From contig JAUZTB010000074.1 of assembly GCA_034780895.1 (NCBI GenBank), positions 14,899,260 to 14,963,259 on the forward strand: 64,000 bases of DNA. Direction: 5' to 3'. The position numbers were made by a program, and so were the translations under genes. Numbering within the stretch: position 1 is the stretch's first letter; each line of letters begins with the position of its first letter. This DNA comes from Rhynchobatus australiae. Taxonomy: Eukaryota. This document shows, piece after piece, positions 1-64,000 of this stretch. The notes under the pieces were generated by a model that saw only the letters and a list, made by a program, of their open reading frames with translations, searched no databases and was not told the DNA's origin.

Positions 1-65
1 ATATTATTATTTGGTGGTCTGTAGACAACTCCCACCAGTTTTTTTTTTCCTTTACTATTCCTAAG

Positions 66-355
66 GGCAGGCACAGTAGTGTAACGGTTAGTGTAAAGCT
101 ATTACAGTGCCAGAGACCCAAGTTCAATTCCGGCCACCATCTGTAAGGAGTTTGTATGTTTTCCCCATGTCTGTGTGGGTTTCCTCCACGTGATCCGGTT
201 TCCTCCCACATTCCAAAGACATATGGGTTAGGAAGTTGTGGGCGTGCTATGTTGGCAACGGAAGAGTGGCGACACTTGTGGGCTGCCCCCAGCACACACT
301 ATGCAAAAGATACATTTCACTGTGTGTTTTAATGTACATGTAACTAATAAAGATA
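66..355 (+). mobile_element. tRNA-derived V-SINE (HE1-like)
   Basis: tRNA-like head (ggcacagtagtgtaacggttag...gttcaattcc), then V-domain-like tgtaaggagtttgtatgttttcccc...gggtttcctcc...ccggtttcctcccacattccaaagac, ending aataaag. Confidence 0.8.
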
Positions 356-360
356 TGTTG

Positions 361-645
361 TCTTGCCTTGTCTATCTAAGAGTCTCTTAAATGTCCCTAA
401 TGTATCTGCCCCCACAACCTCTGCCGGCAGTGCGTTCCATGTACCCACCACTCTGTGTAAAAAAAACTTACCTCTGATACCTTCCTCCAATCACTTTAAA
501 ATTATGCCCCTTTGTGTTAGCCATTGTCACCCTGGGAAAAAGTCTCTATCCACTTGATCTATGCCTCTTATCATCTTGTACACCTCTATCAAGTCACCTC
601 TCATACTCCTCTCCAAAGAGAAAAGCTCTACCTCACTCAACCTTT
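361..645 (-). mobile_element. CR1 LINE 3' fragment
   Basis: Typical chondrichthyan CR1 antisense text (ggcagtgcgttcca..cacccaccactctgtgtaaaaaa...cttgtacacctctatcaagtcacctc). Confidence 0.75.
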
Positions 646-849
646 ACAATACAACCAGACTTCAAAGTGGAGAGGAACAGATTTACTTCCTTCTTCATGC
701 CCTAACCACTGGGTTGACAGAGCAGATCTAAATGTCAGACCTAAGATGCCTTTGCATCAAACTTCAGTTACAGTGCAAAGCCAAAATTGTTGTACACAAA
801 CTACAATAATAACTGGACCATGTGTAATGTGCCAGAGGTGAGAATGAAT

Positions 850-1140
850 AAACCATTTTAGGAGACTGGTCCACAAGGTTAGAGCCCACGGGTTCCAGAG
901 CAAGCTGGCAAATTGGATCCAAAACTGGCTTCATAATAGGAGGCAGAGGATGGTGGTGGAGAGTTGTTTTGTAACTGCAAGCCTGTGACCAGTGCTATGA
1001 CCCTTACTGTTTGTTGTATATATTGACAATTTTGATATAAATGTAGGAAGTACGATTATTAAGTTTGCAGATGACACAAAAATTGGTGGTGCTGTTGATA
1101 GTGAGATGGAGAGTCATAGGCTGACTTAGATCATAAAACA
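850..1140 (+). mobile_element. CR1 RT fragment
   Basis: Encodes decayed ...NWIQNWL..RRQR...ISKFADDTKIGG. Confidence 0.75.
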
Positions 1141-1149
1141 AACTGTTGC

Positions 1150-1420
1150 AGATTGAGCAGCATCTGTGCAGGCAAAGGGATAGTTGACATTTCAGTTCGA
1201 GACCATGCATCACAACTGGGAGTGTGGAGGGGAGATAGACAGTACAACGAGAGGGAAGGGTGAGCCAGTGGCCGGCAGGCAATAGCTGGAACCAGGTGAC
1301 AAGGGGGATGATGGGTAGATAGAGCTAGATTGGGGTGGGGGAAGGGGAGGTAGAGACAGAGGCTGAAAGGTGATGTGGAATGAGGGGTGGCTGGAATCGG
1401 GAATATCTGAATGGGTAGGA
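1150..1420 (-). mobile_element. Penelope-like 3' region / pLTR fragment
   Basis: gcagcatctgtg...gttgacatttc...cgagacc..gcatca followed by a purine-rich tract complementary to the Penelope pyrimidine-rich tail. Confidence 0.55.
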
Positions 1421-1999
1421 AAAGTAGGTACCCTCACAACATTTAATAAGTATCTAGATAAGCATTTGAATGATCAAGGTATAGGTAACTGTAGGTCAAA
1501 TGTGAGGAAATGGGATTAGTATGGACATGGTGGGTTTAAGGGCCTAATTCTGTGCTGTATGTTTCTATGCCAATTAGATTAAATAAGAGAGCAATGTGAA
1601 TTGGAGATCAGCTGAAATAGAAAGTTTTATACCAACAGAAACTCATTTTGAAGGCTGTACTAAAAGAAACAAACTGCAATGTCCAGAACTAGATTGAGCC
1701 TGAAATAGCCCAAAGATTATCATTCTAAGACTATCACACTCATGTTGAGATATTTAATCAAAGCAGGAATAGATTTAGCACAGGTTATTCACCGTTGATA
1801 CATATCTGTTAGCTGCTATGGAAAGTGCTGCTTTAAGATTACTGTGTTCATATTCCCATGATTGTACCTTGACACAGCTTGCAATAGAATGTCTGCTCCA
1901 GGACCCTGGTAGCGGGCACACAAACAACAAAGGCTGCCTAAAGAGGCCAAGTGGAACTACAGCCTTGATGCAGAGGACATTGGTTCACTGGTAAATTTG

Positions 2000-2340
2000 G
2001 AGATTTTTGCAAAGTCAGCATTTGTGGTCCCATCCAGGAAAGAGTACCAGGCAAACACAGGAACACAAGGATGTGCTTAAGGTCTCCTGAAAAAGAAATG
2101 TACATCCTTACCAACCTAAGACCACTCAAAATGGAAGAGCATCCAAGGAGTATTGAGAACCAAGTTCTTGTATTGGGATTTCACATGGAAGGCCTATGCA
2201 AGTGGCAGCACCTCACAAATTGTCCACTTGCTTCATCGGACACCTCTTGCCCCACCTGTCGGCTATTCTCACATGGGCTTCGTCCCTCAGAACTGAAGTG
2301 GAAGTCATTCTCCATTCAGAGGAACTGCCCAAGGAGATTG
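2000..2340 (+). mobile_element. RTE-clade LINE 3' fragment (very degenerate)
   Basis: Decayed KDVLKxSLKKC..., DxSKW.. and a C-terminal TSCPTC..SHxGL zinc-knuckle-like end. Confidence 0.5.
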
Positions 2341-2704
2341 TTACAAAATATTAATAGTATAAAAGCTGTTACATTCCTACATGTCAGTGCAAGATTGTCA
2401 CAAATAAATAAAAGCTGAAAATGCTGGCAATACTTAGCAGGCCTACAAATCTGCAGAATATTTCCAGCAATTTTTTTTTAAGTTCACACTTTCAACATCT
2501 TTTTGGTTTGCTTCTGGTTGTACTTATTGTACCTGAGTGAAAGTGATTCTCAGCTGTAGACCAGTTCAGAAGAATACACAATAATCTGCAAAAGTTATCA
2601 AGCATTAAAAGCAATACTCACCCTCTCCGTCATTCTTCAAATGTTTATCTACTCTCCTTAAAAAATAAAAGATATTGCCTGAATGTGGCCTTTGAAACTG
2701 TGCC

Positions 2705-3062
2705 CCATGCTGTACACAGGAACAATCCTCCCCGCCATCGAGGACATCTTCAAGAGGTGGTGCCTCAAGAAGGCAGCATCCATCATTAAGGACCCTCACC
2801 ACTGCAGGACATGCCCTCTTCTCGTTACTACCATCGGGGAGGAGGCGCAGGAGCCTGAAGACCCACACTCAATGTTTCAGGTACAGCTTCTTCCCCTCCA
2901 CCATCAGATTTCTGAATGGTCATGAACATCACCTCGTTCTTCCTCTTTTTCACTATTTAATTTTGTTACTTAAAGAGTAATTTTTATGTCTTTATGTCGT
3001 GCACTGTACTGCTGCTGCAAAACAACAAATTTCACAATATATAATAAACCTGATTCTGATAA
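2705..3062 (+). mobile_element. Rex1/Babar-like LINE 3' end
   Basis: LPAIEDIFKRWCLKKAASIIKDPHH...LPSGR..SFFP..IR.LN motif, with tail aataaacctgattctgat. Confidence 0.75.
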
Positions 3063-3311
3063 CATTTCCTGTACCCTCAGCTCTGATTGAGTGGGGGAGA
3101 AAGTCCAATTACACAAACAATGTTTAAATGCAAATGGAAAAAGGCAGGTAGTATGAAATTGACATGCATTTATTTAGCACCTTTGGAACATTCCAAAGGC
3201 AAAGTCCTTTGTAGGAAACAGTGACAGGACACTTCTCAATCACCTATTTCAATACAACAAATAAACATATAGTGTTAAATTCAGTTAAGAATATCATACA
3301 ATCCTTTCAGT

Positions 3312-3428
3312 TTTATTTTACAAGAGTTTGAATTTTCCTTCCTTCAACTTAAGAATGAATTTGAATATCTTTTATATATATACATATTTATTTTCATTAC
3401 ATATTGTATAGAGCAGCTCTATTTTATT
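3312..3428 (-). terminator. Candidate distal poly(A) signal cluster of ARPP19
   Basis: Three minus-strand AATAAA hexamers (3317-3312, 3392-3387, 3428-3423) plus TGTATATA (3384-3377) in an AU-rich, repeat-free, UTR-like block. Confidence 0.4.
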
Positions 3429-5449
3429 GCAGTGGTACCAACTCTCATCCTGGTGCAACACTGCTTTTCATTTCCTGTAAATTTAACAAACAACCCTGAA
3501 CCACCTCTGGTTTCGTAGACATCTGAATATGGATTTAGGCAAATTGTTTCCGGCTCACAAAAATATACTTTTCTACAGGCTACAGTGTGTGTGAACCAAA
3601 GTGTATGGCAGTGAACCTTGTGGAGGACAAAGCTTCTCTCCATCCACCTCACAATAGGAAATATGGCATTTTTAAAAAACACATCAAGTAATGACCTTGT
3701 GCTAATACCTGGGGCCTGAAGCTTGGTGGGTAGTTACTGGACTGGTATTCAGGGGCCTANNNNNNNNNNNNNNNNNNNNNNNNNNNNNNNNNNNNNNNNN
3801 NNNNNNNNNNNNNNNNNNNNNNNNNNNNNNNNNNNNNNNNNNNNNNNNNNNNNNNNNNNNNNNNNNNNNNNNNNNNNNNNNNNNNNNNNNNNNNNNNNNN
3901 NNNNNNNNNNNNNATTCCAGACTTGTGTGGTTCTGGGACAATAAATGCCAGCTTTCCTAATGACATCCACATCCTATAAAAACATTTCTTGCTTAAATTT
4001 AAACCAACACTGTTTAAGGTTTTTTGCCATGGTTGATGTTCAACTGACTGAAAAAAAAGCAAAATTGAAGATACTCAGCAGGTCAAGCAGCATTTGTGGA
4101 GAGAGAAAAACAGATCATTGACTGGAAGCATTAACTGCTTCTGATAGCTATGTATGCAGCTGTTTAGCTGCAGGTTTCCAGAAACTCCTAGGTGACCAAG
4201 ATCAAACTATTAATAAATTGCTTCAATTTTGTAAGTGTCTTTTATTTCTTTTAAAATAGATCACTTTTATGCTAACATAGTTAAAAAGACAGATAAGAAT
4301 CTGTAGACCAAGATCTTGCAAGTATAACTTGTTACACAAAAGAAACTAGCAGCACCTCGCTGAATGGAGGATTTCAGTTCAGATTTTTGTACAACACATT
4401 CAGTCTTGTGTTTTTCTGATTACTCAACATGGTTGCCTTTGATGCTGTACTAATTGCANNNNNNNNNNNNNNNNNNNNNNNNNNNNNNNNNNNNNNNNNN
4501 NNNNNNNNNNNNNNNNNNNNNNNNNNNNNNNNNNNNNNNNNNNNNNNNNNNNNNNNNNNNNNNNNNNNNNNNNNNNNNNNNNNNNNNNNNNNNNNNNNNN
4601 NNNNNNNNNNNNNNNNNNNNNNNNNNNNNNNNNAGGAACACAATTACTGTTAAAATCAACTTCTTTCTCTAATTACTAAGCATTTGGAATGCCTTGAATG
4701 AGAGCAAATAATACATGGGAATCTTTGCATGGAAATTGTCAAGTATTCATCCATGCAAGTGGTTGAAGATCAGGCACTCTAATGCCAGAGATGAAATTAA
4801 TCAGAAAAACTGGAGCAGTGAATCAAGTAGAACAACACTCAAAAGGATAATTATTGCAAGTTTAACACTTGGGAGAGTTATTGACGCAGATACTGAGTTC
4901 TGACCGTAGGCTATATTGAATTACAGTAAAGTAGGGACTTTTCTGTTCCTTATTGATATTCCAAAGCCAAGGCATACATTTTTATTTTATTAAAATGTTC
5001 AGTTCTCACTAATTTTAAATGCAGTTGAAAAATGTGAAATAAGAGGCCAAAATAAAACACCTGATTTACCTAGACCTAGATTATTTTCCCAATAAGCAAG
5101 GTACAAACATGGCAAATTCAACACAAGGCAATTAACCAGCCTCAATTAAAGCATCAATTCAGACACAAAGTAGCATGCAAATTAGTCCAAATGCTAATTT
5201 GAAGTGTTTGAAAGTGTGATTTCTTTCAAAGGGTATCCAGTTTCACTGTGACACCCAAGGGTAATAAATCCTACTCTTGAATTGATAAGGTTTGATTTTC
5301 TGATCATTCCCAGTTTTACAATTATAAAACACTGAAACCTAACTGCCCAGAAACTTCAATTGATTCCCCATGCTCAAGATTTATAGCAAACTAATTGCAC
5401 ACAACTCCCCAGTATTTAAATGCAGCAACAGCACATAGTGCAAAACTAT

Positions 5450-5459
5450 TTTATTTACA
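5450..5459 (-). terminator. Candidate proximal poly(A) signal of ARPP19 overlapping a Pumilio element
   Basis: Minus strand TGTAAATAAA: AATAAA at 5455-5450, TGTAAATA at 5459-5452, about 720 nt after the stop codon. Confidence 0.5.
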
Positions 5460-6176
5460 AAAAAATGGCACAAAGTGACTGCACAGTTTATGCTCATGCA
5501 CATTTCAATCACCTTGAATATATAACTGCCCTAACCTACCAATCTTTAGGGAATACCATTCAGAACTACAAGAGGCACAAGTTATAGATTGAAACACATC
5601 CAGGAGGGGTACAGCAGTGTGGACAAATATTGTCCAATTAACAAATACTTAAATAGGTTTAACATTTCTGAAGATTCATTGAAAATTGGGCCACATCTCG
5701 TTTTTTTTTTAAAAAACACGTTCTATGCAATTTTCTTTTAACATCCACAAGGACCATTACTTGCAACATCAAGGTTAGTAATAAACAGGAATATGGAAAG
5801 GAAAAACAAATCAGACTTACCCAATTCAATCTAGATTTTACAGCAGCACTAATGATTTTGAAACAGTAAATGTAAAATATTTAATGTCAATACTTCTCAG
5901 AACTGCTTCTACATGAAGTTACATTTGTGCCTCAGTACTGTAGTCCATTACTTCCTACTTATAACATTAATGTCCTTGCCCTCAGTGCATGGTTTTTAGT
6001 TTATGAAATCTCATTGTTCTGTGTTTACTGATCTTTCTTGCAGCAACAACAAAGTGCTGTAGTTATCTGCCAAGCTGTCAGACATGTTGATGTAATGGTA
6101 CAAGAAAAAAGCTAAAACACAGGAATTAATAGCAAGAAAGAGGAATGACAAGTTTTATGCATTCTTCATGACGTTA

Positions 6177-6347
6177 TCAGACAGCCAGTTTGCTGGCAAC
6201 AAGTGAAGGTTTTCTCTGAGGCAGATCTTGCGGAGTGGGAATGTGTTCTCCTGTCACTTGGTTCTTGTCTGCTCCACTGTTAGGCAGCTGCTTGTTCTTG
6301 ATTTTGGCTTTAGCCATGTTGTAATCTCCTGAATCGAAATACTTTGG
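6177..6347 (-). CDS. ARPP19: ARPP19 coding exon 3 (last)
   Basis: Acceptor ttttatgttgcag|CCA AAG TAT; encodes [15 protein letters not shown]...[12 protein letters not shown]; TGA at 6179-6177 followed by TAA. Confidence 0.97.
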
Positions 6348-9300
6348 CTGCAACATAAAAAGAGTTCACACTAAATAATAATTCATTTCAAAACTTGCTT
6401 ACGGTTTGGCTTCTGATATTTTTAATCTGCAATTATCCCACTCAATTTTGGTATAAATCTCAAATATATAGGTTAACAAAGAAAACACGGACAGACAAGA
6501 GGTTAAATGACACAGTTCTGAAGAATATGAAGGATATTCAGGAACAGAGGGACCTGGGTTAAAAAGCCTTGAAAGGATCAGGATATGTTGAGAATTAGTT
6601 GAGTAAAGCATTTGGAATCCTGTACTCCATAGGTAGAGGCAAAAGCAGGGAGGTTATGTTGATTTTTATAAAAGTACTGATTAGGCCACAAATGGGGTAC
6701 TGTATCATGATTTAGGAAGGAGGTGAAGGTTACAGAAAAGATGAACAAGATGTTTACTTGAGTGGTTCCATGAACAAGGGATTTCAGCTTCAAGAAAAAA
6801 AAATCACAATTTTTCATGATTTTTGGGATTCAGAGATAAAAAAAAATCAAGATGTTGGGATTCAGAAATAAAAGCAGAAAATGCTATAAACACACAGGTC
6901 ACGCAGCATCTGTGAAAAGAGAAGCAGTTAACATTTCATATCTGGGAGTTAGTTTAACTAACTTGTTTTCTCTCATTCCCAGTTCTGATGAAGGGTCCAG
7001 ACCTGAAACCATTAACTGATTCTCTTTCCTCAAATGCAGCCTGGCCTGCTGAGCTTTCCAGCATTCTCTGTTTTTACTTCAGTTACATCTGGGGATTTTC
7101 TCCTTGGAGCGAAGGTTGAAAGGAGACTTGATAGAAATGACAAGATTCAGTACACGGAGACATTGCTCCAATTAGATAACAGTTCAAGGACTAGATAGGT
7201 AAAAGAAAGTGAGAGAGGTGTTGGGGGTTAGGAAGGGAGGGAGAGTGATGATCCAGAACTTACTGACTGCCATGGTGATGAAAAAAAGTCAAGTAAGGAT
7301 TTTTCAAAGGGAACTGGATTGACAACTGAGGGAAAATAATTTCCAGGGCCACAGCAAAGGAGCAAAATGGAAGCAAAGGACTCATTTGGGCTAAATGACC
7401 ACCTTCAGTGTTGCGAGAATGGCTGAAGAGTTGACCAAAGACATCAAAATGCAGCAGCTAAATGCAAATGAAGACAAATCAATCCATTTATGTCATCACT
7501 CACATTTATGTAGAGGAGTAATTACTTTTTTTCTTTAAGTGTAGTCATTTAAGCACAGAGAAAATAACATAACTGACGAAGTTGTATTATCAACAATGTA
7601 ACTGCTTGTATGTGGAGATTAGCATTATAACATGCAACTATAAAGGAAGTGACCTAAATTGAGCCTCCCTGGATTAAGCTGAGGGATAACAAAATATCAG
7701 TTACAGTATTACAGACCAAATAATGTAAAGGAAACAGATTTCTTCTTCTGATTCAGGACATTAGTGCTATTAAAAGTAATTTTAATTATCCAAACACATA
7801 GGGGCAGTGAAAGTTTTTAGTTGTGGAATGAAAAATGTTGTACGTTAATGTTCAGCATTATTTTTGTTCATTATATTGCTCCTGCAAAGAAAGCATTATT
7901 AGTTCTAGTTTTGGACCATGAATAATAGAAATTGAGAACTCTTTAAGATCAGATATATAAAAGGAAAGAAACTAGTCAAGGCAAAAGGGAGATGATTGGT
8001 GAAAAGGTGCAAGAAGGATTTGCACAGGTTAAATGTGGAGGGAGAATCCAACAGATGACTGTACTGGAGATGGAAGGGTAAAAATTTAGTATATCCAGCA
8101 AGAAGGAGCCTTGGTAGGATGGGGCCCCATCAGGGAAAACTGTAGCAAAATTCACACGTTAANNNNNNNNNNNNNNNNNNNNNNNNNNNNNNNNNNNNNN
8201 NNNNNNNNNNNNNNNNNNNNNNNNNNNNNNNNNNNNNNNNNNNNNNNNNNNNNNNNNNNNNNCAAGTTAAAAATCATTGTTTAGAGAGCACATGAAATTT
8301 ACAGCACAGGGGACCTTTCAGTGACTAAAACAAATACTAAAATTAAGTTGTCAAAAAGACAAAGTATTTCAATTATAAAACACCATTTGGATAGGTTTGG
8401 AGATAGCAAAGGATAATCGGGATATAAGGCAGATAATTTTTGATGATGTGAACAATAACAAAAATATTTCAGCACAATTCAGAAGCTGGTTATTGAAATG
8501 AGACAACTAAAAATGGATGTTGAGCAATTAATAGTATTTAATGCTAAACAAAATTAAAATAGTGATGTGTAAAATAACGTTTTAAAACCCATTATATATG
8601 CAAGGTTCCCAAAGGAAACCAGACAAGCATGGGACAATTTTAACAATTTATTTGGCAAGAAAAATTGTGCCAGAGAAGTTGTGGTTGGGAAACAAACACT
8701 TCTTTGCATTTGTCTTTGAAGCCAGGTATTAAGATGCCATATAGGTCAGGATTAATGGAACACATCTTCAGTTGAGATGTGAGTTGTACCACTAGATTTA
8801 GGACTCATAAATAGGAAATTTTGGTGCACATGCTTACAGTATTAACTATGCAATTTTGAATCAGGAGACAAAACATAACATTTAAAAACAACCAAATTAT
8901 TGGATATTTTGTTTTTGCATTGTGCTCAAGTATTATTAAAGTGGTGGCACAGAAAACAACACCTACTAATTTAATGCTATTGTCACAGAGAGGTAGTAAG
9001 ATCTGGAGGAAAACTTCATAGCGCAGGATTTTGGCATATAAAGGCATAACTAACAAAAAAAATAATTAAATTTGGGGTTTCACATGAGGCTAGAGTTTGA
9101 AGAGCACAGGTTCCTTCCATTTATGGACCTGGAGGAAATAGAAAGTGTGAAAATATATGGAATTTGAAAAACAAAGATGAAGATTTTGAAAATCTAGGTG
9201 CTGCTTAATCAAGAATCTATATAGATCAATAAACAAAGTGATATGCAAAACAGTTGTTTGGAGTGAGCGCACTGTAAGTAAACTTCAAATAAACTTCAAA

Positions 9301-11904
9301 CAGCAGAACAAGGGAGGGAACCAATCAGTGCATTCAAAGAGTCAAGTCTGAAAATAACAAAAGGCATAACAACAGGGTTAAAAATATTTCTGAAAAGCAA
9401 AGAACCAAAGAATTTATAAAAGGATAAAAAAAACTTCAGGGTTATGTTATTATACTGGTCCAAGGGAAAAAAAAGTAATTTTATGGAACAGGACTTAGAG
9501 CTCCTAGTGCAACCTCTAGTGTCCTTCCTTTCAAAAGGAATGTTGAAAGGTGCAAGTTCTTCCCAAACAGATTTGGATTCCCACTTTTAGGTCCTTTGCC
9601 TGATAGCTGGTCAACAACTATTTGACTTTAAAAAAATATTGATACTCAATGTAGGTGGAAAAGGCTGCCAACAGGTATAGATACAAAAATATGAGTACAT
9701 AACACTAGATCAAGAAAAATCTGAAAGAAGCCACAATATTCATCTGATATGGAAAATTTCTTCCTATAAATACTTGCATCTTTCTGTAGTCGCTTCCTCA
9801 AAAATTCTGATCCACCAGGTTTCTGTCCTAGCTTTGGATACTTTAACTTCAGCTTGGCTTCCTCAGCTTTTTCAGGACTGATTACCGTGTCCTCCATTTC
9901 CTGGAAAACAAATGGAATAGGAAACTAAGTTGAACAATTTATAAACCAAGCACATGATCGTAGCACATCATCCCATCACCTTTTCAACCCAAATTGTGTC
10001 TTCTTGCCACCCATATGTTACAGCTTTAGGGACTGGAGAACTTTTTTTTGGTAACCTTCATCAAATTGATCTCTTCCTCCACATTAGTTGAAGACCATCT
10101 TGCTTTGGTCACTGCACATAGTACCTGTATACAAACATACAGCTAATCTTGCTCAGTATGCCTAACCTTTCTTTTTCTGTTTCAATATTTTTATTAATTT
10201 CAAATAAGAAATACAAAATGCATGGAAGAAGAAAAAATTACAAAATAGAATATATTAAATCACACTAGCAATCATAATGCTTCATATTGATAAACACAAA
10301 AAAATCAATTGATGTTGATAAATTGGAATAATTTCATTATTTAAAAAAATCTAACCCCACTACCAAAACCAAAGCTGTTTAACAACATCATAAAGACATA
10401 GTAGTATTGGCCACTATCTGTGCAATGAGCACCCAATCAGTAATTTTGAAAGTAGTTCAGAAAAAGGTCCCCAGTATGCCTAACCTAAAATGGCAGCTTT
10501 GGCAATGTTGGAGCTCTGTTGCTGAAGATTAAAGTATAATTTTTAAATTATCAAAGCTTGCAGAGTATTCAGACTTGGCAGGAATTGACATATTGACACA
10601 GTAAGCCAGTGTGAAAATTCTTCATCTGGTAGTAAGAAGAAAAGCACGTTTGTGATGTTCCACAGATCAAGAGATCATGGCAGACTTAACATAATTGGGA
10701 ATGAAAGGTTCAAATTTAATTGAAATTGCAAAATTAAGTCAAACAAAAATAAAGCCATCTTGAAAAGATATTCAAATGATTTGGCAAGCTATCCTTGAAA
10801 TATGCCTGATCAAATTTTAGTTCAATTTAAGATGAACCTGGTTACAAAAAAGAAATTGCCATAAAGTAGGAAGAGGTGTACAATTGATGCTGGGACCACT
10901 TCATGCTTATGAACATTTGGGATTCAAATCTGAAGTACAGGATAAAATTTGTATGGGGAAGGGCAGGTTGTATAATCAGTGGAAGATAGCACCTAGATAC
11001 AAGATACGAATATATTTGGAGAATTGGCATGTAAGAAGAATTACAAGTAAAACATTTGGGCTTGAATAATCTACTCTAGAAAACATCCTTTATATTTCTG
11101 TCACTATGGGGCAAAATCAATTGGCACTTGGAATATGTGGGATAACAATTGTAAACCAGCATACAGTTGTTAAAGGCACATTCTGTTCAACTGACATTCA
11201 TTGTTGAAGATACAGAAAGTTGTTCGTGAAAGTACACCATGAATATAGATTTTCAAAAGGTATCCAATGAAGCATAGCATGGATATATTTACAAAAATAG
11301 GACACTACGGGGTTTATATGGGCAACTACTAATAAACTAGATGGACACAAGTTATATTTACTCTTGCCAAAATATACAAGTCATGCAATTTGTGAAGGAA
11401 CAGAACCACTGGCGTGTTCAGAGGGTGCCAGAACCTGTGCAGACATCAAAAAAATAATTTTGTTCCCATTTATGCCAAATGCTTCANNNNNNNNNNNNNN
11501 NNNNNNNNNNNNNNNNNNNNNNNNNNNNNNNNNNNNNNNNNNNNNNNNNNNNNNNNNNNNNNNNNNNNNNNNNNNNNNNNNNNNNNNNNNNNNNNNNNNN
11601 NNNNNNNNNNNNNNNNNNNNNNNNNNNNNNNNNNNNNNNNNNNNNNNNNNNNNNNNNNNNNNNNNNNNNNNNNNNNNNNNNNNNNNNNNNNNNNNNNNNN
11701 NNNNNNNNNNNNNNNNNNNNNNNNNNNNNNNNNNNNNNNNNNNNNNNNNNNNNNNNNNNNNNNNNNNNNNNNNNNNNNNNNNNNNNNNNNNNNNNNNNNN
11801 NNNNNNNNNNNNNNNNNNNNNNNNNNNNNNNNNNNNNTCCCTACCTGCCGCTCTTCGGCCGACGACCCTTCCAACCTTTTCACCGCCTCGTATTTCACCG
11901 ACAT
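6177..11904 (-). CDS. ARPP19: cAMP-regulated phosphoprotein 19 (endosulfine family PP2A-B55 inhibitor), spliced CDS join(11845..11904, 9778..9900, 6177..6347), 117 aa
   Basis: Exons of 60+123+171 nt join in phase 0 to give [83 protein letters not shown]...[25 protein letters not shown]. Contains the endosulfine FDSGDY and RKPS motifs. Adjacent to ATOSA as in human. Confidence 0.96.
6500..7420 (+). mobile_element. Old CR1 3' fragment, interrupted by the fold-back element
   Basis: gaacagagggacctggg...gggaggttatgttga...tataaaagtactgattaggccaca...ttctccttggagc.aaggttgaaaggagacttgataga. Confidence 0.6.
6865..7080. mobile_element. Short fold-back element made of two inverted Penelope pLTR-like arms, with a hammerhead-like core
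   Basis: gaaataaaagcagaaaatgct (6865-6885) is the reverse complement, with 3 mismatches, of agcattctctgtttttacttc (7060-7080); CTGATGA-AGGGTCCAGACCT-GAAAC at 6985-7009. Confidence 0.7.
9778..9900 (-). CDS. ARPP19: ARPP19 coding exon 2
   Basis: Acceptor tgttttccag|GAA ATG GAG; encodes [41 protein letters not shown]; 123 nt; donor is GCAAGT. Confidence 0.95.
11845..11904 (-). CDS. ARPP19: ARPP19 coding exon 1 ([20 protein letters not shown])
   Basis: ATG at 11904-11902 inside the CpG island; ends CAG|GTAGGG; C-terminal SAEERQ resembles human SAEEQK; phase 0. Confidence 0.88.
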
Positions 11905-11976
11905 CGTCACCGGATTCAAACAGAGAGCGATTAACCAGCCCTCCGCCGCCGGTATCCCTCCGCACTGCGGCCCTCC

Positions 11977-11988
11977 TGCGCATGCGCA
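11977..11988. promoter_or_regulatory. NRF1 binding site
   Basis: Perfect palindrome TGCGCATGCGCA, the NRF1 consensus. Confidence 0.75.
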
Positions 11989-12020
11989 ACCTCGCCCCCA
12001 CAACGCCACCGCCCCATTCA

Positions 12021-12028
12021 TTACGTCA
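12021..12028 (-). promoter_or_regulatory. CRE/ATF-like site
   Basis: TGACGTAA on minus (ttacgtca on plus), one mismatch to TGACGTCA. Confidence 0.55.
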
Positions 12029-12173
12029 CCTTGTTCGAGACCTTTCAAAACTTTTTCCTGACGGCCCCTGAAAATAGATTTTATTGTATTCACGCTTCAC
12101 TCTATTTAAATCACCATTATTATTTTTTTCCTCTTAATTTCATAATTATTTAGGTGCGAGCCTTTTCTGAGTT

Positions 12174-12192
12174 GGATTCTGGGAGATGTAGT
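12174..12192 (-). promoter_or_regulatory. ZNF143/THAP11-type (ACTACAnnTCCCA) promoter motif
   Basis: Minus strand reads ACTACATCTCCCAGAATCC, matching the ACTACAnnTCCCAnnnnnC composite motif of vertebrate CpG promoters. Confidence 0.7.
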
Positions 12193-12399
12193 TTGCAAAC
12201 ACCTCTGAAGCGCCCTCGCCCGTTCAGAAATCACATTGCGTCTGTTTCAGAGGAACAGAACCAAGTGACACAGAGCTGCAGGTAAAATCAGGCAGTGCTG
12301 GAGATACTCAGCAGGTCAGGTAGTATCCATGGAGTGAGAAACAGAGTTAACAATGAACTTCAGTCATTTAGCCTGCTCTGTCCTTCAGGCTGACCATCT

Positions 12400-12890
12400 G
12401 CTTCAAAGCCAAAGTCGAGTTTATTGTCAATATGCACAGGTGATACTTACTTGCAACAGCATCACAGCCACACATCATATAAGCAGTTTTCACAAAAAGA
12501 CACATAAATTATACACAATTTTTTACAAGGAAGAGCACAATTAGAAGGAAATAAAAACAAGGTCCATTGTAGTGCAAAGTAATAAAAGTGGTCATAATGT
12601 TGCTATTCTGAGGTAGTGATTAGGGTTGTGCAGGTTGGTTCAAGAACCAAATGGCTGAAGGAAAGTAGCTCTTCTTGAACCTGGTAGTGTGGGACTTCAT
12701 GGTGGGCAACTACTTTGACGATAGATTTTGTCTTCTTGAGGCAGCCTAATATAGATACTACAATGGTGTGGAGAGTTGTGCCTGTGATATATTGGGCTGA
12801 GTCCACTACTCTCTGCAGCTTCTTACATTCCTGTGCATTCAAATTGCCATAGCAGACCTTGATGCAACCAGTCAGGATACTTTCAACAAT
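12400..12890 (-). mobile_element. Rex1/Babar-like LINE 3' end
   Basis: Minus ORF NAQECKKLQRVVDSAQYITGTTL...CLKK; same family as 2705-3062. Confidence 0.75.
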
Positions 12891-13009
12891 ACGTCAAGCA
12901 CTACACTTGGGGGAAAAAAATTATCAACACTACCCTGCAAAGGTAGTGTTATAATGCTCCTTTCAATTATGTGTATTTGTATAGGCCCTTTAACAAATAC
13001 AATGAGATA

Positions 13010-13230
13010 ATGAGATGGACTATGACCTCATGATCCACCTTGTGACCTTGCACCTTAGTTCAATGCACTTTCTCTGTAGCTATGACACTTTACTGTTATT
13101 GTTTTTACCTGTACTACATCAATGCACTCTGTAATAACTCAGCGTATCTGCACTGTGTGATGAATTGACCTATACGATCAGTTTGTAAGGCAAGCTCGGT
13201 ACAAGTGACAATAGTAAACCAATACAAATA
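13010..13230 (+). mobile_element. LINE 3' UTR fragment (Rex1-like family tail)
   Basis: gacctc..gatc.acctt..gaccttgcacctt...caatgcactttctctgtagct...gtacaagtgacaat..aaacc tail, common in ray genomes from recall. Confidence 0.5.
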
Positions 13231-14709
13231 AAATGAACCGAGCCACTTCACAGTACAGTATTATCCAGCAGAATTTGGCATTGAGATAAAGATGTTCAGG
13301 CAGAGGACCAATAGAGTGCACATTATCTGGATACCACACCCCAATCTAATTGTATCACTGGGCAGTCAGTTGATAATTTTAGTGCTCTTACCAGCATGAA
13401 ATTGCACAAGGACATGAGAGTGTGAAGGAGGAGGGAGGGAGGTCACATGTTGGGATAAAAATGAATAGCACTATCTCCATACTATGAATGACAGCAATTG
13501 ATTTAATAAATCAGATCTTATGGCAAATGGAATCTGCATTTATGTAGTTTACTATTAGAGACAATTGTTGCACATATAAATGATCAAAAATGGAAGTCCC
13601 AAATAGAAATTGCAAAAGCTGGGAATTAAAGCTTGAAAATACATGAAATATGTAAAAGGTCTATCAACAGCTGAAATAAAAATGTGACAGGTTGTTTCAG
13701 ACAGCGACCCATGACAGGAACATGACATTATGGGAAAAATGGGATAAAAAACAAAAAGTGTTAATTCATACAGCTAATGAAAGGAAAATTATTTTTGAGG
13801 TTACAAAGAAATGAATGCGATACAAAGATTATTTCAACGATGTTTATAATATTTTCATTTATAAGTTAGTCACTTCCATGTTACAATCTTTGTTCTGCAA
13901 AATATTTAAAAATATTTGTAAAATATTTAAAAACAATTAAAATTATGCTTTTGTTTCCTGGTTTACAGACAGTCAGGCAGTTTGATGACACTATTGTTGT
14001 TGGATGCCAAAGTTCCTCTAGAACTGATCTCCAGGATTAGCAAAGGTAATCGCTAAATCTTTGTAGGCAGATTTCCTGAAGATCGGCAACAAATACCATT
14101 TTCCCACAAAATCTGGGGTTTTGTCAATTAAAGCTGTACTTGTTTCACAGCTGCATTGATTGTTATAAACAATTCTTTTATCCTGCAGAGAAAACAATGT
14201 TTTTGACTTTTGTGCCCTTTTTATTTAACTGGTTTGCTTTTATATTTTAGATGAGTCTTATAACAGAGTCTTACTACCCCATGGCATAATGAATATTTTT
14301 GCCTCCTCTAGTTTCTGAGTACATATTGGCAGTGTGACCAAAGATAAGGAATACAAAATTTTCCTTTGATTTAATCAGGTAATGAATCCTACCTGTGTCC
14401 CAATAGAACTCTCTTCTATCAATATGATAAAATAATTTCAGAAAGATCTAGTTGGCTTTAACAGGATGATCAAGTAAATTGTAATGAAGAAACAATCATT
14501 TCTAAGCTTATAGTTAACCTTCAATTTTAGAATTATATATATTTATTTAATTACTTTGTTCCAACTATTCAAGTTAACTGGTCTAGAGGCACAAGAGACT
14601 GCAGATGTTGGAATCTGGAGTCAACTGGTTCGACTAGTTGACATGAAGGCCCACATTGACTCTGCCTGAAATAGCTGAACAAAAGTAAAGTGCTTTTGAT
14701 GCTGGAGAT

Positions 14710-14993
14710 CTAAAATAAAAACAGAAATTGCTGGAAATGTTCTGGAGAATGGGCAGCATCTTTGTAGAGAAAAGCAAATTTAATATTCTTTATCCCCAGA
14801 ATCCTTTATACACTCTTGGTTTCTACCCAGTCACTGACCTTCCCTGTCGTTTATTCCTCCTTCTTCTGAATCAGAACATGCTTGAAAGTTGCTGCATTAC
14901 TAACATTTTCCAGTTGTGACTAAAGGTCATGGATCTGAAATGTTTATCTCTTCACAGATGCTTGATGTGCTGAATATTTCCAACATCTTTGTT
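14710..14993. mobile_element. Fold-back Penelope pLTR-derived element (degenerate)
   Basis: Left arm aaacagaaattgctggaaat...ggcagcatctttg; right arm cacagatgct...gctgaatatttccaacatctttgtt; decayed core gtgactaaaggtcatggatctgaaat. Confidence 0.6.
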
Positions 14994-15249
14994 CCTCATG
15001 AGGTTGTTGAACTTTGACTTTCATTTTCCAAAATAGTAATTGGAGTTGACAGAGCTGATAAACCACTGGCTGATTTCATGAAGAACTATCAGCGTGTATG
15101 AAATGGAATGAATGACACAATGTATTTTTGTTTACTTTATGTGGTTAGGCTGTTCCTTAAGTCAAAAGCCCCAGCCGGTGTTGTTCAAAACTCTTATGTT
15201 GTGTCTCAGCTAATAAAATCGGTACTAGTGATAAGCATCTTATAACCAT

Positions 15250-16100
15250 ATGACCATGTCATTGACCTGCCCTGCTACCTTTATGGATCAGTTGACATGT
15301 ATACCAAGGTCCCTCTGTTCCTCCAGACCATTCAATATGTTCTTATCTTTGTTTGCCATGCTGAACCTTTCCAAAAGCATTACCTCATTCTTCTCTGGAT
15401 TAAGTTCCATTTCTCATTTTTCTGTCCAACTGACAATATCATCTCGCCTCACCTGCACTCTAAAGCTTTCCTCTGGTCCACATTGCAAATTTTTGTGTCA
15501 ACTGCAAGCTTCTTTTATATGCCCCCAACATTTAGGTCTACATATTACAAAGAGCAAGAGACTGAGAACTATGAAAACCCACTAGTTAACAACCTTATAT
15601 AAACACCCATTAACCATTACCCTTTGCTTCTTTCCAAAGAGCTAATTTTGGGTTTAATTTATTGTCCTCCCTTAGATTCCACAGGCTTTTACTTTTGACC
15701 AGCCTGGCATGTGGGACCTTGTTAAAAGCCTTGCTAATACTTATACTCTAAGAAATGCACTGCCCTTATCCACCCTTGTTACCACCTCAAAAAAGTTCAC
15801 TCAAGTTAATCAGACATGACCTTGCCTTACTAAATCCATGTTGATTGTCTTTGATTAATCTGTGTTNNNNNNNNNNNNNNNNNNNNNNNNNNNNNNNNNN
15901 NNNNNNNNNNNNNNNNNNNNNNNNNNNNNNNNNNNNNNNNNNNNNGTAATTACTTGGTTTATCCCTTCCTCCCTTTTTAAACAATATTTCAAAGCGATCA
16001 TTCCTCTGGCACCACTCTAGGAAGAATTGAAAAATTGTCACTGCCTCTGTAATTTCTTCCTTTGTTTCTTTAAGAGCCTGGGGTATATTTTATATTCCTG
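15250..16100 (-). mobile_element. CR1 RT fragment
   Basis: Minus ORF LFKKGGRDKPSNY...LIKDNQHGFSKARSCLINL. Confidence 0.75.
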
Positions 16101-16174
16101 TCATACAAACAGAAAATAAACAAATAATGTTACATGCTTTATTAAATAACACTGATGTTTTTTCAATGTTGTCA

Positions 16175-17020
16175 GAGAATCACAGAAAGGGATTACAGCA
16201 TGGAAGGAGGCCATTTGACTCATTAAGTCTGTGCTGGCTTTTTGAAAGAACAATCCAGCTGGTCCTACCACCTCAGAGCCCTTAGTCAGTTCCCTTTGGA
16301 ATGTCAGTCGAATCACTATCCACCTGACAGCTCATTAACAAAAATATTTTTGTGATGTCGCTTTTGCCATTTTACCAAACATCATAGTATTATTTGGTTC
16401 TTAACCTTTTTTGTCAATGGGACCAGTTTCTCTCTTGGTTTTTCATGATTTTAAATATGTTTTTCATGATTTTCAATACATCTATCAGATCAGTTTCCAA
16501 ACTCCTCTGTTCCAAGAAGGCAGTCTATTCAAATAAAAAAAGCCCATCTCCAGCATTATACCAGCAAATCTATTCCACTAAAGCCACATATTTCCTCAAG
16601 TTTGGTCCCCAGAACCAGGTTCAATAATTAATTTACAGCCAAACTTGTGCTTCATTAAGGCTTATTGTCATTTCTTCACTCTTTTAAACTATATCTCAGT
16701 TTATAGAGCCCTGGATCTCATGCTGTCCTGTCATTTTCATTGATCTGTACAAATATACTCGTAGATTTTCCCATTCCTATTCCTCATTTGGAATTGTTGA
16801 GTTTATATTGCTTCCCCTCATTGTTCCAACCAAAATATAATGCCGTTGACAATATTTTGGATTAAATGTTATGTGCCACACACCTACCCTTTGCATCAAC
16901 CTGGTTACACACTGCAAGTTTGGAAATTGTTACCTGTAAATCCAAATCATTGATGTATCATGAGAAATAGTGACAGAGACTCCTGAGGAATACCACTGCA
17001 CTTTTCCCTCTACTCTCTCT
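16175..17020 (-). mobile_element. Old CR1 3' fragment
   Basis: Begins with the CR1 tail reverse complement (agaatcacagaa..ttacagcatggaaggaggccattt). Confidence 0.55.
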
Positions 17021-17619
17021 AAATATTTAATTGCATATTTTCCATTATTTTTGTTGCAATCCAGTGATTGATTGTTTAAGTAAATAAAAAAAATCAAAGT
17101 TCAGAGGTCATCACTATTATGCTGGATGTCTTCATTTCTCTAGCTTCCAGGTATTCTGTAATGAGGTCACTCTTATGATAAGATGGTTGGGAGAAGTACC
17201 TCCATAAAGGTGGTCACCACTCCGCTACATTTCCACCATTAGAATCCACCCCAAGCCTAGAAATTGGAGTTCTAAACCCCACCCCCTCAGGCTAACACTT
17301 CAGTGCAATACTGCTTCAAAGCTTAAGAAGAGTTATCACTAGGGCCCTAAAATTTATTCTTCAATCAACAAGATTGATCAGGTTTACCTAGAAATTAGAT
17401 TTCTTGATGCCACTTACTTACAAAGACTCATGATTTGGTCTTTGCGGTGCACTATTGGAGGGAACACCGCCAAGTTAGACCCATTCTTCCTTTTCACCTG
17501 CTTTACAGTGGCAGACCCATAACCAAAATGGTCATTGACATACCTTTCAACAACCAGTTAGTGCATTTGCAAGGCTGCACTGCAATTTCTACATACCTCT
17601 TTGCTGTTTTATTGGAGCC

Positions 17620-17750
17620 TATTGTATCCAAACTGGCTGCCACTTTCCTATGTTAGAACCATGACTACAGCTTAAAAGCACTTGATTGTTTGTAATGTGC
17701 TTTGGGATGTCTGGAGGTCAGGAAAGGTACTATGTAAATGCAAGTCTTGA
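17620..17750 (+). mobile_element. Deu-SINE 3' tail
   Basis: aaactggctgccactttccta...atgactaca..ttaaaagcacttgattg..tgtaatgtgctttgggatgtctggaggtcaggaaaggtactatgtaaatgcaagtc. Confidence 0.65.
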
Positions 17751-19399
17751 CTTTTCTCATACTCTATATAGCCTACCTTNNNNNNNNNNNNNNNNNNNNN
17801 NNNNNNNNNNNNNNNNNNNNNNNNNNNNNNNNNNNNNNNNNNNNNNNNNNNNNNNNNNNNNNNNNNNNNNNNNNNNNNNNNNNNNNNNNNNNNNNNNNNN
17901 NNNNNNNNNNNNNNNNNNNNNNNNNNNNNNNNNNNNNNNNNNNNNNNNNNNNNNNNNNNNNNNNNNNNNNNNNNNNNNNNNNNNNNNNNNNNNNNNNNNN
18001 NNNNNNNNNNNNNNNNNNNNNNNNNNNNNNNNNNNNNNNNNNNNNNNNNNNNNNNNNNNNNNNNNNNNNNNNNNNNNNNNNNNNNNNNNNNNNNNNNNNN
18101 NNNNNNNNNNNNNNNNNNNNNNNNNNNNNNNNNNNNNNNNNNNNNNNNNNNNNNNNNNNNNNNNNNNNNNNNNNNNNNNNNNNNNCGTCCTACTGGGTGG
18201 TTCCAAAACTGTTTTCCTCCCCCCCCCCCCCCCCCCCTCCGGAGTTCACCTTCCACACATTATTCGGACTGATTCCATTCCGTCTCATCATTGGCTCCAG
18301 ATTGCTTCTCTGCTCCTACTTACCTTCCCCTCTGCATCCTAACCCATACTTGGTTCCCATCTGAAGCTACTTTTGGAGCTCTCTACCTAAACTCTCGTGT
18401 TATTGGTTCCTTCCCACTATGATGTGCTGTTATAATAGAGAGGAGAGGTTAAATATTTATTATTATTTTCAAGTCTATTGTAAGAACAAGTAGTGAGCAA
18501 AATGTGTTCAGCTATTTGGTCCTGTGCAATCAAATATCCTGATACCTCATTGCCTTGGAGAACGACTGCTTGGGCGAGATATTGGAGGCTCACCAATGTT
18601 CCTCAAATTGAACAGCAAAGGATCATGCCTTCAGGCTACTGGAGAAACAGAATGACTTTTTTTTAAAAGCTGTTTGTCGGGCAAATTAAGGAGAACACAA
18701 TCCTGGCACAGTTACGGAGACTGGACTCTTACATGTTAATGAAAACACAGTGGGGTAGAAATCTGCCAATGGAAATAAATTTTGGAAGCTCAGCAAAACA
18801 TTCAGCCATTAACTATATGTGCACCTAACACAAGTGACTGAGGACATATTTTTACCCCAATGTTTCTATGCACACACACAGTCATGGACAGACAGACACA
18901 GAGATTCACATATATTTTGTATATTTGAGTATTAACCATGTCAAAAAAATACAGAGTATGATTTTACATAGAGAATTTTATGCTATATAACACTAAACAG
19001 GACAAAAAATCATCTGTCCAATAAGTGAAACATTAATTTAAATATTAAATAAAAGACAAATAAAATAAAATGTTTCAACACTAAACTACTTCTTGTTTTT
19101 ACTATTGCAACACATCCAATAAAGTGGTTTGTGACTTCCATTGTAACAGTACAGATAATATCAGGACAACATGGTTTTCATTCCAGTCTACAGCTTGCTT
19201 TAAGTACAAGGGATTTTATTCAAAACACTTACACAAGACTGGCCCACTGCCTAATAGGTGCTGGGGTTCTAAAAGACTAGTACCAATAATTGCTCACAAT
19301 TATGTATTGTGCATTATTTTATTTCCATTAATTAGCTGAACATGTGCCATTCTCCAGAAAAGAAACAGGAAAAAAAAGTCCTAACCAATACAAAGGTTG

Positions 19400-19553
19400 C
19401 TAACATCGTGCTGAAAAGTGAGGATTTGTTGGAAACTCCGTATAAGATTTTAATTCATACGCAGCACCGCTGTCAACTTCCATTGACTTTCGAGAGAAAA
19501 GGAGTCTGACATCTCTGTGGAGGTAGATCTTGCCAGATTTTGAACTCTGGAAC
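19400..19553 (-). CDS. ATOSA: ATOSA last coding exon (FQSSKSGKIYLHRDVRLLFSRKSMEVDSGAAYELKSYTEFPTNPHFSARC*)
   Basis: gttgtag|G TTC CAG; TAG at 19402-19400; near-identical to the human C-terminus. Confidence 0.96.
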
Positions 19554-22500
19554 CTACAACATACAAAACAATCTGATTATACATTCATCAGATCTCAAAT
19601 TATTACAAACAAAATAAACATCTGATTCATCTACCCACCGACTTTTAAACATAGATAAATATGATCTTTATAATTTTTTTGTATGCTTCCCAAAAGCAGA
19701 GTTATGGTCCACAAGTCCTGGAAAGAACAGGTTATACAGATGCTTTTACTGAAGAATAAATTTGAATGTTGATGTCACTATTACAAATCTGACTGAGGTT
19801 AGCCTTAAGTTGAAAATGTTCTAGAAGACAATACATGTTATTGGGCACTGAATTTATATGGGAATTATCCCAATATACAGAATTTACATCTATTTTTCTA
19901 CACAAAGAGGGAGAGCAAATCACTTCTTGGATTTTAGACCTTGTGACAAAAAAAAGGACTCCAATCTCATTCTTCTGCCTTCATCCACCAGACCACTCCA
20001 AAAAAATTACATCAACTCCCACTGTGTTCATTCTTTTTTTAAACCAATTTACAACCCATTTTCTATTTATTCTCTTTTAATTATCCCTAAAAGGCTGCTG
20101 TGTGGGACTTTAAAATCCCATAATCCTTGCACNNNNNNNNNNNNNNNNNNNNNNNNNNNNNNNNNNNNNNNNNNNNNNNNNNNNNNNNNNNNNNNNNNNN
20201 NNNNNNNNNNNNNNNNNNNNNNNNNNNNNNNNAATCCCATAATCCTTGCACACTACATCCATTACATTTCTCTCCATAATTAAGTCTACGAAGATAGTCA
20301 TGCATAACCATTTTTGGGATCCATGCTACTTCTGGCTATTGCTTGATTTGTATTTAAAATAATCCCACAAATGGCATGAAGGCCTGCAATTACCCAGACT
20401 AAATTTGACATCCAAACCACTTTCAGTTTTTGGCTCACATAAACAGTGGAATTTTAATTACAACTCCAAGCACAAGGTCTTTTCTTTGCTCATTTTCCTA
20501 ACGATCCCACGATATATCCAGTTGCATCCTGGAGATATACACTCCTTTAGTCGAATGTATCTTTCTAAAAATTTTCTCACTGATCATAATATCATTCAAC
20601 TTGCCGTTAACTAATTCAGAGTTCATCTTCTCTTGGATATCCCTTTCTTCACTATAAGATCAATGCAAGCACATCAAATATCTTGCTATTTTCTTTTTGA
20701 TTATTAGCTACTAATCAATAATCCTCTACACATTAGAAGGACCAGTTTGCTTTTAACAGCTATCATTTTAAACTGATAATTCTAAAATAATGCCCATGGG
20801 TGTATAGTGTTCATTTTTTCCTTCTCAGTGCTACTTATCTAGTTGTTAAATCCCTGTCTTCCAACATTCACTTTTCGATTTATCACTTTTATTATTTTCC
20901 AGGCTTTATCTTCAACATTTATTGGCTGCTAACATCAAGATTCCAATGCATAGAAATTACAAATTTCTGTTTTCAATTATACATTTAATTTTTCCAACAC
21001 ATATTAACTTTGCAATTTCCTGCCCAATATTTACTTGTTAAAGAACATCACTAATACCTACCAACTGTGTTAATATCATTAATGTCTTNNNNNNNNNNNN
21101 NNNNNNNNNNNNNNNNNNNNNNNNNNNNNNNNNNNNNNNNNNNNNNNNNNNNNNNNNNNNNNNNNNNNNNNNNNNNNNNNNNNNNNNNNNNNNNNNNNNN
21201 NNNNNNNNNNNNNNNNNNNNNNNNNNNNNNNNNNNNNNNNNNNNNNNNNNNNNNNNNNNNNNNNNNNNNNNNNNNNNNNNNNNNNNNNNNNNNNNNNNNN
21301 NNNNNNNNNNNNNNNNNNNNNNNNNNNNNNNNNNNNNNNNNNNNNNNNNNNNNNNNNNNNNNNNNNNNNNNNNNNNNNNNNNNNNNNNNNNNNNNNNNNN
21401 NNNNNNNNNNNNNNNNNNNNNNNNNNNNNNNNNNNNNNNNNNNNNNNNNNNNNNNNNNNNNNNNNNNNNNNNNNNNNNNNNNNNNNNNNNNNNNNNNNNN
21501 NNNNNNNNNNNNNNACTTACTTATATATATAAAAAAATAAAAAAAGGAATATCCACAAATGCAGAAGGGAAATCATGTACTTTCTACCTTGTATTTAGGA
21601 AGAATTTCAATAAACCTTAACAGCTAAACTCCATGGTTAAGGAAGTAGCATTTAATAAATAGCAAACATGTAACCTCGAGTCTGTTCTTTTGTTCAATCA
21701 GATCACAGCTGTTTCATGATCTAACTACATAACATAATTTGCCCCACACTCCTTTAACTAACAGGAATTTATTAAAATTAACAAATTACTAAACATTAAT
21801 TGCTGTTTGCAGAGAGGAGTTCCAACCTTTACCACTCTCTGCATGCTGAAATGCTCTTCAAATTCACCCCTGAAAAGTCTGGCTCTAATTTTCATTCTAT
21901 GTGCCCAGTCCTTGAGTTCACAACCAGTGGAAATATTTTATTTATGTATACTCTATTGTGGTTCATCTTATTATGTTGAAAACATTAATCAAATCACCTA
22001 TTAACCTTCTAAGTTCCAAGAAAAACAACCTTGTGTGATGTCTTCATAATGTAACCCTTTGAATCCAGGTACCAGACTAGCAAATCATGCTGTATTCCCA
22101 GTACTCCAGGGATTTATACCATGACAAACACACCCTGTATTTAGTGCTCCAAATATCATTATTACTCTTTTTGATAATTTTCTTTATTCACCCATGATAT
22201 TTAAACAAAGTCTGTGAACCCCAAGTCTCTTTNNNNNNNNNNNNNNNNNNNNNNNNTAGCTTTTAGGACAGGTACATGGATAGAAAAGGTTGGAAGGGAT
22301 ATGGGCCAAATGCAGGCAAATGGGACGAGCTCAGGAAGACATTTTGGTCAGCATGGACAAGTTGGGCTGAAGGGCCTGCCTCTATGCTGTACTTCTTTTG
22401 TCCATTTGGCTTCTAATTGAATGATCACATACAAGAATCTATTTGCCACAGTTCTATCCACTTGCTTAATCCATTTTACATCGCTATGTTTTAATCAGTG

Positions 22501-25500
22501 CTTCAGTGCTAGAAGTGATGTGAATTATCAAATAACCTGCACTGAAGAAAGCAGGAATGGACTTTAGGTAATTTCCAAATGTTTTTTTTTGCCATAGACT
22601 AAAAGTTACTGCAATAAATGGTTTGTTAGGAACTAAGAAATTCACAACACATAAGTAATCTGCATCATCACAGCTATGGTCCTCACTGCATCAATAAAAA
22701 ATAAATCTTATTTATAAACATATTTGTTTGGCATAGCTAAGTAAAAGTTTGTTTTGGTATTCAGATCATGGAGGAACTGATTCTAATGCCAGAATACTAC
22801 TAATGACAAAAAGAATGAGGCCTTACCACCAGGTCAATCCAGTGCATATCCAAAATAAAATAAAAGCAAAAATACTTGAAGACTGTAAAATTAAATTGTT
22901 TTGCCACCCTGTTTAATTAAGGATTGAATTAAAATTCAGGCATAAATTTAAAACCTGCTGTTTGTGTGATCAGTGAAGTTCCAGACACAAGATCTCAGTT
23001 CAGTATAACAGTCATAACTTGTGAATTTAAATGACAATATTCAGATAAATAGATAATGGGTATGGTATGTAAATGCAGTATTTCAGGGAATGCAATGTCA
23101 TTAGGAGGAACCAGCACTACAACTGATCTGTGCTTTACCTGACCTCAGAAAGCTCGTTGAAGACACGTGGTCAAAAAGTAAAATAATTCTACACCAAGTA
23201 GTCTTATCACCATCGTTCTCCCCCCCTATTCTCCACCCCACCCTACCCCTACCCACCACCAATAGCCAATTGCCACAAAGAATAAAAGAGTAAAAATGCA
23301 AACACTTTGCTCATTTTAACTGTGGACAATATACTTCATGAGTCAAGGTGCTTCAAGATATGGGGCATATGGAATAAGGCCACAGATCAGTCATTACCTC
23401 AGTGAATAATGGACTAAATGGACTATTTCTGTTCCCACACAAATGAGGTCACATTTTTCAGAAGCTTTGAAACAGTGTGTTGGGCTCCATCTCAAAATAT
23501 GGATTCAATTACCAGTGGTTTTCTTCTGAGCTGAACAGAATCATTTGTGTTCACAGCACAACTCCTCACGGACTTCACTTTAAAATTACTGCTCTAGTTC
23601 TACAGAAGCTGAAAACAAAGGAAACTTTCCTGTGATGTTATCTTAAGCAGATTCCAAGCTAAAGACAAAAATGTCGCAGACATTCTTTTCTAATGGGGTG
23701 CCGTGATCAATGCTATGATGTAATTAAAACAATATTTTATTAGATTTTTCCTTGAAAATTTGCTTGATTTAGAACATAGAACATAGAAAAACTACAGCAC
23801 AATTCAGGCCCTTCAGCCCACAAACAAACCACTTCACACTTATCTGGGTTGAACTGCATCTGTCACTTCTCAGCCCAACTCTGCATCTTATCCATGTCCC
23901 TCTGTAACCTCTGACAGCCCTCCAAACTATCCACAACACCCTGAGTTTATATTCAGAAAATGAGAAATCTCTGCCACCGTGCCATTGCCACTTCAAGCCA
24001 GAAGACAAAACATATACTGTAAATGCAGTGTAGTAATAACTGGCCTAATTTTTTCTGAATTTATATTCAGAATATTTGAATCTTTGGCCACAACAGGCTA
24101 AGCTATGTTGTTTTATGTGGAAACAAAAGGTTCAGATGACTGTAATTACTTACTACTCCGACTAATGTCAATTGCAAAATACTGTAAAATTATTCTATCT
24201 TTCTGGTTACCTCAAGTGTACGAGGTAGCGAAGAATCCTTTCTTCAGTCTGGATTATGTTTTCTTTATTGGCATGTCCAACAGTTTCACGTTTCACGGGA
24301 ACAGAAAATGTCCTCTGTCGTAGGAATGTCTGGTGATTGGCTGGCATATCTCTCAAGTCATAAATCACTACAAACATCTTAACCACCGTCTTGTTTGGAT
24401 TGAATAAGGTCTGAAACATAATTTACATTTGTGAGTTATAAATGTTATAACATAGATAAAAGTGCTGCATAAAATATTTCTGCAGGTCATGAGCAAATCC
24501 GATTAACAAAAGCAGAATTAACATGCACAAAATGTAACTGCTCTTTCGGGGAATCGTGACATAATGGTTTTAATACCTGCCTACACTTCAAAAAATCTAC
24601 TCAAAAATGCTAATAACCAATGACAGCATGATATTGTAACATTTTCAAATTCTTCAAACAGATACGATTTCTGTTTTCTCCCAGCCTATCGTGGTCACCA
24701 CCCATGGCTAGGCATGTCCATGAGAAATCTCTGCCACCGTGCCATTGCCACTTCAAGCCAGAAGACAAAATGTATACTGTAAAAGCAGTGCAGTAATAAC
24801 TGGACTAATTTTTTTCTGCACTCCTAAAGATGTAACGTGGAGGGCTTTCTGCATTTGCTCCACACATCAATGTGGTGAAAATCTCTAACTCTCAGTAAAG
24901 TGTTGAAAATAAAAATCACTCTTGCATTCCATCGCTGCATGCCTGTCTGTGTTAGTCAACCAGTATGTACTGGCACACGAAATGAGAGGGAGGGAAGAAA
25001 ACTATTTATATAGCATTTTTTGTATTCCCTTCAAGATGTGAATACTTTAAAGTGCAGTCCTTGTTGAAACCCAGCAAATGCAGTAACCAATTTGGCACAG
25101 CAAGCTCTTAGAAAGAGCCAGGTAAAAATGACCTGATAATCTGCTTCACAGTAATTTGTGAAAGAGATTAATATTGGCCAGAACTCCTGGGAAACTTAAC
25201 ACTGAACTTATACCAAGAAAGTTCTAAAATAGAGCACAAACTGTTCATAGTGCAAAGCCTGTATTTTAGAATGTGAACATTCTTGCAATACACAAGGCTA
25301 ATTTACCCAGGCACCTTTAGAAATGCAACAAAAGACCATATCAAACCCAAGTATCCAATTCTTTTAAAATGTCATACAAACAGAAGAAAATAGGAGCAGA
25401 CCACATGCACCTGGGAGTACTTAAGCAATGAATTTACTTATTCTTTTCTTCCCTTGTGTTATTCTANNNNNNNNNNNNNNNNNNNNNNNNNNNNNNNNNN

Positions 25501-28500
25501 NNNNNNNNNNNNNNNNNNNNNNNNNNNNNNNNNNNNNNNNNNNNNNNNNNNNNNNNNNNNNNNNNNTTCTAATACAGAAGGAAGGAAAATATGGACCGAT
25601 GTCATACAGCAATCTTTGTATATTTGCTCAAAATATGGTCAAAGGAGAATAAAGCTGCAGCATCTATAAACACATTCTGCAGGCACTGTTGTACACAGAG
25701 AATAATTACAATGACATACATTTCAATTAATCAAATTTGCACCCCTATTAGGAAATATTAGTCATGGAAGCAGTTGTCAGAAAATCAGAACTGCAGTGTA
25801 ATATTCTTAAAACCTAATCAATCTGCAGTATCAGTGACAAAGACCACAATCATACACATGACCTCTATGACTAAATCCTAGCCTTATTTCCATCTCAAAT
25901 CTTAAAATGGACTATAATACTGTGGTTGCATTACTCTGAAAGCAAATGATAAAGTAGTATATGCATTTTTTTCTTAAAAGTAATTCTCAATCTTAAACTC
26001 TTGGGCCAAATTATTCACCATCACTGATAAGCTTGCATCACTTATCCAGACAATCTATGGGGGCATGTGTGCTTTGAACTTGCTTTAAATGGAGTGGTGA
26101 TTTTCCATTCCTATTCAGTTCCTGAAATGGATGTGGTCAGCCTCCCCAGCAGTTCCATTTCACAACTACAATATGGCTACTGAAAACAAAAGACGAACTG
26201 CAACAAATGAAATGATTTATTGGAATACAGTTCTCAGAGAGTGATCTAATTTAATAAAGAATGAAGAGAAATTTCTTCTCTCATGGGACTGTGAATGTGG
26301 AATTCCCTACCCCAGAGGGCTGTAGATGTCAAGTCAATAAGTATATCCAAAGCTGAGATGAATAAATTTTTGGACTATAGAGGAATCAAGGGTTATGGGG
26401 ATCAGGCAAGAAAGTGGAGTTGTGACCAATGATCAGATCAGCAACGATCTACTGAATGATGAAACAGGCTCAAGGGGCCACATGGCCCTTCCTGCTTCTA
26501 CTTCTTATAAGTTGGCTGGGTTGACAGTTCCAATCCAGAAAGATGTCAAATTCAAGCCCAGTACTGAGGAAGTGCTGTATTGTAACAGGATGATGCTTCT
26601 ATCAGAGGCCCTGTCAGTAATCAGGTGGTTGTTGATCCCACAGAGCCATTTGTGGAAGAGCTTGGAATTCTCTAATCACCATCAAATTAGATCACTCAAA
26701 GAACACCATTAAAACAGATAAACTAGCAATTGATCTTATTTCTGAACACAAATTCATTTCCAGACCTCCATATGTATTAATAGTTACTGTGCACCAAAGG
26801 TAATGGTTTTCACTTTAGTATTCTCCAAGATCATAAATATGTTACTAATTAAATTAACATGTTCTTTATTTAACAGAAGTGCAAAAAATATTTTTTATTA
26901 GGGCAATGTACCACTATTCACTTGAGATATGAATTACACTGTATCATTATTAATATGGAACATGCTGTGAGTCAATTGTTTTTGGCAGTACCCTGCTGCA
27001 GCATGTGGGGGAAAAAAAACACTTGATTTTTAAGTATCTGAAATAAACTGTACTTTATTGACCAGTTCCTAGATAAAAATTCTAATAATTTCATCAGATG
27101 CAATCAGTTCTGTCAATTAACTGAGCAAAAATGTGTCATCAGTTCTTCTTGCAGTGTTTGTTCACATTATCACAGCCTACGTATCAAATGTTCTGTAGGC
27201 ATGAAGAGTTATCAACAAATCAAATAGAAATGCTAACCAACTTACCACTTGTATTGTTCCTGATGGAGGCACTCGATAGCCTCGTTTTCCCAAGGATTCC
27301 AAATTAATCACACCCTATAAACAGATAATCATCAATTCAGAACAGATCACTTCAAACAAGACATTCTAGTTCTAAAAAAAATCAAATTAAACATTTCAAA
27401 AGAATCAACTTCAGCATACCCATAAAGAAACAAAATTCAACAAATGAATAAATGAGTGATTTACCAGTCTGTGAGATAGGGTCCCAATCAAGTACTGCTA
27501 CACCATGACCTTGATCACAAGTCTTTAACTACAGGAATGTGTAATAACACATACCATGTAGGGTGATGGTGCATTATCATCAGAGACACTGTAGAACGAC
27601 ACTTCAACTGGAAGAGTCATGTGACTGGGACAGAATGTTCCACTTGCTCCCACCTCGGCTGTGAAACCATCAACTGCTCCTAAAGGTTCCAAGCGGAAAT
27701 TCAAGATAGATTCCTAAGAACATTAAGATACATCAATGTTAGAGTTGCAAGGTAGCCTAGAATGAATTACAATATTTTATTCCTTCTGTACATTCTGTAA
27801 TGTTTCTGAACAATTAACCACAAAATATCTGATCAGATTCTTGCATTAGTCTTCCAGACATTTCAATATCCCAGTACTTAATGAAATACTGCTATAACAA
27901 ATGTTTAATCATCACCAACAGTATTCCACAAAGTAATGTTTCTCCTCTCTCGAAGCAACTTAGATCAGGTACAAGTGAAAAGCTGTAAACCTATCTTGAA
28001 GTTTTATAGGTATTTTGGAAATGTTTAAAGCTACACTTACAGTCTTACATCAAGGGCACCACACATCTCATTCTTTTTATAGCTACCAAACAATTTTGTG
28101 GCCTTAAAATCAAGCACATATACAATCTATTTTAAATGTTATTTTGCACCTTCTCCCTTAATTGTTTAAATACAACCATTCCTTTGTATGAAGAGGATTT
28201 ACACCTGTCTTCAATTTTAATGTATACAAAATCTCGTTCTAAAATCAAGAGCTGTTCACAACAATATTAAATACTCATGGATAAATATAGCTTACAATGT
28301 CTGATGTGGACTGAGCACAAGATCATTTTCCACTGCTGCTCAACAATATTAATACTAGGTACAAGTGCCAATATTGTGGATAGATTGGGAGATCTCTTGT
28401 TAATTACCACTCAGTGAAAATGTGACTAGGCTTCTACTGGGTTAAATTAAAAACATTTGCTCAGCTGAAGACTCTTAATTGACTCAACAACAATGCAACT

Positions 28501-31500
28501 AAATTCTTTGATATAATATCTGCTCAGTAATGATTTTGTTGCCATTATTCTGTTTAGAAATTCAGCTTCTGTCCACTATTGCCAGGTTACCCTGAAGCAC
28601 AGGATTTACACAAAACCAAGTACCTGTCTCACCTATAGTTTATGGCTTACTGTGCTCCCTTACCAACACTTTGATCAATTGTAATTTTCTTGTGATCACA
28701 TTAAGTGGATGAGAGGTGAACTGTTTAAAAGCCATGATACACCAATTTGCTTTGTTTTCCTTTTGCTCTCATGAGAAATTAACACTTCAAAGTTTTTGTT
28801 AAAATAAATTAATACAAATGTCAAGATGGTTCTAACGAACCAAGAGACTTAACAATTTGCAAATAATTTTTAAAACATAGTTTAATCTCTTTGTTTAAAA
28901 TTAGTTATAGATAAATACACATTTTGACTCCAATGGCATGGTTTAATATATTAGACACCTAAAATGTGTAATGACCACTTTAGGCTATAAATATCTTGTG
29001 ACATTTAATTTTGTAACTTGCTCATCACTGGAGGTGGTTGAACATCACTAACCATTAGTTGAGTAGTGGTTGTAGAGGAGTATGCAATGCTTTTATTGCA
29101 GATAATTTTTGACCAGTCATGTTTTTGCTGGAAAGGTTAATCAAAAGGATTCACACTTAACAAATCATACTGAATCAATTCACCAAGTTTGACTGTAGAA
29201 CATACAGANNNNNNNNNNNNNNNNNNNNNNNNNNNNNNNNNNNNNNNNNNNNNNNNNNNNNNNNNNNNNNNNNNNNNNNNNNNNNNNNNNNNNNNNNNNN
29301 NNNNNNNNAGCTTTAGTATTCAGTATTAATTTATATTCATTATCATTGATGGACTTGGTATTAGAGAAATATAATTGCATAAACACAAGGCATACACAGA
29401 GAATCAGTAACTCAAGGAAAACATAAATTACCTATGGGTAACTTGATTCATGGCAGACATTTAAATGCCATTTGGCATCATTACTTATTTTACATGAACT
29501 TGTTTTTCTCAATTTCCTCAATGTATAATTTCCAGACAAATTGAACGTTTAAATCATGTATGTTAGGATGTGTAAGTTTTTAAGTTTAGATTGATGCAAA
29601 TGACAATTTCTTCCTAAAACTTCACAGATCATGCTATTGGTAACTGTTGCAAATAAATCAAAGTTATTTTAACCTTTCAGTCCTACTTCCAGTTCCTAGA
29701 AATATGCAATGCCAAGATCCCCATTTATTCCGGCTGTTCGTGCATGACAAGTTCAACAATATTAAAAACACCTAAATGCTAGAAATTTCAAAGCCATTTT
29801 CTGGGTGGAGGCAATCAGACCAGAATGTCCGATTTTCAATGGTTTATTTAAATAAGGAAATCAAGACCATGTATAGCATGCAGAAGACAAACTCTACGTA
29901 TATGGACAAACCAGAGAAACTGGGGTTTTGATACATTAGGCTTTCTCTAAGGGAACTAGGAAGGGTAAGAGAGGATCTGATGGAGATGTTGCAAAATTTG
30001 ATAAAGTTTACAAAGGAAAATAGAGAAAAAGCATTTCCATTGTTTGGTAAATTGGTAGAGATGTGGCATGAGTTTATGACCTCCTTCAAAAGAACAAAGG
30101 CTGGGGTTGGGACAATGTATTTGTGTGTGGTCACTATCTGCAACGTTGGTGGTGACAGAATCTATTTGGAAAAGAAATATTAACACGTAAGGGTAAGAGA
30201 AATGGGACCAATTGAAAGTCCTTATTGAAAGCTTACATAAGCATAATACGCTAAATGTCTTCCAACTACACTGTAGATCATTTTCTAAACTGTTTTCTAA
30301 AACATTTTCTTGAATTCCCATCTAGTCTTGGAAACATTTAAATTCCTTTTGAGATACTGTGAATATTTAAAAAGCATTGAGGTTCTGAAAATTGCCAATG
30401 CTGTTTTCAGACATGTATTTATAGAGCCATATTATTCTTGAAAGTAGGTGTAATAGACAATCTAAGTTGTGAAGTAAAGGAAGGGTTCTGCACTGTTCTC
30501 TGAATCGTCTTTCCTATGTTCTCCAGTAAAGCCATTGCGTTCTCCAGTAAAAACATCATCCACACCAAACAGTCAACAACTCATCAGTAATGCTATGGCA
30601 CTGCTGATGTTTTCTTTTAAAACAGCTACACAAACTGTAAGCCTGCCAACAGCAGAACTGTGAAATGGTAATACTATGATAGATATCAATAAATCCAAAA
30701 AGTCTTCAAAACTCATTCAAAGGAATTTCAAAACCCAAGAACAGTTCTTGTATTCAAACAAAAAAAAACCCTCTTTCAAATGATCTAAATACTGAATCAA
30801 TTGTTTAACCTATTTCTTTCTGGATGATGCATATGCATTACTAATCTGTACCTCAAAGTTTCCAAGCAGGCTTAGACTCGTTGCGGGTGGAGCACTAACA
30901 CTCAGCTGCTGCTTCCCTTGGTCAGCATCATTCTCTTGTCTTAAATACTTCCTCTGGCTATAAAGAAAATGAGAACACGTCATAAAACCAAGTAACCTTG
31001 CCTTTTGTTGGGTGGAGTCAATAACACAAGGAATCAAACACTGCTCATTAAATGCAATAAGTAAAAGCTGTACAAACAGAGTATTTTGTTATAAATAAAC
31101 ACAAGAAAGAATATTAATCCTTAATTAGTTCAAATAAATGGCTAATATTTCTAAATCATGGGTTTCAACATGTGCTTTCTTTCTCCTTAAAACTGTTTCC
31201 CACAATCATGAAATCAGTGCAACAGAGATGACAAAGTTCAGAATGTACCACCTCTATGCAAAATTTTTCTCCCTTCCCCTCCTCCAGTTTGCAGTTCTTT
31301 CCATTTCTGTACTTTCCACTGGGGATACTTATGCAGGGAATAAGTACCGATTTCTTCGGCTTTAATGAGCATCTTTTTTGTGCAGAAGTACCAGGTCAAA
31401 AACAGATGCCTCAAAATGATAGGAAAAACACCACTCTGACTTGCCAGCAGATGGTGCTCAACTCCATTAGCAGTACTTAAAAGCAAGTATATAACACCAA

Positions 31501-34500
31501 CATTGCAGAACACCAAGTTATCTTCTTAACACTGACTTTGGCAACCACATTAAATCTCTCTTGTAGAAAGGTGTACATATAGATCAGGGAAAAGTCTGAC
31601 GTGGACTTTTTACTAAATAGAGTGCTGCAGGTTGCAGGTGTTAAACCGCATTGTTTATCCAGTAATGTTACAGGACAGAAATATGAAATTTTTATTTGGG
31701 CACTAATAGATTAAAATATATCACAATGAGAAAAGTGGCATCAAGACATCCAATTCAAATGAATTACATATTATATATTATAAGTATGAAAAAGATGAGT
31801 CCAATGGCACATGGGTAAGTCATTCTAAAATCACCACTTCACTTATAGCTTTGTTTCAAAGTCCCTTAACTAGAAATTGTAAGTTTAGCTTGTTTAGGGA
31901 ATTTAAGGAAAGGAGTCAATGGAGCAAAATGATCTCAGTTAAAAGAATGATACTTAAAAATAGAACATAGCTAACCTAAAATCATGAAATGCAGTTCATT
32001 AGAGTTGCCTACTAAATTTGGTAAGCATCTGTATCAAAAGCCTGTCACTTGATTACTGATGAATGCCACTTTTTTTTTAAACTGTAGAAAAAGACACAGA
32101 AATACCTTTTGCAAGGTACCCCTTTTAGTCTTTGCAATGAAGTGTCCAGGTCAAAGTATCCCGATTGTTTTTTTCTTGGTGGAACCTTGGTGTACAACAA
32201 GATAAATTCTATTAACAATTTAGTTATGCTGATTTACAGATTCTTTGACACTAAACCATACCTATGATTGTAATAAACAACATTCAACAATAAACCTTAG
32301 GTAATACAACAGTAGATTTCCAGGGAATCAAGAAATATGGGGTTAGTGCAGCAAAACAGGGCTGAGGTAAAAAAAAATTAGCCATGATCTCACTGAATCA
32401 CAGAGCTGTATGACAGCCAAATGACCTATTCATGCTTCCATTTTTTGTTTTACATACATAAACACTATATTCTGATGCTATTAAAATTGTCCCAAACACA
32501 CAACCCACCAGCATTTGAAAACAAAACCAGATTCCAGAGACACAGCAGGAACAGTATGTCAATGTATAGTTTTGTTTGAATCATATATAGAGAAATAGAG
32601 TTTTCAATGTTTTAAAGAGTACATTTATAGAAACATAGATGTAGGTCATTCAACTCCACAAGTCTTTTCTATCATTCAGTTAGATCATGGATTATCTGTA
32701 GCTCAATTCCATTCACTGGCTTTTGGTCTATGATGTATCTGTTAATCGACTTAGCAAGCACAGATCCATGAACCTTATACTTGGAGATTTCAATTGACAC
32801 AGCATTACAGTCTCTTGTGGGGGTGCCGGCTGAGTGACTTCTGGATTGCTTCCTGATTGCGTCCTAAATGACCTAACTCTAATTCTGCCCGTGTTCTGGA
32901 TTTCCCTCACCAGAGAAAACAGCTTCTCTGTATCTACCTTAATGAATTCCATTATCCTTTGAAAGACCCAGTTAGATAATATGTAAAAGGTATGCCTTTG
33001 TCCTCATGATTTAACTATTTAAGCCCAGATTTCAGTCTGGCAATCTACACTGTAGCCCTTCATAATTACATGCATTTCTATATATGTGCATGAAACAAAA
33101 CTAAGTTCCCCAGATGGGGACTAACAAAAACTTTGTACATTTGAAACATCTCTCCCTCATTATTATACTCCAATACCCTTGAGATATTGGCCAACATTCC
33201 ATTAGCCTTTTGTTCTTCTGCACTATTTTAGTGATTTATGCAAAGGCTTAATCTAATTCTTTTGGTCTTCAGCGAGACTTGTTCTCTCACCGTTGGCATT
33301 AACTGAATTCTCCTCCTCAGATCCAAAGTGATAACCTCATGCCTCCCACAGTCTATCGGGACTATTTTTTTCTATTCATTTAAATCTTTCTACTTGCATG
33401 TACACTACTTGTTGCTTGTAAACGTAACTTGTTAATTATAAACATAATTTTATTCTTTTATATACATAATGATGAAAAGTTAATGCTCCAGTACCAATCT
33501 CTGGGAAACATTATTCATCACATCCTGACAATTACACAATCGCCAAGAGATAGAAGACTAAAGGCCAACTGCTCAAATTTGGAATTGAAATAGATAGGTA
33601 CTTGATGATTGGCATGGTAGGGTGATGGCCCTGTATCTATGCTGTATGATTCTATGAGAGCACTTACTTCCTAATTAATGTAATGACATTTGTAATATTC
33701 CAGTTAAGAAGCTAATGCAACTGTAATTCATACATTTACTTTAACACTTTCAGATGGACGTCAAAGTCCCGTGTATCTTTGGTCCCATTACTTTCTCTAT
33801 GATCATTTTTGTTTATATGAAATCCAGTTCATATATTTGACAACTTTTGGTTCACTTTATAGCAACATTTTATCCTCTTCTCTCGTAAAATTTTGCTCAC
33901 ATAACAAAGACAAGTCATGTGAGAAGCCTGCAATGTTTTGTCTTCGTTGTCTCCACTGCAGCTGTTTTGATGGGTCAACATTCTCTTTAGCAGTCCCCTG
34001 CTCTTAACATATTTATAAAAGATTAGTTATCCCTTGATGCTAATTCATCCTCCTTTTTGCAACCTTTTGCTTTTAACTGTTTAGCCAAGTTTACTGTAGC
34101 CAGTTCTTTACTCATCCCATCATATGACACTCTTCCTTTATCTCCTAAAATTTGATATCAAATTCGATCAGCTTAATTACTTATTTTAAAATGGTTTGTT
34201 ATCGTCAGATTTTTGACCAATTTATTTTCGCTATATAGTCATCATTAAAATTTAGCTCTGGCCTACTTCATTGTCAGTTCTAAAACACTGTACTCTACAA
34301 AACTATCCTGAAAGCATTCTAGGAACCCACTGGCATTATTACTTTGGTTCAACTTTCCTCATTGTAATTGAAAAGTAAAGTTCTTACAACATAACTTTTT
34401 TTTGTTAATGTTTCTCTGATCTCTGTATTTGTACATGGCCCAATAATGTAATTCATATTAGGAGATCTATTCTTGGAGACTGAATATGGAGGCATCCTCC

Positions 34501-37500
34501 TGTCCTGCATGGAATTGCCTGCTCAAAATATCACTGGAGAGTACCTAAAAACTTAAAATGTTTTAAACCAAGATTAAATCATGTTTGTTTGCCAAACATA
34601 AAGAGCATGTTAAGTGTGAGCTATTTCCAGATTTTGATAAATAAACAACTATATAACTCATGAATATCAGATTTTGTTAGCACTGGCAACATTAACAAAA
34701 CACTGAAAAACATCTCTACCAGAGAAAAAACACTATATTTATTCTTGATATTCAAAATCATTGCTACACACGCAGTAACTTACTGTTAAAATGTACGTTG
34801 GTATGTGAAGCAAGTTATTTAAGTATGTGAAGGAACAAATATGCTATTTTCTTAGGGTGCATATGTGACCAATTTCAATATAAATGTTACTAATGGCAAT
34901 GGAGTTTAATCATTCAAATCTTGCTTGTGTGGTTGCAATGAAATAGCCCTGTACCATATAATTACATCACTTCGAAACACAAGGTCTTAATGTTTTACAA
35001 TCCTCCTAAAATAAAGCAATAAGGAAAATTGCTTGAACCTTTATATAGCTAGAACTGAAGCCACCCGTATTAGTTATGTTTCATGGGTGTCTCAAGATAT
35101 AAAGTACCCAATTTTAATATTGTCAAACTGATTATAGTATTTCAATTTTGTAAAACTTTCATAAACATTCAAAAGCTGTAAATTAAATTCTTACATTAAA
35201 AAAATTATACCATCAGTGTTTAACTTACAGGACTTGAATGCAAGGGTAATCCAGTACATGGATGGAAAACTTTTGTTGAGATCCCATCTAATGAACGGCG
35301 ATTTTGCTTCTTCCAAAAGTTACCAGAAGGTCTCAGTGGAGATTTTGAAAAACTCTTCTGCAAGGAAAACGTATATTACCATCTTAAATTCAAATTTTGT
35401 TGTCTAATATATTTTAATAGGTTAATCTCAATTTAGAGTCTTCTGATATTTCCAGGAAATGTTCTTTATTGGGCTTTATACTGGGATATTACAACTGGGA
35501 AATATATACCATAACTCTTTATTTGAATCTACACCCCTAATGATGACTCCTCTCTGTTATTTGGAAAGGATAAATGAAGTGAGCTTAAACAAAATCAAAT
35601 GAACCTCTAATTTGCATGACGACCAGCAGAAAAACTGTCCAAATATAACAAGATACAACTCAAACCCACTTAATTTTGATTAAAAATCCACCCCAGCTCA
35701 CTCCTCCAGCAGATTTTTCATTTAGCTCAGAAGGACACCACATGTTCCAGCATGTGGGTTTGAGTTGGATGCAATATAAAATCCTAAAACTTAACCCCCA
35801 CTCCACCCTTCTGGTATTAACGGAGGCAAGATGGAATAACAGATGATGGATCAGATCAGAGATGGTAGATTGGTCAGACTTAATCCCCTAAAAAGTAAGT
35901 TTTCCAGACCACTTAAAGCAATGAACTAATAAGAGCAAAAGACAAATGGATCCAACAGATTTGTATCTCAGAGTCTTAACACTTAACCACTGGATCCATC
36001 TTATTCCAACATATGCGATGATCTCCCACTGACTAGACTCTTATAAACAACCGTCCCTCCTCTTGATTCCTCCAATGTTGTCTCTCTTCCTCTTCCTCCT
36101 CTCTGTACCCCAGCTATGGTTTGATGCTGCCAGCCTCCCTTCCAATAGCCCATCATATCCTCAATCTTACTACACACAACAAATGCTGGAGGAACTCAGC
36201 AGGTCAGGCAGCATCAGGCTTGTGCCTCAGTCTTACTATCTGCAATAGGGAAATATTAAATCACGCATGTTTTATTTATTCATTGATGAGACATGACCGG
36301 CAATGCCAGCATTTATTCCCCATCTCCAATTGCCCTTTAAGCTAGAAGTCAGTTATGAGCTTTTCATGGACAGTTATTGTCAGGAGGCAGGGTTCTGCAT
36401 TGGCAGCAGATTGGTATAAAACCTTAGTTTGGATATTTTGTAAGGCCTATTCTCTCAAATGTTTCAGTGAATGCCTCAATGGTGATTGGAATTCAGCCCG
36501 AGTGTGAGCATACACATACTTTAACTGTGTACTGTAGTTCAATGACTGAGGTTGGAGGGACGATGGCTTTGGAATGAAGATGATGTAGGCTGGAAGGTTT
36601 ACTATTTATTCTCTAGGTTAGCTTCAGTTTAGTTCTACTTCCTGTAGATCTTCTATTTTCAGTGGGAACCTCATTGGAGATGAGGTGCAGCACTGTAGCA
36701 AGACCAAGAAAATAGTTGGGATGATAGTGCAGCCTTGCCCGACAACAGGTTTCACTGAGATCGGGTCTGTTAGTTAAGTTCACAGTTTGTGTAACATCAA
36801 TGAGACAAATTTTTGCAGGCAGCCAAATCTTACAAAGGTGTCAGAGTCCCTCTCAACTGAAGAAGGTAAAAGCTTTCCAAATTAAAAACATGTATGGGGG
36901 TTAATTCTGCTCCCTACATATCTCTTGAAAGTTAACACATGGTGAGGATCATGTCCCTTACGTCTCCACAGAATAGAATAGAGAAGAATCCACTGTTATT
37001 TGGGGAGTGGTGTGGAGAAGGACACAGAGGCTGCCCCTGGGGATGACTATTTTCCTGTGGCAGACAGCACGGACAACCCTTTGTAGTTACCCCAATTGGA
37101 TTGGTTTCCTTTCTTGGAGACAGTCACAATTATGGCATCTCTGAAGTTCCCAGGCATGTCCTCCCTTTCAGGAAGTGAGAGATGAAGTTGTGAATTTGTA
37201 AGTAGTTTCACTTTGCTCCCAAGGTTTTAATTGTTTTTCATTTGTCTGTTGACATCTTGTCTGTCTGGGATGGATTACCATGGGATAGAATCAAAGGACA
37301 CTCATGTCAAGGACAAAGTTATGGTTGAAGAGTTCTTCAAAAAAAGTGTTCCTTCCAGCAGGCCCCAACTCCCTCTTTGCCCTGGTTTAACTCTCCTCCA
37401 TTCTTTGTTCTCAGCAGTTGGATCCTTGGGTGTGCTTGCTAAATGTGGTATTGACACTATTGAAGAACCTGCATGCTCTCTACCCACTCTGTTCTTTAGA

Positions 37501-40500
37501 TCATCTGTTTCCACTTAGTATTTGGGCATGCTTGCTGTCAATAAGGGACCAGCGTTTTGCTTAAAAACCAGCAGTTTCGTTTTGAACTGCCAGCTTTTAT
37601 CAGCTAACTGGGAAATGCACAAATTTTGCCTTTCACTCAACAGTGCGCCAATGGCCACCTCATTGACTCTAATGGAAGCTGGGAAATCTGTCCACTAAAG
37701 CCGAACCAGGTTGAGAAGAAACAACTGTGTTAAGAAGGGAGAGTACAAAGTCATTTCATTTTATTTGATTAAATTGCATTGATTTAAATTATTCTTTTTC
37801 GTTGTGCATTTTTTGTATTTTAGACCTTTAAAAATATACTTTTTAATAGAAACTATTAACACATTAGCATTGAAGGCACTCAATCTTTTAATCTCAAGAA
37901 CAGCTTTGACAGCCGCTAAGCCTGGTGATTTGGGGCCTCACTGGATATCAAGGCCATTTTAAATTCAAATGATGTACATACATATGTCCATTCTTTCAAA
38001 CGGCAGAACTGATTTCCTCTCTCTACTTTAGTATTGTTCTAATCAATCTTGTATGTTTTTGATGACATTCATTACAATAATGAGGAGATATGGTTATCAT
38101 ATCAATTGATTTTTATGTATTTTCTGTCTAATGGACAAAATCGACTTAAGGATGTCTATAAAACACAAGCTGTTCACTACCTGGGGTCAGCCTGTAATTG
38201 TTTCAAACACTGAAATATGTGGTTCACTCTACTACTTTTCTTCAGGCTAATAGTCATTTTTGTTTTGTGAATTTGTAAAGTGCCCGAGAATAGAGATGGA
38301 CAGGTAGTTCCCATATGTCAACAAGTAGCATGCAACTCGTCTTCAACAGTTCTGATTGCCTGTATTATCCAGATGTTTCAAGTTATTTTCAGTCCAGTTT
38401 GAAACAGCTGGGAACTCTGAAGGAATGTCAAAGGAATTCATTGCCTTACCTGTTCTCCAATCCACTTGCACTTGTAATATTCATAAAGGCAAAATGTGCT
38501 AAATAAGCACACAATGCTGTATGAACCACACTTAATAACAATGAACAATGATTATAGCACTTTGAAGTGTGCCAAAATACTACAGGAGCATTGAAAATAC
38601 CATTGTGATAATATATACAATTGATATAAAAATTGTCTTAATTAAATAAATTCAAACAACAGTAGATCTAATTTTCTCATTATCACTTGTAAGGTATAAT
38701 ATTATTTTGATTTCTTACCAAGACTTCGATACCACCAGAAGTCATCATTCTCAAGCAACCCAAGCAGTTTCATCTACAGTTTGATTTTAGCTTTTATGAA
38801 GGTTCTCCAAGTCAGGGGTGTAGTGGAATAGTCTTGGATTGCCTGGAGGACTGCAGCTTCAAAAACACTTGGGAAACTTGACACCTTCCAGGGCAAAGTA
38901 GCCTGTCTGATTGGCACCCCATCCAACATCTTAATACTGCAGTCCCTGCATCACTGACACATGATGGCTACAGTGTATACCATCTAGGAGATACATTGGA
39001 GTAGCTTGCTTGGATAACTGCAATGCATCTTGCAAATATGTAACTTCAAGCAAAAAGGATAAAGGCCGCAAACACACAGCTATACCGCCACTTGCAGTTC
39101 CCTATCCATGTCGCATGCCACCATGATTTAGAAATACAAAGTCATTCCTTCATTGTCACTGAGTGTGAATCCTGGAACACTCTCTCTGACAGCACTGTAG
39201 AAGTACCTTAACCAGGAGAGCAGCAGTTCAAGAAAGTTGCTCAACACCACCTTCTCGGGGGCAATTAGGGACAACAACGGAATGGCCTTGCCAGGAGCAC
39301 CCTCCTCCGAAAAATTTTAAAAATGTGCATGTGTACAAGGACTGGGACTTAGCATCTCTTTAGAGAAAAGCTGAACAGCTGAGCAACATCAACCAAGCAC
39401 TGCAACCCTTCCTAAGGAAAAGACTTCTTTGAGATGGTGGCATACATACATTTTTCAGCAGGTAACAATATTCCATATAAGTAAATAATAGGTAGGTTCA
39501 ATTAACAATTGGAGAAAGTTAACATGAAATAACAATGAATAACTATACCAATAGTACCTATTTCTTAGGAGCTACAAGAGTCCCTACACCTCCAAAGTGG
39601 CGTTTGTGGCATTCATGCATGTGTGTGAAGTTGCTCAGATCCCACATGTTAAGTTCTTTACGTACTTGTTTCAAATTGTAAACCTCCACAGGGAGTTACG
39701 TGCCAAGCACCAAGGAACCTTTTACTGACCTTTTTTGCCAGTAGCTCCTGGATACGAGTGCAGTAATAACTATTCATAATGCAATACACTGGAGATTGAG
39801 CAGCCAACATACAGAGCAGGATATGCAGGTAAGAGGGNNNNNNNNNNNNNNNNNNNNNNNNNNNNNNNNNNNNNNNNNNNNNNNNNNNNNNNNNNNNNNN
39901 NNNNNNNNNNNNNNNNNNNNNNNNNNNNNNNNNNNNNNNNNNNNNNNNNNNNNNNNNNNNNNNNNNNNNNNNNNNNNNNNNNNNNNNNNNNNNNNNNNNN
40001 NNNNNNNNNNNNNNNNNNNNNNNNNNNNNNNNNNNNNNNNNNNNNNNNNNNNNNNNNNNNNNNNNNNNNNNNNNNNNNNNNNNNNNNNNNNNNNNNNNNN
40101 NNNNNNNNNNNNNNNNNNNNNNNNNNNNNNNNNNNNNNNNNNNNNNNNNNNNNNNNNNNNNNNNNNNNNNNNNNNNNNNNNNNNNNNNNNNNNNNNNNNN
40201 NNNNNNNNNNNNNNNNNNNNNNNNNNNNNNNNNNNNNNNNNNNNNNNNNNNNNNNNNNNNNNNNNNNNNNNNNNNNNNNNNNNNNNNNNNNNNNNNNNNN
40301 NNNNNNNNNNNNNNNNNNNNNNNNNNNNNNNNNNNNNNNNNNNNNNNNNNNNNNNNNNNNNNNNNNNNNNNNNNNNNNNNNNNNNNNNNNNNNNNNNNNN
40401 NNNNNNNNNNNNNNNNNNNNNNNNNNNNNNNNNNNNNNNNNNNNNNNNNNNNNNNNNNNNNNNNNNNNNNNNNNNNNNNNNNNNNNNNNNNNNNNNNNNN

Positions 40501-43500
40501 NNNNNNNNNNNNNNNNNNNNNNNNNNNNNNNNNNNNNNNNNNNNNNNNNNNNNNNNNNNNNNNNNNNNNNNNNNNNNNNNNNNNNNNNNNNTTGAATTAT
40601 CTGCAGCAGACTTTATGAGCAATCTTGCCCTCCAACAAGCTGGCACCTATGCTGTTCTTTACCCCGCCTTGATTTTAGTGCATAGGGTGAAGGCAGTCTT
40701 TTTCCCAGGGAAGGGGAACGAAAGACTAGAAGGCCTAAGTTTAAAGTAAGAGGTGGGAGAATTAAAAGTAACCTAAGAAGCAATTTCTTCAGGCAGAGTG
40801 GTGGTATATGGAATGAGCTGCCAGAGAAAGTGCTTGGGGAGGGTATAAAAACATTTAAAAAACATTTGGATAAGTACGTGGATAGGAGGGGTTCAGAGGG
40901 ATATGGGCCAAATGCAGGCAAATAGGACTAGCTTGGTGGGCTGCATTATCAGCATGGATGAGTTGGGCCAGAGGGCTTGTTTCCATGCTGTATTACTCTA
41001 TGATTCAGACCACTTGCATTCCTGTATTACATCATATGAAGATTCTGTCACTATGCTATCCTCGGAATATTAGGCAGTGTTAGTATCCACTGTATGTGTA
41101 AAAGTGAGTAATAATGTGTCTTCTCCCTCTTGTTGTTAAACCATCTACCAGGGTTAGATTTGCTGGGCATCTGAGATGAAAAATGGCCAATGATGCAGGG
41201 AAGGAAGTAATATACCTGAGTTAGGGAGACATGGAATGTTAGAATGAAGACAGAGCATGTGGATTCTATCAATTTCAATGGTTTCAACCCTCCCAATGGC
41301 CACAGCAATGGGAATCCCAATAATCTTCCATGCAGGGCATGCAGATTCATTAATCTACCTTCTGATGTCTTCAGTTCTCAACTATTGTGTTCTGCAAGTC
41401 AGAGGGATGCATGGCAATGTCATGCAATCAATTTGATTNNNGTGATTATCAAGACAATGTGGCTGGCAGTGTATGCAAACTGAGGTATGTGGGTGTGCAG
41501 CAGTCCTAATTATGTGTGTAATGCAGTATACGAATGTTGGCCTAACTGGTAAACATTGTTGGTGGCTGAGTAACAACAGTGAGTTGTATTAAGCAGCTTT
41601 CTGAGATGGTATGATACAGAAGTTAAAGACGTATTCACTAACCTCTCATTTGACATCATTCTGCACCATTCAGCACTGAATCCATAATTCAGGGACTTGA
41701 TGTGTTACACCTCCCTCTAAAAGTACCAGCTCTTACTGTTGTAAGCATCTGGATAACCTCCTGGCCCATAATGAAAAGTTCTTCAACTAGCCACCCCTTC
41801 CATCAAATCTGAAAAAACCATTAGAAACTGTCCCCTCCTGTATAGTGCCATATTTCAATGCATTCCAGATCAGATTGGCAATGCACATCTCCCCTTTCTT
41901 GCTGATGTTGTCAATCAATGAGGTGGCTGGATGCTACAGTCATGGAAATGAATGGATGGCACATTGTTGTTATGCTTCCCTCATCCACAAAATGGCCGGC
42001 AGTTATTTGAGCATCATGATCCCGATACGTTTTCAGAGGCTATGAATTTAGTTCTCACGGAATCCATTATTCTCAAATAATTGCTGTGGAAACATGGTCT
42101 CTTACCCAAACACCAGACATTTAATATTGGATTGAGCATAAAAGTAAAAAAATAGCATTGAAATTCCCTCCTAAGAACAGAATGACAGATTTCCATTAGC
42201 TTTATTTGAGCTCAGGATGATGACACCTGCACTTGGCTGTTATTTGCAGACTTGTGTGTCATCTACAATGAAGCTTTTATAAAAGCTAGAGCAATAAACA
42301 ATCTGCTGGAGGAACTCAGCAGGTTGAGGAGCACCTGTGGGAGGAAGGAATCGTTGAAGTTTCGGGTCGAAACCCTGCAATCAGGACTATAAAGCTATAA
42401 TTGTGATGTTTACAAATTGCTACTTTTCATGCAAAATCAAATTAAGCTGCTTTCATTTGAGTCCAATAAAAAAAACTCAACATGGTAAAAGGTTAAGCTT
42501 TCTTACAGTTTGCATTTGAGATTCTCCAGGTCTTTCTCTGCAGTCTCCATTAAGTCTTCTTGGCAATGATGAATTACGTAAGCATTGTGATGAATCACAG
42601 CTCTGGGTCTGCAAGTCAATTTTTTCTTGGTCTCCCTTTTTTGAACTGACAGTTTCATTTGTTTTTATTGTACCAGAATGGTCATCACCAGAACTATCCA
42701 ATTTATTCCATTCACTTTTAGACCCAAATTTGCTACAGTCTAGAGAGTCTGAATGCCAGGTACATGAGCATTCTATACTAACTGGCTTAGTTTTTGCTTT
42801 GTTGACACCATTTTCAGTACGAGTGCCTAAGTCAAAGGAACAGTCTGATTTGTCTCTATTAAATGTACTTGCATGATTAAGTTCTGAAGGATCATGATGT
42901 ATAGGAGGGGTATGTAGTTTTATTTCAGAATTATATGTAGAGGTCACAATGTTCTTATGGAAGGAACCAGAACATGATGACTCAATTTTAGATTTTTTGT
43001 CAATTACAGTGTTGCCAGATACTGGGCACTTCCAGTTCACTTTACCTATGTAATTGATTTGTGNNNNNNNNNNNNNNNNNNNNNNNNNNNNNNNNNNNNN
43101 NNNNNNNNNNNNNNNNNNNNNNNNNNNNNNNNNNNNNNNNNNNNNNNNNNNNNNNNNNNNNNNGCCTGTCTTCAAAATTTTTTTGAAAAAGTTGGATTGT
43201 TAGTAATTGCTTTGAGTAGCAATATTTATAATGTTGGGAATATTTAGTTAATTTTTTTAATCTAACCCAACACCAACCATGGCTCTCTAGTTAACAACAC
43301 TACCTATTTTGTCTATAGATGGTCCTGTGTCCAATTTTTCCCAACTATCACTTAATAACCCAACTGGCCTCTGCATTGCTCTCTTAGGAAGAGGATGAAT
43401 AGCTGGAGGTCTGGCTCCGTTTTGCTGTCCAGTGCTGTCTACCCAAGATGTGCTTGTGTGGCCGGCCGAGTCAAACACACACGATGCCTTACAGCAGATT

Positions 43501-46500
43501 GGTTGTTGAGCTGAAGCCTGGTTGGCATCTGCAGCACTGTGCTTCAGGAGGTTGAGAGGAGGGAGAACAGGCGAAAAACAAAACCCAGGATTGGATTGAA
43601 ATAAAGACTTCCTGTTCTGTAACAACCATGTTCTTCTCTTCCCAGGGCATTAGAAAAGAACCTCCTAACAGAAATACAACTGAATTTTTCATATTGAGGA
43701 GAAGACTGCCAATGACAACACCCTATTTTATAGCTTCCCCTTGGAGGTCTGTTTGGGTATAAGTTTTTAAAAACCTGACCCAGTCGTAAGTCTGAGCCTG
43801 AAGAATTTTTAACCCGTATCTTGTCTGACCACGTAAATGTAACAGCCTCTGTGTTACTCGTCTGAGGGTGAGATACCAAGTATTGATGAAGAACACAGCA
43901 TGTGGGCAGTACTAAACAAATCCCCCTGGTCTGGATACAGACTCAACCTAGTGTAACCTAAACCCAACACTTGTTGGCTCGCATCCAGTTTGGTTGTGTG
44001 CCAGGTTTTACTTCCTTCTGAGGTTAAACATCCAATTCCTTTCACTGGGTGCCCTATGAATATTCTGTGCTGCTACACCAGTTAATCAATAGAATTAAGG
44101 GTTTTTTGGTTTAAGCTCTGTTTTAACTAGGGCCAAAAATATAAATGGCAGTTATGCTAAATAAAGCAATGCCTGAGGTGCTGTCTCAACAGGTCCAGGG
44201 TCTGCTTTCTGACTACTGTGAGAGGTGAGAGTTTGTTTCAGATTTGCCACTGGTATCAGTAAAAGAATCTGCTGGAAATAGTTTTCTTCGTGTCTGTGCC
44301 TTTGGGGAAGCTGTTTTATCATTGTCAAGTTTAACCTTTCTACATAACATGACTGGAGTATCTTGAGAAGAGGTTCTGCTCGTTTTTTTGTTTTCCAAGA
44401 AACCACTTTCATTGTGGGTGACAGAACTACAAAGAGTCTCTTTTCCAGAACTTCTTGGGCTTTCCTCTTCAAAAGAGCTCTGCAGTAGTTTTGCACTTGT
44501 TGAACTTGACTCTTGTACGAGATTAAAATGGCTTCCAGAAATAGATGGAGGATTTTGATCACAATAACTCAGCTGTTGGGCAATTCGTGCAATCACTTCT
44601 TCCCTTTCCTGAAGCAAGCTTCCTATCAAAGGGTTCATCTCACCTGAAGAAATTTGAGTAGATGGACTGCTGGTTTGATTGGAATCTGTCACAGAAAATG
44701 ACTTCAATGTTTTGACTGTATGGTTTTCATAGGGATGTACTTTAGTTATTTCAGCAGTATTTGTCCAATTACAAGACTGAGCCTTAGGCTGTGAACTTCT
44801 GGTATCAGATATTTTGTCATTATCACTTAATGTTCCCACTTTGCTTGTTTCCAAGATCTCAGGAGAAGGGCATTTTCTTACATTTACTGAACTTGTTGGC
44901 AACAATTCACGGTTTCGAATGGCGGTGCATGCTTGCTTACTGTACTTCTGTTGTACTCCTGGCATGTTGCAGTAGTCTTGCTCTTTTACACTGGTACGCT
45001 GATAAGCATCCTTTTCTTGACTGGGGATATTTTTCCCAAAGAAACTGAAGTTGGTGTGAATACTGCATGTCAGCAACGGGTAACTCGGTTGCCTAGGCAG
45101 GGATAGTACACTCACTCGCAAGGCCAGGCTGTGTGAAATATTTGGAACTGGAAACACATGTTCAACAGGGGGTTGGGTAAAATTTAGCAACATATCTTCA
45201 TCAGTTGCGCTTATCCTAAATGTTAAGAAAAATAAGTTTAAGAAGTCATGAAAATTCTGTTATGCAAAGCATCATTAACACATACTATATCAGTACTGAG
45301 CTATTTTATTTTAGCTGGGGCACTGAAAATGAATTTACTAAAATCAGTCTGATATCCCTGGCCCTGATATCCTGCTTCTCACCTCCTTCTGGAAGAGTTT
45401 TTGCGGTCAAGTCAACCTCAATTCAATAGGTAGTTCTCTTGCCTAGAATCTGAAGGTTGAACAGTCAAGCCCCACTCCAGCACAAATATATAGACTGGAT
45501 GTTCCAATGCAGTATTAAGGACATGCTGCATTGTCGGGGAGGCATCGTTCAGATGAAATGTTAAACCAAGGTCCGATTAATTCTCTAAAGTGGATGATAC
45601 TATTTTGAAGAACAAGGGAATTACCAAAGAGGCGTGACCAAAATTTATCTCTCAGTTTATCTTATCTTATCAAAACAGTTGATCTTGCCATTTGCCTTTT
45701 GCTGCTGGCAAGAGTGTACTATGTATACCCTACTTGACATGTTACTGTACTTCAAAAGTATTCTGTTGAGATTAAAGTGCTTCAGGACTTGCCAAGGTTC
45801 TGAGGGNNNNNNNNNNNNNNNNNNNNNNNNNNNNNNNNNNNNNNNNNNNNNNNNNNNNNNNNNNNNNNNNNNNNNNNNNNNNNNNNNNNNNNNNNNNNNN
45901 NNNNNNNNNNNNNNNNNNNNNNNNNNNNNNNNNNNNNNNNNNNNNNNNNNNNNNNNNNNNNNNNNNNNNNNNNNNNNNNNNNNNNNNNNNNNNNNNNNNN
46001 NNNNNNNNNNNNNNNNNNNNNNNNNNNNNNNNNNNNNNNNNNNNNNNNNNNNNNNNNNNNNNTTTCAATTAACTTGGTGACTACAGTATCCTTTTTTTTA
46101 ATGTATTTGTACTTCTGATTCCTACAAGCTATATGTGGAGAAATATTTCTGACACCAAGCCATAACCTTAAAATTGGAACCAGATTCTGGATTCTTCAAC
46201 CAAAAGGTAGCAGCTTCTTGTTTACCCTATTAAACCTTCAAATTGGAACCAGATTCTGGATTCTTCAACCAAAAGGTAGCAGCTTCTTGTTTACCCTATT
46301 AAACCTTCAAATCACCTTAAACACTTACACAGATCATTCTTTAATGTGCTGCATTCAAGGGAATTAAGCCTAGTCAATACAGCTTACTGTCATAACTCAA
46401 CACTGGTAAATATATCCTACATATCCTTAAATGCAAATAATTATTTCTTGAGGTGCAATCTCCAGAACTCCAAATGGGGTTTGTATAGCTGTAACATATC

Positions 46501-49500
46501 AAGATAAAATCCTACATCCATCAACCTTTTTAGTTATTTTTTTTTATTTAGCTGTTAGCCTTTTAGTAATTGCTGTACTTAGGGTCCTAAACCTTAATGC
46601 ACACCTACAATTCATAATTTCATTGTTACTTCGAAAAATACCGGAGGAGTTTAAAATAGAGGGATATGTGGGAGAAAGGGGTTAGATAGGTGAGGTTTAA
46701 AGGTCAGCACAACATTGTGGGCTGAAGGGCCTGTATTGTACTGTACTGTTCTGTGATTCTATGAAATACTCTGATCTATCTTTCTTATGTCTGAAGTGTA
46801 TAACTTAGCACTTTTCCACATTGAACTCAAAATCTATCCACATAACACTCACCGGTACAGAATATTACGTGGAACAGCACCTTGTGATGCACTCAGCCAA
46901 GCACTCAGCTGAGAAAAAAAGACATAAGAACGGACAGCCTGCAGAAGGCTTTTTTCTTCAATAAAACGATCTCCAGTTCTTAAAAGATGGGAAACATTAA
47001 TAATATAGTTAGTGCAAAGCATTGAAATGAGGCATCTGTCAAACATGGACACTACTGAAACACTATCAAAATCTGATACTTTCATTGGACAGTGAGATAC
47101 ATTTGATTGGGGAAGTGAACGGAATGGTAATTCCCACTTGTCTTTCCCAAACAAAAGCAATAAATTTAAGAAAGCAATCCTTAAACAACAAACCAATAAT
47201 TTCAGTTCTTAAATAAGAAAATAGATGTGCTATGCAAATACTAGTATGCAGTGAGAAACTGGAGTATCCCCACTAGTCTGCCTAAATAGAGTGAGAAGTC
47301 CTATGAACACAAAATGTCATTACACATGGATTGCAATGAGTGACCAGTATCTTAGTTTCCTTCTAATATACTATTCCCTTGGCACAGTTTTTAAAAAGGG
47401 ACTTTTCCTCTATTCTTCAACAATGCACTCATTGATTTAAAACCATCAATTTTCCTCATTGCAGTTGGATTAATAATGAAGCTTCTATCCCATCATTTTT
47501 AGTAACTCCAAAGGCAAACAAATTAAATCTTATCATGAACAAACACAAATATATCCTTCGTGGCTCCCAAATGAAGGCAAGACACAATCTCCCCAAGCTG
47601 AAACCATAGCACACAACAATCCATTTTCAGAAAATTGTATAAGTTTGTTGACAACACTAAGAAAAAGCAGTCTGCTTTCTCTTGGACAGCATTGAAGTTA
47701 TTGAGTTGTTGGGGCTACACGCAACCATGTAAGAAGTATTCCATCATATTCCTGACTTGTGCCTTGTAGTGAAATTACGGCTTTGAGGTGCCATGAGGTC
47801 TTTCTTCACAGGATAGTGAGGCTCTGACCTGCTCTCAAAGCCAGAATATTCATGTGCTGGTATACTTGAGTTTCTAGTCAATGGATGACCACCAGGATGG
47901 TAATGACAGGGGCCCTGGCAAGGGTAATGTCTTTAAATGTCAATGGTAAGTGATCAGATTCTCCCTTGTTAGAAGCAGTCATTCCTTGGCAGATTTATGA
48001 CACAAACATTACTTTCCATTTTTCATCCCATGGCTTGCCAAGCGCAAGCAGGGATTGTTTCATTTGCTGAGGACTTGCAAATGGAACTAAACATTGTGCA
48101 ATATGAAAACATCCTCACTTCTGACCTTATGGAAGGTAGTCATTGATGAAGGCGGATGATCTGAGGAAGCAATAATCAACTTCTCGTGCACCAGAGTATC
48201 ATCACTCGTAGAACATTTATCCCAATAACAATGCTGAGATTGCAGCACCTCAAGACTGCATGATACTAGTGCACTCTGGATCTTATAGTAAGTGTTGATT
48301 CTCAAATAGTAGGCAGAATTCATCTTTAGTCTCCTATAATTTCTTATCTACACTCTCTCTCAGCAAAATTATCCAAAAACAAAGTGATTTTCACATGAAT
48401 GCTGACAAAAACCAGTTCTACCTCACTTCTTCTTGACCATGAAACATTAATTTCTCCGATACAGAGCTGAATAAGCAGAAATTCTTCCAACTAAATATTT
48501 TGAAGACCAAAACCATTTCTTTGCTCAACCACCAAACTCTGTTCCCAAGCCACAACATACACCCTTCTCCCTGACAATTATCTGGCCAATGTCTTCCTTT
48601 TACAACCTTGATATCATATTTAACCAAAAGTGAGCTTCCATGCCATCGAGACCACCTATTTCCATTTAATCTGCTACCAAAACCCTTCAACTATTCCTTC
48701 ATTAACACAGAACTTGATTATTCTAACACAAGCCTAACAGTTTCCTCACTAACTGTTCTCAAGATCTTCCAAAACTCAGCTGTACCTGCCCCTTTCTCTC
48801 ATCATCCTTGCACTGTTGACTTATAGTGGTTCCCAATTAAACAATACTTTGGCTAAGTAATACTTTGGTTTAATCTCATCCAGGCCATTCCCGAGATCAT
48901 TCTCAGATTGAAATTGTTCCACTTCTAGTGAATGTGTGTTCAACTACCAAATATTTATGCACCAAATAGCCTCCCTAAACACCTCTACCCCTTTAAGCCA
49001 CGTCTGTTAAAACCTACACCTGTGACAAAGTTTTTAGGCATTAGCCCTAACAAATTCTTATGAGGCTTAGTAAAATTTAGCTTGGTAACCTTCCTTGAGG
49101 TGTCCTGTGTGGTTAAAAGGCAGCATATTGGCACAAGGGTCTTTTCTTCAGATGACTGAAGCTCATTTATGTTTTATCCAGAGTTATTTAACCGGATTTA
49201 CTATTTTTTTGAGCCTCAATGCTGAGAAGTACCTGATCCAGTACTCAAATTAACCAACATTTTATTAAGAAAATTTTTTTGCCTAGTCCATAAACTAATG
49301 TACAAACCCTGGGGGTCTGAACTGGAGGATAAAGCATTTTAATGCTAATGTTCCTGAAATTGTGGGATTGAACTATTCCAGTCATGTTAGCATCCATACA
49401 TTGGGATGTACAGCAATAAATTTATCTACTCAGGAACCTGCTACATATTTTGTTTAACAGCATTTAGAAAAGTAGACTACAAAGGCAACTACCAGGAAAA

Positions 49501-50486
49501 TACTTTGTTAAAAAGGTATATACAACACCAAATTTAGTCACGTAGCTTTAATAGCTTGTGTGGATTATTTTATAACATATGGATTATGAAACAATTTATC
49601 ACATTGAAGATTGTACCAAGAAATCTACTTGTACCAAAAAAGATGCTAAAATCTTTTACTTACTGTGAAACAAAATGATTAAACCCAACAGCTGTAGTGT
49701 GTTGTGCCTAAACAAATTCCAACAAATACATGGCCTGTAAGCTGATTCTTAGACTCAGACAATGGTTTCTTTATTTATATTCTTTGTTTCAACTGTATGG
49801 CATTACTCATTCTTTTTACAAGACAAAAGGAGGAAAAAAAATTAGATGTCTGTTAATTTGGTTGACTTTTTTTAAGCATTTCATTGTGGTGAAAAACAAA
49901 GACTTACTGTTTGGGCACTGGCTGTAAAGACCACCTTTCCAGCAGCAAAGCATCCTGTTTGATAGCAGGGTCGTTTATATCACTCCCCTCTGTGGATGGA
50001 CCATCAGCATCACTATAGCAACAGTCAGGAAGCAACATCACTTCAACCATGATGGAAGTATTATTCCTCCACAGAACCAAAACCTGAGATCTGGTCCTTC
50101 TGGCCTGATAACACTGTCAAAGTACCGGTACAAAAGGAAAGGAAATCATTAGGAAAATATCTGAACAACATTTTCCAGAACCAAAGCCACAAATCTTACA
50201 ACTTTGTACCAGAATGTACAATTCCTTTTCTCTTCAGTTGAAAGAAAAAATAGGACTGGTTAAGATTTTTTAAACAGTAAAATCTTTAGTTATGCACATA
50301 CCTGTGGCACCTTTTCAGTGCATTCGTGCTTTGTACTTAAGGACTGTCCAAGCTGTGCTGGAGGGCAATGAAACCCTTCTGTACGACCTTTTGCTGAGCA
50401 TTCTGGTGTACGACCCTCTGTGATCAACAAGGTCAGGGAAAGCAAAAACTCCTCTGCTTCATATTCAAAGTACTCATCTATTGTAT
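19400..50486 (-). CDS. ATOSA: Atos homolog A (FAM214A), multi-exon CDS, 5'-partial; the large central exon is interrupted in this assembly
   Basis: Eleven exons with GT-AG boundaries and consistent phases match vertebrate FAM214A from DTIDEYFEYEAEEFL to ...YELKSYTEFPTNPHFSARC*, including the conserved C-terminal domain (SLLGNFEES...GFTAEVGASG...TLFNPNKTVVKMFVVIYDLRDMP). Confidence 0.95.
21660..22395. mobile_element. CR1 fragments (old minus copy 21660-22230; plus-strand 3' tail 22260-22395)
   Basis: gagaggagttccaac...accactctctgcatg; ggacaggtacatggatag...gggatatgggccaaatgcaggcaaatgggac...gttgggctgaagggcctg. Confidence 0.6.
23770..23940 (-). mobile_element. Internally deleted CR1 fragment (3' tail joined to RT piece)
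   Basis: agaacatagaacatagaaaaactacagcacaattcaggcccttcagccca joined directly to cttcacacttatctgggttgaactgcatctg...ctatccacaacacc. Confidence 0.7.
23960..24818. repeat. ~98-bp direct repeat pair (23960-24057 and 24720-24818) flanking an ATOSA exon
   Basis: atgagaaatctctgccaccgtgccattgccacttcaagccagaagacaaaa...ctaattttttctg occurs twice, 760 bp apart, with a handful of differences. Confidence 0.92.
24211..24410 (-). CDS. ATOSA: ATOSA exon (TLFNPNKTVVKMFVVIYDLRDMPANHQTFLRQRTFSVPV...ILRYLVHL)
   Basis: tgtttcag|ACC TTA; ends TTG AG|GTAACC; 200 nt. Confidence 0.96.
25000..25195 (-). mobile_element. Deu-SINE remnant
   Basis: atttatatagca...gcagtaaccaatttggcacagcaag...aatgacctgataatctg...aatattggccagaactcc is the reverse complement of the Deu-SINE 3' half. 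Confidence 0.55.
26270..26510 (+). mobile_element. CR1 3' end
   Basis: aaatttcttctc...gtgaatgtggaattccctaccccagagggctgt...gatcagc..gatct.ctgaatg...caggctcaagggg. Confidence 0.7.
26515..26800 (+). mobile_element. Deu-SINE remnant
   Basis: cagtactgaggaagtgctgtattgt...gaggccctgtc...gatccca...gaagagc...aaaacagat. Confidence 0.55.
27246..27314 (-). CDS. ATOSA: ATOSA exon (GVINLESLGKRGYRVPPSGTIQV)
   Basis: gtttatag|GGT GTG; ends GTG|GTAAGT; 69 nt. Confidence 0.96.
27555..27713 (-). CDS. ATOSA: ATOSA exon (ESILNFRLEPLGAVDGFTAEVGASGTFCPSHMTLPVEVSFYSVSDDNAPSPYM)
   Basis: gttcttag|GAA TCT; ends ATG|GTATGT; 159 nt. Confidence 0.96.
29840..30280 (+). mobile_element. Old CR1 3' fragment
   Basis: gagaaactgggg...ggaagggtaagagaggatctgatggagatgttgcaaaat...agagaaaaagcatttccatt. 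Confidence 0.55.
30852..30957 (-). CDS. ATOSA: ATOSA exon (QRKYLRQENDADQGKQQLSVSAPPATSLSLLGNFE)
   Basis: ctttatag|C CAG AGG; ends GAG|GTACAG; 106 nt. Confidence 0.93.
32106..32185 (-). CDS. ATOSA: ATOSA exon (VPPRKKQSGYFDLDTSLQRLKGVPCK)
   Basis: acaccaag|GTT CCA; ends AAA AG|GTATTT; 80 nt. Confidence 0.9.
32630..33660 (-). mobile_element. Old CR1 fragment with a short plus-strand CR1 tail at its right end
   Basis: atagaaacatagatgtaggtcattc...cattcagttagatcatgg...; tail gataggtacttga...atgctgtatgattctatg at about 33590-33657. Confidence 0.6.
35229..35357 (-). CDS. ATOSA: ATOSA exon (KSFSKSPLRPSGNFWKKQNRRSLDGISTKVFHPCTGLPLHSSP)
   Basis: ccttgcag|AAG AGT; ends CCT|GTAAGT; 129 nt; resembles human WRKHNFHSLDGTSTRAFHPQTGLPLLSSP. 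Confidence 0.93.
36780..37260 (-). mobile_element. RTE-clade LINE RT fragment
   Basis: Minus strand reads MPGNFRDAIIVTVSKKGNQSNWGNYKGLSVLSATGK, the decayed RTE motif DAxIVTIFKKGDRSDCGNYRGISLLS. Confidence 0.7.
38790..39315 (+). mobile_element. CR1/L2-superfamily LINE 3' end
   Basis: caagtcaggggtgtagtggaata...cttgacaccttccagggcaaagtagcctg..gattggcacccca...gttcaagaaag..gctcaacaccaccttctc..gggcaattaggga. Confidence 0.7.
40680..41005 (+). mobile_element. CR1 3' end
   Basis: gtctttttcccaggg...tttaaagtaagagg...gtatatggaatgagctgccagag...gggatatgggccaaatgcaggcaa...gtttccatgctgtattactctatga. Confidence 0.8.
42297..42388 (-). mobile_element. Solo Penelope pLTR fragment with hammerhead-like remnant
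   Basis: Minus strand: CTGATTGCA-GGGTTTCGACCC-GAAAC...cctgctgagttcctccagcagattgtt. Confidence 0.65.
42507..43063 (-). CDS. ATOSA: ATOSA large central exon, 3' part (QINYIGKVNWK...NGDCRERPGESQMQT)
   Basis: About 185 open codons, Ser/Lys/Asn-rich, from the gap edge to ACT|GTAAGA donor in phase 0, matching the next exon's phase. Confidence 0.8.
43164..44227. other. Unidentified ~1.05-kb segment interrupting the ATOSA large exon (insertion or mis-join)
   Basis: Many stops in the ATOSA frame; bounded by a 100-N gap at 43064-43163; no similarity I can recognise to ATOSA or to the other repeats here. Confidence 0.65.
44228..45215 (-). CDS. ATOSA: ATOSA large central exon, 5' part (ISATDEDMLLNFTQPPVEHVFPVPNISH...GEMNPLIGSLLQEREEVIARIAQQL...SGKSETNS)
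   Basis: catttag|G ATA AGC GCA; ORF 44213..45193 matches FAM214A but runs into TAG at 44215-44213 with no strong donor before it. The 3' limit is approximate. Confidence 0.88.
45400..45806 (+). mobile_element. Deu-SINE (SacSINE1/AmnSINE-like) remnant
   Basis: tcaagccccactccag...gcagtattaagga.atgctgcattgtcgg.gaggca...gatgaaatgttaaaccaaggtcc...ctattttgaagaa...acttcaaaagta resembles the Deu domain. Confidence 0.7.
46140..46840 (-). mobile_element. Old CR1 fragment with nested plus-strand CR1 tail (about 46645-46762)
   Basis: Antisense CR1 text; nested gagggatatgtggg...gcacaacattgtgggctgaagggcctgta..gtactgtactgttctgtgattctatg. Confidence 0.55.
46171..46312. repeat. Perfect 69-bp tandem duplication (2 copies)
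   Basis: aaattggaaccagattctggattcttcaaccaaaaggtagcagcttcttgtttaccctattaaaccttc at 46171-46239 and 46240-46308. Confidence 0.95.
46853..46978 (-). CDS. ATOSA: ATOSA exon (TGDRFIEEKSLLQAVRSYVFFSQLSAWLSASQGAVPRNILY)
   Basis: cttttaag|A ACT GGA; ends TAC CG|GTGAGT; 126 nt. Confidence 0.95.
47680..48200 (-). mobile_element. CR1/L2-superfamily LINE RT fragment
   Basis: gagttgttggggctacac...tattccatca..ttcctgacttgtgccttgtag...ttctgaccttatggaagg..gtcattgatgaag; same family as 38790-39315. Confidence 0.6.
48440..48850 (+). mobile_element. L2 LINE RT C-terminal fragment
   Basis: Decayed NFLQLNIxKTK...SFINTELDYSN...KIFQNSA, corresponding to L2 AFVTSRLDYSN...QLIQNSAAR. Confidence 0.55.
49908..50113 (-). 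CDS. ATOSA: ATOSA exon (CYQARRTRSQV...IMVEVMLLPDCCYSD...DALLLERWSLQPVPK)
   Basis: tttgacag|TGT TAT CAG; ends AAA CA|GTAAGT; 206 nt. Confidence 0.95.
50302..50486 (-). CDS. ATOSA: ATOSA exon (DTIDEYFEYEAEEFL...HECTEKVPQ)
   Basis: ctttacag|AT ACA ATA GAT; ends CAG|GTATGT; 185 nt, phase 1 to 0. Confidence 0.95.
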
Positions 50487-53400
50487 CTGTAAAGAACAAA
50501 GAGAAGTCTACTTAATGCACAAGATATCTATGTAATCCTTTTATTAGCTATCACTGTTTTAATGCATACAGATGTTTAAATGAAGAAACTCAAAATACTA
50601 AATAATGCCAATGGCTGTAGATAGCAGTTCAGCAAGTTCTTGAAGCTCGGTGAACATAAAACTCTCCACTCATAATAAGGGTTAATCATGAACAATTGGC
50701 ACAGGACAAAACTGTAAGGAACTGACAAGGATTATTTGTGTCCATGCCAGCTGTTTGTGATAATTAAAATAAGCAAAGATATTTTCTAGGAACTCTTAAA
50801 TCAAAAATACAAGTTTTCCTAATGTATTCCTTTGCCATATTCCACTTCAGGTGGCATTTAGACTTGACTCTCAGTTGACACTGAAGAATGTAAAAGCGAT
50901 CAATCATAAAAGCCCTTGTTCCTTCTTTAAATGCAATAATGTCTACATCCCATCACACACAAGGAAGGATTCATGATGAATCTACAGTAGGTCCTNNNNN
51001 NNNNNNNNNNNNNNNNNNNNNNNNNNNNNNNNNNNNNNNNNNNNNNNNNNNNNNNNNNNNNNNNNNNNNNNNNNNNNNNNNNNNNNNNNNNNNNNNNNNN
51101 NNNNNNNNNNNNNNNNNNNNNNNNNNNNNNNNNNNNNNNNNNNNNNNNNNNNNNNNNNNNNNNNNNNNNNNNNNNNNNNNNNNNNNNNNNNNNNNNNNNN
51201 NNNNNNNNNNNNNNNNNNNNNNNNNNNNNNNNNNNNNNNNNNNNNNNNNNNNNNNNNNNNNNNNNNNNNNNNNNNNNNNNNNNNNNNNNNNNNNNNNNNN
51301 NNNNNNNNNNNNNNNNNNNNNNAATTCAGGAATGAGTCTAAGAGTTGTTCATAAATCCATTAGTACTACTAATGGAGTTGTCACAGTTTACAGGTTTCCT
51401 GAATATTTCCACTATTTTTCTTGGATACTCCAAATAATGTTATCAACAGCATTTCATGAAGTTCAGGCCATAAATTGTCACAACATGGTGGTATTCAGTC
51501 ATGGCAACATTTTTATGTTATCAGTAATTGAATATAAATATTGTTAAAGTCTTTCAAATGCACTTTACTTAAATGGCAGATATTCTGGATTATATAGATG
51601 TTTTTTCAAACTTTAACATGAAGAGTAACTAATAGCATGGTGTCTTTTGTCGCTCTAATTTTTTAGGTCACTTGGCCAACTGTGTAATGTGTCCTCCATA
51701 TCTGAAAACGCAAGGTTAATTCATTCCCTGCCTCTCCCCATAAGTTTTTGGGCAACAAGCAGGAAGGAGGTTAGTACGAAGTGAATCTGTTTTCCAGTTG
51801 TTTATTAACAGCAGGATCCAACAATTGTGGTATCCCAGTACTATTTGTGATTTGCCACAATTCCTTACAAAACCACTGGCTACTGGGCATTAGCCTTGGC
51901 TTGTGATAGCCACCTTTATTCATAAGGAGATGGTGGGATCAAGCCCTACTCCTCAGGTTCCAACCTATGTGGAGCACAGGAGGAAAAAAAGGGTGAATTT
52001 CCCTATTGTAGGTGTCACCTGTTCAGCTATTCATTAAATCAAGCATGCCTTGCTGAGTGCAGTAACTTCCTTAAAGTTATTACCGACATCACCAAGAATT
52101 GATTATTTAGTCATTTATCCGACAGCTATCTGTGACACGTTGATATGCCACAATTTCTTACATAACCACAGTGACTAACTCCATTGGCCATGAAATGTTT
52201 TGGGATATTGAGGTTATGCAGGTTATTAAGATTATTGCCATTAAATGAATGTGCTGGAAGATTGCTGCAGTAGTGCATGAGTGACATTTTTCAGTTGTGA
52301 CTCCCCACCCTTACCCATCGCAAAATCAGCCATGCCCAAGACCAAAAGTCATTCCACTTTTCCGCAACATAAAATGTGCCCCAAAAGGGCCATGGCTGGT
52401 TCCAGGGAAAAGTGGGGAATCAATGGTAGGGAGGATTAAAGATTAGTTACCAGGGGATGAAGATTGGGTTGGGTCATAGAGTCAAGGAGTAATACAACAT
52501 GGACCAGGCCCTTTGGCCCAACTTGTCCATGCCAACATGTTGCCCACAAAACTAGTCCCATTTGCCCACGTTTGGTCCCTATCCCTCAAAACCATTGAGG
52601 AAGGTAAGTGACAATGGATATTGGCAAGTGGTGGGATGGTTCTGCAATGAGAATCTGAGCCTTGCTTGGGTGTGGGTTCAGGTCAGGGGAGTTGTGGGGA
52701 AGAAATCACCAAGGATGAGAAGGACAGGGTCTTCGAGTCAACAGGAGGGGAATGAGGATGAACTGTTGCTTTCATCTTTGGGGGGGGGGGAGGGGTCAAT
52801 GGTTCTTGGGTGTGTAGTGAAAAGGCCATGGCACAAAGAGGGGCTTGGAACCTCAGTGGGACAGGAGGGTAGGGCCTGGCTTTGGGTTGAGGTTGAGATG
52901 GAAGATAGGACCAACTGAATCAAAGTAGGAGGCTTTACACAGGACCCAATCCAGCACTGCTGCAGCAAAACATGGGTTGTCTAAGGAATGACAAACTATG
53001 GTTGCTCCTGGGGCAATTTACTCTAAGCTCACTATGCAATGGTCTAAAAGCCCTGCACAGGGAATGACAACATCCTGAGTGCAATTGAAGCAGAAATAAG
53101 TTGTGCAAGGGTGATAAACACTGGCAAGATCCCTGTTATATTTCTGGAGTCATGCAAGAAGGTTCCAGAAATGGTTGTTAATGTGTTTTACTCGTTAGTT
53201 TTCAATGGTGCGGTGCTGAAAAGAACTGTTGTGATGCATTTTCTCTCTGGAGTGCTTGCCATTCCTTCACATTCATAATGGCACCTTGGCTCTTCTGAAT
53301 ACTTCATTTGTCAGTTCTCCAACAGTTAAACAACACTCTGCCTTTCTACATTTCCTATCGGTGGATAACCTCCACACATTGCATTTCATCTGCTGCATCC

Positions 53401-53724
53401 AAACCCACTCATTGAACTGCTGTATCTCTTTGTAATCTTCTTGCAACCTTCTCACAGATTACTTTCTCACCCAGCTCTGTATCCTTTGCCAACCTGGATG
53501 CACTTGTCTCCCACTTCTCAGCTAAGTTATTGATATAGATTGTAAATATCCAAGCAATGATCTTGATGTTGTCTTAGCAGTTTTTTTTCTTGATCCGTTG
53601 GCCAACGCTCAATCCGTTAGGCTGAATCTCACAGGGCCTACTTCAGTGTTTCAACTTCTTGTGCAGTATCTTGGAAGCTTTCTAAAATTCTAACACATTG
53701 TATGTCTGGTTTCTCTTTAACCAG

Positions 53725-53977
53725 CATTTAAGAGTCAAAACTGTGTTTATTGTCATCTGCACAAATACATGTATGCACAAGTGCAATGAAAAACTCACTT
53801 GCAGCAGCATCACAGGCACATTGCATCAGATAAGCAGCATTCAAAACAAAAGCATAAATTATACACAATTTTTACAAGGAAAAGAATAATTACAAGAATG
53901 CAATTTAAAAAAAAGTCCATTTTAATGCAAAGTGATCAAAGTAGTCAGTTTTGCTAAACTGTCGTGATTAGAGTTGT
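53725..53977 (-). mobile_element. Rex1-like LINE 3' UTR
   Basis: Similar to 12400-12640 (gtttattgtca...acttgcagcagcatcacag...taaattatacacaattttt). Confidence 0.65.
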
Positions 53978-54199
53978 NNNNNNNNNNNNNNNNNNNNNNN
54001 NNNNNNNNNNNNNNNNNNNNNNNNNNNNNNNNNNNNNNNNNNNNNNNNNNNNNNNNNNNNNNNNNNNNNNNNNNNNNAACAAAAGAAGTCTGTGAACAGG
54101 GGGTGGAGGCCAGAAGAGATTAAATGCCGAAGTGGTGTTCTTGCTACCTAAAAGAGGAGCTATTAATAGGAAATGACACATAAAATTTAAACAAAATTG

Positions 54200-54530
54200 C
54201 TGGAAATGGAAGTGCAAGACTGGAAGGGCTGAAATGATCAAGTTCGATGTTCAGTCCAGTAGGCTTTTAATGCATGAGGTGCTGATCCCTGAGCTTATAT
54301 TAAGCTTTACTGGAACAGTGCAGGAGGACAAAGACAATGAGATCACAGCAGGAGTAGAATGGAGTATTAAAGAAACAGGCAACTGGAAGTTAAGGGTCGC
54401 TCTCGTAGAGTGAACGAAGGCACTCTGCAAAACAGTCAATGTTTCCCCAAGTAGGGCAGACTATATCATAAGCAGCAAATGCAATATGCTAAATTGGATA
54501 CAGTACAACTAAAATAAAAGTCACTGGAAT
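54200..54530 (-). mobile_element. Old Penelope-like GIY-YIG fragment
   Basis: Reverse complement resembles the VAxHFNS...LEEQHLIFRL region of the 60.7-63 kb element. Confidence 0.55.
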
Positions 54531-54899
54531 GATGTATGTATATATTCATGCCTATGTGTGCCTGATGCTGGCATGTTGGAATAGATAGGTTATATTCTAA
54601 TTCAACATTAGATTTCAACATTCTGTAAAGAGTTGAACTAATATTTCATAGACAAAAAAAAATTACTCACGTTAACTTTTTCTTTGGCAACATTCTAGTC
54701 AGTCTGATTATCTGAAAACCTTTGTGCTCAGTAATAGTTTGAACTTGAACTAGGGTAGCTATATTTAATGCCAATAACATCAAACTGTAAAGAGTAAATA
54801 GAAAAAGCTTGGAAAATCACTCTTTCCACTGATATAGAATTAGTTATTTGCAGTTCAATGCTGAAATTAATGGCATTAAATTTTAGAAGGAGGAAAATG

Positions 54900-56180
54900 A
54901 AATTAGGAAGTCAGAGCAGAGTGGGCTCGCTCCACTATTCAATAAAATCATGTATGACCTGATTGTAACCTCAACTTCATATTCCTAACAACCCTCAATA
55001 ATCTTTCAGCCCTTGCTTATCAAACTTCTACCTACTTCTGCCTTAAGGACATCAAAGGAATCTACTTCCACCCTTTCATGGTGAGTTCCAATGACTCATG
55101 ACCCTCAGAGGAAAAAAATATTTTCTATCTTAAATGGGTGACGTTGTTAATTTTTAAGCTGTGACTCGAATTCTGCACTCTTGCACAAGAGAAAGCATCT
55201 CCCCACATTCACCGTGTCAGCTTTTTATTCAAGTCACTTCTAAACTCCAGCAAGTTCAAACCCAGCCTGCCAATTCCATTAGTCTAAAAAACCTCTGCTG
55301 AATGGCCTCCAGTGTATTAAAATCCTTCCTCAACTAAAGAAACCAATACCATACATGTACTCCAGATAGAGGCTTACCAATGCTCTATTAACTGAAGCAT
55401 AAAGCCCCTCATCTTTGTGTTCAATTCCTCCAGCAATAAACAAGAACTTTGTTAGTTTTCCTAATTACTTGCAGTACCTCCATACCAGCTTTTCACAAAT
55501 CATGCACATACCTGTAGCATCTCAAAGCTCTGCAATCTTTCACCACTTTGACAATGTTCTTTCTTATTTTTCCTGTCAAAATGGACAATTTCATAGTTTC
55601 CTACTTTATAGTCCACTTGCTAGATCTTTGACCACTCCCTCAACTTTATAGATAGTCTTTGTAGCCTCCTTATGTCCACTTCACAACTTGCCTTCCTAAC
55701 CACGGTTATGTCATCTGCAAATTTAGCAACATTATCTTCAGTGCCTTCATCAAGTGATTCACATAAATTATAAAAGTTGAGTATACAGCAACAATCCCTT
55801 TAGCACATCACTTATTACATCTTGCCCAGCAAAGACCCATTTATGTCTGCTCTCAGTTTCTTGTCAGTCAGCCGATCTTCTGTCCACAACAACATGTTAC
55901 CTTCTACACCATGTGCTTTTGTTTTCTGCAATAATCTCTGATACGACATCTTATCAAATGTCTTCTGGAAATCTATATCCATCATTTCCTCTTTATCCAC
56001 ACAAATTCCTATAAATTGGTCAGAATGATTTCCCTTTCAGAAAATCGTGTGGACCTTGAATGATACCCTTCATTTTCTATGTGCCTTCATAATACCTTTA
56101 ACATTAGCATCTAAGGTATTCCCTATGACAGATGTTAAGTTAACTGGCCTGCAAGTTCCTGCTTTCTGTCTCCCTTCTGA
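54900..56180 (-). mobile_element. CR1 LINE fragment (RT to 3' end)
   Basis: Minus ORF DIDFQKTFDKMSYQRLLQKTKAHGVEGN; antisense of KFADD (gtcatctgcaaattt); NxRPVNLTSVIG. Confidence 0.8.
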
Positions 56181-56289
56181 TAATAGTGCTTTGAAGACAA
56201 GCCTAAATTATCCAGTTATGTCCAATCCATAAAAAGAATCCAATCTGACCAATTATTGCTTGTCTACACTTTAATCATCAGCTGAGTGA

Positions 56290-56594
56290 TAGAAAGTGTA
56301 GTTGACTGCCAGTTAGTAACACTTGGTTACCAATGACTAGTTTAGGTTTCACTAGGACCATTCAGCTCCAGCCATCATCGCAATCTTGATCCAAGAATGG
56401 ACTATAATGTGGAATTCAAGGTGAGGCGGGAGTGACATTGAAACAAGATGGTAAAATTGAAGTCAATGGCCATGAAGGGAAAAACACTCAGGTGGATTGA
56501 GGCATCGGGATGTGGTTATTGGAGATTAACCATCTCAACTACAAGTCATTGCTGCAGGAATTCCTCAAAGTGGTGTCCTAGACCCAACTGTCTT
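56290..56594 (+). mobile_element. CR1/L2-superfamily LINE RT fragment
   Basis: VKLKSMAMKGKTLRWIEA...IAAGIPQSGVLDPT, decayed GVPQGSVLGP. Confidence 0.6.
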
Positions 56595-59500
56595 NNNNNN
56601 NNNNNNNNNNNNNNNNNNNNNNNNNNNNNNNNNNNNNNNNNNNNNNNNNNNNNNNNNNNNNNNNNNNNNNNNNNNNNNNNNNNNNNNNNNNNNNNNNNNN
56701 NNNNNNNNNNNNNNNNNNNNNNNNNNNNNNNNNNNNNNNNNNNNNNNNNNNNNNNNNNNNNNNNNNNNNNNNNNNNNNNNNNNNNNNNNNNNNNNNNNNN
56801 NNNNNNNNNNNNNNNNNNNNNNNNNNNNNNNNNNNNNNNNNNNNNNNNNNNNNNNNNNNNNNNNNNNNNNNNNNNNNNNNNNNNNNNNNNNNNNNNNNNN
56901 NNNNNNNNNNNNNNNNNNNNNNNNNNNNNNNNNNNNNNNNNNNNNNNNNNNNNNNNNNNNNNNNNNNNNNNNNNNNNNNNNNNNNNNNNNNNNNNNNNNN
57001 NNNNNNNNNNNNNNNNNNNNNNNNNNNNNNNNNNNNNNNNNNNNNNNNNNNNNNNNNNNNNNNNNNNNNNNNNNNNNNNNNNNNNNNNNNNNNNNNNNNN
57101 NNNNNNNNNNNNNNNNNNNNNNNNNNNNNNNNNNNNNNNNNNNNNNNNNNNNNNNNNNNNNNNNNNNNNNNNNNNNNNNNNNNNNNNNNNNNNNNNNNNN
57201 NNNNNNNNNNNNNNNNNNNNNNNNNNNNNNNNNNNNNNNNNNNNNNNNNNNNNNNNNNNNNNNNNNNNNNNNNNNNNNNNNNNNNNNNNNNNNNNNNNNN
57301 NNNNNNNNNNNNNNNNNNNNNNNNNNNNNNNNNNNNNNNNNNNNNNNNNNNNNNNNNNNNNNNNNNNNNNNGCCATTTCTTACAAATGTGGACCTGCCAT
57401 AATATGAAATTTGCTTTGGTAGCATCAGTTATTCCTGTTAGGTTATCAGAATGCCTGATGTTGACAAATGAATTTTACATCACATCCATATCTATATTTC
57501 TCCAAATCTCTTTGAAGGGAGATCAAACAAACAAGGTTTCAGTTCATGTTAACTGAACAAAGGACAACAGTTATGATGAATTTAATTATTTATTTCAATC
57601 AATATAATTTGTCTTAGCATAATAATAGAGTGAACATAACAAACAACCTGATATTATTTAACTTAAACAGAATAGGCTAGGACAGTGCTTCTTTGTTATA
57701 CAGACTTGTGGCTTTTTCTGAGCCCTCTTCACCGAAAACAAACAAAAAGTTGTTTTACAAAACAATTACTATCAGGTTCTTTCACTGATTACCCAGAAAT
57801 TTGCATATTATTTAACTGAGGGGGAATATCTTCCATCTTGAAGTCTTTTCCAAAGGTTGAGAGAAAACACTCCTGCTAAAATAAAATTAAGGGAACTAAA
57901 CTTTTTAAATTCTGTTGAAAAGTATGCAAGACTTTCAAGTAATTACCATTCAATTGCACACACTTTATTTTAAAATGTAGCCAAAAGAGATAGCTGATGA
58001 CCAATGAGATGAAAAGAGTATTTTTAGTGTATGAGCATTTGCCATGTCATTGAGAGATCTCCTTTCCTTTCTTGGATCTGTGCAATCTACCAGAATCAGC
58101 TGAAGAGAAAGACAAGCCTTGATTTAACATTCTATCTAAACTATAACAGATCAAAGAATGCAGCGTTTTCAGAATAATTCAGAGAAATGTCATCGAAACC
58201 ATATGTTCAAATCTTAAAGAAGTGCTTGAACTCAGAACTTCTTAAGCGTAAAGAAGAGAAAACCAACTGAGAAAACTAACATGAACTAATTGTTGCAGAG
58301 CATGAAATGTGCAATTTTTGTTCAAAACTTTATATGGCAACTGCACTCAAAATAATCAGAATTAATTTATTGAAGACAATTATTGAATACAGTCATTTGT
58401 ATTACAGGTATTAAGTATATGCTCTTGGCAAGAATAAGCACTATTCATGAAGTAGTTTTTAAATTTGTCACTTCTGTTATCAGTGCACTGTTAAGAAATA
58501 GTTACTATTTACTCTGGCAAACATTTCATTCATGTGAAAAAGACAGTTGATGTTTTCTGTGCAGCATTCACAGCTTGGTTACATGCTAAACGCTGCACAA
58601 CTTCAGGACAGTCAGTGACAATAACACTGTGTCNNNNNNNNNNNNNNNNNNNNNNNNNNNNNNNNNNNNNNNNNNNNNNNNNNNNNNNNNNNNNNNNNNN
58701 NNNNNNNNNNNNNNNNNNNNNNNNNNNNNNNNNNNNNNNNNNNNNNNNNNNNNNNNNNNNNNNNNNNNNNNNNNNNNNNNNNNNNNNNNNNNNNNNNNNN
58801 NNNNNNNNNNNNNNNNNNNNNNNNNNNNNNNNNNNNNNNNNNNNNNNNNNNNNNNNNNNNNNNNNNNNNNNNNNNNNNNNNNNNNNNNNNNNNNNNNNNN
58901 NNNNNNNNNNNNNNNNNNNNNNNNNNNNNNNNNNNNNNNNNNNNNNNNNNNNNNNNNNNNNNNNNNNNNNNNNNNNNNNNNNNNNNNNNNNNNNNNNNNN
59001 NNNNNNNNNNNNNNNNNNNNNNNNNNNNNNNNNNNNNNNNNNNNNNNNNNNNNNNNNNNNNNNNNNNNNNNNNNNNNNNNNNNNNNNNNNNNNNNNNNNN
59101 NNNNNNNNNNNNNNNNNNNNNNNNNNNNNNNNNNNNNNNNNNNNNNNNNNNNNNNNNNNNNNNNNNNNNNNNNNNNNNNNNNNNNNNNNNNNNNNNNNNN
59201 NNNNNNNNNNNNNNNNNNNNNNNNNNNNNNNNNNNNNNNNNNNNNNNNNNNNNNNNNNNNNNNNNNNNNNNNNNNNNNNNNNNNNNNNNNNNNNNNNNNN
59301 NNNNNNNNNNNNNNNNNNNNNNNNNNNNNNNNNNNNNNNNNNNNNNNNNNNNNNNNNNNNNNNNNNNNNNNNNNNNNNNNNNNNNNNNNNNNNNNNNNNN
59401 NNNNNNNNNNNNNNNNNNNNNNNNNNNNNNNNNNNNNNNNNNNNNNNNNNNNNNNNNNNNNNNNNNNNNNNNNNNNNNNNNNNNNNNNNNNNNNNNNNNN

Positions 59501-60739
59501 NNNNNNNNNNNNNNNNNNNNNNNNNNNNNNNNNNNNNNNNNNNNNNNNNNNNNNNNNNNNNNNNNNNNNNNNNNNNNNNNNNNNNAAAATAATCAGCTTA
59601 TGTCACAGTAACATAAAGTCTTCAGAGTCAAAAATATGAATTTTCTTTTCAAATACAACTTGTAACATAATATAATATTTAATTACACTTCACTTGTACC
59701 AGACACTAGTCATTAGTGCATCAAAAGTGGACTAATTGTATTTTGAGGGAGTGGGAAAGAGATTCTGTTTAAACAAAAAATAGTTCATTTTTGACAGAGC
59801 TTTTCTTAGAAGTTGGAAATAGTAGTTTACACTTTCTAGAAGCTGCTAATGATTTTAAACATACATTTGAAACTGGAACAAACATTTCAAAATGTTTATA
59901 GGGGGAAAAAAAAATCAGGAAAAAAAATTAACCAATGTCCCAATACGTTCAAGTGATTTCAAGACAATGTAAGAGAACAATAAACAGCAACAGAAAGCAA
60001 ATATAAAAAAGTCTCTCTTTATCTATTTTATCCTATAAGAAAATACATAACACGTGAAACTGAGTTACCTCAGTGACAATCTTGATAGTAGGAGAGGAAA
60101 AAGCTGGGTTGCTAGGCACAAGTGCTGGATGGGTTTCTTACAAACAAAGCACAAATCAGCTAGCTCCTACATGCTGATGTAATTGTGAATGTAGGCAGCT
60201 GGGAATATTTAGTCTCAAACACAACACACCCTGTGTATCACTACTGTGTTTATTATTATTTAACATTAACTTATGTCGTCTGATGACATGCCTTAAGTTT
60301 AAAATTCAAAGCATTTTATCTAGTTACAGTATCACACTAATCAAACAAGTTAAATTCACACAATTCTTTTAAATGCTCTTTCATTAACAGAGCACTTGAT
60401 ACCACTATGACCTCAGGTGAACCTCAATGCAACAAATGTCTTGCTCCAAAACATTGCGTTTCCAAGCACTCCACCTAAATGGAAGCATCGAGTTGGCCAT
60501 AGGATAGTGTTCATAATGGTATCACAGATCTCCATGAACTCTATAGCAACAGCAGTCTTCTGTTTAATCAAATCAATCCACTTAATGCACACAAGACAGA
60601 AGTGAGGAATACGAGTATCCTACTAATGTGAAAGGTTAAGGAGGATGACGAAAGAGAAAGCTTGAACAGAGTTGGTTTTAAGGATGATCTTAATGGGGGT
60701 TAAAGAAACAGAGATTTAGGTAGGGAATTCCTTAGGCAG

Positions 60740-62979
60740 CATGTCCAGAAAAACTGAAAGAACAGCAAATGAAAAAACATTAGCTGCACGTCTCCGGCCA
60801 ACTTCTTTGGCAAGGATTCTGATGACCACTTCTCCCACCTTAAGCCCTCTTCCTCCTCTTGGACACCTCTTCCTGGCCTTCTGCCTGCTCTGGATCTCTT
60901 CATCTCTAACTGCTGATGGGACATTAACTGTCTCAACTTCACCATTCCCTCACCTATTCCAACCTCACCCCTTTTGAATGCACTGCCCTCCACACCAACC
61001 CTAATATCACTATCAAACCCGCACACAAGGGTGGTGCAGTTGTAGTCTGGCAGACTGACCTTTACGTTGCCAAGGCCAGACGTCAACTCTCGGATGTCTC
61101 CTCTTACTTATCCCTCAACCTGGACCCCACCAAGGAGCATCAGGCCATTGTCTCCTGCACTATCACTGACCTCATCACCTCCGGATTGCTCGTTTCTACC
61201 TTCTACCCAAGATTCACAAACCCAACAGCCCCGGTAGGCCCATTGTTTCTGCCTGCTCCTGCCCCACCGAACTTGTGTCCTCATATATTAATTCCATTTT
61301 GTCTCCCTTGGTTCAGTCCCTTCCTACCTACATCTGTGACACTTCACATGCTCTCTATCACTTCAATAACTTCCATTTCCCCGGAACTGACCGCCTCATT
61401 TTCACCAAGTACGTCAAGTCTCTGTACACTTCCATCCCCCGTCATGAAGGCCTTAAAGCTCTCATTTTTCTCCCTCGATAACGGACCAAACCAGTTCCCC
61501 ACCACCACCCTCTTCCATCTGGCGGAACTGGCAACTTCTCTTTCGGCTCCTCCCACTTTCTCCAAACTAAAGGTGCAGCCATGGGTGCTCGCATGGGCCC
61601 CAGCTATGCCTGGCACTTTGTTGGCTACTTATCCCTGTTCCAAGCCTACATTGGTAACGCTCCCCAACTCTTTCTCCACTACACTGACAACTGCATTGGG
61701 GCCATTTCCTGCGCCCGTGCTGATCTTGTCAATTTCATCAACTTTGCCTCCAAATTTCACCCTGCCCTCAGATTCACTTGGTCCACCTCTGATACCTCTC
61801 CCCCCTTAAGGCCTCTGCATCTCTATCTCCAGAGACAGATTAACCACAGACATCTTCTACAAACCCACTGACTCCCACAGTTACCTTAACTACACTTCTT
61901 CCCACCCTGTCACTTGTAAGGATGCCATCTCCTTTTCCCAGTTCCTCTGCCACATCTGTTCCATGATGATGCTTTCCATTCTACGATATCAGAGATGTCC
62001 TTCTTTTTCAGTAACTGGGGTTTCGTTTCCCTTCCATCACCATCAATGCTGCCCTTACCCATATCTCCTCAACTTCTTGCACGTCTGCCCTCACCCCCCC
62101 CACCCCCAACATAAGATGAACAGGCTTCCCCTTGTCCTCACCTACCACCCCACGTGCCTCCGTATCCAACACTTCATTCTCTGCAATTTCTGCCACCTCC
62201 AACAGGATCCTACCACCAGGCACATCATCCCCTCACCCTGCTTTCTGAAGGAAGCATTCTCTCCACGACTCCCTTGTTCACTCGTCCCTCCCCACTGATA
62301 ACTTCCCTGGCACTTATGCCTGCAANNNNNNNNNNAAGTATTACACCTGCCCTTACACATCCTCCCTCACCACCATTCAGGGTCCCAAACAATCCTTCTG
62401 GGTGAGGCAGCGCTTGACTTGCGAGTCCGAGGATGTCATTTATTGCATCTGGTGCTCCCGGTGCAGCCTCCTGTACATCGGTGAGACCCGATATAGACTG
62501 TGACCACTTCGTCAAGCACCTTTGGTCTGTCTGCCACAACAGCCAGGAGCTCGCAGTGGCCACCCACTTCAATTCCACATCCCACTCCCATACTGACATG
62601 TCTATCTATGGCCTCCTCTACTACCACGTTGAGGCCAGACGCAGGTTGGAGGAACAACACCTCATATTCCGCCTTGAGAGTCTCCAACCTGACGGCCTCA
62701 ACATTGATTTCTCTAACTTCTGATAACCCCATCCCTTCTTTTTCTTCCCCCCTACTCCTTTGTCTTCCCTTATTCCTGTGGCTCCCTTCCCCCACCTTGA
62801 TGGCCTGCCCATCTTCTCCCCTCTGCCATCCTTTATTTCATGGTCAACTGCTTTCTCCCACCAGATTCCTCCTTCTTCAGCCCTTTCCCTCTTCTACCTA
62901 TCACCTCTCAGCTTATTACATCTTCTCACCCCTCTCCACCCCCTCACCTGTACTCACCCATCACCTGAACTTGCCCTTC
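60740..62979 (+). mobile_element. Degenerate Penelope-like retroelement (Poseidon-type): RT plus GIY-YIG endonuclease
   Basis: Frameshifted fragments DRLIFTKYVKSLYTSIPRHEGLKAL, (A)MGARMGPSYA, LFLHYTDNCIG (decayed YIDD), YKPTDSH, VIYCIWCSRCSLLYIGET, VATHFNSTSHSHTDM...RRLEEQHLIFRLESLQPDGLNIDFSNF; then a pyrimidine-rich 3' region running into a gap. Confidence 0.92.
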
Positions 62980-64000
62980 NNNNNNNNNNNNNNNNNNNNN
63001 NNNNNNNNNNNNNNNNNNNNNNNNNNNNNNNNNNNNNNNNNNNNNNNNNNNNNNNNNNNNNNNNNNNNNNNNNNNNNNNNNNNNNNNNNNNNNNNNNNNN
63101 NNNNNNNNNNNNNNNNNNNNNNNNNNNNNNNNNNNNNNNNNNNNNNNNNNNNNNNNNNNNNNNNNAATTTTGTGTCTCTCCTTCGCTGTATAAATACCTG
63201 GACTCAGAACAGACATGGGCAGGGTTCAAATGAAGTAGCAGAGAGAACTAGGACAGCTACTTATTCCTTGGATCATAAGTACCACAGTTACAGGGTTTTA
63301 TTTTTAAATTCAAACCCTCATCAGCAAATCACACTGGAATACTTAGATATAAATACATTCCAATTACTGAGTAAAGTGGATTTGAAATGTACAATTTTAT
63401 ATATTTTAGTCATTTTCAGTATCAACTTGTATCACGCCGCACTTATTTACCCAATGGACTTACATTGGAAGTGAACAACTGCAGTGGCAGTTTTAAGATG
63501 TGTATTAAAAATGCATAAATATAACATCTTGAAATCCTAAAATTAATAAAAATTACACAAATATGACCTCAGTTCACAGTTCATGGAAGAAACTCAAAGC
63601 ATTTTTAATGCAGACACTCATCAGCCAGCTCCTTTGTCCGTTCTGCAGTATTACTGACAGTAGTTTTATGAAGCCTTTCAAAACAAAATATACTCAGCAT
63701 CAGCATGTGCAGTACATCCTATACTGCCAAAAATAAAATTAATGTAAACAGATGATAAAGTGAATTTTAACAGAGTTGCAAATTGTAGAAAAATACTAAG
63801 AACTCTATGCTAAAAACCATATTTGATTTGCTTACATGTTACCATGTAATGACTGAATTCAAATTTTTGCTTGGAAAATTTAAAAACTACTTTTAAAACT
63901 CAATAGATATAGTTCTAGAATTCTACTTGCTCTCCAAACTAAAAACTTACATGTTCACAATAAATGAGAAAAAAAATGTTTGGCATATACTGATTACCAG

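What the first reader, a model, noticed from the sequence alone, without database searches (positions are those of the whole stretch)
43064..44240. ~1-kb foreign segment breaks the large ATOSA exon at the second ETNPLIGSLLQER repeat
Seen: the ATOSA frame reads ...FTDTSGKSETNS-HLSQ-TAG (44215-44213) with many more stops after it. There is no convincing GT donor before the stop, and ATOSA-like coding sequence resumes only beyond a 100-N gap (43063 to the donor at 42507). All other exons are intact and in phase. Recalled: human FAM214A has one large exon here with two copies of GETNPLIGSL(I/L)QERQxxIARIAQHL. Here the first copy is intact and the break falls just after SETN, where the second should begin. 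The inserted DNA resembles none of the local repeats, yet is tiled by overlapping minus-strand open frames (43854-44045, 43544-43879, 43287-43625), which suggests a frameshifted coding relic. Inference: a mobile or viral insertion creating a null allele or a new intron, a lineage-specific exon extension with indel errors, or a contig mis-join.
Basis: partly seen in the sequence, partly recalled or inferred. Interest (0 to 1): 0.7.

Follow-up and report, generated by a model that had tools for sequence, protein, structure and literature searches.

The report
Assembly chimera faking a broken ATOSA
The 1-kb "insertion" that seems to break the ATOSA gene of this ray is most likely a genome-assembly error: the exon is whole in two related animals, and the stray piece runs on into an intron of a ceramide-synthase gene on another scaffold, likely joined here through a 22-letter word the two places share.

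Summary
The stop (44215-44213), the foreign 1.07-kb segment and the 100-N gap are in the assembly as described, but the break is very probably not in the animal. In two related species one contig joins 44232 to 43063 with 47 other bases, which restores the frame and matches the Pristis protein residue for residue in length. In the best-matching run the exon contig continues as K-H-P-A like the orthologues. The segment's contigs in three runs leave the exon at 44253, so the two loci share only a 22-nt word; 0 of 20 laid contigs span the window's junction. The segment's last 51 nt equal the start of a contig after a 100-N gap on scaffold C94, inside intron 1 of a CERS6-like gene, and the best run's contig continues into it. 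The segment is single-copy and non-coding (10 of 11 indels in relatives are not multiples of three), with no viral or transposon match. The 'second ETNPLIGSLLQER repeat' is absent from sharks and rays (18 of 18 have one). Verdict: chimeric contig, not a real feature.

The parts
44232..45215 (-). ATOSA (FAM214A) large exon, 5' part; acceptor TTTAG|G at 45215; true exon sequence in the assembly ends at 44232
   Evidence: 94% identity to Pristis pectinata ATOSA; acceptor; contigs of X1, X2, X4 match down to 44232
44232..44253 (.). 22-nt word shared by the ATOSA exon and the foreign locus; the inferred point of the mis-join
   Evidence: Exon contigs match to 44232; segment contigs of X1, X3, X4 match to 44253 and then carry the same other flank (tables 7 and 8)
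43164..44231 (.). Foreign segment: single-copy non-coding DNA, inferred to be part of intron 1 of a CERS6-like ceramide synthase gene on scaffold C94
44213..44215 (-). Apparent premature TAG, 17 nt inside the foreign segment
43684..43724 (.). 41-nt island inside the segment, copied from C74:25.8 Mb; 12-nt homology at entry, 5-nt duplication; absent in three relatives
   Evidence: 48-nt exact match 43677-43724; joint 43683-43725 in X2, X3, X4; junction arithmetic
43164..43214 (-). 51-nt contig end identical to the first 51 nt of the contig after the 100-N gap at C94:2165037-2165136
   Evidence: X1 contig continues into C94 sequence
43064..43163 (.). 100-N scaffold gap; 47 nt of ATOSA exon are missing from the assembly here
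   Evidence: 47 letters between 43063 and 44232 in X2 and X4; not found elsewhere in the assembly
42507..43063 (-). ATOSA large exon, 3' part, to donor ACT|GTAAGA
   Evidence: 92% identity to P0002 residues 435-619; donor

Best explanation
The segment is most likely a chimeric-contig artefact: the ATOSA exon and an unrelated single-copy intron share a 22-nt word (44232-44253), and the assembler likely crossed from one to the other there. Shown: relatives carry an uninterrupted exon with 47 nt at this place; the best-matching run holds each locus with its own native flank; the segment's far end is identical to a contig start on scaffold C94, in intron 1 of a CERS6-like gene. Inferred: at low depth, a small-k step or contig extension followed the wrong branch at the 22-mer, carried about 1.07 kb of the C94 intron onto the exon, lost 47 nt of exon, and left 100-N gaps at both loci when scaffolding put the rest of ATOSA and the rest of C94 in their right order. 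ATOSA is predicted to be intact in the animal.
For: Single contigs join 43063 to 44232 with 47 letters between in X2 (79 letters on the shorter side) and X4 (189-255). 983+47+2 nt is a multiple of three and lands on P0002 residue 435. The X1 exon contig leaves the window at 44232 with 12 letters that read K-H-P-A, as in Pristis SETKHPAE. Segment contigs in X1, X3 and X4 end their match at 44253 with the same other flank (28, 10 and 82 letters). 0 of the 20 records laid on 42850-44420 span the junction as assembled. The 51-nt end overlap with C94:2165137 is exact, and the 30 shown letters of the X1 loose end equal C94 bases 52-81. The gap lies between CERS6-like exon 1 (2177341-2177526) and exon 2 (2152402-2152518). 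The segment has one copy in the assembly and no extra depth in X1 (2.4-6.2 against 4.6-7.2 for ATOSA contigs); in X2 and X4 it has about half the depth of ATOSA (2.8-3.7 against 7.2-7.4; 5.1-6.2 against 14.2), so it behaves as another locus. A chance 22-mer shared with some place in a 2.2-Gb genome is expected about 0.4 times per 1.6-kb exon. The window has 21 gaps.
Against: Only Logan contigs were laid, no raw or long reads; contigs drop rare variants, so a rare or mosaic junction is not excluded. The X1 native exon flank is only 12 letters, below the tool's 31-letter bridging rule, and X1 has no contig over 42923-43063. Whether X1 is the assembled individual is not known. The flank beyond 44253 was not found in the assembly, so the link of the segment to the left side of the C94 gap is untested. 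The assembler and its k are unknown; the small-k step is recalled behaviour of multi-k de Bruijn assemblers, not tested. In X3 the segment is not at half depth (3.1 against 2.0-4.2).
Confidence: 0.95

Rival explanations
1. Real private rearrangement: in the sequenced animal one ATOSA allele carries a microhomology-mediated template switch or translocation into the C94 intron (heterozygous or mosaic null allele).
For: A 22-nt microhomology is also what microhomology-mediated repair would use (established knowledge). The segment holds a 41-nt island with a templated-insertion signature. Contigs cannot show absence (caveat).
Against: X1 contigs run through both ends of the 22-mer into native flanks without a break; 0 of 20 records span the junction; the segment is missing from its home locus, not duplicated, and shows no extra depth.
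Confidence: 0.03
2. Mobile-element or endogenous-virus insertion leaving a frameshifted coding relic.
For: Open frames of 120 and 132 aa exceed dinucleotide shuffles at P = 0.006-0.027.
Against: Single copy. No Pfam match over a curated cut-off for 10 frames in or overlapping the segment; no homologue of the 132-aa frame among longer proteins; no relative in viral contigs for either long frame; best Atlas score 0.77, chance level; no Rfam match at gathering score; no terminal inverted repeat among the 25 longest of 112 pairs. 10 of 11 listed indels in relatives are not multiples of three. The segment exists in three relatives at a locus other than ATOSA.
Confidence: 0.01
3. New intron or lineage-specific exon extension with consensus indel errors.
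For: A weak GT exists at 44216 just before the stop; the gap hides a possible acceptor.
Against: No ATOSA-like signal: 0 tblastn hits at E <= 0.05 of 120 ATOSA proteins on the segment. X1 matches the segment without gaps, so it has no consensus indels. The X1 exon continues with orthologous codons.
Confidence: 0.01

Closest known systems
Chimeric contig (misassembly) at a short shared word in a low-depth short-read assembly, producing false gene loss
   Same: Two unique loci share a word shorter than the final k; native flanks of both are in the read contigs; the moved piece is missing at its home locus; the contig end overlaps another scaffold's contig start exactly; fixed 100-N gaps at both places.
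   Different: Nothing essential. The assembler is not known here; the general mechanism is recalled, and the paper search (listing only) gave no paper on this case.
ATOSA / FAM214A (Atos homolog A; PF13915 DUF4210, PF13889 chromosome segregation domain)
   Same: 94% identity to Pristis pectinata ATOSA over 329 aa; all exons present. Function of the family from PMC9194793 (passages): nuclear regulator of mitochondrial bioenergetics.
   Different: 47 nt of the large exon are missing from this assembly. Cartilaginous fish have one NPLIGSLLQER motif where most listed amniote proteins have two.
CERS6-like ceramide synthase (PF03798 TLC, PF00046), intron 1, scaffold C94
   Same: The gap whose right-hand contig overlaps the segment lies between exons 1 and 2; exon 1 is 89% identical to Scyliorhinus torazame ceramide synthase 6-like.
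   Different: The paralogue's identity (CERS5 or CERS6 lineage) was not resolved by a tree; the segment itself holds no CERS exon.
Templated insertion by microhomology-mediated repair (polymerase-theta type; recalled)
   Same: The 41-nt island has 12-nt homology at entry and a 5-nt duplication at exit.
   Different: Applies at most to the 41-nt island, not to the 1-kb segment; whether the island is real is unresolved.

Membership tests
Chimeric contig | Both loci have their native flanks in independent data | tested here: met
   Exon flank in X1 (12 nt), X2, X4 (full bridge); segment flank in X1, X3, X4
Chimeric contig | No sequence support for the assembled junction | tested here: met
   0 of 20 laid contigs span 44253-44232 as assembled; contigs only, raw reads not available
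Chimeric contig | Displaced piece is missing from, and abuts, its home locus | tested here: met
   51-nt exact overlap with the contig after gap C94:2165037-2165136; X1 contig continues into it. Left side of that gap not linked
Chimeric contig | Raw or long reads of the assembled individual refute the junction | not testable with these tools
   All 22 listed runs are kept as contigs
DNA transposon insertion | Terminal inverted repeats | tested here: not met
   No pair at the segment ends among the 25 longest of 112 inverted pairs
DNA transposon insertion | Target-site duplication | tested here: inconclusive
   The far end abuts the N gap; 47 nt of exon are lost rather than duplicated
DNA transposon insertion | Multiple genomic copies or transposase homology | tested here: not met
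   One full copy (the search skips very common words); no Pfam or protein match
Endogenous viral element | Similarity to viral proteins and coding-type conservation | tested here: not met
   negative (pattern searches reach close relatives only); 10 of 11 indels in relatives are not multiples of three
New spliceosomal intron | GT-AG ends whose removal restores the orthologous protein, present in genomic data at this site | tested here: not met
   17 orthologous residues are absent from the assembly and the segment is not at this site in X1, X2 or X4
ATOSA/FAM214A orthologue | Sequence similarity and exon order over the whole protein | tested here: met

The most novel reading that the evidence does not exclude
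The sequenced ray carries a real heterozygous or mosaic ATOSA null allele, made by a microhomology-mediated template switch into an intron on a probably X-linked scaffold, in a stretch that also holds a second, 41-nt templated insertion from a distant locus.
Probability: 0.03. Interest if true: 0.4.

Novelty: not a real feature. Interest (0 to 1): 0.05.

Why it matters
It matters only as quality control. An annotation of this assembly would call ATOSA a pseudogene or truncated in this ray and would misplace about 1 kb of a ceramide-synthase intron. Apparent gene breaks beside 100-N gaps in this genome should be checked against reads before they are read as gene loss. If the rival were true, it would be a private loss-of-function allele in a conserved regulator of mitochondrial metabolism.

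Tried and rejected
Second-repeat reading: rejected by motif counts. Coding relic: Pfam on 12 frames, two weak hits under their cut-offs (MAGI_u5 E 0.043, P2RX7_C E 0.006); protein search with the 132-aa frame, none of 97 candidates; viral contigs, none; Atlas, chance level; the HMMER search of representatives with the 120-aa frame was queued and had not finished, so it gives no result. Rfam: two matches far below gathering score. The missing 17 residues were not found elsewhere in the assembly, nor the flank beyond 44253; blanks in an incomplete assembly. No RNA holder listed. X1 has no contig over 42923-43063 (no evidence either way). A 71%, 84-nt match of the segment 4.4 kb from the C94 gap was not used. 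The hedgehog exon on C94 scored best with Shh in the PDB search, so it was not identified as Dhh. Paper searches for FAM214A with shark (2 papers, listing only) and for misassembly terms showed nothing on this locus. Earlier findings: none. My notebook gave the C94 gap as 120 N; one search shows 100 N.

Full report
Observation. On the minus strand the large ATOSA exon starts at 45215, reads to ...FTDTSGKSETNSHLSQ and stops at TAG 44215-44213; a 100-N gap lies at 43064-43163; ATOSA-like coding resumes at 43061 and ends at the donor at 42507. The closest named protein is Pristis pectinata ATOSA at 94% identity, so the window is from a ray. tblastn places P0002 residues 87-417 at 45226-44234 and 435-619 at 43061-42507, so 17 residues are missing.

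The second-repeat idea fails. A pattern for the QER...IARIA motif finds one copy in all 18 top hits (17 named cartilaginous-fish proteins and one unnamed) and two copies in 86 of the remaining 102; 14 have one and 2 have none by this pattern. In rays and sharks the place of the break reads SETKHPAERTVSKHGKAELSQINY or close to it. The window's SETN is SETK with the last base taken from the foreign DNA.

Where the segment comes from. A search of the own genome with 43164-44230 gave three matches: itself, 51 nt at C94:2165137, and 55 nt at C74:25.8 Mb; a second search with 43700-44253 found only itself. The 51 nt are the end of the window contig and the first 51 bases of the contig after a 100-N gap on C94. 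That gap lies between exon 1 (2177341-2177526) and exon 2 (2152402-2152518) of a ceramide synthase 6-like gene.

Read evidence. Of 22 runs listed, all kept as contigs, I laid four (X1-X4, four organisms, four studies; X1 holds 0.91 of the words and may be the source sample, so it is not independent of the assembly). In X2 and X4 a single contig joins 43063 to 44232 with 47 other letters. 983 nt of whole-codon-start exon plus 47 plus 2 is a multiple of three and lands on residue 435 of P0002. In X1 the exon contig leaves the window at 44232 with 12 letters that translate to K-H-P-A. Segment contigs in X1, X3 and X4 match up to 44253 and then carry the same other flank. The two loci therefore share only 44232-44253, 22 nt. 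None of the 20 records laid on 42850-44420 spans the junction as assembled. At the other end the X1 segment contig runs 68 letters past 43164, and the 30 shown equal C94 bases 52-81. X3 has no contig on the exon side of the junction, and X2 none on the segment side.

Mechanism (inferred). A chance 22-mer shared between a 1.6-kb exon and some place in a 2.2-Gb genome is expected about 0.4 times. At a contig depth of about 5-7 (X1), an assembly step with a small k, or contig extension by short overlaps, can cross at such a word; that multi-k assemblers begin near k = 21 is recalled, and the assembler used here is unknown. The contig then took about 1.07 kb of the C94 intron, and scaffolding left 100-N gaps at both loci. 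The window has 21 gaps and a near-exact 69-nt tandem duplication near one of them.

The segment is non-coding. All 11 indels listed in relatives lie in 43460-44227 and 10 are not multiples of three; the exon pieces of X2 and X4 in the same call have no gaps; X4 differs at 35 of about 430 and 23 of about 390 segment positions against 16 of 403 exon positions. The open frames beat shuffles modestly (P 0.006-0.027), but 17 of 118 ordinary stretches of this genome hold a frame as long. Searches for homologues were negative; one further search did not finish. No terminal inverted repeats.

Against this reading. No raw or long reads; contigs drop rare variants; the native exon flank in X1 is 12 letters, under the tool's bridging rule; the flank beyond 44253 is not in the assembly, so the left side of the C94 gap is not linked. 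A private heterozygous rearrangement is therefore not strictly excluded (about 3%).

Side results. In X2 and X4 the segment has about half the depth of ATOSA contigs; in X3 it does not, and X1 is mixed. C94 (14.1 Mb) carries a three-gene Wnt cluster at 4.55-4.61 Mb and a hedgehog exon at 5.09 Mb, which fits the Wnt1/6b/10b and Dhh content reported for shark and ray X chromosomes (PMC12318234, passages and section 7 read). The paralogues were not identified (ranks Shh first), so X-linkage is a lead only; the supplements of that paper were not consulted. A 41-nt island in the segment is copied from C74:25.8 Mb with 12-nt entry homology and a 5-nt duplication and is absent in X2, X3 and X4; X1 contigs break at it, so it is unresolved. 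ATOSA function is from PMC9194793 (passages). Paper searches (listings) showed nothing on this locus.

Verdict. An assembly chimera; not a real feature. Interest 0.05.

Noticed in passing
window 43684-43724; L003 1508-1555 (C74:25.8 Mb): 41-nt island copied from a locus 11 Mb away, with 12-nt homology at entry and a 5-nt duplication; absent in three relatives, which all hold the donor locus. It could be a real private templated insertion or a second artefact; X1 contigs stop at 43680 and start exactly at 43725.
   Followed up: partly
G000:C94 (L005-L009): Scaffold C94 may be the X chromosome: three clustered Wnt genes and a hedgehog gene, and the segment that belongs there has about half depth in two of four runs. 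Paralogue identity not settled.
   Followed up: partly
window 44232 to 43063 (missing 47 nt): Predicted short isoforms of Pristis, Cetorhinus and Carcharodon (P0001, P0009, P0010, P0011) leave the large exon at HP[AT]ERT, so a conserved internal alternative donor seems to lie inside the stretch this assembly lost.
   Followed up: partly
ATOSA proteins P0001-P0120: The NPLIGSLLQER...IARIA motif is single in cartilaginous fish and the three sturgeon proteins and double in most listed amniotes, which suggests an internal duplication on the lineage to tetrapods.
   Followed up: partly
window 46164-46312: 69-nt unit repeated 2.2 times at 98% identity about 100 nt from a gap; likely a gap-filling artefact.
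   Followed up: no
C94:2160718-2160801 and window 43860-43940: 84-nt match at 71% identity between the segment and a place 4.3 kb from the C94 gap; an old local duplication or repeat fragment.
   Followed up: no
window 42289-42380: Very high-copy short repeat in the intron after the exon (contig depth above 100,000).
   Followed up: no
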